Assembly: GCA_963664405.1 (NCBI GenBank)
Contig: OY761158.1
Coordinates: forward strand, 5,568,001-5,632,000
DNA length: 64,000 bases
From: Thermoanaerobaculia bacterium
GTDB taxonomy: Bacteria; Acidobacteriota; Thermoanaerobaculia; Multivoradales; Multivoraceae
Direction: 5' to 3'
Within the stretch, counting starts at the first letter, position 1. Each line of letters begins with the position of its first letter. This document shows, piece after piece, positions 1 to 64,000 of this stretch. The notes beneath the pieces were generated by a model, which had not been told where the DNA came from, searched no databases, and was given only the letters and a program-made list of their open reading frames with translations. A program made the position numbers and the translations under genes.

Positions 1-1065
1 GTGCATGGGGTAGGCGAAGAGCTCGGCATGACCGCCGTAGAACAAATCGGCGATCTCTCGTTGGTTTACTGCGAGATTGATCGCACGCCGAACGCGGACG
101 TCGTCGAAGGGTTTCTGGTCGGTCCGGAGGGCCATGAAGTTACCGACGCTCGACAGCGATCTCACCCACTTGAGCTCCGGTGTTGTCTCTTTCAGGTGAT
201 CGACCGCGATCCAGCGGATGGCCTCGAGGATGTCGAGTTTGCCGGTACGAAGAGCAGTCAGAAAGGTCGCCTCGTCTTTGATCGTCCTATAGTTGATCTC
301 GTCCACAAAGGGGATCTCGTATTGCTGTCCTCCGAGCTTCTCTCGATCCCAGTAGGCCGGGTTGCGCTGATAGGTCTGAGAGTGGCCCTGGATGAAGTCG
401 GTCAATTGAAAGGGCCCTGTTCCGACGGCGTTGCGCCAGTTCTTGGCGTCGACGTCGGCCATCTCCCTCGGCACGATGGCCGAGTAGTAGCCGTAGCCGA
501 ATCGGTAGGCCCACTCGACGTTGAACTCGCTGAACTCGAAGACCACCGTGTGCTTGTCCCGCGCCTCGACCTTGGCGATGTGGTCGAAGTAGGTGGAGAT
601 TTTTTTTGGACTCGCGTCGAGCCGGTAGTAGCTGAAGACCACATCTTCGGCGTCGAGCTCCCGCGACTTCATCACTCCTGGTTTGTCGGGGAAACGGATG
701 CCTCGGCGCAGATGAATCACCAACGTGAGCGGCGTCTCCCACTCCCAACTCTCAGCCAGCTCGCCGCGGAGAGCGTCGTCGGGTAGGTAGGCCTCGGAGC
801 GGAAAATGTACTTGCCGCCCTTGCGCACGCTCTTTTCCAGGTCGGCGGCGAAGAGCTGCTCGTAGAACATTCCGGTGTCGTGATTGAGCTTCCAGTTCCA
901 GTCGGTCGGGTCCCAGGACAGAGCCGAGAGAGTGACAGTGACGGTGCCGATATCGAGGGTGCCGCCGTACTGCGGCTCTTCGGGCGCCTGCGCCCCTGCT
1001 CCAAGGCAGAAGAGGATCAGCAGTGCTGCAACCAGGCTTAGGCGATTCCGTATTGGGTCCCTCAT
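1..1065 (-). CDS. ABC transporter substrate-binding protein, family 5 (DppA/OppA-like); runs off the window start
   Basis: Not in the ORF track; read manually. ATG at 1065 overlaps the TGA of the upstream permease (ATGA). Reads MRDPIRNRLSLVAALLILFCLGAGAQAPEEPQYGGTL...GELAESWEW...HLRRGIRF...AEDVVFS...GTGPFQL...RNPAYW...PFDDVRVRRAINLAVN, open to base 1. Confidence 0.9.
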   Translation of the reverse strand, partial: MRDPIRNRLSLVAALLILFCLGAGAQAPEEPQYGGTLDIGTVTVTLSALSWDPTDWNWKLNHDTGMFYEQLFAADLEKSVRKGGKYIFRSEAYLPDDALRGELAESWEWETPLTLVIHLRRGIRFPDKPGVMKSRELDAEDVVFSYYRLDASPKKISTYFDHIAKVEARDKHTVVFEFSEFNVEWAYRFGYGYYSAIVPREMADVDAKNWRNAVGTGPFQLTDFIQGHSQTYQRNPAYWDREKLGGQQYEIPFVDEINYRTIKDEATFLTALRTGKLDILEAIRWIAVDHLKETTPELKWVRSLSSVGNFMALRTDQKPFDDVRVRRAINLAVNQREIADLFYGGHAELFAYPMH

Positions 1066-1961
1066 CGGCTTCCTCGCATTCTCGGGTCGAGCAGGTCGCG
1101 CAGCGCATCGCCAAAAACATTGATCGCGTAGACGACGATGGTGAGGCATAGACCTGGTGCAAGGGCCAGCCACGGGCCCAGGTACATATAGGTTCGACCG
1201 GTACCACTGAGCATGCTGCCCCAGGTCGGCGCCGGCGGCGGAACTCCCAGGCCGAGAAACGAGAGACCGGCCTCGGCCAGAATGACGGCTCCCACGCGGG
1301 TGCTGAAGAGAACGATCACGACCGGCATCACATTGGGGAGGATGTGTCGCCAAAGGATCCGCGGCGTACGCGCGCCGATGGACTGCGCCGCGTGGGTGTA
1401 CATCTGCTCGCGGATGGTGATCACTGATCCGCGCACGATCCGCGAGCCGGCGATGCCATAGAGCAGACCAAGGATGACGATGATTTGAACGAGGCCCGGC
1501 CCGACGATCGAAATGACGACAATCAGCAGGACGAGACCGGGGAAGATCATCCAGGCGTCGACCATGCGCTGAATCAACATGTCGATACGACCGCCGAAGT
1601 AACCCGAGACAACGCCGAGGAGAATCGAGATGAAAGTGGCCAGGCCGGCTGCACAGAAGCTAACGATCATCGAGATCTGGCCACCGATCAGCACCCGCGA
1701 GAGCACGTCACGCCCGAGGTGGTCGGTACCCAGGAGGAAGGCGAGCGAAGGAGGCTCGAGCCGATGCACCAGGTTGGTGTCGTTCATCCCGAAGGGCGCC
1801 AGTAGATCGGCGAAGATCCCAGCGAGAAGAAAGACCAGGAAGATGAGACCGCCGGCTGCTCCCAGCGGCTTGGTGCGGATCAGACGCGACAGGAGCTCGA
1901 CAACAGGTCCACGCCGCTTCCGAGGCAGCTCCATCGTAGTCACGACAGTTTCCGACGTCAT
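1062..1961 (-). CDS. Peptide/nickel ABC transporter permease (DppC/OppC type)
   Basis: LLGTDHLGRDVLSR, EAA-like loop (HAAQSIGA...RHILPN) and LSFLGLGVPPPAPTWG motifs. Confidence 0.93.
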   Translation of the reverse strand: MTSETVVTTMELPRKRRGPVVELLSRLIRTKPLGAAGGLIFLVFLLAGIFADLLAPFGMNDTNLVHRLEPPSLAFLLGTDHLGRDVLSRVLIGGQISMIVSFCAAGLATFISILLGVVSGYFGGRIDMLIQRMVDAWMIFPGLVLLIVVISIVGPGLVQIIVILGLLYGIAGSRIVRGSVITIREQMYTHAAQSIGARTPRILWRHILPNVMPVVIVLFSTRVGAVILAEAGLSFLGLGVPPPAPTWGSMLSGTGRTYMYLGPWLALAPGLCLTIVVYAINVFGDALRDLLDPRMRGSR

Positions 1962-2908
1962 TGATGACGGACCTTGGGGTCGAGAAGGCCGTAGCTGAGG
2001 TCCACGGCGAGGTTGATCAGCAGAACTCCGACCCCGACGACGAGAAAGACGCCGGAGACCACAGGGTAGTCACGCGAGGAGACCGCCTCGAGGAGGAGCA
2101 GACCCATCCCTGGCACGACGAAGATCTGCTCCATGATCACCGCTCCGCCGATGAGGACGGGCGCCTGCAGGCCGATCAGGGTCACCACCGGAATCAGGCC
2201 GTTGCGAAGAGCGTGGCGCACGACGAGAAGTACTTCTCCTACTCCCTTGGCTCGCGCGGTGCGAATGTAGTCCTGGCGCATCACCTCGAGCATCATCGTT
2301 CGGGTCATCCGCATGGTTACCGCGGACATCGACAGGCCGAGAAGAGTGGCAGGCACGATCATGTGGCTCAGATTCTTGATCGGATCCTCCAGGAATGGGG
2401 TGTACTCGAGCGCCGGTGACCAGCGCCACCAGACCGAGGGAAAGACCATCACCAGGGTGCCGAGCCAGAAGCTGGGGATCGCAAGCATCAGAAGTGAGAA
2501 AGAGCGGGTGATGTAGTCGCCCAGAGAGTCCTGGCGCATTGCGGAGTAGACCCCGATCGGTAGCGCGACCGAGAGCGCGACGATCAGAGCGAGCAGGCCG
2601 AGCTCGAAGCTGATCGGCATGCGCGCGAGAAGCTGTTCACTTACCGGGGTGTTCTGCCACAGCGAGTTACCGAAGTCTCCCATCATCGCGGAGCCGACCC
2701 AGCGGAAGTACTGGACGATAACCGGCCGGTCGAGGCCGAGAGCCGCCTCGATGTTGGCCCGATCTTGCCCGGTCGAGATGTCGTTCTGCGACAACATCAG
2801 ATCGATCACATCGCCGGGGATGAGGCGGATCGAGAAAAAAACGATCACGCTGGCGAAGATCAGTGTCGGGATGAGCGCCAAGAGTCGCCGGATGATGTAT
2901 GCCTGCAT
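1958..2908 (-). CDS. Peptide/nickel ABC transporter permease (DppB/OppB type)
   Basis: YIIRRLL, LGLDRP..QY, DYIRTARAKG...HALRN and RDYPVV motifs; 4-nt overlap with the next gene. Confidence 0.93.
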   Translation of the reverse strand: MQAYIIRRLLALIPTLIFASVIVFFSIRLIPGDVIDLMLSQNDISTGQDRANIEAALGLDRPVIVQYFRWVGSAMMGDFGNSLWQNTPVSEQLLARMPISFELGLLALIVALSVALPIGVYSAMRQDSLGDYITRSFSLLMLAIPSFWLGTLVMVFPSVWWRWSPALEYTPFLEDPIKNLSHMIVPATLLGLSMSAVTMRMTRTMMLEVMRQDYIRTARAKGVGEVLLVVRHALRNGLIPVVTLIGLQAPVLIGGAVIMEQIFVVPGMGLLLLEAVSSRDYPVVSGVFLVVGVGVLLINLAVDLSYGLLDPKVRHQ

Positions 2909-3048
2909 TGCTGTGTGTTCGTCGTTTCTAAGGAGCCGCCTATCCTAGAACAACTGAGAGCTTGCTGAGACAGATCCGGATGGATAGCGGTCTCCCTCCT
3001 CCACTGCCGCGCCGCCGCAAGTGGTGCCACTGTCGAATAGGGGAGATA

Positions 3049-3114
3049 GATTGGACTACTGAATGTTGAATGATTGGTATAAATGGATCTTGTATTTATT
3101 CGATATGGATCTTG
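3049..3114. promoter_or_regulatory. Putative MocR/PdxR operator in an AT-rich divergent promoter region
   Basis: Exact direct repeat ATGGATCTTG at 3083-3092 and 3105-3114 (22-bp period), plus GATTGG at 3049 and 3072, immediately upstream of the MocR gene RBS (GAAGGAG). Confidence 0.5.
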
Positions 3115-3127
3115 AAGGAGACCTGAA

Positions 3128-4681
3128 ATGCGCCGAAAATCCGGGATAGAGAGCTACCAAATGTTCCGCGAATCAGGAATCAGCCTCACCCCGGGAGTCG
3201 GCCAACCGCTTTACCGGCAGATCTTCGATCAGGTGGCAGCCCGGGTCTCGAGCGGCGTGCTGACACCTGGCTTCAGGCTCCCTCCGACTCGTGTTCTTGC
3301 CGAGGAGCTAGGTGTTCATCGCAACACGGTCGTGCGTGCTTTCGAAGATCTCGTGGCGGCCGGGTTCCTGGTGTCGGTCGTCGGTCGAGGGAGCTTCGTC
3401 ACCTCCGCCCCGCTCCCTGCCAGTATTTCGCCACCGCCGTCCCGCCCCTCTCTGCCCTGGGTCTCGCTGGTGTCGCGCGCGGCCTCAGCAGAACCGCTCG
3501 GGCGCGCCGACGCCCTGGCCGGGCCGGCTCCCAGCGGCAACCCGGTCAACCTCAGCCGCATGGAGCCGGCGGGTGAGCTGCTGCCGCACGAGCTCCTCCG
3601 ACGCTGCCTCGATCACGTGCTGCGCGATCGAGCCGCGTCGGCTCTCGGCTATTCGCCGCGGGAGGGCCTGCCGCGGCTTCGTGAGCTGATCGCCGCCGAG
3701 CTCTCTCGCTCCGGGGTCCCGGCCGAGGTCGATGACGTACTGGTGACGACCGGCAGTCAGCAGGCCCTCGATCTGGTAGCGAGAGCCCTGATCGATCCGG
3801 GCGACCCTTTTCTGGTCGAGGAGTCGACCTACAGCGGTGCAATCAACCTCTTTGCGGTGGCCGGAGCGCGTGTCGTCGGTGTTCCGAGCGATGGCGACGG
3901 CCCCGACCCGGCCGCCCTCGAACGTCACGATCGAAGCCGGGCCAAGGGCTTCTACATGATGCCCAACTGCGGCAACCCGACTGGGGCCTGCGTCTCCGCC
4001 GAGCGTAGGCACGCGCTGGTCGCTTGGTCGCGAAGAGCCGGAGTCCCTCTGATCGAGGACGACTACGGCGCTGACCTCAATCTCGACGGTGTTCCTCCGC
4101 CGCCCGCACTCAAGGCCCTCGACAGCGAGGTCATTTATCTCGGCACCTTTTCGAAGAAGTTGATTCCGGCGCTGCGAGTCGGGTTTCTGGTCTGCCCGAA
4201 GGCACTCCGGCGCCAGCTAGTACCTCTCAAGCACGCCATGGACCTGGGCACGTCGGTCCTATTGCAGCACGCGCTGTGCGAGTTTCTCGAGCGCGGCTAC
4301 ATGCGCGCACACCTTGCGAAGGTGCTACCCGAGTATCGCGCGCGCCGTGACGCTTTGGCAGCCGGCCTGAGCGAGGGGTTGCCCGATGGCGTCGAGTGGA
4401 CGCCGCCGGCCAGAGGCTTGGTGCTCTGGCTGCAGCTGCCCGAGGGCAGCGACCCAGGGGCGGTGTGTGAGGAGGCCAGTCGTCGCGGAGTGCTGGTGAC
4501 TCCCGGGGCAATTTACAGCCCCACCGGCCGCAGCCGGCCCAGCTTACGGCTGGCGTTCTGCGGCGAGCCGCCGGAGCGGATCGCCGTCGGCGCGCAGCGC
4601 CTTTGTCGCGCGATCGATGCGGCGGCCGGTCGCGGTCGCGGCTCGGGTTCCACACGAGCCCCGGCCATCGATGTTCTTTAG
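3128..4681 (+). CDS. pdxR: MocR/GabR-family transcriptional regulator (GntR wHTH + PLP aminotransferase-like domain), PdxR-like
   Basis: PLYRQI...[23 protein letters not shown] wHTH; [13 protein letters not shown] and GTFSKKL PLP motifs; directly upstream of pdxS/pdxT. Confidence 0.85.
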
Positions 4682-4727
4682 TGGAGGTCCCCCAACCTGG
4701 GTGGACGTTCTCGATTGGAGGTTAGTG

Positions 4728-5609
4728 ATGCAAGAAGCGACATTTCAAAGCAAAGTGGGTCTTGCCCGGATGCTTGCCGGCGGAGCGATCATGGACGTGA
4801 CCGACGCCGACCAGGCGCGCATCGCGCAAGAAGCGGGCGCGACTGCGGTCATGGCTCTCGAGCGAGTGCCGGCCGACATTCGCCGCGACGGCGGAGTGGC
4901 CAGGGCCAGCGACCCGGAGCGAGTGACCTCGATCCAACAGGCGGTCTCGATTCCGGTGATGGCGAAGTGCCGCATCGGTCACTTCATGGAGGCACGGGTG
5001 CTCGAGGCACTCGAGGTCGACTTTATCGACGAGAGCGAAGTGCTTAGCCCGGCCGACGAAGCCTTTCATATCGACAAGGGCGGCTTTCGCGTGCCTTTCG
5101 TGTGCGGCTGTACCGACCTCGGTGAAGCCCTCAGGCGCATCGGCGAGGGCGCGGCGCTGCTGCGAACCAAGGGCGAAGCTGGCACCGGCAACATCATCGA
5201 GGCGGTCCGCCACCTGCGCGCCCTACGCACCTCGATTCGTCGGCTCGGGACCCTGGGCCACGAGGAGCTGATGACCGAGGCAAAGGTGCTCGGCGCGCCC
5301 TTTCCGCTGCTCGAAGAAGTGGCCAACCGCGGTCGTCTCCCGGTGCCGAACTTCGCCGCCGGTGGTATCGCGACGCCCGCGGACGCCGCCCTGTGCATGG
5401 CGCTGGGTGCGGAGGCGGTATTCGTCGGCAGCGGCATCTTTCTGAGCTCCGACCCGGCGGGACGAGCCCGCGCGATTGTCGAGGCGACCACCCACTGGGA
5501 AGACCCGGCCAAGCTTGCTGAGATCTCGACCGGGCTGGGCGAGGCGATGGCGGGCCTGGAGATCTCGAGCCTGGCCGAGAGCGAGCGCTACGCGACGCGA
5601 GGCTGGTGA
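4728..5609 (+). CDS. pdxS: Pyridoxal 5'-phosphate synthase lyase subunit
   Basis: [52 protein letters not shown]. Start moved to ATG 4728, which follows a GGAGG RBS. Confidence 0.97.
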
Positions 5610-6259
5610 TGCGGATCGGAGTGATGGCGTTGCAGGGGGGATTCGCTCCTCACCTGAACGCCCTCACTCGTCTCGGCCACGAGGCGATCGAGATCCGGAC
5701 CGCGGGCGCACTCGAGGAGGCCGAAGGACTCGTTCTTCCCGGCGGCGAGTCGACCGCTCAGCTCGGCCTGCTCGAGCGCAGCGGTTTGCTCGTGTCATTG
5801 GAGGCTTGGCTCGACAGAGGTGGCCCGGTGCTCGCGACCTGTGCGGGGCTCATCGTGTTGGCGAGCCGGGTACGGAGTCCTAGCCCCGGAGGACGGACCT
5901 TCGGCCCGTCCTCGGGCCCAGCCCCACCTAAAAACTGCTCGCCTGCTGCGCAGGCTCCCAGTCAGCCGAGTCTAGGCCGGCTCGACGTCGAGGTTGAGCG
6001 CAACGCCTGGGGGCGCCAGATGCACAGTTTCGAAGCGGCGAGTGATCGCCATGGTCTACCGCTCGTATTCATCCGCGCACCTCGTATCACGCGGGTTGGC
6101 CCCGCTGCGGAGGTGCTCGACACTCTCGATGGTGAGCCGATCCTGGTGCGACAAGACGCGATCGTCGCCGCCACCTTCCACCCCGAGCTCACCGCTGATC
6201 TCGAGGTCGGCAGGATGGTGTTCGGTGAAGCCGTTCTGGCCCAGCGGGCTCAGGCGTAG
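5609..6259 (+). CDS. pdxT: Pyridoxal 5'-phosphate synthase glutaminase subunit (carries a 26-aa insertion)
   Basis: ALQG, LPGGEST, TCAGLI, RNAWGRQ..SFE, VFIRAP, TFHPEL; TGATG overlap with pdxS. Confidence 0.95.
   Translation: MRIGVMALQGGFAPHLNALTRLGHEAIEIRTAGALEEAEGLVLPGGESTAQLGLLERSGLLVSLEAWLDRGGPVLATCAGLIVLASRVRSPSPGGRTFGPSSGPAPPKNCSPAAQAPSQPSLGRLDVEVERNAWGRQMHSFEAASDRHGLPLVFIRAPRITRVGPAAEVLDTLDGEPILVRQDAIVAATFHPELTADLEVGRMVFGEAVLAQRAQA
5881..5958. repeat. Palindromic (double-hairpin) 78-nt in-frame insert within pdxT
   Basis: AGGACGG-ACCTTCGGC-CCGTCCT and GCCTG-CTGCG-CAGGC hairpins; removing 78 nt restores RVRSPSQPSLG. Confidence 0.55.
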
Positions 6260-6846
6260 TTCGCTTGCAGGAAGCGCTCGCAATTGCGACAGAAACGAAA
6301 ACCGCGAGTGTCGATGATCGCGCGGACGTAGCCTCGTTCGCCGAAGCGGTTGAAGTCGCCTTTGGTCATCGGGCAGTAGCCGCCGTCGGCCGCCCTGGCT
6401 TGGCCGTAGTGGTGCATCAACCCGAAGTTGTGGCCGATCTCGTGCAGGGCGACTTTGAGCAGGCGCGCGGTCGCGACGTCGGAGCTCCGCCCTTGTAGGC
6501 GTTTTGTCGAGACCACCGCGACATCGTTCGAGTTGTCTTTGCCACCGAACATGAAGTTCCAGAAGTCATCGCTGCTTCGATCCAAGAGATCGACCTCGGT
6601 GACACCGAGGATGTGCCCGCCGACCTCGAGGTTCAGCGACTTGGTGAGCAGGCCTGCGTCCAAACTCTCGACCGGAGGCGGGTCGTATTGGACGAGCTCC
6701 GTTTCGCTGATGATGTCGAGAAAGGACTCGCGAATTTTGGCGGCGAAGGCCTCGAACAGGAGGACGTTGAAGGGTTTGCCGACTCGTACCAGCTTGAGGC
6801 GGCTCAAGGCCTCTCGGGCCTTCCTCCTGCCCAGGTGCAGTGTCAC
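6250..6846 (-). CDS. Archaemetzincin-like zinc metallopeptidase (M54-like)
   Basis: ILGVTEVDL, AVVSTKRL, RLLKVALHEIGHNFGLMH, CPM Met-turn, C-terminal FCRNC. Confidence 0.75.
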   Translation of the reverse strand: MTLHLGRRKAREALSRLKLVRVGKPFNVLLFEAFAAKIRESFLDIISETELVQYDPPPVESLDAGLLTKSLNLEVGGHILGVTEVDLLDRSSDDFWNFMFGGKDNSNDVAVVSTKRLQGRSSDVATARLLKVALHEIGHNFGLMHHYGQARAADGGYCPMTKGDFNRFGERGYVRAIIDTRGFRFCRNCERFLQANYA

Positions 6847-6905
6847 CTTCTCGATTGTAACTCGTTCATAGTCGAGAAGCTATGTGTCGGCATGGCGGCG
6901 AGGGT

Positions 6906-7874
6906 CTAGATCGGTGCTCTTGCAGTCTTCGCAGCGGTCTCGGGCAGTTGGACGTCGATGCCGACACAACTACTGCAGGCATTACCCTCATCGTGTTTGT
7001 GCTCGGCCAGGAGCCGGTCTTGGGTAGTTTGATAAACGGGCTCAGAGGAGCGCGGAGTGCGGACGTCGGTCCCTGGACCATCGGTGGAGAGAGGGGACTG
7101 CCGCCAGCTATTGTCCGGCGACCAAAGGCGACCCAAATCAGCCACGGTACCCGGCTCCTGAGCGCTACTGAAGAGGTCGAGAGCGCCGCGGACGATCGTC
7201 AGCTGATCTTCTGGGTCATTCGCCTTGCCGGAGGTGTGGCCGAGGGGATAGTCGACGAAGGCGGCGCGAGGGGGAGCGACCGCCCTGGTGATATCCAGTG
7301 CTGAAGTCAGCGAGGTGGTGGGGATGCCCCGCGCCTCGAGCTCTCTTGCGATCAGACCGACCGATTGGTGGCAGACCGGTCACACCGGAACCAGCAGCGC
7401 GAGCTCTGCTCCTTCTTCTGCGGCGGCATTAGCGATCGCCGGGGCGAGTTTTTCTCGCACGCTGCGCGAAGAATAGATGCCGCCCATGAACGTGAAGGCG
7501 TTGGCGGTCAGGCTACCGACCTCACCCTTTGCCGCCATCGTTCGCAGCGTGTCGATCGGGAAGACCACATTGGGGTCGCGTCGGGCGTCGCTGAGATCGT
7601 AGGCGAAGTGCGTTGCTCGGAGCCGCTCGGTGTCTACATCAGTAGGGACTAGACGAAAAGAGATGTCGTCTTTGAAGTGGAAGGCGATTTGGCCACTTAC
7701 ATAGATCCCGCCCGAAGCGATCAGCGCGATCCGGCTCTCGGCCAGGGGCTTGCGCGGGCGAGTAAAGGGTGGCGGCGCCTCGCTGTGCACCCAGCGGTAC
7801 GGAGGGTAGCCGAGCGCTGAGTAGGTTTCGAGGGTGGCGTCGATGTAATCGACGGGCTGTGAGGTCCGGCTCAC
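6906..7874 (-). CDS. Selenoprotein, glycine/betaine/sarcosine/D-proline reductase selenoprotein B (PrdB/GrdB)-like; Sec at TGA 7380-7382; 322 aa
   Basis: Track ORFs 7380..7874 and 6906..7145 are in the same frame. Reading through TGA gives LLVPV-U-PVCHQSVGLIARELEARGIPT...PPRAAFVDYPLGHTSG. The N-half has KPLAESRIALIASGG and RDPNVVFPIDTLR, typical of the family. Confidence 0.9.
7349..7363 (-). promoter_or_regulatory. Putative bacterial SECIS element of the PrdB-like gene
   Basis: mRNA +17..+31 after UGA: CGGUC-GGUCU-GAUCG stem-loop with loop GU at +23/+24. Confidence 0.65.
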
Positions 7875-7940
7875 TCGATCGTCCTAGCGCCGATCAGGCC
7901 CCATCTGGCGCCCGCGGCGGTGACTTGTCCGGCGAAGGCA

Positions 7941-8753
7941 TCAGCCACCGGCGGCATCGGCCTTTGCGTCTCCGTCCGGTCCCTTCTCCAGCATGTCTTC
8001 AATCATGGCCTTGAATGCAGTGATGGGCTGAGCGCCTCGCAGTTGTTGGGTGACCTTGACCTTGCCCGTGTCGTCCACCCAGCCCAACAGAAAGGTGGGA
8101 GTGGCACTGACTCCGGCGCGCCGCGCCGTAAGCAGGTCTCCGTTCACACGCTCCTTTTGCCCCTGCTCCAAGCAGGATGCGAACTGGCCCTGGTCGAGGC
8201 CTACTTGCTGGGCGTAGCCGGGAAGGTTTTCCGGCTGGAGCTTGGTGTAATTGGCAAAGAGCAGGTCGTGCATCTCCCAATATTTGCCGCCGGCCTGGGC
8301 GCAGGCAGCCGCCTCAGCCGCCTTGAAGGCAAACGGGTGATTGCCGAGAGGGAAATCCATCACCGCGTAACGCACTTTGCCGGTCTTGATGTAGGTCTCT
8401 TCGATCTGCGGGTACGTCTCACGGACGTAGCGAGCGCAGTACGGTCATTGGTAGTCCAGGAACTCGATCACTGCGAGCTGTGCATTCACCGCCCCCTTTA
8501 CCGGCTTGCCGGCGAGGTCGAGGGTGGTATTGGGGGGCACCCCTTGGGGGCGCTTGGCCGGCTGCGTTGGGCGCTGGCTCACAAGCTGCTTGATCTCTTG
8601 CAGGGTCCGCTGGATCGCCTGCTGACCCTGCCTCAGCGCGTCGATCTGCTGCTGAAGGTCGGAGGCATCTTGGCCCTGTTGAGCCACTGCAGAGACCGGA
8701 ATCAGAGTCGCCGCGATCGCGGTCGCCGCCATTCGTTTCGAGATTGTTTGCAC
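7941..8753 (-). CDS. Selenoprotein, DsbA/DsbG-like thioredoxin-fold oxidoreductase with N-terminal signal peptide; Sec at TGA 8445-8447; 270 aa
   Basis: Track ORFs 8445..8786 and 7941..8375 are in frame. Read-through gives VIEFLDYQ-U-PYCARYVRETYPQIEETYIKTGKVRYAVMDFPL...AAEAAACA...YWEMHDLLF...GVSATPTF (cis-Pro loop). GTG start at 8753 follows GAGGAG. Confidence 0.92.
8406..8439 (-). promoter_or_regulatory. Putative bacterial SECIS element of the DsbA-like gene
   Basis: After UGA: lower stem CUGCG/CGCAG (+6..+10 / +35..+39), upper stem UACGUC/GACGUA (+16..+21 / +27..+32), loop CGUGA with GU at +23/+24. Confidence 0.75.
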
Positions 8754-8884
8754 GAGTCTCTCCTCGGTTTGGCTGTCGGCTCCCAATGCCGACTGATGCG
8801 CATTGCGCAGAGGCAGGCTACACCACCTCGCAATAATTAGGCTTCTAGACCCTTGAAATTCGAAAAAGGAATCCCACCTCTAGA

Positions 8885-8929
8885 ATGAAGAGAGAGGGAG
8901 AGGAGGAGGGTCTAGGCCGCCCTCCTCTC
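8885..8929 (-). terminator. Possible terminator hairpin after the LLM gene
   Basis: GAGAGGAGG/CCTCCTCTC inverted repeat followed on the minus strand by a pyrimidine-rich run; no clean U-tract. Confidence 0.35.
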
Positions 8930-8977
8930 GGGGTGTCAATCCGGAGTGTCAGGTCCTGTCTTCGGCTACGACGACTG

Positions 8978-10198
8978 TTAGCCCTCCGTGGTTGGCGCAT
9001 GCTGTTGCGCGTCGAGCGCCTCCTGCGACGGCGGCAGCGTCGGCTCGCGTCCTCTCGTTACGTTGAACGGCTCGGTGTCGATCTCGTCGAGCTTCAGCTC
9101 TCCGGCCAGGACCGCCCGCTTCCACTGTTGGTGCTCTCCCTCTCTGTCGTGGAATTCCGGCATCACCTCGCGCGCAAAGAGCTCGAGGCTGGAACAGATG
9201 TCTTTGTGACTGTTTCTTCCCGCTTGGTTGAGCAGGATCACCTGGTCGACGTTGGCCTGCTCGAGCTCCGCTAGGCGCTCGCGCACGGTCGCGGGCGAAC
9301 CGATGAGCTCGCTACCGCTGCGTTGCGATCCCGCCTCCGTTTTCTTCCACTCCTGGTAGCGCTCCCAGAAGTTGACCTCTCCCGGAGCGAAGGGGCCCTC
9401 CTTGGCGTAGAGCTGCAGGCTGAACTGAAAGAAGGTCCAGCCGTCGGATTTGCGCTGTGCCTCTTCGTCCGTTTCTGCGCACATGAAACCGGCGACCACG
9501 GCGATATTCGGGTTGGTCGCATAGTCACAGAGCTTCTCTTGATCGGTGGTGAAGATGTTGTAGTAGGAATGGACCCAGGCTCTGGCAGAGTCGAGATCCA
9601 CGAACTTGAAGCACAGAGCTCCCATACCGCGGTGCGCGGCGTATTTGATCGTGTCGAGCTGGGAGCAAGCGACCCAAAGCGGCGGGTGTGGCTTCTGCAG
9701 CGGCTTGGGGATCACATTGCGGAGAGGAAAGTCGAAGTAGTGGCCGTGGAACTCCCAACCGTTCTCCCAGAACATCGGTAGGCAGGCGCGTACGGCTTCC
9801 TCCCAGACGATGCGCTTGTCGCGAAACTTCCGGCCGAAGGGGTGGAGCTCGGTCACACTCGCGCCTTCGCCTAGGCCCAGGTCGACTCGTCCGTTGCTTA
9901 CCAGATCGAGGGTCGAGACCCGCTCGGCGACGCGGGCCGGGTGGTTGGTGGTGAGCTGAACGATGCCGTGGCCGAGGCGAATGTTCTTGGTGCGCTGGCT
10001 GGCCGCGGCGAGGAAGACCTCCGGAGCGGAGGAGTGGGAGTACTCTTCGAGAAAGTGGTGCTCGACTTCCCATGCGTAGTCGTAGCCGAGCTCGTCGGCG
10101 AGGGCGATCTGCTCGAGCGAGTCCTGGATGAGAGTGTGCTCGCTGTCGGGGCCCCAGGGCCGGGGTAATTGATGCTCGTAGAAGATGCCGAACTTCAT
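8978..10198 (-). CDS. LLM-class (luciferase-like) flavin-dependent oxidoreductase
   Basis: MKFGIFYEHQ, ADELGYDYAWEVEHHF, RVSTLDLVSNGRVDLGLG, PKPLQKPHPPLW. Start ATG 10198 has a GGAGG RBS; the track's extension runs into a MITE. Confidence 0.92.
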   Translation of the reverse strand: MKFGIFYEHQLPRPWGPDSEHTLIQDSLEQIALADELGYDYAWEVEHHFLEEYSHSSAPEVFLAAASQRTKNIRLGHGIVQLTTNHPARVAERVSTLDLVSNGRVDLGLGEGASVTELHPFGRKFRDKRIVWEEAVRACLPMFWENGWEFHGHYFDFPLRNVIPKPLQKPHPPLWVACSQLDTIKYAAHRGMGALCFKFVDLDSARAWVHSYYNIFTTDQEKLCDYATNPNIAVVAGFMCAETDEEAQRKSDGWTFFQFSLQLYAKEGPFAPGEVNFWERYQEWKKTEAGSQRSGSELIGSPATVRERLAELEQANVDQVILLNQAGRNSHKDICSSLELFAREVMPEFHDREGEHQQWKRAVLAGELKLDEIDTEPFNVTRGREPTLPPSQEALDAQQHAPTTEG

Positions 10199-10257
10199 GC
10201 TCTCGCCTCCAGCGGTCGTCGCATTGTGCCAAAAGCGTATCCCATCCAGCTTCCGGG

Positions 10258-10424
10258 CTAGACCAGTCGTTTCCAAAGTTCGCGCCACCTATCTCGGCCC
10301 CTTCTGCCCGCTGGCGGCGTTGCACCTTCTCGACAGATTCCCAATATGCCTGCGTCGGCGCGCCTTGCCAGCGAACAGAATGACCTCGAGCTATGCGACT
10401 CGAACTTCGGAAACGCTGGTCTAG
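10258..10424. mobile_element. MITE-like palindromic element, copy 1
   Basis: CTAG-ACCAGTCGTTTCCAAAGTTCG ... CGAACTTCGGAAACGCTGGT-CTAG terminal inverted repeats; close second copy at 30597-30774; no transposase. Confidence 0.8.
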
Positions 10425-10499
10425 TGAGGGAAGCCGAGCCCATTTGGCGGCCGAGCCGTCGATTCGTCAACGTCGAGCGAGACCGAGGCTAGACTCTCG

Positions 10500-11888
10500 A
10501 TGAGAAGGGACGACGGGGTGCAAGATTTGATCGAGTATCTGAGTGGCGAGCAGCAGCGCTTTCGCGCCGAGCTGATGGACTTTCTGCGCATTCCGAGTGT
10601 GTCTTCCCTGCCGGAGCACACGAAAGACGTGGCCAGTGCTTCGAGCTGGGTAGCCAGACGCCTCGAAACAGCGGGCATCGGAGGCATCGAGATCCTGGAG
10701 ACCGGCGGCCACCCCGTGGTCACAGGGGGGTGGCATGGAGCTCCGGGGAATCTGACGGTGCTGATCTATGGCCATTTCGATGTGCAGCCGGTGGACCCGA
10801 TCGAGGAATGGAGCCACCCGCCCTTCCAGCCGGTGCTCGAGGACGGGCGCATCTATGCGCGGGGAGCCTCCGACGACAAGGGAAATATGTTGATTCCCAT
10901 CTTGGCGGTGGAGGCTCTTTTTGCTGTGCACCAGCGGCTGCCTCTGAATGTGAAGTTCTTTTTCGAGGGCCAAGAGGAGATCGGTAGCCCGCAGCTCCCT
11001 TCCTTCCTGGCTCGGGAGCGCGAGCGATTCGCCTGCGACCTGGTGATCAGCGCGGATGGCGGCCAGTGGGGTGAGGACCAGCCAAGCTTGCTGGTTGCCA
11101 CCAAGGGACTCGCCGCCTCCGAGCTGCATGTTCGGGGACCGAATCAAGATCTGCACTCTGGGCTCTACGGGGGGGCGGTGCAGAACCCTCTTCATGGTCT
11201 GGTGCAGATGCTGGACTCACTCCACGATGCGAACGGACGAATTCTGGTCGAGGGGTTCTATGACGACGTTGTCGAGCTCAGCGAGGAAGATCGCCGTCTG
11301 ATGGCCGCCGTTCCCCAGGACGACGAGGAGATTCGCCGGCACCTCGGTGTCGAAGCGCTCTTCGGCGAGGTCGGTTTCACCACCCTCGAACGCCAATGGG
11401 GCCGCCCGACCTTGGAGCTCAATGGCATCTCGGGCGGTTTTCAGGGCGAGGGGACGAAGACGGTGATTCCTCGCTCGGCCAGTGCCAAGATCACCTGCCG
11501 GCTGGTTGCCGATCAGGACCCGCAGCGGATCAACGGGCTGATCGCCGAGCACCTTCGCCGCCACACTCCACCCGGCGTCGAGGCCGAGCTTGTGGCTTCA
11601 GAGTCGATGGCTCACCCTTATCGGATACCCCCGGACCACTGGAGCAGGGAAGTGGCGACTTCGGTGCTTCGGCAAGTCTACGATCGAGAGCCTTACACCA
11701 TCCGTACGGGCGGCAGCATCCCGGTGTGCTCCCTCTTCAAGAAAGAGCTTGGCGCCGAGACGCTGATCTTCGCGTTTGCTCTCCCCGACGAGCGCTTTCA
11801 CGCCCCCGATGAGTTCTTTCGCCTGGCGAGCTTCGAGAAGGGGCAACGGGCCTGGTGTCTTCTTCTCGACGAGTTGGCGAGGGCCTGA
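10500..11888 (+). CDS. M20 family dipeptidase (ArgE/DapE/CNDP-like)
   Basis: YGHFDVQP, IYARGASDDKG, FEGQEEIGS, DLHSG.YGG, HAPDE. Confidence 0.92.
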   Translation: MRRDDGVQDLIEYLSGEQQRFRAELMDFLRIPSVSSLPEHTKDVASASSWVARRLETAGIGGIEILETGGHPVVTGGWHGAPGNLTVLIYGHFDVQPVDPIEEWSHPPFQPVLEDGRIYARGASDDKGNMLIPILAVEALFAVHQRLPLNVKFFFEGQEEIGSPQLPSFLARERERFACDLVISADGGQWGEDQPSLLVATKGLAASELHVRGPNQDLHSGLYGGAVQNPLHGLVQMLDSLHDANGRILVEGFYDDVVELSEEDRRLMAAVPQDDEEIRRHLGVEALFGEVGFTTLERQWGRPTLELNGISGGFQGEGTKTVIPRSASAKITCRLVADQDPQRINGLIAEHLRRHTPPGVEAELVASESMAHPYRIPPDHWSREVATSVLRQVYDREPYTIRTGGSIPVCSLFKKELGAETLIFAFALPDERFHAPDEFFRLASFEKGQRAWCLLLDELARA

Positions 11889-12073
11889 GGGTGTCTGGCC
11901 CCCCCCCCTTTCGGATAGGCCCAGTTTGCGCTATGGTGGGCTGAACTGTTGACTTATTGCCGAAGTAGTTGAGCCTGATTGATCTACCCCCGGTTGCCGA
12001 ATGTGCCAAGCACTAGGCTGGTGTGTAGCGGTCGAGGCTCGTCTCCTGTACGAGCTCGGTGAGAGGTGCTGAT

Positions 12074-12685
12074 ATGGAGCAGATAGTGAAGCCTGTTTCG
12101 AGACGACGCTTCATCCAAGGTGTCATAGCCGGCGGAGCCTCCGCCTACGGCGCGAGCTACCTTTTCCGCCAGGGCGGGGGAGTGCATGCGCAACCTGCCG
12201 CCGGCGCCGCAGAGCGGCTGGTCACTCTGAGGGTGAATGGCCAAGAACGCCGCGTCGATGTGCTCCCCCAGGAGCAGCTTGCGATGACCTTGCGCTACAA
12301 GCTGGGATTGACCGGCACCAAGCTGGGGTGTGATCGAGCGGAGTGCGGTGCCTGCACAGTACTCCTCGACGGTAAGCCTCACTACAGCTGCTCGATCCTG
12401 ACCCAGATGGTTCGGGGCCGCGAAATAACCACGGTCGAAGGCCTCGCCGCGGCGGATGGCACCTTGCATCCGGTGCAGCAGGCGGTGGTCGACGAGGCCG
12501 GCTTTCAATGTGCTTTTTGCGCGCCGGGTTTCATTATGACGATGGTCGCGACCTTGGAGGAGAATCCGAATCGCAGTCGCGAGGACATGCGCCAAGCGCT
12601 TTCCGGCAACCTGTGCCGCTGTGCGGACTACAACAAGATCCTGAACAGCGCGATGCGTGCCGCCGAGTACGTACAGAGGAGCTGA
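12074..12685 (+). CDS. Xanthine dehydrogenase/aldehyde oxidoreductase family (2Fe-2S) subunit with Tat signal (PaoA/CoxS-like)
   Basis: SRRRFI twin-arginine motif; GTKLGCDRAECGACTV, QCAFC, NLCRC. Confidence 0.92.
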   Translation: MEQIVKPVSRRRFIQGVIAGGASAYGASYLFRQGGGVHAQPAAGAAERLVTLRVNGQERRVDVLPQEQLAMTLRYKLGLTGTKLGCDRAECGACTVLLDGKPHYSCSILTQMVRGREITTVEGLAAADGTLHPVQQAVVDEAGFQCAFCAPGFIMTMVATLEENPNRSREDMRQALSGNLCRCADYNKILNSAMRAAEYVQRS

Positions 12686-12686
12686 T

Positions 12687-15107
12687 ATGGCTAGGACTTA
12701 TCACGGAACCGACTACACCCCTCCCGACCACTACGCCAAGGTGACGGGCCAGGCCCGCTACGCCGAAGACTGGCGCGCCGAGGGCATGATCTTCGCCAAA
12801 TGCCTGCTCAGCCCGATGCCCCATGCGCGAGTGCGGAGTATCGACGCCGCCGAGGCCTTGGCGATGCCAGGGGTTCACGCCATCCTCACCGAGGAAGATC
12901 TGCCCGAGCATGACGACTTGGCCGAGACCTGCGTCACCAACGAGCCTCTCTATGAGGGTGAGGCGATTCTTGCAGTTGCCGCCGACAACGAATGGATCGC
13001 GGCGAACGCGATCGAGAAGATCAAAGTAGATCTCGAGCCACTTCCCTTTGCGCTCGATCCGCTCCAGAGTCTCCGCCGCGGAGGCTCCAACGCACGGACT
13101 GATGGCAATACCATCATCCGCGAGACACCGGAGGGTGGTGGGCGCCCGACGATGGCGGTGAAGGACACGAAGTGGGACGAGGGGCTCTTCGTCGATCCCG
13201 GACGCCTGCCGATGGGCGAGCCGCAAGGTGAGTGGACCGTCGGTGATATCGACAAGGGCTTCGAGGAGGCGACTCTGATCCTCGACGAGGCGCTCTACCA
13301 TCAAAACGTGACCCATCACCCGCTCGAGCCGAGAAGCTGTATGGCTTATTGGCAGAACGGCAAACTCTTTATCCACCCCTCGACCCAGAGCACTTCGATG
13401 ACGACCGGTGCGGTCGCGAGTCAGGTGGGAGTATCGCCGGATCAGGTCGTCGTCATCGCCGAGTACTGCGGCGGTGGCTTCGGCTCCAAGATCCGCGGAA
13501 CCGTCAATATGGCGATCTCGGCGTTGTTGGCGAAGAAGACCGGGCGACCGGTGATGCATCGCATAACTCGTTACGAAGAGAACTACATGGGGCGAGCCCG
13601 CCCTGGTTTCCAGGCTCAAGCGAAGATGGGCTTCCGCGACGACGGCCGACTGGTCGCCCTCGATCTCTACATCATTCAGGACAACGGTCCTTACGGGATC
13701 TCGGGAGACTATGGCGCTGCCGGATCGATCGCATCGCTTTCCTATCAGCCGGTCAACATGCGCTGGCGCGGTGTTTCTGTGCTCACCAACACGCCGCCGC
13801 GTGCCGCTCAGCGGGCTCCCGGCGGAGAGCAGATAACCACGATGCTCGAGCCTCTCTTCGATCGAGCAGCGGAGAAGCTGGGTGTCGATCGGCTCCAGAT
13901 GCGTCGAATCAATGCCCCAGACTCCGACTCCAAGTTCCAGGCCAACCAGGCGACGCTGACCAGCGCTCTTGCCCGAGAGGCGATCGACAAGATGGAAGAG
14001 CTGGTCGATTGGAAGGAAGCCTCGAAGCTCTCACGCACCCGCAAGGGCTCGAAGGTCACCGGAGTCGGAGTGGCCTTGTCGAGCTACTCGGCAGGGTCGT
14101 TCGGCTACGACGGGCTGATGGTTCTCAAGGCGGACGGCACTCTGACCGTGTACACCGGGGCTGGGAATCTAGGTACCCATTCCATTTCCGACACGGCGCG
14201 GACGGCGGCCGAGGTACTCGACATGCCTTGGGAGCATTGCGAGGTCGTGTGGGGTAACACCGCAAAGCACCTGCCGTGGACCTCGGTCCAGGCCGGAAGC
14301 CAGACCACCCACGCGAGCACCCGCTCCGTTCACGCGGCCTCCACCGATCTCAAGCGCAAGCTTCAGGAGATCGCGGCCAAGGATCTCGGCGGCTCCCCGG
14401 AGCAATACGAGGTCGGCGACGAACGGGTCTACCGCAAGGGCAACCGCGGTCGGGGCATGACCTTTGCGGACGCCGCCAAGCGAGCGATCGAGATCGGCGG
14501 TAAATTCGACGGTCACGAGCTGCCCGAAGACATCAACAAGATGACGACGACGTCAGCCACCGCACTTGCCGGGCAGGGGCTGATGGGTGTTGCCAAGGAC
14601 AACTACGAGCGCGCCGGCCAGGTGCGCTCCTTCGTGGTCGGCTACGCCCGCGTCGAGATCGACACCGAGACCGGCGATGTGGACATCGTCGACTATGCTG
14701 CCACCGCCGATTGTGGCAGGGTGATGAACCCGCGCAGTCTCGGCGGCCAGGTGCACGGTGGCGGGGTGCAGGGCATGGGCATCGTTCTTGGTCAGAAGTG
14801 GGTCTTCGATCCCCAGTGGGGAGTGCCTTTTTCCCACCGTTTCTACACCGCAAGGCCGCCTACGATCCTCGACGTGCCGATCGAGATGAAGGCGGCTTAC
14901 GTCGACATACCGGACCCGCATACTCCAGTTGGAGCGAAGGGGATCGGTGAACCGCCGGTGGGGGCAGGCTCTGGAGCGGTGGCTTGCGCCATCCAAGACG
15001 CCCTCGGCGGGCATGCCTTCAACCGTACGCCGATCATGAGCGACATGATCCTCAACGTTCTGGAAGGACGGCCGAGCTCCTACAAGCCGTTCACCACAAA
15101 CACTTGA
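12687..15107 (+). CDS. Xanthine dehydrogenase family molybdopterin-binding subunit
   Basis: KVTGQARYAED, SPMPHAR, GGGFGSK, QRAPG, DCGRVMNP..GQVHGG..QG, KGIGEPP. ATG 12687 follows GAGGAG. Confidence 0.93.
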   Translation: MARTYHGTDYTPPDHYAKVTGQARYAEDWRAEGMIFAKCLLSPMPHARVRSIDAAEALAMPGVHAILTEEDLPEHDDLAETCVTNEPLYEGEAILAVAADNEWIAANAIEKIKVDLEPLPFALDPLQSLRRGGSNARTDGNTIIRETPEGGGRPTMAVKDTKWDEGLFVDPGRLPMGEPQGEWTVGDIDKGFEEATLILDEALYHQNVTHHPLEPRSCMAYWQNGKLFIHPSTQSTSMTTGAVASQVGVSPDQVVVIAEYCGGGFGSKIRGTVNMAISALLAKKTGRPVMHRITRYEENYMGRARPGFQAQAKMGFRDDGRLVALDLYIIQDNGPYGISGDYGAAGSIASLSYQPVNMRWRGVSVLTNTPPRAAQRAPGGEQITTMLEPLFDRAAEKLGVDRLQMRRINAPDSDSKFQANQATLTSALAREAIDKMEELVDWKEASKLSRTRKGSKVTGVGVALSSYSAGSFGYDGLMVLKADGTLTVYTGAGNLGTHSISDTARTAAEVLDMPWEHCEVVWGNTAKHLPWTSVQAGSQTTHASTRSVHAASTDLKRKLQEIAAKDLGGSPEQYEVGDERVYRKGNRGRGMTFADAAKRAIEIGGKFDGHELPEDINKMTTTSATALAGQGLMGVAKDNYERAGQVRSFVVGYARVEIDTETGDVDIVDYAATADCGRVMNPRSLGGQVHGGGVQGMGIVLGQKWVFDPQWGVPFSHRFYTARPPTILDVPIEMKAAYVDIPDPHTPVGAKGIGEPPVGAGSGAVACAIQDALGGHAFNRTPIMSDMILNVLEGRPSSYKPFTTNT

Positions 15108-15122
15108 TCGGAGGAGTGAGCA

Positions 15123-16127
15123 ATGTCCATGGTCCGCGACATGATTCCCGATTTTGAGCTCTTCCAGCCGAGCAGTGTGGAAGATGCTGTTTCTCTTCTG
15201 GATCGCCACGGCGAAGATGCCTGGCCCCTCGCCGGCGGTCTCGACAGCTTCGACTGGTTCAAGGATCGCGTAAAGCGCCCCAAGGTCGTCGTCGACCTCG
15301 GTGGCATCGAAGCGATGAGGGGAGTGAGGTCAACAGCCGAGGGGCTGGAGATCGGTGCTCTGACCACGCTTGCCGATGTGGCGAGCAATGCCGAAGTGCT
15401 CGAGCAGTTCGGCATCGTGGCCAAGGCCGCCGGCCTGGTTGCGACGCCCCAGATCCGAAACCAGGGCACCCTCGGGGGTAACGTCTCGCAAGACACGAGA
15501 TGTTGGTACTACCGCGGCGGCTGGCCCTGTTACCGCGCCGGCGGCAACGTCTGTTACGCCGATACCCCCGAGTCGATGAATCGGGAGCACTGCATCTTCG
15601 GCGCCAGTCGCTGTGTCGCGGTGAACCCCTCGGATACGGCGGGGGCGCTGGTTGCCGTGGACGCCGAGATGGTGATCCAAGGCCGACGCGGCGAGCGTGT
15701 CGTGGCAGCGGAGGACTTCTTCGTCGGGCCGGCCATCGACATCACGCGGATGACAGCGGTCAGGTCGGGTGAGCTGTTGGTCGCGATCCGTTTGCCCTCG
15801 GAGTGGGCAGGTGCCAGCTTTCATTTCGAGAAAGTGAGAGACCGTCAGAGTTGGGACTTCGCTATTGTCAGCGTTGCGGCAGTCGTGAAGGTCGAAGGTG
15901 GCACCATCCGTGACCTGCGTCTGGTGGCCAACAGTGTCGCGCCCTACCCGCTGCGGCTCAAGGAGGCTGAAGCAGAGGCACGAGGCCAGGCGGTCGGCGA
16001 TGCGGTGGCAAAGGCCGCGGGCGAGGCAGCGATTCGAGGAGCAAAGCCGCTCCAACAGAACGGCTTCAAAGTGCCGCTGTTGCGTAATCTGGTTCGCCGA
16101 GCGGTGCGCGAAACGACTGCGGCCTAG
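15123..16127 (+). CDS. Xanthine dehydrogenase family FAD subunit with PaoB-type Cys insert
   Basis: LAGGLD, IGALTTL, ATPQIRNQGTLGGN, RCWYYR..WPC..GGNVC..C.AVNPSD, NGFKVPL. Confidence 0.92.
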   Translation: MSMVRDMIPDFELFQPSSVEDAVSLLDRHGEDAWPLAGGLDSFDWFKDRVKRPKVVVDLGGIEAMRGVRSTAEGLEIGALTTLADVASNAEVLEQFGIVAKAAGLVATPQIRNQGTLGGNVSQDTRCWYYRGGWPCYRAGGNVCYADTPESMNREHCIFGASRCVAVNPSDTAGALVAVDAEMVIQGRRGERVVAAEDFFVGPAIDITRMTAVRSGELLVAIRLPSEWAGASFHFEKVRDRQSWDFAIVSVAAVVKVEGGTIRDLRLVANSVAPYPLRLKEAEAEARGQAVGDAVAKAAGEAAIRGAKPLQQNGFKVPLLRNLVRRAVRETTAA

Positions 16128-16240
16128 ACGGCGGAATGCGGGGTAGCATTTCCGCCGCCGTCGGGCTCCTGGCAGTTGTTGAGACCCGGAAGCGCTCACG
16201 CCGCGCTGTCGCGGGTTAGGAATCGGTTTCGAAGGGAGAG

Positions 16241-17107
16241 ATGGGTATGGATATTTTCCAACGTGCACAAAACCCCTGGGGCCAGGAGGTTCTGGTCAGG
16301 ATCTCTTGGGATCTGTTCTGGGTTTTCCTGGCTGTAGGCTTCGGCTTCGTCGTCGTTCATCTTCTGATGCGCGGTCGGTGGAAAGGGGAGAAGCCCAAGG
16401 CCCCAGCCGGCGCTGCGGCCGGTGTGCCTCAGAAGGTGGTGCGCCACGGCATCGTGGCTCGGCTCTTCCATTGGGTGATGGCTCTCGCCATGCTCGTGCT
16501 GCTCGTTACCGGCTTTCTACCTCAAGTCGGTATTCACTTTGCCTGGCTGAAACTGCATTGGATCTTCGGAGTGGTGCTGATCATCTCGATCATCTTTCAC
16601 ATGCTGCATGCCACGTTCGTCCTCAATTGGCGGGATATCTGGCTCTCGCCTACGGACGTCAAAGAGTGGTGGCAGGCGATGCGCCACGATCTCGGAGGCG
16701 GAGAGCCGGCTCCCAAGCCGGGTAAATACCCTGTCGATCACAAGCTCTACCATCATGCTGTTACGGTGGCGGGCTTCGCTGCGATGATTACGGGCGTCCT
16801 GATGATGTTCCGGATCGACAATCCTATCTTCGAGCGCAACACTTATATGTACAGCGACTCGACCTGGGGACTGATCTACGTGCTGCATGGCCTCGGCGGC
16901 GTTGGCTTGGTGGCCCTCACGGTGACGCATATCTATTTCGCCATTCTTCCCGAGAAGCGCTTCATCACTCGCTCGATGATCAAGGGCTGGATCTCGAAGG
17001 ATGAGTTCGCTGCTCACCACGACCCGAAGCGCTGGGACGTTGGTGGCGACGGCGGCGGCGACTCGGCTGATGCCCCGGCTGCCGCGCCGGCGTCGGAACA
17101 GGTCTGA
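16241..17107 (+). CDS. Membrane di-haem cytochrome b (formate dehydrogenase gamma / Ni-hydrogenase cyt b-like)
   Basis: RLFHW...LLVTG, LHWIFG..FH, PGKY, HG...HIYFA, SMIKGWIS..HH; several TM helices. Confidence 0.85.
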   Translation: MGMDIFQRAQNPWGQEVLVRISWDLFWVFLAVGFGFVVVHLLMRGRWKGEKPKAPAGAAAGVPQKVVRHGIVARLFHWVMALAMLVLLVTGFLPQVGIHFAWLKLHWIFGVVLIISIIFHMLHATFVLNWRDIWLSPTDVKEWWQAMRHDLGGGEPAPKPGKYPVDHKLYHHAVTVAGFAAMITGVLMMFRIDNPIFERNTYMYSDSTWGLIYVLHGLGGVGLVALTVTHIYFAILPEKRFITRSMIKGWISKDEFAAHHDPKRWDVGGDGGGDSADAPAAAPASEQV

Positions 17108-17117
17108 TTCATCGCCC

Positions 17118-17576
17118 ATGAGCTCGGTCCGAGAAGAGCTTGCTCGGCGCATCAATGCCGTCGAAGGGGGGTACGAGTTCATGCTCGCTTACGCCGCCCA
17201 GGGACTGCCATCTGAAGCGGGATCCAAGTCCGGCAGCCAGTTGCGCGTCGAGCTCCGGCAGGTCGAGGCGGCTCTCGATGGCCTCGAAGAATCGTTCGCT
17301 GCCTTCCTCGAGGAGAGGGCGCAAGCCGAAGCTGGGACGGAGCCGGGCGATTTTATTCAGGTTCTCGGGGAGGATGCCCGCAAGTCTCTGGCGGCCCTCC
17401 GATTGGTTCTCGCTCAGCCGGCGATCTCGTCGCAGCTGGTTGACAACCTCAACGCTTCGATTCATCTGCGAGCCTTGCTTACCGACGTCTTCCTGGTCGA
17501 CGAGATCCTTCAGGTTCTCGGCTCGAGTGTGCCCGCCGCGCAACAGATGGTCGAAGAAGAAGCCGGCTCGAACTGA
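17118..17576 (+). CDS. Hypothetical helical protein, probably co-transcribed with the Mo-enzyme cluster
   Basis: MSSVREELARRINAVEGGYEFMLAYAAQG...SSQLVDNLNASIHLRALLTDVFLVDE; ~10-nt gaps on both sides. Confidence 0.7.
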   Translation: MSSVREELARRINAVEGGYEFMLAYAAQGLPSEAGSKSGSQLRVELRQVEAALDGLEESFAAFLEERAQAEAGTEPGDFIQVLGEDARKSLAALRLVLAQPAISSQLVDNLNASIHLRALLTDVFLVDEILQVLGSSVPAAQQMVEEEAGSN

Positions 17577-17585
17577 CGCGTTCCA

Positions 17586-18911
17586 ATGGCGCTTGTCTCC
17601 CGCTGGGCAGTTGCCTCGTTGGCGCTCTTGGTGGCGGCGAGTAGCGGAGGCGAGCCGAATTGGCCTCAATGGCGAGGGCCCCAGGGGACAGGCTCCGCTC
17701 CTGATGCCGATCCTCCCGTAGTCTGGAGTGAAGGCGCAAATATCCGTTGGAAACTGCCGCTGCCGGGACTGGGGCATTCGTCGCCGGTGGTGTGGGGCGA
17801 TCTGGTATTCGTCACCACGGCATCGCCCCGCGGCGCTCCTTTCGAGGCGAGATACGACAACGCGCCCGGTGTGCATGACAGCGTTCCGGTTACTCAGCAG
17901 TACTCCTTCTCGGCTTTGGCTGTCAGTCGCCACGACGGAAGAATCGTCTGGGAGCGCGAGCTCGAGACCGAGACCCCTCACGAAGGGGGGCACTACTCCG
18001 GAAGCCTGGCCTCGAGCTCGCCGGTGACCGATGGTGAGCATCTCTTCGTCTTCTTCGGCTCGCGCGGTCTCTACGCTCTGAGCCTTGATGGAGGCTTGCA
18101 GTGGAAGGCCGACCTCGGGGAGATGCGCACCAAGCACTCGCATGGGGAAGGGAGCTCTCCTGTCCTTCATGGCGACGCGCTGATCGTCAACTGGGATCAC
18201 GAAGGTCAGTCGTTCGTTGCCGCGTTCGACAAGGCCACAGGTAACGAGCGCTGGAAGGTCGATCGCGATGAGGTCAGCTCCTGGGCCACGCCGATCGTGG
18301 TGGAGCACGCCGGCAAGCCGCAGGTGATCGTCAATGGGACGGGCCGAGTGAGAGGCTACGATCTCGCAACCGGCGCGGTCATCTGGGAGTGTGGCGGACT
18401 GTCGGCGAATGTGGTCGCCTCCCCGGTAGCGGCGGACGGTATGGTCTATGCCGCCAGCAGCTACGACACCCGCGCCATGTTGGCGATACGCCTGGCTGGC
18501 GCCAAGGGTGACATAACCGGTACGGATCAGGTCGCCTGGACGCGCTCGCGGGCCACTCCTTACGTTCCTTCGCTCCTCCTTTACGAAGACTCCCTATATT
18601 TTCTGCGCCACTACCAGGGAGTCCTGTCGCGCGTCGTGGCGAGAACCGGGGAGGAGAAGTCCGGCCCCTTTCGGCTTGGCGGCCTCCGAGACATTTACTC
18701 CTCACCCGTAGCCGCAGCCGGGCGGATCTACATCACCGACCGCAACGGCGCGACCCTGGTTCTCAGTCATGCGGACAAGCCCGAGCTACTTGCCCTCAAC
18801 CGGCTCGATGACAGTTTCAGCGCCTCGGCGGCGCTGGTCGGTCGCGAGTTGTTTCTTCGCGGAGAGCGCAGTCTCTACTGCATCGCGGAAGAGGGCTCCG
18901 GCTCTGATTGA
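17586..18911 (+). CDS. Exported PQQ-like beta-propeller repeat protein
   Basis: Signal peptide, NWPQWRGP, repeated SSPV/ATP motifs and G...W blade signatures. Confidence 0.88.
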   Translation: MALVSRWAVASLALLVAASSGGEPNWPQWRGPQGTGSAPDADPPVVWSEGANIRWKLPLPGLGHSSPVVWGDLVFVTTASPRGAPFEARYDNAPGVHDSVPVTQQYSFSALAVSRHDGRIVWERELETETPHEGGHYSGSLASSSPVTDGEHLFVFFGSRGLYALSLDGGLQWKADLGEMRTKHSHGEGSSPVLHGDALIVNWDHEGQSFVAAFDKATGNERWKVDRDEVSSWATPIVVEHAGKPQVIVNGTGRVRGYDLATGAVIWECGGLSANVVASPVAADGMVYAASSYDTRAMLAIRLAGAKGDITGTDQVAWTRSRATPYVPSLLLYEDSLYFLRHYQGVLSRVVARTGEEKSGPFRLGGLRDIYSSPVAAAGRIYITDRNGATLVLSHADKPELLALNRLDDSFSASAALVGRELFLRGERSLYCIAEEGSGSD

Positions 18912-18912
18912 G

Positions 18913-19458
18913 TCAGCTACCCAGTACCTTTCGTCCTGCGAGAATGAGCGCGAGCGCGCTCGGAGCGTCTTGGACGCCCCCGCCGAGAGCCAGCTCGACC
19001 GCTTGCTCCAGTGGAAGGTATACGAGCTCCATCTGCTCGGTCGGCTCTCGACGTAGGGTCCCGGTCTGTTGGAGCCCGGTAGCGAGGAAGAGGTGGAAGC
19101 GCTCATCGCTGATGCCGTCGCAGCTGAAGAAGGAGCCTAGAGGGGTCAGATCGTTGGCGATCCATCCGGTTTCCTCTTCCAGCTCTCGGTGAGCCCCCTG
19201 TACCGGACTGTCTCCATCCAAGGAACCGGATGGGCATTCGAGGAGAGTCTCTTGCACGGTGTAGCGATAGACGCGCTCGAGGAGGACACGTCCGTCGTCG
19301 AGCAGGGGTACGACCATGGAAAAACCGGGGTGCACGACCACCGTGTAGGTGATGTCCTCTCCGGTCGGCAGCTCGACTTGATCTTCACGGACCTTGAACC
19401 AGCCGGTGTCGAGGAGGTAGCGTGACTTCTGTGTCTTCCAGCCGCCGTCGTGCTTCAT
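18913..19458 (-). CDS. NUDIX hydrolase (ADP-ribose pyrophosphatase-like)
   Basis: LECPSG...GAHRELEEETG Nudix box. Confidence 0.9.
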   Translation of the reverse strand: MKHDGGWKTQKSRYLLDTGWFKVREDQVELPTGEDITYTVVVHPGFSMVVPLLDDGRVLLERVYRYTVQETLLECPSGSLDGDSPVQGAHRELEEETGWIANDLTPLGSFFSCDGISDERFHLFLATGLQQTGTLRREPTEQMELVYLPLEQAVELALGGGVQDAPSALALILAGRKVLGS

Positions 19459-19489
19459 GCCCCTCTTATATCAGCAGGGCCGCTCCCTC

Positions 19490-19993
19490 GTGACTCAGAA
19501 CATCTCTTGTGAGGTCGGCCGGCGAGAGGATCTCCTGCCGTTTCTCGATCTCCTCGAGGAAGCGGAGAGCTGGCTCTCGGCACGAGGCATCTGGCAATGG
19601 CAGCGGGGGTCGCATCGGCGTCAGCTTTCGCGACTCGATCGCTTCCTCGGGTCAGGATCGCTGCTTGTAGCCTGGCAGGGCGAGAGGCTTGCCGGAGGGT
19701 GCCTGGTGACCCCCACTCCCTACGATGCCTGGCGAGGGCACCCGGGCTCCGCCGCCTATCTGGAGAAGTTGGTGGTTGCGCGTTTCGCCTCGGGCCGATC
19801 TTCGGGTACTCGCCTGATGAGCTTTGCCGAGCGTTGGTCTCGCGACCAGGGTATGGACCTGCTTCGCCTCGATTGCCTTGACGAGAGCGAGAGAATGCGT
19901 CGCTACTATCGCGACCTCGGTTTTCGAGAGCTCGAGGTGACGACCAAGGGTGCTCAGAGGGTGCGGCTCTTCGAGAAGCCGCTGGCGGGCTAA
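19490..19993 (+). CDS. GNAT family N-acetyltransferase
   Basis: WL.ARGI.QW, YLEKLVV, LRLDC....RRYYRDLGF. Start uncertain (GTG 19490 or ATG 19457). Confidence 0.8.
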   Translation: MTQNISCEVGRREDLLPFLDLLEEAESWLSARGIWQWQRGSHRRQLSRLDRFLGSGSLLVAWQGERLAGGCLVTPTPYDAWRGHPGSAAYLEKLVVARFASGRSSGTRLMSFAERWSRDQGMDLLRLDCLDESERMRRYYRDLGFRELEVTTKGAQRVRLFEKPLAG

Positions 19994-20841
19994 ACCTCGA
20001 GGCGGTAGACGTCTCCGTCGCGAACGACCTTGCCGGCGCTTGGGGTGGCGAAGTGGGTGCCGATGACGAGGACCGGGTTGTCAGCGAGCTCTTCGAGCTT
20101 AGCGAGCCGGGTCGCTTTGGCGATCTTCTGGTCCCAATCGGCGCTCGAACACCAGTCGAGCCGGGCCAGTTGGCAGGGGTGGTGAATGAAGTCGCCGGTG
20201 ATCAGAGCTTCATCGCCCTGTGAGGAAATGCGGACGCTCACGTGGCCTGGAGTATGCCCACGGCTGGGCTCGAGTCGAATCTCCGGGCAGAGCTGGTGAT
20301 CGACTTCGACCAGCTGGTGCAGGTCGGCTTCGACAATGGGTCGGACCGAGTCGTCGATGGCGTCGCTGTACTGATCGCCGGTCTCCTGCTCACCCCAATG
20401 CTCCCACTCTTCGCGGCCGAAGAGGTATCGAGCGTTGGGGAAAGTCGGGACCCAGGAGCCGTCGACCAGGCGGGTATTCCAGCCGACATGATCGACGTGG
20501 AGGTGGGTACAGAGGACGGTGTCGATCGACTCGGCGGCGAATCCGGCCGCGGCGAGATCTTCGAGGAACGGACCGCTGCGCATATGCCAGGGTGGAATGC
20601 TGCGGGCCTTGTCGTTGCCGACGCAGGTGTCGATGACGATCCGGTGCTGCGGTGTCTCCACTATCAGGGCATGAATGCTCATGATGAGGTTGCCGTCGGC
20701 GTCGGCGAAGTGAGGCCGCAACCAGGCGATCGGCTTGACCTCATCGCGCACGGCGTCCGGGAGGATGAAACGTGTGCCACCGGCGATCTCGAGCTCTACG
20801 ACTCTGGTGATCTTGACGTCACCGATCTGCCACTTGTTCAT
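19990..20841 (-). CDS. Metallo-beta-lactamase-fold hydrolase (lactonase-like)
   Basis: THLHVDHVGWN, PTFPNARY, GHTPGH, ITGD, THF. Confidence 0.9.
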   Translation of the reverse strand: MNKWQIGDVKITRVVELEIAGGTRFILPDAVRDEVKPIAWLRPHFADADGNLIMSIHALIVETPQHRIVIDTCVGNDKARSIPPWHMRSGPFLEDLAAAGFAAESIDTVLCTHLHVDHVGWNTRLVDGSWVPTFPNARYLFGREEWEHWGEQETGDQYSDAIDDSVRPIVEADLHQLVEVDHQLCPEIRLEPSRGHTPGHVSVRISSQGDEALITGDFIHHPCQLARLDWCSSADWDQKIAKATRLAKLEELADNPVLVIGTHFATPSAGKVVRDGDVYRLEV

Positions 20842-20974
20842 CGTCCCGTCCCCCTCTCAGAAGCCCTGCCGGGCCCGCGTTTCTTCGTCGAAGGACGAGA
20901 ATAGCGTTTTAGGGACGGCGCAGCATAGCCAACCCCTCTTGCCTGAGGAGACTCGGCAAGCCGAAGGGCGTACC

Positions 20975-21577
20975 ATGGACCCCGTGCAACAGTTTCTGGG
21001 GCTCACGGCTTTGCTCTTCGCGAGCTTCTGTGCGCAGGATCTCGCTCAACTGCGTTCCGAAGAGCCGAGGCCGGGGGATCTGCTGATTGCCGGCACCGCG
21101 CTCAGCGATCCCAACTTCGCAGAGTCGGTGGTGTTGTTGCTGGAGGCTGGCCCGGAGGGCGCGGGCGGCGTGATCCTCAATCGACCGATGCCGATCCAGG
21201 TGTCGACTGTCATGCCTCAGATCGAAGAGCTCGAAGGCCGATCCGATGTTCTGCACTGGGGCGGCCCGGTCGAGCCCGGCGCGTCATTGATGCTGGTGCG
21301 CCGCGGCAGTGAACCCTCGGAAGGGTTGAAGGTTCTCGAAGGTGTCTACGTCGTGCGGAGTACCGAGAGTCTGCGTCAGCTCTTGCTCCTCGGCATCCCG
21401 GAGAACGATCTGCGTGTCTTCGGTGGCTATGCCGGCTGGTCTCCTGGACAGCTCGAGTGGGAGATTGCCAATGGCGGCTGGCGCCTGCGCCGCGCGAGCG
21501 CGCGCTGGATCTTCGACGTGGAGCCGTCTGAGCTCTGGGAGAAGCTCATCAAACTCGCCCGTTCCCCGGTGGTTTGA
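20975..21577 (+). CDS. YqgE/AlgH family protein (signal-peptide-like N-terminus)
   Basis: LLIA..DPNFAESVVLL, GVILNRP, WGGPV, GYAGWSPGQLEWEI..GGW. Confidence 0.88.
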   Translation: MDPVQQFLGLTALLFASFCAQDLAQLRSEEPRPGDLLIAGTALSDPNFAESVVLLLEAGPEGAGGVILNRPMPIQVSTVMPQIEELEGRSDVLHWGGPVEPGASLMLVRRGSEPSEGLKVLEGVYVVRSTESLRQLLLLGIPENDLRVFGGYAGWSPGQLEWEIANGGWRLRRASARWIFDVEPSELWEKLIKLARSPVV

Positions 21578-21651
21578 GGGCGAAGAGCGCCGAATCGCGT
21601 GCTAACGTAGCGGGTCACTAATCACTGACTTCTCGCAGGTTACCAGGCGCC

Positions 21652-22158
21652 ATGAACCACGACAGCTATTCGGATGCCTACATTCTCGGGATCCTGGGCT
21701 CAGTGCGAACCTTTGCGATGGTCGGCGCGAGCTCCAACTGGAACCGACCCAGCTTCTTCGCCATGAAGTACCTTCAAGAGAAGGGTTTTCGCGTCATTCC
21801 GGTGAATCCTCGCTTGGCCGCCGCCGGCGAGGAGGTTCTCGGGGAGAAGGCCTACGCTTCGCTGGCTGAGGTTCCGGGGCCCTTCGAGATGGTTGATATC
21901 TATCGCAACTCGGAAGCGGCCGGTGGGATCGTCGACGAGACCATCGCGGTGGCGAAGGAGAAGGGGATTCGGGTGGTGTGGATGCAGCTGGGGGTTCGCA
22001 ATGACGATGCGGCGCTCAGAGCCGAACGGGCAGGCCTAGAGGTGGTGATGAATCGATGTCCCAAGATCGAATGGGGCCGGCTGCACTCAGAGCTGTCGTG
22101 GGGAGGCTTCAACTCGGGAGTCGTTAGCAGCCGGCGGAGGCGGTACGCGGTCGCATGA
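21652..22158 (+). CDS. CoA-binding protein (YccU-like)
   Basis: AMVGAS..RPS..MKYLQ..G..VIPVNP, WMQLG, MNRCPKIE. Confidence 0.9.
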   Translation: MNHDSYSDAYILGILGSVRTFAMVGASSNWNRPSFFAMKYLQEKGFRVIPVNPRLAAAGEEVLGEKAYASLAEVPGPFEMVDIYRNSEAAGGIVDETIAVAKEKGIRVVWMQLGVRNDDAALRAERAGLEVVMNRCPKIEWGRLHSELSWGGFNSGVVSSRRRRYAVA

Positions 22159-23459
22159 GGAGAGTGAGGGAAGAGAATTTCGGCTTCGAAACGCGGATGA
22201 TCCACACCGGCTCCCAGCCAGAACCGGTCACGGGCGCCCGTCAGACTCCCATTTACCAGACCACCGCCTATTCCTTTTATGATTCCGAGCACGCGGCTTC
22301 GCTGTTCAATCTCCAGACCTTCGGTTTTGTCTACTCGCGCATCGGCAACCCGACAGTGTCGGTGCTCGAGGAGCGCATCGCCAGCCTCGAAGGGGGGCGC
22401 GGCGGTACCTGCTGCGCGACCGGTCATTCGGCCCAGATCCTCACTTTCTTTTCTTTCATGCAGCCTGGTGATGCCTTCGTTGCGTCAGACAAGCTCTATG
22501 GTGGCTCGATAACCCAGTTCGGCAAGACCTTCAAGAAATTCGATTGGCATGTCGAGTTCGTGGATGTGGACGATCTCGATGCTGTTCGCGCAGCGGTGGG
22601 CCCTGCGACCAAGGCCCTCTTTGTCGAGAGCTTGGCCAATCCGGGTGGAGTCATCAGTGACCTAGAGCCTCTGGCCGAGATTACGGCTGCGGCAGGCTGC
22701 CCGCTAATCGTCGACAACACTCTGGCGACTCCTTATTTGTGCCGTCCCATCGAGTGGGGGGCGGACCTCGTGGTTCACTCGACGACCAAGTTCCTGTCCG
22801 GCAACGGCACCTCGATGGGGGGCTGCGTTGTCGACAGTGGCCTCTTCGACTGGGCGCAGAACGACAAATATGGTGGCTTGACGCAGCCGGAGCCCGCGTA
22901 CCATGGCCTCACTTTCTATGAGACCTTCGGGGATCTGGCTTTCACCAGCCATGCTCACGCGGTTGGTTTGCGTGATCTGGGGCCGAGCATGGCGCCGATG
23001 AATGCCTTTCAGACCATCCTCGGCACCGAGACCTTGAGCCTGCGCATGGACCGGCACTGTGCCAACGCTCTCGAAATCGCGAGCTTTCTCGAGGAGCATC
23101 CCCGGGTCACCTGGGTCTCTTATGCCGGCTTGGAGTCAAGCCCCTATCATCAGAAGGCGCTCAAATATCTTCCTCTGGGTGCCGGCTCGGTTTTCACCTT
23201 CGGCGTTGATGGAGGCTACGATGCGGGTCTGCGCTTGGTCGAGAGCTGTGAGCTCTTCTCTCACCTCGCCAATGTGGGTGACGCTCGATCTCTCATCCTT
23301 CACCCGGCCTCGACCACCCATCGTCAGCTCAGCGAGGAGCAGCGGGTGCAGGCCGGGGCGGGACCGGACGTCGTTCGCCTTTCAATCGGGCTGGAGACTT
23401 GCGGCGATCTGATCGCCGACCTCGACAGGGCGTTAGCCAGGGCTGCCGAGGTCCGGTGA
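22155..23459 (+). CDS. metY: O-acetylhomoserine aminocarboxypropyltransferase (sulfhydrylase)
   Basis: FETRMIH, PIYQTTAY, YSRIGNPT, VDNTLATP, HSTTKFLSGNG, HLANVGDARSL..HPASTTHRQL. Confidence 0.93.
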   Translation: MRRVREENFGFETRMIHTGSQPEPVTGARQTPIYQTTAYSFYDSEHAASLFNLQTFGFVYSRIGNPTVSVLEERIASLEGGRGGTCCATGHSAQILTFFSFMQPGDAFVASDKLYGGSITQFGKTFKKFDWHVEFVDVDDLDAVRAAVGPATKALFVESLANPGGVISDLEPLAEITAAAGCPLIVDNTLATPYLCRPIEWGADLVVHSTTKFLSGNGTSMGGCVVDSGLFDWAQNDKYGGLTQPEPAYHGLTFYETFGDLAFTSHAHAVGLRDLGPSMAPMNAFQTILGTETLSLRMDRHCANALEIASFLEEHPRVTWVSYAGLESSPYHQKALKYLPLGAGSVFTFGVDGGYDAGLRLVESCELFSHLANVGDARSLILHPASTTHRQLSEEQRVQAGAGPDVVRLSIGLETCGDLIADLDRALARAAEVR

Positions 23460-24637
23460 CGACCGAGGCTACTCAGCGAGACGTCGAGAGCTCGTATGGC
23501 CAGGTCGAGACGCGCTTCTTCACCTTCGCCACCGAGGACGGGCCGATGCAGCTTCGTTCGGGCCAGACCCTGGGGCCCGTCACTCTCGCCTTCGAGACCT
23601 ACGGCGAGCTCAACGAGGAGAAGAATAATGCCGTTCTGGTGTTTCATGCTCTTACCGGAAGCCAGCATGCTGCCGGGGTCAACCCTCGAGTCGAGGCGGT
23701 AGGCGAGCTGTGGAACAAGGACTGCCAGCTAGGCTGGTGGGACCTTTTCGTCGGACCCGGCAAGGTGGTCGACACCGATCGTTTCTACGTCATCTGCGCT
23801 AACTACTTGGGAGGCTGCTACGGCTCGAGTGGCCCCCTCTCTGTGCCGTCCGGCGCGGCCGAGCCTTACGGGGCTGACTTTCCCAGGGTCGCGTTCGTCG
23901 ACACTGTCGACGGCAATGCAAGGCTTCTCGATCACCTCGGGGTCGAGCGGCTCCACGCGGTCGTCGGGGCGTCGACCGGAGGCCTTGCTTGCCTCAGCTT
24001 TGCGACCCGCTATCCCGACCGGGTCGAGCGGGTTGTGCCGATAGCTTCCGGACTCCTCACCACACCGCTGCAGCGAGTGCAGAACTTCGAGCAGATCATG
24101 GCGATCCAGAATGATCCGGCCTTCAAGGGGGGCCACTACGAGCCCGGTGAACCACCGCGGCAGGGGATGGTTCTTGCCCGCATGATCAGCCATAAGCTCT
24201 TCGTCTCGCTGCGCGACATGGAGCAGCGATCCAAGGGTGAGATCGCCGCCGGCGGCACGGAGAACGGCTGGTACGGGGTCGCGCACCCGCTGGAGTCCTA
24301 CATGCTCCATCAGGGGCAGAAGCTGCCTCAACGCTTCGACGCCAACTCCTATCTGCGGATTCTCGACGCATGGCAGACCTTCGACCTTCTCGGCGACGCC
24401 GGTGCTGAGAGCTTCGCCGAGCTTTTCTCGCGCTGCCGACACCAACGCTATTTGGTTTTCACCATCGACTCGGATATGTGCTTTCAGCCTGACGAGCAGC
24501 TACGTCTGGAGATCACTCTCGAGAACGCGGGCATCGAAAACCTCCGAGTGACAGTTCACTCTCTCAAGGGGCACGACTCCTTCTTGCTCGAGCCCCAGCT
24601 TTACGGACCCCACCTGGAGTTCTTTCTGAAGAATTGA
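23456..24637 (+). CDS. metX: Homoserine O-acetyltransferase
   Basis: ETYGELN...NAVLVFHALTG, GWW..VGPG..DT, GASTGG nucleophile elbow, FDANSY, GHDSFL; GTGA overlap with metY. Confidence 0.9.
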   Translation: MTTEATQRDVESSYGQVETRFFTFATEDGPMQLRSGQTLGPVTLAFETYGELNEEKNNAVLVFHALTGSQHAAGVNPRVEAVGELWNKDCQLGWWDLFVGPGKVVDTDRFYVICANYLGGCYGSSGPLSVPSGAAEPYGADFPRVAFVDTVDGNARLLDHLGVERLHAVVGASTGGLACLSFATRYPDRVERVVPIASGLLTTPLQRVQNFEQIMAIQNDPAFKGGHYEPGEPPRQGMVLARMISHKLFVSLRDMEQRSKGEIAAGGTENGWYGVAHPLESYMLHQGQKLPQRFDANSYLRILDAWQTFDLLGDAGAESFAELFSRCRHQRYLVFTIDSDMCFQPDEQLRLEITLENAGIENLRVTVHSLKGHDSFLLEPQLYGPHLEFFLKN

Positions 24638-24662
24638 GGCTGGAGCAGAGACGAGGCCGCTG

Positions 24663-26615
24663 ATGACGTTCGGTTGGAGACCGAGAGCAATGCCGAGAGA
24701 AGCTCTCTTCGGCGCCGTTGCTTTGCTCTGCATCCTTGTAGGGCATGGCTCTCCAGCGCTTGCCCAGACTGCGGGCGCGGTCGAGCCGTCAGCACAAGAG
24801 GGGGGCTCACCGCCGCAGTTGGAGAATCTCGAGGCCTTCCTCGACGGATTCATGGATGCCTACCTGGCCGAGGGCCCTGTTGCCGGTGGCGTCGTCGCGA
24901 TCGTGCAGCGGGGGGAGCTGGTTCTGGCTCGTGGCTACGGCTATGACGACTTGGAAGTGAGAAGGCCCGTAGATCCGGCGCGGACGTTATTTCGCCTCGG
25001 TTCGGTCTCGAAGCTCTTTGTATGGACTGCAGTCATGCAGCTCGTCGAGAGCGGCCAGTTGGATCTGGATGCCGACGTAAACCAATTTCTCGAGGGCTTC
25101 GAGCTTCCCGCCACCTTTGATACTCCGGTGACGATGGCGTCGTTGATGTCGCATACGGGCGGTTTCGAGGATCGCACCCTGGGTCTCTTTTCCAGAAGCT
25201 CCGATCTTCCGGCGCCTCTCGGCGCCATACTTGCGAGAGATTTTCCGGCCCGCGTGCGACCGCCGGGACAGTTCGCTTCCTACTCCAACCACGGAGCAGC
25301 ATTGGCGATGCACGTCGTCGAGCTTGTATCGGGGCAGCCTTGGAAGGAGTACCTAGCCGAGCATGTTTTCCAGCCGCTGACCATGGCGCGAACGACCTTC
25401 GAACAACCCGTGGGGCCTTCTCTCGGTTCCGACTTGGCGAAGGGGTATGGAGTGGTGGGGGGAGAGCTCGAGGAGGCGGGTTTCGAGGTCGTCCCGCTTG
25501 CTCCGGCGGGTGGCGCCTCTGCAACCGCAACCGATATGGCCCGCTTCATGGTCGCGCATCTCCAGCTGGGTGAATTTGGCGAGGCTCGGATTCTGCGTGA
25601 GGAGACGTCACGAAGAATGCACGGCGAGCTTTTTCGGCACGCGGACGGCGTCAATCCGATGGCCTACGGATTCGTCGACGGCAGCCGAAACGGTGAGCGC
25701 ATGATCGGGCATGGAGGAGACACAGTGCTCTTTCACTCCCTCCTACAGATCCTTCCCGAGCGCAAGCTCGGCATCTTTGTCGCCTTCAATACAGCGGGAG
25801 CCAACCCTGCCAAGCTGATCGATGCCTTTATGGACCGCTACTTCCCGGTGTCACCTCCGCCCCCTATCTCACCCCGCGATGGGTGGGAGGAACGCTTGTC
25901 GCTTCTGGTCGGTTCCTATCGATCCAACCGCTTCTCGCACAGCGATCTCACCAAGCTGCCTCGTCAGCGTAGAGTCGAGGTCACGAAGGCTGGCGACGGA
26001 GCGTTGTCGGTCAGCTCCAGTGGCGGAGCTCGCTGGCTCGAAGTCGAGCCCTTGCTCTTTCGTGAGGAGCATGGAGCTCGTACTCTCGCCTTCCGCCAAG
26101 AGGGGACTACCCGTGCCACTCACATGTTCGTCGGTGATCTGCCGATGATCGCCTTCGAGCGACCGCCCCTGCGCGAGGGCAGGCGTTTGCACCGCGGGTT
26201 GGCTTCTGTTTCGATTGTCCTCTTCGTCGGCACTCTAGTCCTTCTGCCTTTGGGTAGCTTTCTGCGCTGGCGATTCCGCGCACCTGTTGATCGAGATCGG
26301 CGTATCCCGCTGCCGGCACGAGCTCTGGTTTGGACTTCCTCTCTTATCTTTACGATCTTTTTCTTCGGCATGGCTCTCGAGCTGCAGGACTCGGTGCAGC
26401 TCGCCTTCGGGGTCACCACTCGCATGCGCCTTCTTCTCCTACTTCCGACGGTTGGAGGTCTGGTGGCGGCGGGGTCGTTTTTCTCTTTGCTGCGCCTCTG
26501 GCGTCGCCAGCAGGGCCGGCTCGGGCCACGCTTCGCTTACACCTTGGTCGTGCTCTCTTCCTTGACTTTTCTGTGGCAGCTGGCGATCTGGCAGCTGCTG
26601 AGCTTTCCCGGGTGA
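24663..26615 (+). CDS. Serine hydrolase (beta-lactamase class C/PBP-like) with C-terminal membrane segments
   Basis: FRLGSVSK (SxxK), LMSHTGG, YSN, GHGG; signal peptide and about four C-terminal TM helices. Confidence 0.88.
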   Translation: MTFGWRPRAMPREALFGAVALLCILVGHGSPALAQTAGAVEPSAQEGGSPPQLENLEAFLDGFMDAYLAEGPVAGGVVAIVQRGELVLARGYGYDDLEVRRPVDPARTLFRLGSVSKLFVWTAVMQLVESGQLDLDADVNQFLEGFELPATFDTPVTMASLMSHTGGFEDRTLGLFSRSSDLPAPLGAILARDFPARVRPPGQFASYSNHGAALAMHVVELVSGQPWKEYLAEHVFQPLTMARTTFEQPVGPSLGSDLAKGYGVVGGELEEAGFEVVPLAPAGGASATATDMARFMVAHLQLGEFGEARILREETSRRMHGELFRHADGVNPMAYGFVDGSRNGERMIGHGGDTVLFHSLLQILPERKLGIFVAFNTAGANPAKLIDAFMDRYFPVSPPPPISPRDGWEERLSLLVGSYRSNRFSHSDLTKLPRQRRVEVTKAGDGALSVSSSGGARWLEVEPLLFREEHGARTLAFRQEGTTRATHMFVGDLPMIAFERPPLREGRRLHRGLASVSIVLFVGTLVLLPLGSFLRWRFRAPVDRDRRIPLPARALVWTSSLIFTIFFFGMALELQDSVQLAFGVTTRMRLLLLLPTVGGLVAAGSFFSLLRLWRRQQGRLGPRFAYTLVVLSSLTFLWQLAIWQLLSFPG

Positions 26616-26619
26616 GGCC

Positions 26620-28038
26620 GTGAAGGAATCGCCGACTCGGACTTTGGCAGTGGATTGGTCCGGCGCCAAGGCGGCGGCTGAACGGCGTATCTGGCTTGCC
26701 GAGGTTGGAGACGACGGCTTGCATCGAGTCGAGCGCGGCCGCAGCCGGGACCAGATTGCCGAGCATCTCTGTGAGGAGGCAGGCCGCGACCCTCGTTTCG
26801 TGGTCGGCCTGGACTTCGCTTTCTCCTTCCCGCGCTGGTTCCTCGATCACCACGGCTGTGGGTCGGCCGAAGAGCTCTGGCGTCTTGCTCGTAGGCAGGG
26901 GAGTCAATGGAGCGAAGAGATTGAGCCGCCCTTCTTTAAAAAGGGGAGTTGGAACGACGATTGGAATCGTGACTTCCGGTACCACTCTCCTTACCGCAAG
27001 ACGGATCTAGACGTCCCGCTCCGCCCCGAGACCGTTTTCAGACTGATGGGGCAGCGACAGGTGGGGAAGGCGTCCTTAACGGGGCTCCCGGTCCTACTGC
27101 GTCTGCGCGAGGCGGGGTTCAGCATCTGGCCCTTTGATCCTCCCTCCTACCCGATGGCGTTCGAGATCTATCCCCGGCTGTTCTATGGCCATGCGGTCAA
27201 GAAGAGTGATCAAGCGTCGCGCCGCGCGTTCGTTGACGCTACTTTTCCGTCGCTCTCGCCGAAACAGAGGGAGCAGGTGACCGTCTCCGACGATGCGTTC
27301 GACGCCGCGGTGTCTGCCTTGAGCCTCTATCGTTACCGCGAGCGTTTTAAGAGTATCGAGCGTGAGACCGACCCCCTCTTTCTCAGCGAAGGTCGCATCT
27401 GGACCCCTGAGGCTCAGCTCCAGCTCTCGATTCGCAGCGGCGCCGAGACCTTCTCAGGGCGTCTGGCCGAGGCCTTCGCGACAGCCGTGCGTCTGCACGG
27501 CGGCCAGGTTCGAAAGGGATCACCGATCCCCTACATCTCTCATCTCATGGCAGTTACAGCTCTGGTCCTCGAGCAGGGAGGGAGTGAAGAGGAGGCGATC
27601 GGAGCTTTACTTCACGACGCCGCCGAGGATCAAGGCGGGGCGCCAGTCCTGGAAGAGATCCAACACCGCTTCGGGCGTCGGGTGGCAGAGCTCGTGCGCG
27701 GCTGCTCCGACAGCCTGGAGTCACCCAAAGCGCCTTGGCGGGAGCGCAAAGAGGCGTTCCTCGAGCGCCTCCCTACCGCTTCGGATGCGGTGCTGAATGT
27801 CGTGCTTGCCGACAAGGTCCACAATGCGCGTTCCTTGGTCAGGGATCTCGAGCGCGAGGGCAATCGAGCTTGGAGGCATTTCAGCGCTTCGCCCGAAGAG
27901 ACTCTTTGGTATTACGTTCAAGTCGCCGACTGTCTCCGCCGGCGCCCCGACCCGAGGCGAGCTCCCCAGCTCGCAGAGCTGGAGGAGTCGGTCCGCACGC
28001 TTGGCGTGAGTGTGGGGAGTGGGGAGGTGAAAGAGTGA
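26620..28038 (+). CDS. Fusion: DUF429-like RNase H-fold domain + HD-domain (Mesh1/SpoT-like) hydrolase
   Basis: N-term AVDWSGA, VGLDFAFSFP, EIYPRL, DAFDAA; C-term H.GQVRKG..PYISHL, ALLHDAAED, ADKVHNARS, WYY. Confidence 0.8.
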   Translation: MKESPTRTLAVDWSGAKAAAERRIWLAEVGDDGLHRVERGRSRDQIAEHLCEEAGRDPRFVVGLDFAFSFPRWFLDHHGCGSAEELWRLARRQGSQWSEEIEPPFFKKGSWNDDWNRDFRYHSPYRKTDLDVPLRPETVFRLMGQRQVGKASLTGLPVLLRLREAGFSIWPFDPPSYPMAFEIYPRLFYGHAVKKSDQASRRAFVDATFPSLSPKQREQVTVSDDAFDAAVSALSLYRYRERFKSIERETDPLFLSEGRIWTPEAQLQLSIRSGAETFSGRLAEAFATAVRLHGGQVRKGSPIPYISHLMAVTALVLEQGGSEEEAIGALLHDAAEDQGGAPVLEEIQHRFGRRVAELVRGCSDSLESPKAPWRERKEAFLERLPTASDAVLNVVLADKVHNARSLVRDLEREGNRAWRHFSASPEETLWYYVQVADCLRRRPDPRRAPQLAELEESVRTLGVSVGSGEVKE

Positions 28039-28292
28039 AAGAGTAAAGAAGTAAAGAAGTAAAGAAGTGAAGAAGTGAAGAAGTGAAGAGTAGGGAGTGA
28101 TGAGTGAGTGGTGAATAGTGGGGAGTAGGGAACTAGAACGGAAGGGCTGGCAGGTTAGTCATCCTCACCCGTGCCGTATCCCTCCACTCCAACTACTCAC
28201 TGCCTTGTTGACTACCATTCACTCTTCTTACTCTCTCACTCTTTTACTCTTTCACTCTCTTACTTCTTCACTTCCGCCTTCACTCCGCCTTC
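28006..28292. repeat. Inverted arrays of 7-8-nt purine-rich tandem repeats between convergent genes
   Basis: + strand GTGAAAGA x2, GTAAAGAA x3, GTGAAGAA x2 (28027-28082), then 7-mers; - strand GTGAAGAA, GTAAGAGA, GTGAAAGA, GTAAAAGA, GTGAGAGA (~28230-28272). Confidence 0.85.
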
Positions 28293-29614
28293 ACGACCAC
28301 CAACGTAATATCGTCGAGCTGCTCCGCGTCGCCTTTGAAGTTCCAGAGGTCGGCGAGGACGGCTTCGCGGATGTCGCGGCTGGGTTTGTGGGTGTTCTCC
28401 CGCACTCTTTCGGTCAGGCGCTCCCAGCCGTACATCTCCTCGCGATGGTTCGTCACTTCGGTGAGGCCGTCGGTGTAGAGGACCATCACGTCGCCGGTCG
28501 AGAAGCAGGCCTCCTGCTCGCGGTAGTTGGCTTCGAGGCGGGTTCCCAGCGGCGGGGCCGGGTGGCCGACCTCACAAGAACTTGCGGCGGCGGCTGAAAG
28601 ATGGAGCAGGGGAGGGTGTCCGGCCACCGAGACCCTGATACTGCGGCGGTCGCGATCGAAGACGATGTAGAGAAGGGTGATGAACATGCGGGAGTCCGTG
28701 GTTTGACGCACCATGCGGTTGAGTCGCTCCATCGTTTCGCGAGGCGCCAAGCATTCGTCTTGCAGAAGGTGGAGGCAGCTGCGGATTCCCGATAGCAGAA
28801 GACCGCTGGCGACGCCGTGCCCGGCAACGTCGCCGATCGCGATGGTTAGAGGAGAGTCAGCCGATCGGAAGTATTCGTAGTAGTCCCCACCGACCTCGGT
28901 TGCCGGCAACGAGATCGATGCGATGTCGAAGCCTTCGATGGCGGGGTCGCCCTGAGGCAACATACGCAACTGAATTCGCCGGGCATAGTCGAGCTCGTCG
29001 CGCATCCGGACCCGGTCGCGGTGTCTGCTGGATTCGACCTGGAACTCGCCCCTGAATTTTGACGAGTCGGCTCGCATCAGGCCGAGGTTGAGGAACAGCC
29101 CGGCAAGGGTGACGATCCCGAGTACGGAGAGAAGGGGAACCGACAGAGGTGTCGTGTTGCTCCAGGCGTTGGCAATATTGAGACTCGCGATCAGGCAGAA
29201 GACATAGGCAGGGATAGCCGTGAGAGTGCCGAGCCGTAACGGGGTGAGCACGACGGGCGCCAGGAAGCCCAGAACGTAGAGGCCGATGCCCAGCTCAGGT
29301 AGATAGAGAGCGGCGAGGACGAACTGAGCCAGTAGCGAGAGCAGGGCGAAGTGGCGAAAGTGCGAAACGAACGCGGGACGGTCCATGGCCCAGAACACCC
29401 AGCGCAGGAGAATCAGGCTGAAGAGAGGGAGGGCGAGCCGGAGATAGGAGCCTCGGGCGAGCATCCACAGTGCAAAGCCCACCGCGACTGTCGCGAAGGC
29501 GAAGCACCAGATCCGCAGCCATCGATAGGTCGTGGCATCGAAGTGGCGTTGGAGCGCCGCCTCGTCGCTAAGTGCGGCGAGATCCGAGGGTCGCGATTCG
29601 AAGGGAGATGGCAT
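28280..29614 (-). CDS. Membrane-anchored PP2C/SpoIIE (RsbU-like) phosphatase
   Basis: N-terminal TM helices; ARRIQ..MLP, VGGDYY, IGDVAGHG, AGHPP, YTDGLTE, DDITL. Confidence 0.92.
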   Translation of the reverse strand: MPSPFESRPSDLAALSDEAALQRHFDATTYRWLRIWCFAFATVAVGFALWMLARGSYLRLALPLFSLILLRWVFWAMDRPAFVSHFRHFALLSLLAQFVLAALYLPELGIGLYVLGFLAPVVLTPLRLGTLTAIPAYVFCLIASLNIANAWSNTTPLSVPLLSVLGIVTLAGLFLNLGLMRADSSKFRGEFQVESSRHRDRVRMRDELDYARRIQLRMLPQGDPAIEGFDIASISLPATEVGGDYYEYFRSADSPLTIAIGDVAGHGVASGLLLSGIRSCLHLLQDECLAPRETMERLNRMVRQTTDSRMFITLLYIVFDRDRRSIRVSVAGHPPLLHLSAAAASSCEVGHPAPPLGTRLEANYREQEACFSTGDVMVLYTDGLTEVTNHREEMYGWERLTERVRENTHKPSRDIREAVLADLWNFKGDAEQLDDITLVVVKAE

Positions 29615-29679
29615 TGGTTAGGTGTTTCTGGGATCCGACACTAGAATGCCTGTACCCAACAGGCAAGGGAGGAGCTCCG

Positions 29680-30600
29680 ATGTCACGAAAGAGCGTAGCG
29701 GCGTTCGTGTGTTTCGCGTTGATGGGTCTTCCGGTGCTGGCGCAGGCGAATAACCCGTGGACCGGGTACCCGCCGGAATTGCCGGGTGCGAAGGCGGAGA
29801 CCTACAAGACCGTCGAGGGTCTCGATCTGAAGCTCTATGTCTATTCTCCCGACGGACATGCGGCGGCTGATCGTCGCCCTGCAGTGGTCTTCTTCTTCGG
29901 CGGGGGCTGGCGAAGTGGCAATCCCATCCAGTTCGCCAAGCAGTGTGAGTACCTCGCCTCCCGTGGCCTGGTTGCCATCACCGTCGACTACCGGGTGCTC
30001 CTCCGCAATGGGCTTCCCGCACGCTTCAGCGTCGCCGACGCCAAGTCGTCGATTCGATGGGTGCGAGAGAACGCGGACCGGCTCGGCATCGATGCGTATC
30101 GCATCGCTTCGGCCGGTGGCTCGGCCGGCGGACACCTGGCGGCGTCGACCGCTTTCCTGTCTCAGCACGACGACCCGGCGGACAATCTCGCAACCAGCGC
30201 CAACCCCAATGCGCTGATCCTCTTCAACCCGGCGACGGTGCTTGCACCCGTGGCCGGCGTCTTCGAACGCGACGACGTTGAGCTCCTCGAGTGGCGGATG
30301 GGCGCGCCACTCGAATCCATGTCTCCCTATCACAACCTCGCCGAGGGAGCCCCGCCGACCCTCGTCTTTCACGGCAAGGCCGACAAGGTCGTGCCCTACG
30401 CTACCGCTGAGGCCTTTTGTGACCGTATGAACGAGCTCGCGGGGAGTTGCGAGCTCGTAGGCTACGACGGCGAAGGCCACGGTTTTTTCAACTACAGCCG
30501 GGGCACCGACGCGTTCCGCGACACTCTGATGCGTGCCGACCGCTTTCTGGTCTCGCTAGGATGGCTCGCGCCGGCCGCTGCCGCCAGCGCGGGAGGTTAG
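29680..30600 (+). CDS. Exported alpha/beta hydrolase (carboxylesterase, HSL/BD-FAE-like)
   Basis: Signal peptide; FFGGGW, DYR, GGSAGGHLA, HGKADKVVP, GHGFF. ATG 29680 follows GGAGGAG. Confidence 0.9.
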   Translation: MSRKSVAAFVCFALMGLPVLAQANNPWTGYPPELPGAKAETYKTVEGLDLKLYVYSPDGHAAADRRPAVVFFFGGGWRSGNPIQFAKQCEYLASRGLVAITVDYRVLLRNGLPARFSVADAKSSIRWVRENADRLGIDAYRIASAGGSAGGHLAASTAFLSQHDDPADNLATSANPNALILFNPATVLAPVAGVFERDDVELLEWRMGAPLESMSPYHNLAEGAPPTLVFHGKADKVVPYATAEAFCDRMNELAGSCELVGYDGEGHGFFNYSRGTDAFRDTLMRADRFLVSLGWLAPAAAASAGG

Positions 30601-30774
30601 ACCAGCGTTTCCAAAGTTCGCGCACATATCTCGGCCCCTTCTGCCCGCTGCCGGCGTTGGCTAGGCGCCCCCGCGCTCCTCGACATATTGCCCAATATGC
30701 CTGCGTCGGCGCGCCTGGCCAGCGAACAGAATGAGCTCGAGCTATGCGGCACGACTCTGGAAACGCTGGTCTAG
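30597..30774. mobile_element. MITE-like palindromic element, copy 2
   Basis: TTAG-ACCAGCGTTTCCAAAG ... CTCTGGAAACGCTGGT-CTAG; homologous along its length to 10258-10424. Confidence 0.8.
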
Positions 30775-31511
30775 GGGAGTTCGCTGAAGAAGCGGTTCCA
30801 ACGCGGCAGGTAGAAGCGCTCCGGATCGACCGAGATCGCGATCGCGATCGCGCGCCCGACGATGAGCTCTTCGGCCACCACTCCGAACCAGCGCGAGTCG
30901 AAGCTCTCGTCTCGATTGTCTCCCATCACGAAGTAGTGTCCTTCGGGCACCTGAGTCTCGTCGAATGACTGCTTCGAGGGGCGGAAGGGGGCGGTCATAA
31001 CCGGATGGGCGTGTTCTCCAAGCCTCTCCTGGGCAAAGAGGCGACCCTGACGATCCGCGGCGTCGAGCTCGTCGATCACGGCTTCGTCGAGTGGCTCGTA
31101 ATCGATCTTGTTGCCGTTCACGACCAGCTTGTTGGTGGTCATCGACACTCGTTCGCCGGGTAGGCCGACAACCCGCTTCACCAGACGCTTGCCATCCGCG
31201 GGAGAGAAGAAGACCACCAGCTCGCCTCGTGCTGGAACTGCCCAAGATGCCAGCCGGACGCGTGTGAACGGGACCTTGAGGTCGTAGGCCAACTTGTTGA
31301 CGAAGATGCGGTCTCCCACCAAGATGGTCGGCTTCATGGATCCGGTGGGCACATGGTTCCAGTCGGCAACGGCGGAGCGGAAAGTGCCCATGACAATGAG
31401 AATCAAAATGAACGGGCGAATCCACTCCCGCCACAACGGCCCGCCGAATCGGCGTTCTCGAGGAGTCTCCTCAGGGCCGGGGAGGGGTTGCGCTTGGTTT
31501 TCGTCGCTCAT
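30771..31511 (-). CDS. lepB: Signal peptidase I
   Basis: VPTGSMKPT, GDRIFVNK, LVKRVVGLPG, YFVMGDNRDESFDSRWFG. Confidence 0.95.
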   Translation of the reverse strand: MSDENQAQPLPGPEETPRERRFGGPLWREWIRPFILILIVMGTFRSAVADWNHVPTGSMKPTILVGDRIFVNKLAYDLKVPFTRVRLASWAVPARGELVVFFSPADGKRLVKRVVGLPGERVSMTTNKLVVNGNKIDYEPLDEAVIDELDAADRQGRLFAQERLGEHAHPVMTAPFRPSKQSFDETQVPEGHYFVMGDNRDESFDSRWFGVVAEELIVGRAIAIAISVDPERFYLPRWNRFFSELP

Positions 31512-31603
31512 CAGACTCACGTTCACTAGGTACGTTCGAATGGTGCCATGAGTTCGATCGGATGTCGACCTAGCGGCCGTGGGACCTCTGCTAGGATCGA
31601 GCC

Positions 31604-33046
31604 GTGGCCTCCATCGTCGGCGCTCTGCGTGAGATCTTTCCTCCCGAGCGTTTGCTGCAGAAGCGGGTGGAACTGCTCCCTTACGAGAGCGACGCCCTCA
31701 CCGCCTACCGGGCGCGGCCCCTGGTCGTCGTTCTACCGTCGAGCTCCGAGGAGGTGGTGGCGGCTGTACGCGCCTGCCATGAGCACGAGGTTCCTTTTGT
31801 GGCGCGCGGCAGCGGCACCAGCCTCTCAGGTGGCTCGCTGCCGGTGGAGGGAGGGGTTGTGATCGGACTGAATCGGCTCGATCGCATCCTGCGCCTCGAT
31901 GCCGATGACGCGATCGCGGTGGTCGAACCGGGGGTGGTCAATCTTCGCGTCTCTGAGGCCGCGGCTCCCTTCGGGCTCTATTACGCTCCCGACCCCTCGA
32001 GTCAATCGGTATGCACGATTGGCGGTAATGTCGCGTTCAACTCGGGCGGCGCACACTGTCTCAAGTACGGCATGACCAGTAATCATGTGCTCGGCATCAA
32101 GGCCGTTTTGGCCGATGGCACCCTGGTCTCGCTCGGTCAGGAGAGCCAGGAAGGAGTAGGCCCGGACTTGCAGGGTCTCTTCGTGGGCTCGGAGGGGCTC
32201 TTCGGAATCGCGCTCGAGATTACTCTCCGTTTGCTCCGACGCCCTGAGTCTTCATTCACGATGTTGGCTTCCTACGCGTCGCTCCAAGCTGCCGGGGAGG
32301 CGGTCTCTCGGGTGATCGCATCAGGTCTGCTGCCGGCGGCGATGGAGATCATGGATGCGCTGGCGATCCGCGCTGCTGAGGCCGCGGTAAACGCCGGCTA
32401 TCCCAAGGACGCCGCCGCGCTCCTGATTGTGGAACTGGAAGGCGAAGCCCTCGAAGTAGAAGAAGAGGCTCGGCTGCTTCGCCGGGTCGTTGCCGAATCG
32501 GGACCGACCGAGAGTCGCGTGGCGGCCGACGCTCAGGAGCGAGAGCGCATCTGGAGGGGCAGAAAGGGAGCCTTCTCGGCGGTCGGTAGGTTGAGTCCCG
32601 ACTATATTGTTCAGGATGGTGTGGTTCCGCGGAGCCGGCTTGGAGAGGCCCTGGCGGAGGTTGAGCGCCTCTCTGTCAAACACGGACTGCGGGTGGCTAA
32701 CGTCTTTCACGCCGGAGACGGCAATCTGCACCCCCTGATCTTGTACGACAGCAAAGAGCCCGGTGCCCTCGGAAAGGCGGAGGAGCTCGCCGGAGAGATT
32801 CTGCGCATGTGCGTCCGCCTCGGCGGCTCGATCACCGGCGAGCATGGGGTAGGAATCGAGAAGCGCGAGTATCTCGGGGAGATGTTCAGTGATGCCGACA
32901 TGGACTCGATGAAGCGTCTGCGTCGAGCCTTCGATCCCGGCGAGATCGCCAACCCCGGCAAGATGTTCCCGGTTGGCGAGGCGCCAGCTCTCACTTCTTC
33001 GGGGCCCCATCCACTGGAGCGAGCCGGAGTCATCTTCCGCGAATGA
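31604..33046 (+). CDS. glcD: Glycolate oxidase FAD-linked subunit
   Basis: [60 protein letters not shown]. Confidence 0.93.
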
Positions 33047-34149
33047 CGGTCCGGGCCACCGCGATAGACGACATTCGGGAGTCCCTTCGCGCAGGCGGCC
33101 GTTATCTGCCGTTGGGGGCGGGCACCAAGACCGCGTTGTCCCGGCCGGACGCCGAGATCGAGAGTCTCGACGTCTCGGCGCTGCGAGGCGTCCTCGAGTA
33201 TCTTCCCAGCGAGTTCACTGTCACCGCGCGAGCCGGTACGCCGATTGAAGAGATCGGCGCCCTACTCGAGGAAGAAGGCCAGTATCTGCCCTTCGATCCG
33301 CTTCTGGTGGCGGCGGGTGCGACTCTTGGCGGGACAGTGGCGTCAGGGCTGGCCGGCTCGGGCAGGGCTCGCTACGGCGGAATTCGCGATTTCATTCTCG
33401 GCGTGGAGCTGGTCGACGGAGAGGGGCGTTTAGTACGAGGTGGAGGCAAAGTGGTGAAGAACGCGGCAGGTTTTGACCTGCCCAAGCTGATGGTGGGGAG
33501 TCTTGGATCCTTCGGCGTGTTGACCGAGGTCACGCTGAAAGTGTTTCCGAGGGCCCGTCACACGCTGAGTCTGCGTAAGGAGCTTGGAAGTGTCGAGGAG
33601 GGGGTCGAAGGCCTGCGCTTGCTGCTGCACTCTCCGTTCGAAGTCGACGCGCTGGATCTTTCGGCGCCCGATGCGAGCCTCTTCGTCAGGCTCTGCGGCG
33701 CAAAAGAGGGACTCGAGCCGAGAATGGGGCGCCTGCGCGAGCTCGTCGGAGGTGGGGATGTTCTCGACCCCGCGGCCGAGAGCGCCCACTGGCGCAAGAT
33801 GCGGGAGCTGGAGTGGCTGGCCCCTGATCAGACTCTAGTCAAGGTTCCGCTCACTCCGAGCAAGATCGCTCCGCTCGAAGTGGCGCTCGGAGACCAATCC
33901 CCTGCGCGCTTCTATACGGGTGCCGGCCAGCAGCTCTGGCTGGGGTTGGAACCCGGTGGAGAGCCGGAAGCACTCGACGAGATCCTGCTAACCTCGGGTC
34001 TCTCTGGGCTGGTCGTAATCGGACCCGGAGGCGCGCGACGGCTCGGGGTAGGTAGTGACCGGGAAGTGCTCCGTCGTATTCTGGAAGCCTTCGACCCTTT
34101 GGTCCGCCTGCGCGATCCTCTTTCGCGTGGACTCGCCACGGCCGGGTAA
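33043..34149 (+). CDS. glcE: Glycolate oxidase FAD-binding subunit
   Basis: [38 protein letters not shown]; lies between glcD and glcF. Confidence 0.9.
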
Positions 34150-34155
34150 CGACAG

Positions 34156-35427
34156 ATGCAACACCGAATCGATTTGCAGAGATGGGGCCCCTCGGGCAGT
34201 GGCATGGTCGAGGCGGTGGAAGCCTGTGTACATTGCGGCTTCTGCCTACCTGCGTGCCCGACCTACCGAGAGCTTGGCGAAGAGATGGATTCGCCTCGAG
34301 GACGCATTCTGCTGATGAAGGAGGCGCTGGAGGGGAACGTTCCCTTCTCGGAGGTCGAGCCCTACATCGACCGTTGCCTGGGCTGTTTGGCCTGCGAGCC
34401 GGCCTGCCCCTCGGGGGTCTCGTACCATCGGCTCCTCCACCCCTTCCGAGAGCATTCCCACAAGGCCGGTGCGGGGACGGCAGTGGGCCGGTTGCGCCGC
34501 GAAGCTCTGCATCGGGTGCTTTCCTCCGCGCGGCTCTTTCGCCTCAGCCTCCATGGGGCTCGGCTGGCGGCGCGCTTGGCGCCCGTTCTGCCCTCGGCCT
34601 TTCGACATCTCTTGGAGTTTTCGCGAGAGTTGCCTTGGCCCCTACCGGCCGCCCTTCCGCTTCCGGCGCAAGTCTCAGCCGTCGGGCCTCGTCGCGGGCG
34701 CGTTGCTCTTCTCACCGGCTGTGCTCAAAGCGTGCTCGCGCCTGAGATCAGTGCTGCCGCGGCTCGCGTCCTCGCAGCCAACGGAGTCGAGGTGGTCATT
34801 CCTCCAAGCCAGGGGTGTTGCGGGTCTCTGGCTCTGCATGACGGTTTTCTCGAGCGCGCCAGGGCGCTGGCGCGGCGCACGATCGAGTCTTTCTCGCTAG
34901 ATGTCGACGCGGTTATCAGTACGACAGCGGGCTGCGGGTCGGGGATGCTCGAGTATCCGGATCTCCTCGCCGACTGTGTAGAGGCGGAAGCGGCAGAGGG
35001 TCTTGCGGCGAAGGTGCAGGACATTCATGTCTATTTGCAGGATCTCGGGTTAGTCATCCCTCCCTCGCTGACTGAAGAGCTGGTGGTGGTATACCAGGAT
35101 GCCTGTCATCTCAAGCACGCCCGCGGAATCGAGGCTCAGCCGCGCAGCCTGTTGCAGGCGGTCGGCAATCTGCACCTGGTCGAGATCGGTGATGGTGGTG
35201 CGTGTTGCGGTTCGGCGGGCACCTACAACCTGGAACAGCCCGAGATGGCGAGTCGACTGGGAGAGCAGAAAGCGCGGCGTATCGCTGCTACCGGGGCCGA
35301 GATCGTCGCATCGGGCAATATCGGCTGCCTGGTCCAGATCCGGCGCCACCTGGCGTCGATCGGAAGCTCGCTACCGGTCGTGCATACAGTCGAGCTTCTG
35401 GATCGCGCCTACAGCGGCGAGGACTAG
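34156..35427 (+). CDS. glcF: Glycolate oxidase iron-sulfur subunit
   Basis: CVHCGFCLPACPTY, SPRGRI, CLGCLACEPACPSGV, two CCG domains, NIGC. Confidence 0.93.
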   Translation: MQHRIDLQRWGPSGSGMVEAVEACVHCGFCLPACPTYRELGEEMDSPRGRILLMKEALEGNVPFSEVEPYIDRCLGCLACEPACPSGVSYHRLLHPFREHSHKAGAGTAVGRLRREALHRVLSSARLFRLSLHGARLAARLAPVLPSAFRHLLEFSRELPWPLPAALPLPAQVSAVGPRRGRVALLTGCAQSVLAPEISAAAARVLAANGVEVVIPPSQGCCGSLALHDGFLERARALARRTIESFSLDVDAVISTTAGCGSGMLEYPDLLADCVEAEAAEGLAAKVQDIHVYLQDLGLVIPPSLTEELVVVYQDACHLKHARGIEAQPRSLLQAVGNLHLVEIGDGGACCGSAGTYNLEQPEMASRLGEQKARRIAATGAEIVASGNIGCLVQIRRHLASIGSSLPVVHTVELLDRAYSGED

Positions 35428-35431
35428 TTTC

Positions 35432-37213
35432 TTGGGCCGCGGGCTTTCCAGGCCTTGGACACGCGGCGGCGCGCTCCTACTCGCGGCCGGCCTGTACGCT
35501 TGCGGCTCGCGGGAGGTCGCGCAAGACGGGGCGGCCAAGAGAACCGAGAGCCGATCGGTTGACGTGACCGACTCCATCTCGCGGATCATTTTCGAAGATA
35601 GGACCGCCGCGGTCGATCTTCACTTCGATCACCAGAATGGCATGAGTGGGGAGCGCTACCTGGTCGAGATGATGGGGGCGGGTGCGGCACTGCTGGATTT
35701 TGACAACGATGGCGATCTCGATCTCTACCTTGTACAGGGCGGCGAGCTGAAACGAGAGCGAGAGGAGGGGGTTCGGGGCGACCCCCAAGCGGGTGACCGC
35801 CTCTTCCGAAATGAGCGGGTCTCGGCGCCGAATGGAGAGAGCTCGTTCCGTTTTGTCGACGTGACCTCTGAGAGCGGTATCGAGGGGAACTTCTACGGTA
35901 TGGGCGTTGCGGCCGGGGACTACGATGGCGATGGCTGGATCGATCTCTATGTTACCAATTGGGGGCCGAATCAACTCTGGCAGAACAACGGGGACGGCAC
36001 CTTCCGCGAACAGGCTGCGGCGGCGGGAGTCGCCGATCCGCGCTGGAGCGTGCCGGCGGTCTTCCTCGACTTCGATCGTGACGGTCTTCTGGATCTCTTC
36101 GTTGGCAACTATGTGGATTTCTCCTTGTCCGAGCACCGAAGCTGCAAATCTGCACTGGGCATCGCCGACTACTGTGGACCCTTGAGCTTTCAGCCAGCGG
36201 CCAATAGTCTCTATCGAAACCTGGGTGACGGGCGATTTAGTGACGTGTCGGTGGACACCGGCTTTGCCGTTGCAATCGGGGCAACTCTCGGCGCCCTGGC
36301 GGCCGACTTCGACTCGGACGGTTGGCTCGATCTCTATGTCGCCAACGATCAGATGCCGAATCGGCTGTGGAGGAACGAGGGGCGCGGAGTCTTCTCCGAA
36401 CAGGCACTCAGCTCGGGTTGTGCGGTCAACGCCGAGGGGCGGCCGGAAGCGAGTATGGGCCTTGCAGCCGGCGACTACGACAACGATGGTGACGAGGATC
36501 TATTTGTGACCCATCTCAGCAAAGAGACTCACACTCTGTATCTCAATGACGGCACCGGCGTCTTCGAAGACGCTTCGACCCGTGCCGGGGTGGGCGCGCC
36601 GAGCTGGGAGCTCACCGGCTTTGGCGTCGGGCTTATCGATGTGGAGAACGACGGTCTTCTCGATCTGTTGACGGTGAGTGGCGCCGTCAAAGTGATACCC
36701 GAGCAGGCAGCGGCCGGGGTGGCTCTGCCGTTGCGCCAGCGCGGTCAGCTTTTTTCTGGACTCGGCTCTGGAGCGTTCGCGGAGATCGATCTAGGAGTGG
36801 AGTCTCCTCTTCGTCGTAGCGGAGTGAGTCGTGGTGCGGCCTTTGGTGATCTCGACAACGATGGGGACACCGACGTCGTTGTTACCGAGAACGGTGGCCC
36901 GGCTCGAGTCTTGGTCAACATCGTCGGCAGCCAAGGTGCGTGGTTGGGATTGCGGGTGACAGAGGGGGAGCCGGAACGAGACGCCCTCGGGGCATGGGTT
37001 GGAGTCTTCAGATCCGGTCTCCCGCCGATGTGGCGGCGAATACGGAGTGACGGCAGCTACGCTTCGGCGAGCGATCCGCGACTCCTTTTTGGTCTAGGCG
37101 CCGACCCCCGGGTCGAGCGCGTTGAGGTGCGGTGGACGGATGGTGAGGTCGAGAGCTGGACCGGGCTGGAAGCCGGGAGCTATACGAGCCTACACAAGGG
37201 GGAGGGCCGATGA
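35432..37213 (+). CDS. CRTAC1-family FG-GAP repeat / ASPIC-UnbV lipoprotein
   Basis: Lipobox-like LYAC; repeated DxDxDGxxDL motifs; C-terminal ALGA.V...GSYAS...LFGLG...VEVRW.DG. Start placed at TTG 35432 after glcF (uncertain). Confidence 0.85.
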   Translation: MGRGLSRPWTRGGALLLAAGLYACGSREVAQDGAAKRTESRSVDVTDSISRIIFEDRTAAVDLHFDHQNGMSGERYLVEMMGAGAALLDFDNDGDLDLYLVQGGELKREREEGVRGDPQAGDRLFRNERVSAPNGESSFRFVDVTSESGIEGNFYGMGVAAGDYDGDGWIDLYVTNWGPNQLWQNNGDGTFREQAAAAGVADPRWSVPAVFLDFDRDGLLDLFVGNYVDFSLSEHRSCKSALGIADYCGPLSFQPAANSLYRNLGDGRFSDVSVDTGFAVAIGATLGALAADFDSDGWLDLYVANDQMPNRLWRNEGRGVFSEQALSSGCAVNAEGRPEASMGLAAGDYDNDGDEDLFVTHLSKETHTLYLNDGTGVFEDASTRAGVGAPSWELTGFGVGLIDVENDGLLDLLTVSGAVKVIPEQAAAGVALPLRQRGQLFSGLGSGAFAEIDLGVESPLRRSGVSRGAAFGDLDNDGDTDVVVTENGGPARVLVNIVGSQGAWLGLRVTEGEPERDALGAWVGVFRSGLPPMWRRIRSDGSYASASDPRLLFGLGADPRVERVEVRWTDGEVESWTGLEAGSYTSLHKGEGR

Positions 37214-39186
37214 AGCGAGCGACCTTGGGGCGGGTGTTGGCCCTGCTGCTGGTCGGGTCGGGGTGTGGAAGGGACGCGACCCCCGGATCCTCGGTAGCCA
37301 TTCGAGAGTCGGCCCTCGCTGCGGTTCCGCATCCTGATCTCGATCTGCTCGGAGCCGACCTCTCTGAGCAGATCAGGGCCCTCCGCGACGCCGTCGAGGA
37401 TCAAGCCCGAGGCTCGGGCGAGGCCTGGGGACAGCTCGGCCGCGCCTACCATGCCTATGAGTTCTACGAGGCGGCGCGTGCCAGCTACTCCAATGCGTCA
37501 AGGCTCGAACCAGAAGTCTTTGCCTGGCCCTATTCACTTGCGCTCTTGGAGCGTGATCAAGGCAAGTTCCAGGCCGCGGTAGAGCATTTTAGGGAGGCCC
37601 TTGCCTTGGATCCGGACTCGGCTGTCGCCCAGCTTCATCTTGGCGAGGCTCTGATCGAGCTCAATGACCCGGCGGGAGCTGAGCCTCCGCTTGCCGCGGC
37701 TGGGCGGGAACCCGGCTTAGCAGCCGCGGCGTTGGCGGCGCAAGCGAGGGGGGCACTGAACCTGGGCGATTCGGAGCTGGCGGTCGATCTTCTCCAAAGG
37801 GCTCTACAAGAACAGCCCGACGCGAGCGCCTTGCGCCACTCGCTGGCCGCGGCGCTGCGCCAGCTCGGGGACGACGAAGGCGCCTCGAAGGAACAGAGTC
37901 GCGCGGGCGCTCGTTCCCCTTTCTATCCGGATCCGCTGGCGAATCGGATCTCCGATCTCGAGGCGACTTCCGGAGCGTTGGTTCGCCAGGGCGCCCGCGC
38001 CCTTGCTGAAGATCGACCCGAGGAGGCAGTGGAGCGCTACCGGCAGGCCGTCGCAGCCGACCCGGACGACGCCGAGGCACGTCGCCAACTGGCGCTCGCA
38101 CTCCATGCGAGTGGCGAGCTCGACCGCGCCGTCGCCGAGATTCGTGTGGCCGCCGGTGCCTCGCCAGCGAGTCTTCCCGTCCACTTCGACCTCGCCAATC
38201 TGCTGCTTGCGCAGGGTCATAGCGATCAGGCGATTGAAGCCTTCGAGCGCTGTCTCGAGCTCGATGGGGATCATCTGCCGGCGCGTTTCAACTTGGCCAA
38301 TGTGCTGCTCGGCCGAGGCCGCCTCGCTGAGGCGTTGGTGCATCTCGAAAAGGCAGTCGCGTCGGATCCCACCGATCTACGCGCAGCGTATCTTCGGGCG
38401 ATGGCAAAGGACGGTCTCGGCCGCGGTGAGGAGGCCATCGCTGAGTTGGAGGGTGTTGTGGCGGCGGATCCAAGCTTGGTTTCGGCGCAGTTGGGGCTCG
38501 CCGGTATCCTCGAGCGACAGGGTTCGACAAACAGGGCGGCGCAGCGCTATGAACTGACCCTATCGGTGGCGGAAGAGGGCGCCGATATCGCGCAGCTTCA
38601 TGCTGGGCTAGGGCGCATCGCGAAGAGTGAGAGCCGGGTCGGAGACGCAATCGATCATTACCGCACCGCGGTCGACGCGGACCCGGCGAATCGAGGCCTC
38701 AACGAGGAGCTCGCCGCGGTCCTCGAATCGGCTGGGCGCTTCGAGGAGGCGGCACCGTTCCGCCGCCGACTCGTGGAGATCGACCCTGGCGACGGCACAG
38801 CACGCTTGCGGGAGGCGATTGCCTGGGTCCAGGCGGGTCGCATCGAGCTAGGCCGAGAGAGGCTGGAGGAAGGGGTCACGGTGTTGCCGGACGACCTGCT
38901 GCTCCTGAACACGCTGGCGCGTCTGCTAGCGACGGCGGCGGACGCCGCTTTGCGTGACGGTCGTCGCTCGCTCGAGATCGCAGAACGCCTGTACTCTGAG
39001 CGCCCCTCTCTCGACTTCGCGGAGACGTTGGCCATGGCCTACGCCGAGCTCGGAAGCTTCACCGAGGCGGCTGCGGTGCAGAAGGCCCTGATTCGACAGG
39101 TGCGGGGCACCGCCCAAGAAGGTCACCTGCCTCGACTCGAAGCCAATCTCGAGCGTTATGAAAACGGCGTCGCGGTGAGGATGTAG
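37210..39186 (+). CDS. Tetratricopeptide repeat lipoprotein
   Basis: LLVGSGC lipobox-like motif, many TPR helices; ATGA overlap with the CRTAC1-family gene. Confidence 0.85.
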   Translation: MKRATLGRVLALLLVGSGCGRDATPGSSVAIRESALAAVPHPDLDLLGADLSEQIRALRDAVEDQARGSGEAWGQLGRAYHAYEFYEAARASYSNASRLEPEVFAWPYSLALLERDQGKFQAAVEHFREALALDPDSAVAQLHLGEALIELNDPAGAEPPLAAAGREPGLAAAALAAQARGALNLGDSELAVDLLQRALQEQPDASALRHSLAAALRQLGDDEGASKEQSRAGARSPFYPDPLANRISDLEATSGALVRQGARALAEDRPEEAVERYRQAVAADPDDAEARRQLALALHASGELDRAVAEIRVAAGASPASLPVHFDLANLLLAQGHSDQAIEAFERCLELDGDHLPARFNLANVLLGRGRLAEALVHLEKAVASDPTDLRAAYLRAMAKDGLGRGEEAIAELEGVVAADPSLVSAQLGLAGILERQGSTNRAAQRYELTLSVAEEGADIAQLHAGLGRIAKSESRVGDAIDHYRTAVDADPANRGLNEELAAVLESAGRFEEAAPFRRRLVEIDPGDGTARLREAIAWVQAGRIELGRERLEEGVTVLPDDLLLLNTLARLLATAADAALRDGRRSLEIAERLYSERPSLDFAETLAMAYAELGSFTEAAAVQKALIRQVRGTAQEGHLPRLEANLERYENGVAVRM

Positions 39187-39211
39187 CTGTTCTAGTAGCG
39201 AGTCGCTGGGC

Positions 39212-40291
39212 TCAGAACTCGTCCTTGAGGCCCTCGATCACCATCTCTTTGTCGATCAAAAGGCGGTGCCCCTGTCCGTTGCCCTGCACCTCGGGGCGGG
39301 CGAAGGGATCGAACTCGAAGGGCTTGATGAGACGGCTGAAGACCGTCTTGAGGGCTCGAGCCCCAATCCGACTGTTCTTCGAGGCCTCGCGGGCGATGCG
39401 CCTGGCCGCTTCCTCACTCATCTGTAGCTCGATTCCGTATCGGGTGAAGAATTTCTTGGAGGCTTCGAACACGCTGTCTCGAGTCTCCGTGAAGATCCTC
39501 TGGAGGACTTCAGGAGTCAGGTCTTCGAGGATGATTGCGTTGTCGAAGCGAGACAGGAACTGTGGCTGCATGCCGTAGTCGAAGAGATCCTCTAGGCGGA
39601 AGTGATCAGAGAGGGTGAAATGCTCGCGGATCTGCACTCGCCCGTCTTCGTAAGTCGTGGTCGAGGGCAGTTTGATGCCGCTCTTGGGAGAGATGACCCG
39701 ATGGAAGACCTGGTCGTAGAGTGTCTCAAAGGCACCGGCGCAGAGGAAGAGCATGTGGGCGGAGTCGATTTCGATCGTGTTCTCCGCCCCTTCCATGTCG
39801 CGCAGCCTGTAGAGGAGCTTTTCGCCCTCGATCAAGGTCAGGAGGGCTTGTTGGATGTTGATGCCGGTGACGAAGGGTCGACCGCCGACGACGGCGCTGA
39901 CCTTGTCGACTTCGTCGATACACACCGTGGCATGCTGCATCAGGTGCTGGATGTCGTCGGCGGTGGCGCCCTCGCCGAGAATCTGTCGAGCGCGTTCCTC
40001 GAGCCGCCTGAGCAACGGCGTGGTGTCGACCAGACCGGTGTCGTCGGCGAGAATGTTGGCATTGACGATGATTACATTGCGGTACTGCTCGAATTCCGGC
40101 GTTGCCGCGTAGAGGCGCTCCATTGCCCGCATCGTTGTGGTCTTGCCGGTTCCCGAATTTCCGATCAGGAGCAGGTTGCCAAAGGGCTCCCCTTCAATAT
40201 GTTTGAAGATCGCGACAGAGACGTACTTGAGTGTGCTCTCTTGACCGATGACGTCCTGGCTCAGTCCAACAAAAATCTCGGGCGGTCTCAT
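39212..40291 (-). CDS. ClpX-like AAA+ ATPase (atypical)
   Basis: VIGQE, GNSGTGKT, IDEVDKV, QQALLTLIEG, FLCAGAF, YGMQPQFLSRF, GARALK. Confidence 0.8.
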   Translation of the reverse strand: MRPPEIFVGLSQDVIGQESTLKYVSVAIFKHIEGEPFGNLLLIGNSGTGKTTTMRAMERLYAATPEFEQYRNVIIVNANILADDTGLVDTTPLLRRLEERARQILGEGATADDIQHLMQHATVCIDEVDKVSAVVGGRPFVTGINIQQALLTLIEGEKLLYRLRDMEGAENTIEIDSAHMLFLCAGAFETLYDQVFHRVISPKSGIKLPSTTTYEDGRVQIREHFTLSDHFRLEDLFDYGMQPQFLSRFDNAIILEDLTPEVLQRIFTETRDSVFEASKKFFTRYGIELQMSEEAARRIAREASKNSRIGARALKTVFSRLIKPFEFDPFARPEVQGNGQGHRLLIDKEMVIEGLKDEF

Positions 40292-40498
40292 AGGCTTTGC
40301 TCAGAATCGAAGAACGGACGGCAGCATTCTATTGGACGGCCCCCCTTTCCATGGGGCGTACCCCATTTCTGATGGGGGCTTAACCCTATTCCTTGGGGCG
40401 TCGAGTCGTCCTTGCAGCTATTACGGGTGTGGTTGGCAGGGCGTCTAGTCACCGGCGCCGCAAAGCCTCGCTCCTTCGGTAAGATGTGGCTTCCGCGG

Positions 40499-42034
40499 AT
40501 GAATCGATCATACAACTACGCCTTGGCAGTGCTGGCGCTAACCAGCGGGTTACCAGCGATCGCACAGGTCACAGATTTCCGTCTTTCGCAGGCCGTCCAG
40601 GTCGAGTCGGCCCCGGCATCTCTGGTGGCCTATCTCGATGCTTGGGGAGAGTCCGGCGTCCCGGTCGAGGAGCTGTCGCCGGACGTCATTTCAGCGACCC
40701 TCGGCGGCCAGGCGCTGGAACTGGTGGACCTTCAGCCTCACCGTAGTGCCGGCGGGGGTGTTGCCTATATCTTTTCCGTCGACATCTCTCGCTCCTTGTC
40801 GCAGGCCCAGTTTGAAGGCATCCGACGTGCCATAGATGGTTGGTTCGGCCGGCTCAGGCCGGAAGACCGCGCGGCGCTCATCAGTTTCGGCGATCGCAGC
40901 GAGGTGGTGGTGGACTTCACCGGCGAAGTCGAAGTGCTGCGCCAAGCTTTGCTCGGCCTCGGACCTACCGATGGAAGCACCGTGCTCTACCAGGGGATCC
41001 ACGATGCCGTCGAGCTGAGCTCACGTCGCGACGAAGATCTACCCGGTCGGCGGGTTCTGGTGGTTCTGAGCGATGGCCTGGACGAGGGCAGCGGATTGAC
41101 GGCCGAGGACGTTCTCGCGACTCTCGAGGAGCGCTCCCTACCCCTGTATGCGCTCGGTTTTGGTGGTAGCGCTCGCCGCGATTCGCTCGATCTGCTCCTA
41201 CGTCTCGCCACCAACTCGGGTGGCAGCTTCATTGCCGTCGACGGATTCGACTTCGAAGGCGCCTATGATGCGACCCGGGAGATCATCGAAAGGGTGTGGG
41301 TCGCCGAGCTCCGTTGCGACACTTGCCCGACCGACGGCTCACGGCAGCGCCTGCAGGTGAATCTCAATGTCGGGGGTCGGGTGCTCTCCAAGGGCCTCGA
41401 CATGCGACTGCTGCCGCCGCTCAATGCTCCGGCCGGCGAGCCCGATGGGGGAGCTTCGCCGGTGACGCCGGTCGCCGACGTCGAGGATGTGATGGAACCG
41501 TCCCAGGCGGAGGCCGCACAAGGCGCTGCTGGCATCGATCTGAGGTTGTGGTTGGCGATTGGCGGAGGAGTGCTCCTCGCCGCCCTCGCCGCCTATGCGA
41601 TAGGTCGGCGCCGCTCCGGCGGGGATTCTGAGGACGAGGAGGTCCCGCGACGGCGGCCTGTTCGCGCCAAGATGTCGCGCCGCGAGCGAAAGCTCAATGA
41701 AGTACCGATGGACAGCAAGCCGCCGGCAACCGCCATCTCCTTGCGATTAGTCGTGGTGCGCGGATCTTCTCGCGGCCACGAGTATCGTTTCCTCTTGCGC
41801 GAAGAAGGCATTCTCGGATCGGGCAAGGGGAGCGACTTCACTGTTGCAGAAGAGCCTGGCGTCGCGGCGCAGCATGTGGCGCTCTATCAGGAGAGCGGCT
41901 CCGTCTACGCCCGCAACTTGGCAGAGCGGGAGCCGATGCTGCTCAACGGTGCTGCTCTCGATCAGCCTCAGCCAATCAAGAGCGGTGACCTTCTCGGCAA
42001 CAAGGCGTTCATCGCTCGCATCGTGTTGGGATAG
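40499..42034 (+). CDS. Exported VWA domain - TM - cytoplasmic FHA-like domain protein
   Basis: Signal peptide; DISRS MIDAS, T.LY, VLSDGLD; one TM helix; C-terminal degenerate FHA (ILGSG..DF...VAAQH...NG...IKSGD). Confidence 0.75.
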   Translation: MNRSYNYALAVLALTSGLPAIAQVTDFRLSQAVQVESAPASLVAYLDAWGESGVPVEELSPDVISATLGGQALELVDLQPHRSAGGGVAYIFSVDISRSLSQAQFEGIRRAIDGWFGRLRPEDRAALISFGDRSEVVVDFTGEVEVLRQALLGLGPTDGSTVLYQGIHDAVELSSRRDEDLPGRRVLVVLSDGLDEGSGLTAEDVLATLEERSLPLYALGFGGSARRDSLDLLLRLATNSGGSFIAVDGFDFEGAYDATREIIERVWVAELRCDTCPTDGSRQRLQVNLNVGGRVLSKGLDMRLLPPLNAPAGEPDGGASPVTPVADVEDVMEPSQAEAAQGAAGIDLRLWLAIGGGVLLAALAAYAIGRRRSGGDSEDEEVPRRRPVRAKMSRRERKLNEVPMDSKPPATAISLRLVVVRGSSRGHEYRFLLREEGILGSGKGSDFTVAEEPGVAAQHVALYQESGSVYARNLAEREPMLLNGAALDQPQPIKSGDLLGNKAFIARIVLG

Positions 42035-42066
42035 CCCCGGCTGCGGCCGGCGCCGAGGGCGGCGCT

Positions 42067-42699
42067 TCAGGAGCCCCGCCGTGAAGGCTCCGGGTCTTTG
42101 GGGACCCGAGCACGGAGTCTTTCGTAGTCCTCCGGTGTGTCGATGTCGCTGATCACTCCGTCGTCGTCGGTCTCGACCTCCAAAGGGGGGTAACGTTCGA
42201 GCAGTTGGCGCAGGCCGACGGATGGGTCGAGGCTCGGAATTTCGGCGACCCGACGTGGTGCGATGATCAGTGGGTGTCCGTGCTTCCCTTCGTAGGTCGG
42301 CACCGCGAGATCGGTCTCGCAGTCGCCAAAGGCGCGGAGCAGTCGGCGCACGGTCACCTCTTTGATTCTCGGTAGGTCGGCAGGGCTGACAAGCAGTGGG
42401 GTGGAGGCTTTCTCTAGAGCTGCCTCTCCACCCGCGGCATCGAGGCCGGCCAGGATTGTCGACAGCATGCCGTCGTCCGGAGTCGGATTGATCGCGGCCT
42501 CGATTCCGCTCTCTCTCGCCCAGTGTCGAAGCTCCTCGCCTTGCGGCGCCGTGACCAGGACTATTCGCTCAACTCCGGCGGCCCGCAGAGTGCGGACCAG
42601 GCTTCCGACGATCGTCGATCCGCCAAACTCCAGGAGGAGCTTGGGGCGGCCCATGCGACGCGAGAGCCCAGCCGCGGGGAGGATTGCCAGGGGCGTCAC
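42067..42699 (-). CDS. mocA: Molybdenum cofactor cytidylyltransferase-like nucleotidyltransferase
   Basis: [37 protein letters not shown]. Confidence 0.78.
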
Positions 42700-45320
42700 G
42701 CTGCTGTCTCGGCTGCCGCCGGAACAGACTCGACTTCGATCTTCCCGTTGCGGGCTTCGACCAGCAGCTTGGCGCCAGGCAGGAGTTCACCCGCGACGAT
42801 CGCCCGTCCGAGCTTGGTCTCCAGGGTGTGCTGGAGGTAGCGCTTCAGGGCGCGCGCGCCGTAGACCGGGTCGAAGCCCTCGCGGGCGATGAGCTCTCGA
42901 GCCCCCTCGGACATCTCGATCTCGAACTTGTGCTCGCGGAGTCGCTGGACGAGGTCCTCTGTGAGCAGCCCGACGATCTGCTTGATCTCCTCGAAGAGGA
43001 GCGGGCTGAACAGAACGACGTCGTCGATGCGGTTGAGGAACTCAGGACGGAAGTGCGATCCGAGCATTCCCATGACTTGCTCCTGCACTCGCTCAGGAAT
43101 GGTGCCGTCACCGCTCATACCCTCGATCAACGTGGTCGAGCCGATGTTGGAGGTCATGATGATGACCGTGTTCTTGAAGTCGACAGTGCGCCCTTGTGCG
43201 TCGGTGACTCGCCCGTCGTCGAGGATCTGCAGCAACACGTTGAAGACGTCAGGGTGCGCCTTTTCGATCTCGTCGAAGAGGATCACCGAATAGGGCTTAC
43301 GGCGAGTGGCTTCGGTGAGCTGTCCTCCTTCGTCGTAACCGACGTAGCCTGGCGGAGCGCCGATGAGTCGCGAGACCGCGTGGCGCTCCATGTACTCGCT
43401 CATGTCGATTCGGACGATGTTTTCCTCGCTATCGAAGAGGGCCTCGGCGAGCGTCTTCGCCAACTCGGTCTTGCCGACTCCGGTGGGACCGAGAAAGAGG
43501 AAAGAGCCGATCGGGCGCCTCGGGTCTTTGATCCCCGAGCGGGCACGAATAACAGCGTCGGCGACGAGCTGGATTGCCTCGTCCTGGCCGATGACGCGAC
43601 GGTGTAGGATCTCATCGAGGCGAAGGAGCTTCTCTCGCTCTCCCTCCACTAGTCGAGTCACTGGAACCCCGGTCCAGAGCGACACGATCTGGGCCACCTC
43701 GTCTTCGGTGACCTCCTCTCGCAACAGGCGCTGCGAGCTGTTCGCGTCGGCCTTTTCTTCGAGCTCAGAGAGCTGTACCTCGAGCTCGGGAAGGCGACCG
43801 TGGCGGAGTTGCGCGGCTTTGTTTAGGTCGTACTCGCGCTCGGCGAGCTCTACCTGACGACGGACTTCTTCCATCTCCTCCCGCACTTTGCGGACATCGT
43901 CGATGGCGTGCTTCTCGTTCTCCCATTGGGCTCTCATGGTGTCGCCCTTGGTTTTCCAGTCGGCGAGCTCTTTGTTCAGGATCTTGAGACGCTCTTTACT
44001 GGCCTTGTCCTTTTCTTTGACCAGTGAGGCGGCCTCGATCTCGAGGCGCATGACCCGGCGTGTGACCTCATCGAGCTCTGCCGGCATCGAATCGATCTCG
44101 GTTCGAACCATGGCACAGGCTTCGTCGACGAGGTCGATCGCCTTATCGGGAAGGAAGCGATCGGTGATGTAGCGGTGCGAGAGTACGGCGGATGCGACCA
44201 GTGCATTGTCCTGGATACGGACGCCATGGTGGACCTCATAGCGCTCCTTCAGACCACGAAGGATGGAGACCGTGTCTTCGACCGAAGGCGCGTCGACCAG
44301 CACCGGCTGGAATCGGCGCTCCAGGGCGGCGTCCTTTTCGATGTGTTTGCGGTGCTCATCGAGGGTGGTGGCGCCGATGCAGTGGAGCTCACCTCGAGCA
44401 AGCATCGGCTTGAGCAGATTGCCCGCGTCGGTCGACCCCTCGGTCTTGCCGGCGCCGACAATGTTGTGAACTTCGTCAATGAAGAGAAGGATTCGGCCCT
44501 CGCTCTCCTTGATCTCGCTGAGGACCGCCTTGAGCCGCTCCTCGAACTCGCCTCGGTACTTGGCGCCCGCGAGTAGAGATCCGATGTCGAGGGAGAACAC
44601 ACTGCGCTCTTTCATCCACTCGGGAACGTCCCCCCGGACAATTCGCTGCGCGAGGCCTTCGACGATCGCTGTCTTGCCGACGCCGGGCTCGCCAATGAGC
44701 ACCGGGTTGTTCTTGGTTTTTCTAGACAGGATGCGGATGACTCTGCGGATCTCGCTGTCGCGACCGATGATCGGATCCAACTTGCCCGCCCGTGCCTGCG
44801 CGACCAGGTCGATGCCGTACTTCTCCAGGGCCTCGTAAGCGACTTCGGGGTTGGCGCTGGTTACGCGCTGGTTTCCCCGCACTTCCTGGAGCGCAGCAAG
44901 AAAGCGTGGGCGATCGAGAGCCAGGTCGTGGAGGATCTTTCCCACCCCCGAAGAGGAGGGTAGGTCCAGCAGGGCGAGGAAGAGATGTTCTACCGAGACG
45001 TATTCGTCTTTCAGTCTCTTTGCCTCGTCCTCGGCCTGAACGAGGGTCTTCTGCGCCTCGGGCGAAACGTAGATCTTGCCTGCTTCGACCGCGCCACTGA
45101 CTTTAGGCTTGCTCTCGATGGCCGCGTTCGTCTGTTGTCGCACGCTCTCCACCGATGCTCCGAGCCTTTCGAGGAGCCGGGGTATGAGTCCGTCGTCCGG
45201 GTCGACAAGCGCCTTGAATAGGTGCTCGTTGTCGATCTGCTGCTGGCCGAGGCGTACTGCGATGCTCTGGGCTTCTTGGATAGCCTCTTGGGTCTTCTGG
45301 GTTGCTTTGTTCAGGTCCAT
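42696..45320 (-). CDS. clpB: ATP-dependent chaperone ClpB
   Basis: [41 protein letters not shown]-domain, [24 protein letters not shown]. Confidence 0.97.
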
Positions 45321-45321
45321 T

Positions 45322-46263
45322 TTATTCTCCTTCCGTTGGGCTCACCTCTTCTTCGTCTGACAAGGAAGCCAGTCCCTGGTAGAGTTCTCGTTCGCTCTCC
45401 GTGGGGGACTCCGGCACCACGATTCGTACCTCGCCGTACAGGTCACCGCGCTCGTCTTTGCCGCGACCCAGACCTCTTCCACGGAGCCGGATCTTTCTCC
45501 CTGACGAGGATCCACCGGGGAGCTTGATGGTTGCGTCGCCCTCCAGAGTACGGACGCGAGCCTCACCGCCAAGAGCCGCGAGCCATGGAGGAATGTCGAT
45601 CGTGGTAACAAGGTTCGTTCCCTCTACCCTGAAGTGGGGATGGGGGACGAGCTCGATCTTCAAGAGTAGATCTCCTGGGGCGGCGCCCATCGATCCTGGG
45701 CTTCCCTTGCCGCTGAGTCGGATTCGCTGACCCGGTCGCGCGCCCGGTGGAAGCGATATCTCCAACCTCTGATGTTTGCCGGTCTCTCTATGTTGCAAGG
45801 TGATCTGGCGCTTTCCACCCGCGGTCAGTTCCTCGAGTGTCACCTTGATCGTGGACTCTAGGTCCGCGCCTCTCCTTGGCGTCGATTGCTGGTGGGGCGA
45901 CCATGTCTTGGCTCCGCCCCCACCGAATAGCATTTCGAAGAAGGAGCTGAATCCCGAGGGACCGGCGCCGAAGTCGAAGCCTTCGCCGGGCGCGAAATCG
46001 AAGCCTTCCCATCCCGGCGGTGGAGCTCCAGTCTGCTGGGCTGTCTTCCAAGCGCTTCCGAACTGGTCGTACTTGGCGCGCTTGTCCGCATTCTTGAGAA
46101 CCTCGTAGGCTTCGCCGATCTGTTTGAATTTACTTTCGGCAGAGGCGTCCTTGTTGATGTCCGGGTGATATTGGCGCGCCAACTTGCGGTAGGCCCGTTG
46201 AATGTCCGCTTCCGAAGCGCCCTTATCGACACCGAGAATCTCGTAGTAGTTGTGGTACGCCAA
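45322..46263 (-). CDS. cbpA: DnaJ-class co-chaperone without zinc finger (CbpA-like)
   Basis: [20 protein letters not shown]-domain, G/F region, DnaJ C-domain. TTG start at 46263 follows GGAGG. Confidence 0.85.
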
Positions 46264-46560
46264 GAAAAGACCTCCGCCGCTAGTGCGCGGCCGCTGCGAC
46301 AATCGGTCAAGAATACGCGCCTTCCGGCTCGCCTCCCGCACAGCTCCACCGAGGAGCTACTGCCCGTCCAAACCCTCGGACGCGCCCCAGTCGCCGTGAT
46401 ATCTGCGTCACACGGGCTAATATAACCCGCCTTATGGGTTTAATCTTAGTCCATTGATGTCATATATTGCAACAGGCATTGCCGCAGCAAGATTCCCGGG
46501 TAGGTCCCCTTTTTTGTTCGCCGTCGGGCTGTCGGCGACGTCGGTTCGGTCGACGCCATA

Positions 46561-46597
46561 ACGAAAAGGCGACCGATCCCGTGAGGATCGGTCGCCT
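46561..46597 (-). terminator. Rho-independent terminator of the ferredoxin gene
   Basis: Perfect 13-bp stem AGGCGACCGATCC / GGATCGGTCGCCT with 5-nt loop, ending in a short U-run on the minus strand. Confidence 0.85.
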
Positions 46598-46622
46598 GAT
46601 GAGAGCTAGCTCTGGGGCCGTG

Positions 46623-46877
46623 CTAGGGAGCTTCGAGATCGAAATGCTCGTAGTTCTTGGCGATGTACGCGCTCCACTTGTCCGGCGTTTCTTCTAGAGT
46701 GAAGATCGCCTGCACAGGGCACGCGTCAATACACAGGCCGCAGTCGATGCACTCTTCCGGGTGGATGTAGAGCATCTCCCAGTCGTCGTCTTTTCCGTAA
46801 ATGCAATCTACCGGGCATACGTCGACACAGGCGGTATCTTTCACCCCGACGCAAGGCTCGGTAATGATATGAGTCAT
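46623..46877 (-). CDS. Ferredoxin (FdxA/7Fe type)
   Basis: ITEPC...ACVDVCPVDCI...IHPEECIDCGLCIDACPVQAI. Confidence 0.93.
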   Translation of the reverse strand: MTHIITEPCVGVKDTACVDVCPVDCIYGKDDDWEMLYIHPEECIDCGLCIDACPVQAIFTLEETPDKWSAYIAKNYEHFDLEAP

Positions 46878-46992
46878 CTGCTTCTCTCCTTCGAATGGCT
46901 TGTGTTTGTTGCGCGATTCCTTGGACGGGTAATTCTTACAATAATGAGGGCACTTTTCAACAACGGACTTGGTCTAGTTGCGTCCGTTCCCT

Positions 46993-48270
46993 CTAGGAGG
47001 CGAGGGCCCCGATGCTCTCGGCGAAGGCCGAAAGGGTCTTGTCGATCTCTTCGTCCCCATGTGCCGTCGAGACGAAGAGGGTTTCATAGGGAGACGGCGG
47101 AAGATGGACGCCTCTCGCCAACAGCAAGTGGAAGAGCTGAGTCCAGGTCGCGCGGTCCGAGCCTTCGACATCGGCTAGTGAACGAACCGGTGTGTCGGTC
47201 AGAAAGAGCGAAAGCATCGAGCCGCAGCGCTGAATCGTGCTGGGAAGGCCGGCCTGCTCGAAGAGTCTCTCGAGACCTGCCTCGAGAGTCGCCGCGTTGG
47301 ACTCGAGATCGTCGTAGGCGTTCCAGTCGTGAGCCGAAAGAAGTTCCAATGTTTTTCGGCCCGCGGCCACCGCCAGCGGATTCCCCGACAGGGTTCCCGC
47401 CTGGTAGACATCTCCCGCCGGCGCGATTCGATTCATCAACTCTCGAGGGCCGCAATAGGCGCCGATCGGCAGGCCGCCGCCGATCACCTTGGCGAGGCAG
47501 GTGATGTCCGGCCGAACTCCGAGAAGGGTCTGGGCGCCGCCCCAGGCGACCCGGAAGCCGGTCATCACCTCGTCGAAGATCAGCAAGGTGTCGTGCTGGT
47601 CGCACAGCCTCCTGAGCCCTTCGAGGAAGCCGGGTACCGGCGGAACGAGGCCCATGTTCCCGGCTACCGGCTCGACGATCACGGCGGCGATCTCGCCCGA
47701 GAAAGTGGCGAAGAGACTCTCGGCCTCTTGGAGATCGTTGTAAGGAGCTAGCAGGGTGTGCGCAGTCACCGAGTCGGGCACCCCGGGGGAGGACGGCACG
47801 CCGATGGTTGCGGCTCCCGAGCCAGCGGCCACCAAGAAGGGGTCCGCGTGACCGTGGTAACACCCCTCGAATTTGATCAACTTCTCGCGCTCGGTCACCG
47901 CCCTTGCCAGCCGGAGAGCCGACATCGCGGCCTCTGTCCCAGAGCTCACCAGGCGGACCATTTCCGCGGAGGGGATGGCGGAGGCGATGAGCTCCCCGAG
48001 CTCTACCTCGGCGATCGTCGGTGTACCGAAGCTCTGACCGAGAGGAGCGGCTTGGCGGATTGCCTCCACGACCTCGGGGTGACTGTGGCCCAGGATCATC
48101 GGACCGTAGCCGCCGATGTAGTCGAGATATCGGGTACCGTCTTGGGCGGTCAGCCAGGCGCCTTCGGCTTGACGGACGAAGACCGGCTCACCGCCGACAC
48201 CCCTGAAGGCTCGAACTGGTGAGTTGACTCCACCAGGTAGAACGAGGCTGGCGCGACCTATAAGGCTCAT
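46993..48270 (-). CDS. hemL: Glutamate-1-semialdehyde 2,1-aminomutase
   Basis: PGGVNSPVRAF, SSGTEA, FEGCYHGH, EPVAGN, FDEVMTGFR, AKVIGGG, QAGTLSGNP. Confidence 0.96.
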   Translation of the reverse strand: MSLIGRASLVLPGGVNSPVRAFRGVGGEPVFVRQAEGAWLTAQDGTRYLDYIGGYGPMILGHSHPEVVEAIRQAAPLGQSFGTPTIAEVELGELIASAIPSAEMVRLVSSGTEAAMSALRLARAVTEREKLIKFEGCYHGHADPFLVAAGSGAATIGVPSSPGVPDSVTAHTLLAPYNDLQEAESLFATFSGEIAAVIVEPVAGNMGLVPPVPGFLEGLRRLCDQHDTLLIFDEVMTGFRVAWGGAQTLLGVRPDITCLAKVIGGGLPIGAYCGPRELMNRIAPAGDVYQAGTLSGNPLAVAAGRKTLELLSAHDWNAYDDLESNAATLEAGLERLFEQAGLPSTIQRCGSMLSLFLTDTPVRSLADVEGSDRATWTQLFHLLLARGVHLPPSPYETLFVSTAHGDEEIDKTLSAFAESIGALAS

Positions 48271-48319
48271 CAAGGCTCGGTTTCGAGAGACGAGTGAAAG
48301 GAGCTCAGGCGACGCGATC

Positions 48320-50494
48320 TCAGTTGAGGACTCGCATCCGGGCCTTGGCGCGAGGAGAGATCGAAGGCCCGTCGGCGTGATAGAGCCGTCCGTTCACTAC
48401 CTCGGCCGCCTCGGAGAAGCTGGCGTCGGCGTTGCTGGAGTACTCACCGCCCGCTGCTGCCAGGGCCAAGCCTTGGAGATATTTGATCTGGCCCTTTCCG
48501 ATCGGAGAGGATGGCGGCGGATCGACCGACTGGAGAAATCGGATCGTGTTCTGCAGATCGCCCCCGCGGAGGAAGACCGCCGCCTGGTTCAGCCGGATCA
48601 CCCAAGGAGGTACGAGACTCTCTTCGTCGAGGCTGAGGCGCAGAAGTTCATACGCAGCGGCGGAGTAGAGCAGATCTGACTCCCTGGGGCCTACGATGAC
48701 GGGTGTCGTCTCATAGGCAAGCTGCACTTCACGCTCTCCTGAGGCGGAAAGCACGCGCAGCGGGACCGTTTTGCCGCTACGAACGTGGCTCTCGACCCGT
48801 GCTTGGAGCTCTTGGCGCAGGTGTTGTGAAGAGGTCAGTGCGACGCCGTCGATCTCCAGGATCTCGTCGCCGACGCGCAACTTGGCCGCCTGGGCGGGTC
48901 CCCCCTCGACAATCTGTACGACCAAGGGCGCCTGGGCCACTGGCGAGTCCACGATCGTCGCTCCCATGCTCGGTCGTTCGCTGATGATCGAGGAATCCAG
49001 CATCGCGGCCAAGGGGTCTGAGACTCCTTCTGAAAGCGCGATATCGACGACGTCTGGTTGCGTCGGCAGAGGAGCCTGTGGGAACAGAAATACGTGAGCT
49101 CTGTCGGCGAGCAGCTCGTCTGAGAGGACTGCCAGGACGTAGAGGGCCCCCTTGGCCCTTCGATCCGCTTCTTCCTGGATCTTTGCCCAGGGAATCGCCT
49201 GTCGACTTCCTGCCTGGGCGAAGGCACGGAGCTGTGGGGTCTCGACCCCGGCGGCGGAGAGAACTGCGTCACCAGCTTCCGATCGATCGATCAGGGCCCA
49301 GCGATCGAGCCCATCGAGCCTCTCACCCAGAAGGCTGCGGAGCCGCTCCGTGCTGGTTTCGTCGCCGCCGAGCACGCCGAGCAGGATCAGGGGTGGCCTC
49401 AGCCTGATCGGGAGCTCGACCCGGTCTTGATCCTCGATGTCGACGTCTGCCTCGAAGCGGCCAAGATCGGGGTGAGTGAGAGCCAACTGATACTCGCCGG
49501 GGGGGAGGATGAGGGCGGGCTCCCCGCTATCAAAGGACGGCGCTACCAGCTCGCCGTTGGCTCGAACGATGACACCGGCCGGTAGCCCGCGCAGGACAAT
49601 GGTTCCAGCCGTCGGCTCGAGCTCGATCGGCTCGGACATGTAGTAGTCCTGAAGCAGCTCGATATTCGCCTTTCGGCGAAAGTCGCGATAGCCCTCTTTG
49701 CGAGCGCTGAGCTCGTAGCTCCCCACTTGGAGATCATCCAGGATCATTCGAGCGGCATCAGAGGGGGCTCCGCCAGAGGGGACGGCGGTAGTGCCTTGGA
49801 GCACGTCGTTGACGTAGATCTCTGTTTCCTCGAGTGAGGTGAAGAGAGTGAGCACAGCGGCGGTACGCTCGAGGGCGACCTCGAGAATCGGGACTTCGTC
49901 GGTGACGGCTTCCGCTTCTTGCTCGACGGTGGAGTAGCCGGGGCGCTCTACGATGACGATGTGGGGGCCCAGTGGCAGCTGGAGGAGGCCGGTATCGTCC
50001 GCCGTCCAGCGCCCCACCGAGATTCGCGCGTCGGTCGGATTGGCTGCGACTTGGATCGAGCCGACCAGGACCGCCTTGGCGGCGTCGAAGAGTTCGGCGA
50101 ATTTGGACGACACGAGGCTGCGGTCCCAGGCGAAGGCCGGCTCGTTGGCGAGCAGCGTGTTCAGACTCTGTTCGACTCCTTCGGTGTCGCCTACGTTGAA
50201 GTCGACCTGGGCCCGAAGGAAGTGAGTGTTCGCCACCAAAGCATGGATCTCTTCCGGCGGGTCTTCGACGATGCTGTTCTCTTCGACCTTGGCCAGAAAG
50301 GCGTCAAAGAGGGCCCGGGAATCCGCCTGGTTGCGGGAATTGAAAACTTTCTCGGCTTCGACGTACTCGGGGATGATCTCTTCCCAGACATCGGGCTCCG
50401 GTAGGTCTTCCTCGACCAGCCGCTGGGCCCACCCGGCCGTTGCCAAGGTGACTAGCGGCACCGCGAGTGCGCAGATGAATCTTGTTGCTCGCAT
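48320..50494 (-). CDS. Exported PEGA-repeat + PDZ domain protein with TPR-like helices
   Basis: Signal peptide; PEGA-like repeats (NPTDARI..LPLGPH..RPGY; LQVGSY..KEGY); PDZ GGPAQAAKLRVGDEILEIDG. Confidence 0.75.
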   Translation of the reverse strand: MRATRFICALAVPLVTLATAGWAQRLVEEDLPEPDVWEEIIPEYVEAEKVFNSRNQADSRALFDAFLAKVEENSIVEDPPEEIHALVANTHFLRAQVDFNVGDTEGVEQSLNTLLANEPAFAWDRSLVSSKFAELFDAAKAVLVGSIQVAANPTDARISVGRWTADDTGLLQLPLGPHIVIVERPGYSTVEQEAEAVTDEVPILEVALERTAAVLTLFTSLEETEIYVNDVLQGTTAVPSGGAPSDAARMILDDLQVGSYELSARKEGYRDFRRKANIELLQDYYMSEPIELEPTAGTIVLRGLPAGVIVRANGELVAPSFDSGEPALILPPGEYQLALTHPDLGRFEADVDIEDQDRVELPIRLRPPLILLGVLGGDETSTERLRSLLGERLDGLDRWALIDRSEAGDAVLSAAGVETPQLRAFAQAGSRQAIPWAKIQEEADRRAKGALYVLAVLSDELLADRAHVFLFPQAPLPTQPDVVDIALSEGVSDPLAAMLDSSIISERPSMGATIVDSPVAQAPLVVQIVEGGPAQAAKLRVGDEILEIDGVALTSSQHLRQELQARVESHVRSGKTVPLRVLSASGEREVQLAYETTPVIVGPRESDLLYSAAAYELLRLSLDEESLVPPWVIRLNQAAVFLRGGDLQNTIRFLQSVDPPPSSPIGKGQIKYLQGLALAAAGGEYSSNADASFSEAAEVVNGRLYHADGPSISPRAKARMRVLN

Positions 50495-50506
50495 CTTGAA
50501 AAGAGG

Positions 50507-51985
50507 CTACTCCAACACAATCACTTGGGCCAAGCGGGAGTCGACGATATATAGGCGACCCTGGCCGTCAACACTAATGTCTTCCGGGTCTCGCAGCTCG
50601 ATCCCTCCGACGTTGGGGCCGATCGAGGCAATTTTGTTGCCTGCCCGATCGCGCACCTCGACCGTTTTTTGGGCTTGGTCGAGGATATAGACGTTGCCAC
50701 CGACGTCGACGGCGAGCGCCTTGGGCCGGCGTCCTATGCTGGAAATGCGGCGAACGGTCTCGCCGCCAGCTCCCAGTACCGTGACCTCTTCCTTCTTGCG
50801 GTCGAGGAGCAAGACCTCGCTTGCATCTCCGGCCGTGATGTCGACGATATCGCCACCGGCCGCCGACAGCGTCCTCGAGGCTTGGTGGCGGTCGAAGCCC
50901 CAGAGGACCTTCTTGTCCAGAACGAACCATTCGTTGAAGGCTCCTCTTTGGGCCGAGACGATCCCTTGCAGGGCAGCGCTGCCGGTGAACGACTGGCGCT
51001 CGGAGGCCCCGATCGACACCACTCCGCTCTCGGTTGCCACAAAGCCGACGCCGTCGTAGCTCCAGGCCACATCCTTGGCCCGGGGTTGGGCAGCGCGTTC
51101 GAGCAGCTCACCGTCGCTGGACACCAAGAGGACTTCGCCGAGGCCACCGTCGTGGATCAAGATGCGTCCATCGCGGCTGACATCGACGTGTAGCGGGCGC
51201 TTCAGAGTCAAGCCGGAAACCGAGATTGCTCGCGCCCGGGCCCATCGGTCCTGGCCCAGAGCGGGTCGAAGCCAGTGGCGATGGATGAAGCCCAGATCGG
51301 TGCTCGCATTCTGGCGGAGGCCCTCTTCCATGGCCTCTTGATTCAGGACCTCCTGGAGGCTCTCCGCTGCCGGCGCCCAGTCGCCACCACGAAACAGACT
51401 GTGGGCGAATCCGTAGAGGGCGCGAGGCAGCCATGAAGACGGGCTCTCGTCTTCGATGGCTTCCAGGAAGGCGAGGGCGGCGAGGTCGGATTGGCCGAGC
51501 AGCAGCAGAGCTTCCCCACTTCTGACCCGAGCTTCGACACGTGCCTCGAGCGTTGGATACTCGACAGGGCCAAAGAGCACGGGGACCCTTCGGAGCGGTG
51601 TTCTTGCGGCCTCGAGCTCCTCCGGGTTCGCGGCTGTCTCGATCTGGAATTGGCCCTGCTTTACCCACGCCGCCGCCGCGTTCGGCGAGTCCGGATAGTC
51701 TTGGGTGAGCTTATCGAGGAGCTTACGGGCGCGGTCTCCTTCCCCGCCCTGCCAGTATGCATCGGACAGAAGGAGGAGCGCGGTCTCAGCCTGAAGGGTG
51801 TCTGGGTAGCGCTCCACCAGCAGCTCATAGGCTTGGCGAGCCTCTTCGGGTTTGCCTTCTCGCTCTTGGCGCTGGGCGTCCACGAAGAGCCGCTCCGCGG
51901 CCCCGTCCTGCTGGGCCGGAAGGGCCGGGCACAGAAAGAGGGCGCACCCCAAGGCCCACGGCGCAAAGCGTCTGAGGAGGCTCAT
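50507..51985 (-). CDS. Exported TPR (BamD/YbgF-like) + NHL beta-propeller protein
   Basis: Signal peptide; LVERYPDT and LTQDYPDS TPR motifs; RPKALAVDVGGNVYILD and DPEDISVDGQGRLYIVDS NHL repeats. Confidence 0.8.
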   Translation of the reverse strand: MSLLRRFAPWALGCALFLCPALPAQQDGAAERLFVDAQRQEREGKPEEARQAYELLVERYPDTLQAETALLLLSDAYWQGGEGDRARKLLDKLTQDYPDSPNAAAAWVKQGQFQIETAANPEELEAARTPLRRVPVLFGPVEYPTLEARVEARVRSGEALLLLGQSDLAALAFLEAIEDESPSSWLPRALYGFAHSLFRGGDWAPAAESLQEVLNQEAMEEGLRQNASTDLGFIHRHWLRPALGQDRWARARAISVSGLTLKRPLHVDVSRDGRILIHDGGLGEVLLVSSDGELLERAAQPRAKDVAWSYDGVGFVATESGVVSIGASERQSFTGSAALQGIVSAQRGAFNEWFVLDKKVLWGFDRHQASRTLSAAGGDIVDITAGDASEVLLLDRKKEEVTVLGAGGETVRRISSIGRRPKALAVDVGGNVYILDQAQKTVEVRDRAGNKIASIGPNVGGIELRDPEDISVDGQGRLYIVDSRLAQVIVLE

Positions 51986-53934
51986 CGAGAGTCGAGGAAC
52001 CCAAAGATCTCTGTGGTGCCGGCGCTGATGGTTTCGGTAGACGTCCTCGACTCACTGAGTGCCGGCCACTCGTAGCGGAACTGGTAGACGCCCGGAACCA
52101 GAGTCTGATTGAAGGGCGTTTCGTCGATCAGCCGATCGTTGATGTAGACGTTGCAATTTCCCGGCTGGGCGGCGACTCGAAACTGGACGGGCTCGGGCAC
52201 CCTAAGCTCGGCGCGGCCGTTGGAACCGACTTCGACCAGGACCCTCTCGTTCAGGAAGAGCTTGTCCGAGCTGAGTGTCACCTCGTAGGAGTCGGGCTTC
52301 AGGGCGATGTTGTGGCTCTGCTTCGGACCATAGGATCGGCCGCCGACTTCGATCTTTACCGGGAACGATGCCTCGGCGATCAGATGTCCAGGAGGGATGA
52401 CCGCTCGCAGCGGAAAGAAGAAGCGCTCACTGTCGATGACCTCTTGCTCGAGGCCGTCGGGAAAAGCAAAGCCGAGGCTCTCCGCATGGTACTGATCGAG
52501 CTCGACCCGAATCTGGTACTCGAGCCCTGAAGTGAGTGCGATCTCGACCGGTGTCGAGTCGGCCAACAGCTCATCGTTGAGGAAGACCTTGGCGCCTTCC
52601 GGACGAGTGGCCACGGTGAAGGTCTGGGTCGGTAGCGCGCTCTCGACGGCGGTCCACTCTTGCGCCATCGCCGGGTCGATGATGAGGGTCGTGGAAGCAA
52701 CAACGTGACCTTGACGTCGCAGCTCGAGAAGGACTTCCTCGCCTTCGTTCCCCTTGAGAGTGAGCTCGGCGGGCACAAAGAGGCCGGTACTCGCACCACT
52801 TCGCCAGATCTCCGCGCCGCCCTGATCGCCTTGGACGACCAAAGTCCTGGTGAGCGTGCGTGGCCCGCCGCCACCGGTGACTCCCGTGATCAGGCCTCCG
52901 AGCTTTTCGCTGCCGCCGCCGACGAAGAGGAAAGCAGCTACGGCAATGGCAACCGCGGCGGCCGCCAGCCACAGCCAGATCTTGTGGCCGTTCTTGGCAG
53001 ACCCCCTCTTCCTGCGCACGCGCTGGTGGCGCATCTGCAGCGTGCTCTCGGGCTGGTCGAAGGCAAGGTCGAGCTCTTGCGCCGCAACACCCAGAGCGTC
53101 GCGTACCGCGCTTGCCAGATCTGCGCAGCGTGGGTAGCGAGTTTCCGGCTTCTTTTCGAGCGCTCGAAGCAGCACCTTGTCGATTTGGGGCGGTAGAGAG
53201 GTGCGCTTCTCGTGAGGCCCGACAGGTGTCTCGTGGACGATCTTGTAGAGGATGGTGGTGGGGTTCTCGCCGGTGAAAGGTAGCTCGCCGGTGAGCATCT
53301 GATAGAGAATTATCGCAACCGAGAACTGATCGGAGGCTCCTGATACCTGCTGGCCAGTTACTTGCTCCGGGGACATGTACGACGGCGTCCCGACCACCGT
53401 GCCAGTGCGGGTGAGATTGGTTGAGGTCAGCTTGGCGACCCCGAAGTCGGTTACTTTGGGCTCCTGGTTGCGGTCGATCAGGATGTTGGCGGGTTTGATG
53501 TCGCGATGCACGACGCCATGGTCGTGTGCGAAGTCGAGCGCGGCGCAGATCTTGATGCCGAAATCCGCGATCTCCTTGAAGGAGAGCACCTTGTCCGACT
53601 TCATGATGTCCGCCAGATCTTCGCCCGGCAGAAACTCCATCGCGAAGAAGGGGTCGCCACCCTCCTTGCCGACATCGAAAACAGTGACGATGTTCGGGTG
53701 ATTTAGCGTTCCCGCGGATTGGAACTCGCGCTCGAAGCGAGTCTGGAGCTCCGCCACCTCCTCTTCAGCGAGGCCGGGATCGCTCTTGACGACCTTGATC
53801 GCCACCTGTCGGCCGATGACCGGGTCCTCGGCGAGATACACCATTCCCATTCCGCCTCGGCCCAGGGGTCTAATGACCCGGAACCGACCGAAGCTTTCTG
53901 GGTGGTTCCCTCCTCCGCCCGCTTCTGTCGCCAT
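51982..53934 (-). CDS. Membrane Ser/Thr protein kinase with extracytoplasmic PEGA-like domains
   Basis: LGRGGMG.VY, VAIK, HPNIV, HRDIKPAN, DFG, GTPSYMSPE; one TM helix; TRPEGAKVFLN PEGA. Confidence 0.93.
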   Translation of the reverse strand: MATEAGGGGNHPESFGRFRVIRPLGRGGMGMVYLAEDPVIGRQVAIKVVKSDPGLAEEEVAELQTRFEREFQSAGTLNHPNIVTVFDVGKEGGDPFFAMEFLPGEDLADIMKSDKVLSFKEIADFGIKICAALDFAHDHGVVHRDIKPANILIDRNQEPKVTDFGVAKLTSTNLTRTGTVVGTPSYMSPEQVTGQQVSGASDQFSVAIILYQMLTGELPFTGENPTTILYKIVHETPVGPHEKRTSLPPQIDKVLLRALEKKPETRYPRCADLASAVRDALGVAAQELDLAFDQPESTLQMRHQRVRRKRGSAKNGHKIWLWLAAAAVAIAVAAFLFVGGGSEKLGGLITGVTGGGGPRTLTRTLVVQGDQGGAEIWRSGASTGLFVPAELTLKGNEGEEVLLELRRQGHVVASTTLIIDPAMAQEWTAVESALPTQTFTVATRPEGAKVFLNDELLADSTPVEIALTSGLEYQIRVELDQYHAESLGFAFPDGLEQEVIDSERFFFPLRAVIPPGHLIAEASFPVKIEVGGRSYGPKQSHNIALKPDSYEVTLSSDKLFLNERVLVEVGSNGRAELRVPEPVQFRVAAQPGNCNVYINDRLIDETPFNQTLVPGVYQFRYEWPALSESRTSTETISAGTTEIFGFLDSR

Positions 53935-53994
53935 GCAGCGCCTATGATACGGGTCGTGGCCTGCCGGCTCAAGCGGTTTCTGCTTGTCCCGGTC

Positions 53995-55737
53995 TCAGCC
54001 GCTCTCGGCCAGCGCGCTCTCGCCCAGGGACTTTGCTGCTGGAGATAGGGGGGCGAGGGTAAGAATGCGATGGATGCCCTGGACCGCCTTGCCGTGGTCT
54101 CCCATCCGCTGATAGAGGATCACCTCTTTATGAAGCTCGTCGGCGAGTAGATGTTGGCGTTCCCTGACTGTCTCAGCCAGCGGCCCCCCGGTGTCACGCT
54201 CGAGAAACTCCGCTCCGTTCTCGAGCTCCTCGAAAGTCGATGCCATCCCTTTGAGCCTCCCCAGGGCGACCTCGGCAAGCTTGGGGTCGTGGCTCTGCTC
54301 GGTCAGGGTTTGCAGTGCCGCCAGGCGTTCGAGGCGGGGGGCTAGGACCACGAGTCCCCTCCTGGCACGGTCAGCGACATCGCCGGTTCCGCTCGACCTT
54401 GCTCTCAACAGGCTCTCCACCGCTTCGGTCTCGCGCGAAAGGCGGGCGTAGGCCTCCCCCAGGGCGAGAGCGATCTCGGGAGATCGCTCCGAGTCGGGAA
54501 AGTTGCTCAGAAAGGTTTCGAGGAATGGGGTCTCGTATACCTCGCCATCCAGCACCGCCAGTGCATCGGCGTAGAGATCGTCTCGCGACTCGCGAAGCTC
54601 GGCAATCTCCGCTTGTGCTTGCGCCAGGAAGGCACTCTCGGGTGTGAGCTCGAAAACGGTCTTCACTTCGCTCTCGTACGAGGTCAGGAGCGAGCCATAG
54701 TCGCGGGCCAAGGGTCTCATCTCTTCCACCGCCTCGCGGCTTCCTTGGAGCCGATCGAGGCGTAGGCCATCGGCCACGTCTCCTCGAGGCCAGGCGGAAA
54801 GGGCGGTCTCGGCTAGAAGTTCGTCGATCTCCGGGGAGCTGTGGGGTGTCTTGACGAATTCGAGCAGCGCCGCTTGGCTACGTTGGCGGTAGGGCTCGAC
54901 CGGATAGGGGTCCTGGACCACGAGGGTGTTCTTCCGCGCCTTTGCCGCGCGCACGCGCTCGGTGAAGAAAGGATGAGTCTGCCAGTATCCGAAGTTTTGG
55001 TCTTGTGGCAGGCGTTCCTCCAGCTTGGCCATCAGCTGGCGGGTGCCGTCGGGATCGAAGCCCGCAGCGGCGGCGAAGCGCTGCCCTTGGTCGTCGGACT
55101 CGTCCTCGTTCTGCCTGCTGTAGCTGCGCAACAGGAGCTCACTCACCAGCATGCCGGTGGCGGCGGCTCCCTGAACGAGGGCACCGGTGTTGCCCGAATC
55201 TCGTCGAATGCCCCAACCGTCGACATAGGTGTCTGAGTCGCTCTGGCTTGCGCCGACCATGAGTCCCACCGTGAGCACCTGGCTTAGAACGCCGAGCAGG
55301 GTTGCACGGCGCCGCATCGAGAGAAAGTGTTCTTCGCTAACGTGGGCGACCTCATGGCCCAGCAGGCCGGCAAGCATGTCGTTGCTGAGATCGAGGTCGA
55401 GCATGCCGCGAGTGACGAAGATGTGACCAGCGGGAAGCGCGAAGGCATTGGGCAATGCCATGTCGACCAGGTAGAAGGAAAAAGGGAACTTTCGGAAGCC
55501 TGAGTGGCGGGCGATGGCGTAGCCGATCCGGTTTACTCGCGCCTCTTCTTCATCGTTCTCGTAGGGGCCATACGCCTTGCGCGCCTCCAGCGCGGCCAGG
55601 ATGCTCTTCTCGAAGAGGCCAGGGTCGGAGATCGCCAACGTCTCCTCGGCGAAGATGCGCCCGGGAGCGCCCAGCAGAAGTGCGCTCACTAGGGCCAATG
55701 AAAGATGGCGTTTCCGTCGTCTCGTAGCGAAGAGCAT
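53995..55737 (-). CDS. M48 family metallopeptidase with C-terminal TPR-like region (BepA-like)
   Basis: PNAFALPAG.IFVTRG, GHEVAH, YSRQNEDESD, THP. ATG 55737 follows GGAGG. Confidence 0.87.
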   Translation of the reverse strand: MLFATRRRKRHLSLALVSALLLGAPGRIFAEETLAISDPGLFEKSILAALEARKAYGPYENDEEEARVNRIGYAIARHSGFRKFPFSFYLVDMALPNAFALPAGHIFVTRGMLDLDLSNDMLAGLLGHEVAHVSEEHFLSMRRRATLLGVLSQVLTVGLMVGASQSDSDTYVDGWGIRRDSGNTGALVQGAAATGMLVSELLLRSYSRQNEDESDDQGQRFAAAAGFDPDGTRQLMAKLEERLPQDQNFGYWQTHPFFTERVRAAKARKNTLVVQDPYPVEPYRQRSQAALLEFVKTPHSSPEIDELLAETALSAWPRGDVADGLRLDRLQGSREAVEEMRPLARDYGSLLTSYESEVKTVFELTPESAFLAQAQAEIAELRESRDDLYADALAVLDGEVYETPFLETFLSNFPDSERSPEIALALGEAYARLSRETEAVESLLRARSSGTGDVADRARRGLVVLAPRLERLAALQTLTEQSHDPKLAEVALGRLKGMASTFEELENGAEFLERDTGGPLAETVRERQHLLADELHKEVILYQRMGDHGKAVQGIHRILTLAPLSPAAKSLGESALAESG

Positions 55738-55949
55738 ACGCCTCCGTCCTTCCGAGATGTCATTATCGCCCACACGGAAGCCCGACCCCCAACTGAGTTT
55801 GCTGGTCATCACCTAGGGTCTTGCAAGAGACGCGCCATCGGCGCGGCGCCTTGACCGTTTCGAGGAGCGTCGTTACAGTCGCAACTGGGTTTCTTGCCCC
55901 GCGGTCGGAGTCGGTGGACGTCTCGCCTCGCCATTTACGGAGGAGCACC

Positions 55950-56984
55950 ATGAGATCGGTCATCCCTATCAGCGCCGTCCCGGTAGCGGTATTGCTGTTT
56001 CTGTTCGCCCTTCCTGTCGCTGCGGCCAAGGTGGAGCTCAAGCTAGCGACCCAGGCTCCGGAGAACTCGCCCTGGTACGTCATGTTGCAGGGGCTCGACA
56101 AAGAGTTTCGCGAGATCACCGGCGGAGAGGTCTCGTTAGTGATCTACCCCGGCGGGGTCTCGGGGGACGAGTCCGACATCATCCGCAAGATGCGCATCGG
56201 CCAACTCCACGCCGGGGCGCTGACGGTTGCGGGTCTCTCCGACCTCGCCAAAGACTTCAGTGTTTTCGAGATACCGCTCTTTTTCGATTCTTGGGATGAG
56301 TTCAACTTTGTGCTCGAGGACCTGACTCCCGTTCTGACCCAGAGCTTGGACGAAAAGGGCTTCGTGTGGCTTACTTGGGGCCATGTCGGATGGGTCCACT
56401 TCTTTACCAAGAAACCCGTGGCACGTCTCGACGAGTTGCGCGAGCTGAAGATCTTTACCTGGGCCGGCAACGACAACATGGTGCAGTGGTGGAAGCGGAA
56501 CGGATTCAACCCGGTGGCGTTGCAGCTTCCTGATGCTCTTCAGGGGCTCAGAACCGGCATGATCGAGACCATGATCTCGCCGCCGCTGGCCGCGCTGTCT
56601 CTACAGTGGTTCAAAGACGCACCCTATATGATCGACATCGGGCTAGCCCCCATGGTGGGCGCCATCGTGGTCTCTAAGAGAGCTTGGAGCCGCGTCGACC
56701 CCAAGCACTATGAAGCCCTTCTCGCGGCCGCGAGCAGGGTCGGCTCGAAGTTGGCGAGCCAGATCCCCTTCCTCGACTCCTCGGCGGTGAACGTGATGAA
56801 GAACCAGGGGCTCGAAGTGCTCGAGATCCGCGACAGCGAGCACTCCGCCGAATGGTTGGCGGAGGCGGAGAAGTTCGCCGACGAGATGCGGGGCGATATG
56901 GTGCCGCCCGTGATCTTCGATCGCGCCTTGGCGAAGCGAAACGAGTTTCGTCGTCAACAGAGCACGGCCGAGAAGAGCCCCTGA
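55950..56984 (+). CDS. dctP: TRAP transporter substrate-binding protein DctP (TatP-like)
   Basis: Signal peptide, KLATQAPENSPW, IYPGGVSGDE..RKMRIGQL. ATG 55950 follows GGAGGAG. Confidence 0.88.
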   Translation: MRSVIPISAVPVAVLLFLFALPVAAAKVELKLATQAPENSPWYVMLQGLDKEFREITGGEVSLVIYPGGVSGDESDIIRKMRIGQLHAGALTVAGLSDLAKDFSVFEIPLFFDSWDEFNFVLEDLTPVLTQSLDEKGFVWLTWGHVGWVHFFTKKPVARLDELRELKIFTWAGNDNMVQWWKRNGFNPVALQLPDALQGLRTGMIETMISPPLAALSLQWFKDAPYMIDIGLAPMVGAIVVSKRAWSRVDPKHYEALLAAASRVGSKLASQIPFLDSSAVNVMKNQGLEVLEIRDSEHSAEWLAEAEKFADEMRGDMVPPVIFDRALAKRNEFRRQQSTAEKSP

Positions 56985-58780
56985 GAGCACTTCTCCATCG
57001 CCTCGAAGATGGCGCGGTCAGCATCGTGCTGCTGGTGATGGTGATCTTGCCGCTGGCGGAGATTTTCGCGCGCTCGGTGTTCGGGGTCGGAATCCCTGCC
57101 TCGGGCCCCATCGTTCAGAATCTCACGCTGTGGGTGGGCTTCCTCGGTGCGGCATTGGCTGCCCGCGAGAACCGTTTGCTTTCGCTCGCCACCGGTCAGC
57201 TTCTGCCTGAAGGGCGATGGCGCGACGGCGCGAAGGTGTTCTCCAACGCAATGGGAGCGGCGGTTGCCACCATGCTGGCGAAGGCCAGCCTGGAGCTGGC
57301 AGTGATCGAGAAGGAAGGCGGGATGGAGATCGGTGCCGGAATCCCGGTCTGGCTGGTGCAGTTGGTGCTCCCGCTGTCCTTCGCGTTGATCGGCCTGAGA
57401 CTGATCCTGCAAGCCTCCCAAGCTTGGTGGGGGAGGCTGTTGGCGACGGCGGGAGCCGGCATCGGGCTTTGGCTGGGGTTTCACGAGTTGGCTATGGATG
57501 GAAAGCCGGCTTGGCCGCTGGTGCTCCTGCTGATCTTCGCCACTGCGCTCGGTGGGCCGATCTTCGTCATGCTCGGTGGCGCTGCCCTCTTCCTCTTTCT
57601 TTCCGATGGTGTGCCGGCAATGGCGATCCCCGCCGAGACCTATCGGATGAGCGTCTCGGTCACGCTCGCGGCGATCCCACTCTTCACGCTCACCGGCTTT
57701 GCCTTAGCCGAGGGGAACTCTTCGCAGCGATTGCTTCGTTTGTTCCGGGCTTTCTTCGGCTGGATCCCCGGCGGCACCGCGGTCGTTACCGCCGTACTTT
57801 GCGCTTTCTTTACCGTCTTCACGGGCGGTTCGGGGGTGACGATCCTCGCTCTAGGCGGGCTCCTCTTTCCGGCTCTCCTTGCCGATGGATATCGCGATCG
57901 CTTCTCGCTCGGGCTGCTGACGGCCTCCGGCTCTCTCGGATTGCTCTGGCCACCGGCCTTGCCCCTCATCCTCTATGCCATCGTCGCCGAGATCCCCTAC
58001 GAGGATCTCTTCATCGGTGGTCTGATTCCGGGTTTGCTTCTGCTTGGGCTGGTAGCCGGTTGGGGCATGCGTGAAGGGTGGAAGACCGGAGCTGGGCGCA
58101 GCCGTTTCACTGTCGCGGAGGCACTCTCGGCGCTGTGGCTGGCGAAGTGGGAGATCTTGCTCCCGGTGCTGGTGCTCTTCGCTATATTCGGTGGCTACGC
58201 CACCATTGTCGAGGCTGCCGCGCTGGCGGCTGGTTATGCCTTGGTGACCCAGTGCTTCATCCACAAAGATATCGGCCTTGGCAGAGACCTGCTGCGGGTG
58301 TTTCAACAGTGCGGAGTGCTGATCGGAGGGGTGCTCATCATTCTTGGCGTGGCGATGGGTCTCACCAGCTATATGGTCGACGCACAAGTCGCGGCGCGAG
58401 TCCTGAGCTGGGCGGAAGGGGCGATTCATTCGAAGTTGGTGTTCCTGCTCGCGCTCAACGTCTTCCTTCTGATCGTCGGCTGTCTTATGGACATTTTCTC
58501 GGCCATTGTCGTGGTCGTGCCGCTCATCATTCCAATCGGACTTGCATTCGGCGTTGACCCGGTGCACCTGGGGATCATCTTCATCGCCAACCTCGAGCTC
58601 GGCTATCTCACTCCGCCGGTGGGGCTGAACCTGTTTCTGGCGTCCTACCGCTTCGAGCGCCCGCTGCTCCAGGTCTACCGCGCCGTCATCCCGATGCTGC
58701 TCATTCTGGGCGGGGGAGTGCTACTCATCACTTACTACCCGCCTATGACCCTCGGTCTCCTACGCCTCTTCGGGCGTTAG
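56981..58780 (+). CDS. TRAP transporter fused small/large permease DctQM
   Basis: DctQ-like N-term (RLED...LWVGFLGAALAA); DctM motifs AIPLF, GSLGLLWPP, DPVHLGIIF.NLELGYLTPPVG.NLF. Start uncertain (CTG 56981 inferred). Confidence 0.88.
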   Translation: MRALLHRLEDGAVSIVLLVMVILPLAEIFARSVFGVGIPASGPIVQNLTLWVGFLGAALAARENRLLSLATGQLLPEGRWRDGAKVFSNAMGAAVATMLAKASLELAVIEKEGGMEIGAGIPVWLVQLVLPLSFALIGLRLILQASQAWWGRLLATAGAGIGLWLGFHELAMDGKPAWPLVLLLIFATALGGPIFVMLGGAALFLFLSDGVPAMAIPAETYRMSVSVTLAAIPLFTLTGFALAEGNSSQRLLRLFRAFFGWIPGGTAVVTAVLCAFFTVFTGGSGVTILALGGLLFPALLADGYRDRFSLGLLTASGSLGLLWPPALPLILYAIVAEIPYEDLFIGGLIPGLLLLGLVAGWGMREGWKTGAGRSRFTVAEALSALWLAKWEILLPVLVLFAIFGGYATIVEAAALAAGYALVTQCFIHKDIGLGRDLLRVFQQCGVLIGGVLIILGVAMGLTSYMVDAQVAARVLSWAEGAIHSKLVFLLALNVFLLIVGCLMDIFSAIVVVVPLIIPIGLAFGVDPVHLGIIFIANLELGYLTPPVGLNLFLASYRFERPLLQVYRAVIPMLLILGGGVLLITYYPPMTLGLLRLFGR

Positions 58781-58788
58781 GCTCCAGC

Positions 58789-59247
58789 ATGCGCAGGGTG
58801 CAGAGCGTCGCTGTCGTTTTTGCCTTTGTCTGCGGCGCTCTGGCCCTGGTTACGAGCACGGGGTGCCCGGTGCTGCCTGAGGGTGATCCCGGCTCGGTAG
58901 GCTTGTTGCACAGTCTTGTCGGTGCCGTCGGAGCCATATGTGGATTCTTCTTGCCCTTCAGGGCCAAAGAGATCGACCAAGAGCGTTGGCGGATCGTGGA
59001 AGATTCGACGCTGACCAGCGGCGAGCGAGAGTACGCGCACAAGGAGGCAGACAGCGAGCGCAAGAGGGCGGGCATTGTCTTCTTGGTGGCACCGCTGACG
59101 CTGGGTCTTTGGCTGGCGTACCAGTTCAGGCAGGAGGACGCGATTATCACGACCGATTTCTTGGCGGTGACGCCGCTGGTGGGCCTTGCGGTGGGTTGGT
59201 TGGTCGGCTGGGCCTGGCTGGGGAGATTTCGCAGTGGACCCCAGTGA
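58789..59247 (+). CDS. Hypothetical membrane protein
   Basis: About four hydrophobic segments; starts 8 nt after dctQM. Confidence 0.6.
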   Translation: MRRVQSVAVVFAFVCGALALVTSTGCPVLPEGDPGSVGLLHSLVGAVGAICGFFLPFRAKEIDQERWRIVEDSTLTSGEREYAHKEADSERKRAGIVFLVAPLTLGLWLAYQFRQEDAIITTDFLAVTPLVGLAVGWLVGWAWLGRFRSGPQ

Positions 59248-59533
59248 CCCATCCGACACCGAGGATCTCGCACCGGTGGAGGTCCCCATTACCGACGTGC
59301 TCGATCTGCACAGCTTTCGCCCTGCGGAAATCACAGATGTTGTGAGCGACTATCTCGATGCCGCCTGGGAGAAGGGACTGCGGGAGCTGCGCATCATTCA
59401 CGGCCGCGGCATCGGCGTACAGCGCGAGAGCGTGCGAAAGATCCTCTCCCGCGACCCGCGCGTCCGCGAATTCGGCGACGCCCCCTCCGAAGCAGGCGGC
59501 TGGGGAGCGACTCTGGTGCGCTTCGAGGTCTGA
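59234..59533 (+). CDS. Smr/MutS2 C-terminal domain protein
   Basis: LDLHSF, RIIHGRGIG, GGWGATLV; GTG 59234 follows GGGAG. Confidence 0.88.
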   Translation: MDPSDPSDTEDLAPVEVPITDVLDLHSFRPAEITDVVSDYLDAAWEKGLRELRIIHGRGIGVQRESVRKILSRDPRVREFGDAPSEAGGWGATLVRFEV

Positions 59534-59564
59534 AGCTGGGTCGCGCCGCTCGGGCCGGCCGCGG

Positions 59565-59667
59565 GGGGCCTTGGAGAGCGGGTTGCTCCGCGGGTGGCCG
59601 ATGGCTGGGTGGGGCCGCCGACTTGTGTCATGAAAATTATGCTCCGCAACCCGCTCTCCAAGGCCCC
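59565..59667. repeat. Perfect 22-bp inverted repeat with 59-bp spacer
   Basis: GGGGCCTTGGAGAGCGGGTTGC (59565-59586) and GCAACCCGCTCTCCAAGGCCCC (59646-59667). Confidence 0.85.
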
Positions 59668-59875
59668 TTCTGCGGCCTTCCGCGCTGCCCTGCCTAGGTC
59701 AGTCATCTAGGGCCCGTTTATGATGGGAGGGGTGACTCGATCCGGCGTCGGGCTTCCGGGGGCGATGAACCCCGGCACTTTTCGCCCCCTAGGAGCGTGT
59801 CCGAGAATTCGGACAGGCGAGTAGTTCTCAGGCGGGGATGGGCCGGAAAACGGGCCGAAGGCGCGTTTTCTGGGG

Positions 59876-60789
59876 CTAGCTCGCGCCGGCGCCGACCGCG
59901 GTCGGGATCGGCTGGCTGGGCTGGATGTAGGGGAAGGGGTCGGCGAAGCCCGCCAGCTCTTTGAACAGCTCCGGGTCGTCGCACTCGTCCGCCAGATCGC
60001 GCTGGAAGCCGCCCTGAATGTTCTCTTGCGAAGTGATCATCATGTGCCTGTAGTAGTTGGCGATCGAGAGCCGCATTCCGGGGATCAGCCGCGGATAGGC
60101 ACCGTGCCAGGTGGCTCCGTGAAAGACGATGACCGAGCCTTTTTCCGCCTCGACCGGAACTGCCTTTCGGGCGGCATCCGGTTGGGCCGGTCGCGAACCG
60201 GAGCGGTGGGAGCCGGGGACGTACGCCAAAGCACCGCCGGCTTTGGTGTAGTCGGTGAGGCACCAGTTGGTGTTCGAGGTCAGTGCCACTCGTCCCCACG
60301 GCAGCGGGACCGCAGTTTGGTCCGCGTGCAACCCCAGACCGGGGCCGTAACCGAAGTCTCCTTGCCACTTGACGAAGGAGTTGTGCGAGCTGAAGCGGGT
60401 CGCCTTCGGGCCGATCATGTGACGGATCAGGGTCACCGCTGCAGGGTTCAGGGCGAGGTCGCGAAACATTCGATCGATGCTGCCGAGCTGTTGGATGAGG
60501 AACTGGGACGGTCTCCCCCCCCCTCTTCCGAAAAGGTGCTTGCTCTACCGGATGGGAACTCTAGCTCTGCACCAGGGCCCTCGTTCAGGCTGAAGGGACT
60601 TCCGGTCATCGCTTCGGCGCGCTCCAGGATGATCTCGACCATGCGATCGACTCGACCCATCCCGAAGCCGTGAACTTCGGGCGGAACCACGGTCAATCCG
60701 TTGACTTCGAGCTCGAGTACATAGGTCTCGAGGTTCAACTCGCGGATGGCGTTACCCAGTCCTTCGGACGTTCCTGTGAGTGGCGGCAT
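59876..60789 (-). pseudogene. Phytanoyl-CoA dioxygenase (PhyH) family gene frameshifted at a G9 tract
   Basis: N-half MPPLTGT...ELEVNGLTVVPP...EEGGG; C-half in another frame RPSQFLIQQLGSIDRMFRDLALNP...LHADQ...WCLTDYT..GG...VPGSH...FHGATWHG...R. The frames switch at C9 (60515-60523). Confidence 0.75.
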
Positions 60790-60869
60790 GTTCTTTCTGG
60801 TCTCCTGCCTTGGATTGCGGGAGGCATGAGTTTGCCACAGGCGCGGCCCTTGCGAATACTGCGGCGGCG

Positions 60870-61139
60870 CTAGGCGGCCTTCATTGCCTTTGCGACGGCG
60901 AGCTCGATGAGGAGCTCCGGGTCGATATCGGAGGCCAGGACACAGGTGACGTCTCCCTCTTGCCAGTTCGAGAAGGTCCTGTAGGCCCGCAGGTAGGTCT
61001 CCTGCACCAGGTCCGCCGCATCTTCGGGGCTCCCGGTCCACCGCATCGCTGCACCGTAGAGCATGCGGGTCAGCGGCAGCGTCAGCTCCTCGAAGTGAGC
61101 GCGTAGCTCGGAAGGGCGATCCTGGGTCGGCTCAGGCAT
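60870..61139 (-). pseudogene. Truncated ECF sigma factor (partial region 2) fused to an unrelated tail
   Basis: FEELTLP...LYGAAMRWTGSPEDAADLVQETYLRAYR, then no region 2.3-4; 89 aa in total. Confidence 0.65.
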
Positions 61140-61269
61140 CGGGCTGGGTCGACATCATAGAGAGGTTGGGCAGAGAGCGCACTCGACTGGGGAACTTTCT
61201 GGACCTCCGCGGTGTTCACTACCTCTATCTTTGAACCGGTGGCGCCGAGCGCCGCCAACAGGAGGACTG

Positions 61270-61741
61270 ATGAGGCTTACGTTCATGCTCGCACTTTCGA
61301 TCTGTTTGAGTCTCGTAGCGGTGCCATCTCTTGCACAGCCCGAGTGGGAGATCACCGTGACCAACCTCACGAAGGGTCAGACTTTCACACCGATCATGGC
61401 CGCTAGCCACGATGGCGGGATCAAGCTCTTCAAGCTCGGAAAGCCGGCGAGCCCTGAGCTCGTCTCGTTGGCCGAGGAGGGCAATACGGCCCCGAGGACG
61501 CACCACCACCGTGCTGCGCGCCTATGACGCCGGTAGTGAGATGAATGACGAGCTCTGCGCCTCCATACCTGGTCCAGCATTGCCTTTTCCTGGGCCGGAA
61601 TGTGGGGCCGGTGGGGCGCCGGGTGGAGGCGAAGGCTACGTCTACACCCACCCAGGAATTCATGGAATCGGAGACCTTGCGGCCTACGAGCGCGACTGGA
61701 GAAACCCGGTCGCTCGAGTTGTCGTTCACCCAGTTGAGTGA
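61270..61741 (+). pseudogene. Spondin_N-domain secreted protein with internal deletion/frameshift
   Basis: Frame 1: signal peptide + ITVTNLTKGQTFTP..ASH...LF..G..AS..L..LAEEGN. Other frame: AYDAGSEMNDE...EGYV..HPGI...DWRNPVARV. Frames switch near 61490-61500 and the family's central segment appears absent. Confidence 0.65.
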
Positions 61742-61845
61742 CCCGGAGCCAAGAACGGTAACAGTGAGGGGGGCAGAAATGCCCCCCTCTTACTGTCGAT
61801 CTCGAGCGCTTCGGCTGGTGCCGGGCTGGCAGGCTCTTGCTTGGG

Positions 61846-62568
61846 TTAGCGCGGTTCCTGCAGCTCGAGTCGAGCCGTTGTGAGTCCGTCGGAAGTCTCG
61901 ACCGCAGTGCTTCGGACGGGGATCTTATGATCGTAGATCGGGCCGGCGAAGACATAGGTGTGGAACTCGCCGTGCTCCCCGCAGGGGTTGGTGGTTCCGG
62001 GGAGGTCTTCGAGGAATTGACGGTCGAAGAGACGGCCGGCGAAGTCATCGCTGAGAACCGAGGCGTCTACTGCACTCACCCTCGCGCGCAGACCGCTGTC
62101 GATCATCTCCTCGGCCAGCACTCCCGTATCGAGGCCCCAGACCGGGAACACGGGCTCGATTCCGGTGCCTGCCATGTTCTTCTCCCTGTAGGCGCGGATT
62201 TCCTCGAGAAAGAGATCGCCGAACGCGATATGGGTTACTCCTTGCTCGAGTAGCGCTTCGATCGCCCTGAGCATGGCGGCTTCATACTCTTCGTTCGGAC
62301 AGGGGAAGGGGATCGGAACTTTGAGGAGCGGCAGCCCGGCGGCGATCGCCTGCGCGTCGAGGAGTTGCTCGGAGATCCCGTGCATGGGTACGCGCTGCCG
62401 CGTGGCGTCGATCGTAGAGAGCAACCCGACGACCTCGAATGCCTCCTCTTGGCGTAACAAATGCAGAGCCCACGCACTGTCTTTGCCCGAGCTCCATGCG
62501 ATTACGGTCTTTCGTCTTAGTGAGCTCAGCTGTTCTCCGCCGTCGGCCCCGTGCCCGAGATCCGTCAA
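61846..62568 (-). CDS. Adenine nucleotide alpha-hydrolase, diphthine-ammonia ligase (Dph6/MJ0570)-like
   Basis: WSSGKDSA PP-loop, RVPMHG, FGDLFLEEIRAYRE, PCGEHGEFHTYV..GP. Confidence 0.85.
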   Translation of the reverse strand: MTDLGHGADGGEQLSSLRRKTVIAWSSGKDSAWALHLLRQEEAFEVVGLLSTIDATRQRVPMHGISEQLLDAQAIAAGLPLLKVPIPFPCPNEEYEAAMLRAIEALLEQGVTHIAFGDLFLEEIRAYREKNMAGTGIEPVFPVWGLDTGVLAEEMIDSGLRARVSAVDASVLSDDFAGRLFDRQFLEDLPGTTNPCGEHGEFHTYVFAGPIYDHKIPVRSTAVETSDGLTTARLELQEPR

Positions 62569-64000
62569 TTGAAGAGCTTGAGGAAGGTCAGGAAAACGCT
62601 AGTGCCGTCGTCCGGCCCGGCGACCGCGAGCCCGAGATCCAGACTGACGATGGTCCTCCAGGGGCCGACGAAATTGCCTTCTATGCCGACTCCGGCAAGG
62701 AGCTCGTCGCTCAGACCTGCCGCTTCGTCGGTGGCGAAGGCGGCGTCGCCGATCAGGCTGAGCCGGAAAATCTCGCCCATCTCGAAGCCGTAACTCATGT
62801 GGGTGGCCCAGGCCCGTTCGGCTCTCACCTTGTCGCTCTGGTAGCCGTGGACGCGGATGTCGCTGAAGAATCCGAATTCGTACTTGCTGAAGCGATCGAG
62901 GTCGTTGCCGTCTACGTACTCGATCTCGAGCCCGATGCGCTGAAAACGGGGAAGGTGCCAGTTCTTGGCAAAGCCGGCGGCCCACTGATTGAAGCTGTCG
63001 TTGTCGGGGCTGAAGTCCGGGCTACCAGGAAGCCCCCACGGCTCCCATTCCGAACGGCTACTGTGGGTGCCTCCCAGACGCAGGCGGTACCCGGCGCGGT
63101 TGTAGCGCCCGGTCAACGAGAAAGAGTGCGTGAAGTGATCACTGGGAAGAGTGAAGTCCTCGCTCGTGTTTTCGCTCCGGCTGAAGTCTTGGTAGGCGAG
63201 GCCGTAGGAGAAGTCGATCTTGCCGAAGTTACCGATGGTGTGGCCGAGGTCGAGCGCGAAGCGTGCGGGAAGCACTTCGACCTCCTCGCCGATCAACTCG
63301 CTACCGTTCTCGAAGACTTCATTGTCACCTTCGACTGCGATGCCGAAGAGGTCGACACCGATATCCCAACGGCTGCCGAAGAGGCTGGGGTCGGCGATAT
63401 TGGCATTGAGGAGAGCACCGGCGAAGAAGACGTTGACTTGAGCTCCGGTGTCCTTGAAGTTCAGCGAGAAATAGTCGATCCCCGCCAGCGGTACCGGATA
63501 GTCCAAAGACTCGTCGAAAAATACTCCGCCACCTAGAAATATGCGGCTCGGCTTGAGCTTCTCTTGCACGACCCTCTCGCCGGTCTCCTTGTCGGTGATC
63601 AGGTAGCGCAGTCCCTCTGTCGTGTCTCGCACCATCGTCGCCTCGGAGCTGAGCACTACCTCACGTCGGTCTTCGAAATCGGCTCCGTTGAGAATGAGAT
63701 TCGTGAGCTCGGTCTCACTCTCGACGACGGTGCTGGTGTTGAGCACCGACCAGATCTGTTGACCGATGGTATGGGTGGGCAGATAGAGGGCGTCTCTCGA
63801 CCACGCCGCTGCTTGCCCGTCGCTGCCCACCGGTGTGTAGTCGAGGGTGTTTTCGTTGGAGATGACGTCGCCTTCGAGCCCCAGCTGCACCGCGCGGGTT
63901 CTTACTCGAGCGAAGAGCTCTCGATCGATCCAAACCGTACCCTGAAACAGGCTCCGGCCCTCGACGATCGCGGTGGGCTTGAACTCTACGACCCAGCAGT
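62565..64000 (-). CDS. Large exported/outer-membrane protein (LolA/MucB-like segment + probable beta-barrel); 5' end outside the window
   Basis: Frame stays open to the window end (CWVVEFKP...FQGTVWIDRELFARVR); C-half has alternating aromatic beta-strands ending VFLTFLKLFN. Confidence 0.6.
   Translation of the reverse strand, partial: CWVVEFKPTAIVEGRSLFQGTVWIDRELFARVRTRAVQLGLEGDVISNENTLDYTPVGSDGQAAAWSRDALYLPTHTIGQQIWSVLNTSTVVESETELTNLILNGADFEDRREVVLSSEATMVRDTTEGLRYLITDKETGERVVQEKLKPSRIFLGGGVFFDESLDYPVPLAGIDYFSLNFKDTGAQVNVFFAGALLNANIADPSLFGSRWDIGVDLFGIAVEGDNEVFENGSELIGEEVEVLPARFALDLGHTIGNFGKIDFSYGLAYQDFSRSENTSEDFTLPSDHFTHSFSLTGRYNRAGYRLRLGGTHSSRSEWEPWGLPGSPDFSPDNDSFNQWAAGFAKNWHLPRFQRIGLEIEYVDGNDLDRFSKYEFGFFSDIRVHGYQSDKVRAERAWATHMSYGFEMGEIFRLSLIGDAAFATDEAAGLSDELLAGVGIEGNFVGPWRTIVSLDLGLAVAGPDDGTSVFLTFLKLFN

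Follow-up and report, generated by a model that had tools for sequence, protein, structure and literature searches.

Introduction

The locus considered here lies on the minus strand at positions 6906 to 8753 of the window, a 64,000-nucleotide stretch of DNA from a Thermoanaerobaculia bacterium (assembly GCA_963664405.1, contig OY761158.1). The questions it raises are whether its open reading frame fragments are in fact two selenoprotein genes, each with one TGA to be read through, and whether the two gene products work together. The original prediction answered yes to both: an exported DsbA-like thiol oxidoreductase, a stand-alone cytoplasmic PrdB/GrdB-like reductase and possibly an M54 protease were proposed to form a compact selenium-dependent redox module.

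That selenocysteine (Sec)-containing members of both families exist has long been described. Two ocean surveys list DsbA-like (UxxC) proteins as a selenoprotein family, under 'DsbA-like protein' in the Sargasso Sea in 2005 (PMC1088965) and 'DsbA 1/2/3' in the GOS data in 2008 (PMC2398784). The same surveys list environmental 'proline reductase PrdB' (UxxC) selenoproteins of the Pfam family found here, with 42 sequences from the Sargasso Sea and 235 from GOS. These environmental proteins, likened to the protein of the window by Pfam family and UxxC motif and not by sequence, may belong to the same branch. Since both families are long described, only the arrangement of the locus could be new, and the arrangement is lineage-specific. 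In this study, we examined the two genes, their recoding signals, their conservation as a pair and the distribution of selenoprotein genes in the genome.

Results

Gene structure

The genes and their surroundings are as follows.

8978..10288, minus strand: luciferase-like monooxygenase (LLM) gene, upstream neighbour (PF00296 at 1.7e-51), context only
7941..8753, minus strand: DsbA-like (Thioredoxin_4) gene, very probably of a selenoprotein; GTG start at 8753, stop TGA at 7941-7943; homologues align end to end
7875..7940, minus strand: spacer of 66 nt between the DsbA-like and PrdB-like genes; the GTG at 7874 follows an AGGA by about 9 nt
6906..7874, minus strand: orphan PrdB/GrdB-like gene, very probably of a selenoprotein; 322 aa, no signal peptide; PF07355 at 35.8 bits (cut-off 22)
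6250..6846, minus strand: archaemetzincin/M54-like metallopeptidase gene (PF07998 at 29.2 bits, cut-off 24.4), context only, not a conserved partner

Under translation table 11, the minus strand yielded four fragments: 8445..8786 (113 aa), 7941..8375 (144 aa), 7380..7874 (164 aa), and 6906..7145 (79 aa). When TGA was read as U, the fragments fused into 7941..8786 and 6906..7874, with one internal TGA each, and translation thereby bore out the claim that the four are two complete genes. As predicted, the internal TGAs, at 8445-8447 (LDYQ-U-PYCA) and 7380-7382 (LVPV-U-PVCH), fall on the N-terminal redox Cys position, the first of U-x-x-C; the second TGA of the DsbA-like frame, at 7941-7943, is a true stop. 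The start given earlier for the DsbA-like gene also fits, with GAGGAG ahead of the GTG at 8753.

The two genes were measured to be co-oriented and 66 bp apart, as had been stated. The spacer showed no distinct folding (z -0.59), and the only terminator-like site in 6100-9100 was on the plus strand, with none on the genes' own strand in 7875-7940. The DsbA-like and PrdB-like genes are probably transcribed together. A hairpin after the LLM gene (about 8890-8925) was rejected as a terminator, being followed by a CU-rich run instead of a U-run and not significant (z -1.34). Rfam showed nothing relevant in 6500-9200, even with E values up to 10 allowed. The M54-like gene is co-oriented and lies 59 nt downstream of the PrdB-like gene; its product scored 55.9 bits against NF033823, under the cut-off of 145.

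Selenocysteine machinery and the TGA sites

A profile search of the genome found selD (362 bits, with a TGA of its own), selA (423 bits), and selB (340 bits), all above curated cut-offs. A tRNA-Sec with anticodon tca was found at C1:3996757-3996856 by both ARAGORN and Rfam (72 bits). All four components are thus present, outside the window.

Homologues of both proteins were expected to bear Cys or TGA at the site, and they do. Among the best 80 of 575 genome loci related to the PrdB-like gene, 79 have TGA and one (L097) has TAG. Protein databases contributed 223 PrdB-like homologues; an alignment of 27 comprised 16 with Cys, two with Thr, and nine gene-caller products that end exactly at LLVPV, so that Cys was present in 16 of the 18 full-length homologues. 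The DsbA-like site was TGA in 37, TGC or TGT in 39, and CGG in one of 79 metagenome relatives, with two lacking the motif; all 15 protein homologues that cover the Sec column have Cys. The occurrence of TGA or Cys at the same site in relatives of both genes shows that the internal TGAs are not due to chance. The truncated products agree with the earlier statement that gene callers split such genes: standard callers would split or shorten both, and databases hold many half-length products of both families.

Two other public runs, which may derive from the source sample, have contigs that carry the stretch with zero differences. None of the differences listed for strain variants of two other studies falls on either TGA, in a list short of 35 further differences. 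Judged from these sequence comparisons, both genes are very probably real selenoprotein genes.

SECIS hairpins

8402..8443, minus strand: predicted SECIS element of the DsbA-like gene, with UACGUC-CGUGA-GACGUA (8413-8429) as its core hairpin
7348..7372, minus strand: region homologous to the SECIS hairpin of the PrdB-like family (RNAalifold; consensus AUCAGUC-CGUGG-GACUGAU), degenerate here

Both genes had been said to carry SECIS-like hairpins, which holds for the DsbA-like gene and in part for its neighbour. The DsbA-like hairpin matches the family consensus, and compensatory changes are seen among relatives. Its core was found at 34 of 38 TGA sites and at none of 41 non-TGA sites, with mean local fold energies of -11.45 and -6.05 kcal/mol, respectively. 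The hairpin is also present, with one C-G to G-C swap, in TGA-bearing orthologues of three genera or genomes designated G008, G051, and G040; three Cys forms lack it.

For the PrdB-like family, RNAalifold on 81 sequences gave a hairpin of nine pairs, two with compensatory changes. The region in the window is homologous to it but has C.A and A.C mismatches, which leave a loop GGUC with a bulged U. Its consensus-structure energy was -0.8 kcal/mol, whereas the remaining copies averaged -5.57 kcal/mol; it is the weakest of the 81, and none of the other 80 is as weak. Sec insertion there could therefore be inefficient or fail. An alternative fold of the region exists and is no better than shuffles. 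Single-sequence folding was discarded as evidence for SECIS elements in general, as its z scores (-0.97, +0.85, -0.98, and +0.27) were no better than shuffles; the comparative data alone carry weight.

The DsbA-like protein

8682..8753, minus strand: predicted signal peptide M-QTISKRMAATAIAATLIPVSAVA / QQ, read from the translation; similar hydrophobic N-termini in homologues
8580..8660, minus strand: Gln/Leu-rich helical, coiled-coil-like linker DLQQQIDALRQGQQAIQRTLQEIKQLV from signal peptide to catalytic domain, conserved in homologues
8445..8447, minus strand: probable Sec codon TGA, motif YQ-U-PYC (U114 counted from 8786)

The protein passed the gathering scores of PF13462 (90.3 bits, cut-off 23.2) and PF01323 (37.3 bits). 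Besides the U-P-Y-C site, it has the cis-Pro loop of the fold, with T229 and P230 invariant in 18 sequences. By sequence, the closest proteins of solved structure are the actinobacterial DsbA 4pwo (5e-17), Wolbachia 3f4r, BdbD 3eu3, and the ScsC-type 4xvw/4gxz. The protein is predicted to be exported. Its N-terminal 36 residues contain zero Cys, and the signal peptide, having none, forms no lipobox. The Gln/Leu-rich linker may drive oligomerisation.

The PrdB-like protein

7380..7382, minus strand: probable Sec codon TGA, motif LLVPV-U-PVCHQ, after strand 158-162 and before helix 166-181 of the AF2 model
6966..6977, minus strand: C-terminal C-S-S-C (Cys300-Cys303) in a low-confidence tail, a CxxC that the subfamily's Sec clade conserves

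The PF07355 match, which spans profile positions 218-341 of 347, is the only GrdB-side model passed and represents the Pfam superfamily. The protein fell below the PrdB cut-off (TIGR04483, 142.5 bits vs 300), below that of TIGR01918 (43.8 vs 65.45), and below those of the GrdB-type models TIGR01917, NF040794, and NF040795 (36-49 bits vs 602-800; GrdB 36.3 vs 602). Its translation predicts a cytoplasmic location.

The AF2 model had a pLDDT of 88.1 and a pTM of 0.89, with residues 307-322 below a pLDDT of 50. Foldseek found no similar PDB structure at E ≤ 0.001, and the best hit of a PDB sequence search had an E value of 0.08. A wide VIA-align search returned generic Rossmann-like matches (LacI-type, SDR), the best with Z 8.7, rmsd 3.8, and 135 aligned residues, in the range called common. 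Within the PrdB-like subfamily, 106 of 110 Sec forms have a CxxC among their last 45 residues, compared with none of 68 Cys/Thr forms. The Sec and Cys/Thr forms are separate clades, and the association therefore counts as one event.

Relatives number 575 among species-representative genomes, and the hosts of the branch are MAGs of Thermoanaerobaculia, Binatia, Acidimicrobiia, Myxococcota, and Pseudomonadales. In the genome of the window, a single contig of 97% completeness, searches run without a positive control gave no match to PrdA/GrdE (PF09338) or GrdA (PF04723), and PrdA (PF09338) was not found among the upstream neighbours of 79 PrdB-like loci. The PrdB-like protein is on this basis an orphan, as are hundreds of its relatives, and a classical Stickland role is unlikely, in line with the earlier view that the locus is unrelated to Stickland fermentation. 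No functional study of this orphan branch was found in the literature searched.

Conservation of the gene pair

Among 60 relatives, the adjacency of the DsbA-like and PrdB-like genes was kept in one sister genus (G008) only, with TGA in both genes. A DsbA-like gene was beside the PrdB-like gene in none of 80 genome loci (the best 80 of 575; 77 with at least 1 kb upstream), and a PrdB-like gene was present at none of 79 metagenome loci of the DsbA-like gene, many of them on short contigs. A further sister genus is represented by 22 genomes, in which the PrdB-like orthologue is present and the DsbA-like relatives are only about 40% identical and elsewhere in the genome. The survey thus went against conserved synteny. 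What stands of the proposed compact module is the second occurrence of the pair in G008; the adjacency is a lineage-specific arrangement in two genera, not a conserved functional module.

The M54-like gene, suggested as a possible third member, was ruled out: it adjoins the PrdB-like gene in 0/80 loci and is missing in G008, where a convergent MoeA-type gene takes its place. The LLM gene has the same upstream position in G008, and five of the 80 other loci have an LLM gene no more than 4 kb from the PrdB-like one. When all open reading frames of the 80 loci were clustered, no conserved partner emerged for the PrdB-like gene: the clusters were lineage-restricted, and none covered more than 17 loci. 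The upstream neighbours at 79 loci belong to many unrelated Pfam families (Exo_endo_phos 11, of Binatia type; enoyl-CoA hydratase 8; MaoC 4; and others).

Clustering of selenoprotein genes in the genome

A genome scan gave 312 raw selenoprotein candidates, many of them false, and at least 27 genes were recognisable, a number that is not a census. Six of the 21 candidates sent to NCBIfam had no family; five of these (L177, L178, L181, L182, and L188) look like non-genes by sequence, and the sixth (L176) retains a Trx-like W-U-P-P-C motif.

Four of the five PrdB-like paralogues in the genome (G000) have another redox selenoprotein gene at a TGA-to-TGA distance of 645-1065 nt. The partners are one DsbA-like protein, two AhpD-like proteins (scoring 128 and 118 bits against TIGR01926, whose cut-off is 81.8), and a Prx-like protein with a DsbD_N domain. 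Four such pairs within 1.5 kb compare with 0.15 expected, and none of 20000 random placements reached four, which argues for some coupling and against mere neighbourhood. All four selenoprotein pairs within 1.5 kb include a PrdB-like gene. Within 15 kb, ten selenoprotein pairs were present against 1.5 expected (0/20000 simulations reached ten), including Trx-fold/AhpD-like and deiodinase-like/AhpD-like pairs. The TrxC/AhpD1 and TrxD/AhpD4 clusters may be duplicated blocks, TrxC and TrxD being 69% identical.

Orthologues of PrdB2 were found at eight loci (49-76% identity) and of PrdB4 at two (72 and 79%), with no AhpD-like or Trx-fold match within about 3 kb. A phylum-wide search with PrdB2, sparse at its strict threshold of E ≤ 1e-40, found only two other genomes of 300. 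A match to another selenoprotein family within 4 kb was present at one of 80 PrdB-like loci from other phyla.

Discussion

Were the TGAs true stops of decayed genes or sequencing errors, only truncated products would be made. The degenerate SECIS region of the PrdB-like gene and the TAG of relative L097 would suit that reading. Against it, the frames run on beyond the TGA, open and conserved, for 157 and 167 codons, the same codon is TGA in nearly all PrdB-like loci (79/80) and in almost half of the DsbA-like relatives (37/79), the sequence recurs in two further runs (possibly of the source sample) with no listed variant at either TGA, and the Sec machinery is complete. We regard true stops or errors as extremely improbable. 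The most credible explanation, and a likely one, is that two independent selenoprotein genes of known families stand side by side in a lineage-specific arrangement and do not form a conserved module. As a system, the tandem locus is not new.

Two further readings give the neighbourhood a meaning. The PrdB-like protein could be the dedicated reductase or electron donor of its neighbour, perhaps via a membrane relay, with the AhpD-like and Prx-like pairs of its paralogues as versions of one design. The excess of close PrdB-like pairs (4 vs 0.15), the retention of the pair in G008 with TGA in both genes and along with the upstream LLM gene, and the absence from the spacer of any terminator-like site on the genes' own strand are consistent with this design, yet the other paralogue pairs are not kept at the eight PrdB2 and two PrdB4 loci of relatives, other selenoprotein families are near one of 80 loci, the adjacency was found at none of the surveyed loci (0/80 and 0/79), and 22 genomes of a sister genus hold the PrdB-like orthologue apart from their distant DsbA-like relatives. 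The predicted division into an exported and a cytoplasmic protein held, with a predicted signal peptide on the first and none on the second, but it sets the two in different compartments, at odds with a conserved module; since the PrdB-like proteins lack the signal peptides of their DsbA-like and Prx-like partners, direct contact is unlikely. A dedicated two-gene module is accordingly rather unlikely. Alternatively, selenoprotein genes may cluster for the sake of expression (selenium supply, SelB-dependent decoding), the pair being co-regulated and functionally unrelated. Clustering is general in this genome at 15 kb, and section 9 of a 2026 review (PMC13188914) describes selenoprotein genes that are co-localised although their families are unrelated. 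However, neither a regulator nor a common motif was found, some clusters may be duplicated blocks (TrxC/AhpD1, TrxD/AhpD4), and general clustering does not predict that every pair under 1.5 kb should include a PrdB-like gene. We consider clustering for expression very unlikely. Two independent genes thus remain the preferred explanation.

In this explanation, the DsbA-like protein would be an exported thiol:disulfide oxidoreductase in which Sec is the N-terminal nucleophile of the CxxC (U-P-Y-C), and the SECIS hairpin about 18 nt past its UGA would direct recoding by SelB and tRNA-Sec. The PrdB-like protein, predicted to be cytoplasmic, falls within the PrdB/GrdB superfamily in a large branch of orphans, with a U-P-V-C-H-Q centre at a helix start in a Rossmann-like alpha/beta domain. 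It may serve as a selenol/thiol-dependent reductase that works without a pyruvoyl subunit (PrdA/GrdE) or GrdA. Sec165 would attack the substrate and Cys168 would resolve the adduct to form an Se-S bond, which could be re-reduced by the C-terminal CxxC or by thioredoxin.

Apparently new are the position of four of five PrdB-like paralogues next to a redox selenoprotein gene and the CxxC tail of the subfamily's Sec clade. A bolder proposal is that orphan PrdB-like selenoproteins are general cytoplasmic partners, paired gene by gene with DsbA-like, AhpD-like, and Prx-like/DsbD_N proteins, and that here the protein's own CxxC tail recycles Sec-x-x-Cys. Although we hold it to be unlikely, it would mean that this genome shows an undescribed family of two-gene selenium redox modules. 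The orphan branch is very widespread. Ocean selenoproteome surveys have apparently entered it under 'proline reductase' since 2005, although the subunits on which proline and glycine reductase depend were not found. The CxxC tail and the pairing with redox selenoproteins offer handles for a first biochemical test.

Comparison with known systems

The DsbA-like protein resembles the marine DsbA-like selenoproteins and NF041057 (Rcas_1661 family thioredoxin-like (seleno)lipoprotein) in its Thioredoxin_4/DSBA fold, U-x-x-C, Cys-containing homologues, bacterial SECIS just past the UGA, and predicted export. Unlike them, it has a Gln/Leu-rich helical linker ahead of the catalytic domain. With 106.5 bits against NF041057, under the cut-off of 190, and no lipobox Cys, it is a relative, not a member.

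The PrdB-like protein shares a homologous catalytic region, with Sec first in U-x-x-C, with D-proline reductase PrdB (TIGR04483) and GrdB/GrdF/GrdH (PF07355). In contrast to these, it scores under every curated cut-off, its partner subunits were not found, and it has no conserved neighbour in 79 loci; the hosts of its branch are not Stickland fermenters, and the subfamily bears the C-terminal CxxC tail.

As a pair, the two genes are like the selenoprotein operons of reviews (grdA-grdB, prdB-prdC, frhA-frhD-hdrA, Prx/SelW-like, Prx-like/AhpD-like, SAO, and Tso) in being adjacent Sec genes on the same strand in a selenoprotein-rich genome. The pair is missing from the operons listed in section 9 of PMC13188914, which agrees with the earlier impression of an undescribed arrangement; its conservation, in contrast to that of those operons, stops at two genera, being shared with only one sister genus.

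Reading frames, selenocysteine machinery and public reads

Under the standard bacterial code, this part of the minus strand carries four open reading frame fragments: 8445..8786 (113 aa), 7941..8375 (144 aa), 7380..7874 (164 aa), and 6906..7145 (79 aa). When TGA was read as selenocysteine (Sec), the four fragments fused into two frames, each with one internal TGA. The re-translation agreed with the coordinates and motifs given in the original prediction for a DsbA-like and a PrdB-like gene.

Features of the tandem locus in the window
7941..8786, minus strand: DsbA-like frame; likely start GTG at 8753, preceded by GAGGAG
8445-8447, minus strand: Sec codon of the DsbA-like gene; TGA in LDYQ-U-PYCA
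7875-7940, minus strand: spacer between the two genes; 66 nt
6906..7874, minus strand: PrdB-like frame; 322 aa
7380-7382, minus strand: Sec codon of the PrdB-like gene; TGA in LVPV-U-PVCH

The source genome (G000) is a single contig (C1) of 6.78 Mb and is 97% complete. The Sec machinery that the original prediction had proposed to look for was all present: selA (423 bits), selB (340 bits), selD (362 bits; C1:388007-388930, with an in-frame TGA of its own), and a tRNA-Sec (anticodon TCA) identified by both ARAGORN and Rfam (72 bits). A second selD-like gene (C1:565727-566650, locus L002) scored 243 bits, above the cut-off, and has no in-frame TGA.

Two public runs, each from a different study, contain the stretch without differences in 10.3-kb contigs; these runs may represent the source sample. 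No RNA run was among those listed. A diverged strain was found in two further studies, and neither TGA was altered among the differences listed (35 others lie outside that list). In runs X8 and X9 of the diverged strain, the contigs over both genes break in the spacer at 7884-7887 with 24 unmatched letters each; hence, its intergenic sequence differs. As judged from sequence, the two genes are very probably genuine, formerly hidden selenoprotein genes, both of known families.

The DsbA-like protein

The DsbA-like protein matched the Pfam families Thioredoxin_4 (90.3 bits, cut-off 23.2) and DSBA. Against NF041057, the curated NCBIfam family of thioredoxin-like (seleno)lipoproteins, it scored 106.5 bits and did not reach the cut-off of 190; thus, it is a relative rather than a member of that family. 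The N-terminus resembles a cleavable signal peptide, with no lipobox, and is followed by a Gln/Leu-rich helical stretch that is kept in homologues. By sequence, the solved structures closest to it are DsbA-type oxidoreductases, BdbD and ScsC-type proteins among them. The Sec column is occupied by Cys in all 15 aligned homologues covering the site. The two database entries most similar to the protein cover only the C-terminal part, starting past the site. Among 79 metagenome loci of the family, the codon is TGA in 37 and TGC or TGT in 39, in line with the expectation of Cys or TGA at this position.

The PrdB-like protein and its C-terminal tail

The PrdB-like protein matched PF07355 (GRDB) with 35.8 bits (cut-off 22) and TIGR04483 (PrdB) with 142.5 bits, well below the cut-off of 300; the GrdB/F/H models were matched only far below their cut-offs. 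It carries no signal peptide. Its AlphaFold2 model, built from 28 sequences, is confident (pLDDT 88.1, pTM 0.89) and places Sec directly after strand 158-162 and ahead of helix 166-181. Sequence and structure searches for similar solved structures returned nothing past a generic Rossmann-like arrangement.

Database homologues are of two kinds, full-length proteins of about 300 aa (45-53% identity) and half-length proteins (56-70% identity). In an alignment of 27, the Sec column holds Cys in 16 full-length sequences and Thr in two, and nine gene-caller products stop exactly at LLVPV. A scan with one genome per species gave 575 relatives; in the best 80 of these loci, the Sec codon is TGA in 79. 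The expectation of Cys or TGA at the site was thus largely borne out for this gene as well. The remaining locus, L097 of the Blastococcus tunisiensis DSM 46838 record, has TAG in place of TGA (L097:4475-4477) and also a changed hairpin loop base; one possibility among others is a gene undergoing decay in a lineage that lacks Sec decoding. Profile searches of the genome, run without a positive control, gave no match to PF09338 (PrdA/GrdE) or PF04723 (GrdA).

The protein terminates in C-S-S-C (Cys300-Cys303; 6966-6977, minus strand), on a low-confidence tail of the model. A CxxC motif occurs in the last 45 residues of 106 of the 110 Sec forms and in none of the 68 full-length Cys/Thr forms (loci L022-L101 and L132-L161). 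In a core-region tree, the Sec and Cys/Thr forms fall into separate clades; therefore, the association of tail and Sec represents one evolutionary event, not an independent correlation. Judged from translations, the tail is missing in the other four PrdB-like paralogues of G000. The tail may re-reduce a Se-S bond formed at U165-C168. A CxxC tail specific to the Sec clade is worth noting.

Predicted SECIS hairpins

The original prediction assigned SECIS-like hairpins to both genes. Single-sequence folds of the two regions were uninformative (z-scores -0.97 and +0.85). In the DsbA-like family, the core CGUCCG[U/G]GNGACG lies 18-22 nt past the first base of the codon at 34 of 38 TGA sites and at none of 41 non-TGA sites, and the mean local fold energy is -11.45 kcal/mol at TGA sites versus -6.05 kcal/mol at non-TGA sites. 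The pair flanking the core alternates between U-A (16 sequences) and C-G (seven), and a C-G to G-C swap within the stem distinguishes the orthologue of the sister genus. The consensus hairpin is found in the window copy at 8413-8429 (minus strand), and this predicted SECIS is convincing.

The PrdB-like family hairpin (RNAalifold, 81 sequences) is AUCAGUC-CGUGG-GACUGAU, beginning about 11 nt past the UGA, with two pairs that vary on both sides (U-A in 64 versus C-G in six; G-C in 75 versus A-U in three). Here the assignment held less well: the window copy has C.A at the first of these pairs and A.C, the sole case, at the second, and when scored on the consensus structure it reaches only -0.8 kcal/mol (mean, -5.57 kcal/mol), which makes it the weakest of the 81. 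We still read the gene as a predicted selenoprotein gene, because the frame past the TGA is intact and conserved, but Sec insertion at this copy may be inefficient.

Gene neighbourhood of the pair

The pair had been proposed to form a selenium-dependent redox module, possibly including the M54-like peptidase encoded downstream. Synteny gives no support to this proposal. None of the best 80 PrdB-like loci, 77 of which have at least 1 kb upstream, has DsbA-like or M54-like relatives in its flanks, and none of the 79 metagenome loci, many on short contigs, has a PrdB-like gene near the DsbA-like gene. The upstream neighbours of 79 PrdB-like loci are mixed (Exo_endo_phos in 11 closely related Binatia-type loci, enoyl-CoA hydratase in eight, MaoC in four, and many others) and include no thioredoxin fold, PrdA, GrdA, or GrdE.

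Of 60 relatives from the same family and order, G008, a member of the sister genus, is the only one with the two genes side by side. The order there is a luciferase-like monooxygenase (LLM) gene, the DsbA-like gene (TGA), a 110-aa ORF, and the PrdB-like gene (TGA), then a convergent MoeA-type gene where the window has the peptidase. The peptidase, replaced in G008 and absent from the 80 loci, was accordingly dropped as a module member. In other related genomes, the two genes lie on separate contigs, the DsbA-like one as a Cys form (G001), or 560 kb apart (G005); genus g11 (22 genomes) has a PrdB-like orthologue, and its DsbA-like relatives are only about 40% identical and lie elsewhere in the genome. 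A 6392-nt metagenome contig seems to carry fragments of both genes (P0071, P0226). Since the DsbA-like protein is predicted to be exported and the PrdB-like protein to be cytoplasmic, the two are unlikely to be direct redox partners. Their tandem placement is specific to the lineage.

The 110-aa ORF of G008 (L166:8425-8757) has no Pfam match and occupies the position of the 66-nt spacer. The LLM gene precedes the pair in both genomes (window 8978-10288; L166:5917-7188). Five of the 80 loci of other phyla (L052, L056, L073, L094, L101) likewise have an LLM gene no more than 4 kb from the PrdB-like gene, with 28-40% identity and varying position and strand. On the opposite strand just past the M54-like gene, pdxS (SOR_SNZ, 1.7e-97) and pdxT (SNO) form an ordinary housekeeping context (window 4617-6259, plus strand).

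Clustering of selenoprotein genes in the genome

G000 was scanned for in-frame TGAs with coding-like flanks, with an NCBIfam check on 21 candidates and BLAST for paralogues. The selenoproteome is very rich: at least 27 selenoprotein genes were recognisable, including four AhpD-related CFYU proteins (NF041238, 414 and 438 bits), AhpD-like peroxidase-related proteins, three UGSC family members, a ResA-like WAxxUGC relative, two deiodinase-related proteins, many Prx/Trx-fold UxxC proteins, and SelD itself. There are five PrdB-like paralogues with one TGA each, and four adjoin another recognised Sec gene (645-1065 nt, TGA to TGA): the DsbA-like gene and the following three partners.

PrdB-like/Sec-gene pairs outside the window (TGA positions on G000:C1)
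2771981/2771336: loci L184/L185
5776177/5777052: loci L169/L180
6329307/6330034: locus L164

Two of these partners are AhpD-like CxxU proteins (TIGR01926 above cut-off), and one is an exported Prx-like protein (VVW-U-PYC) with a DsbD_N domain.

Random placement of 27 genes would give 0.15 pairs within 1.5 kb; four were seen, a number reached in none of 20000 simulations. Such pairing argues for some coupling of PrdB-like proteins with neighbouring redox selenoproteins. However, in relatives no such neighbour lies within about 3 kb of the orthologues of PrdB2 (eight loci, 49-76% identity) or PrdB4 (two loci, 72 and 79%), and just one of the 80 loci of other phyla has another selenoprotein-family match. 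Because the pairs outside the window are not kept in relatives, we consider a true functional coupling unlikely, though with a probability that is not negligible. Clustering is also strong over longer distances, with ten pairs within 15 kb versus 1.5 expected; a minor alternative is that selenoprotein genes in general cluster for reasons of expression. That PrdB-like paralogues of G000 cluster with other genes for redox selenoproteins deserves a note.

Comparison with published selenoproteins

Both families appear in the parts consulted of the marine metagenome surveys. The Sargasso Sea study of 2005 counted 42 sequences of "Proline reductase PrdB" (UxxC) and nine of "DsbA-like" (UxxC) (PMC1088965). 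The GOS study of 2008 counted 235 PrdB sequences with 110 Cys homologues, and 63, 18, and 5 sequences of DsbA 1, 2, and 3 (PMC2398784). A full-text literature search found no study on the function of orphan PrdB-like proteins. The known selenoprotein operons in the consulted portion of a 2026 review do not include a DsbA-like/PrdB-like pair (PMC13188914). Both proteins thus belong to selenoprotein families already known, and what is lineage-specific is their tandem arrangement.
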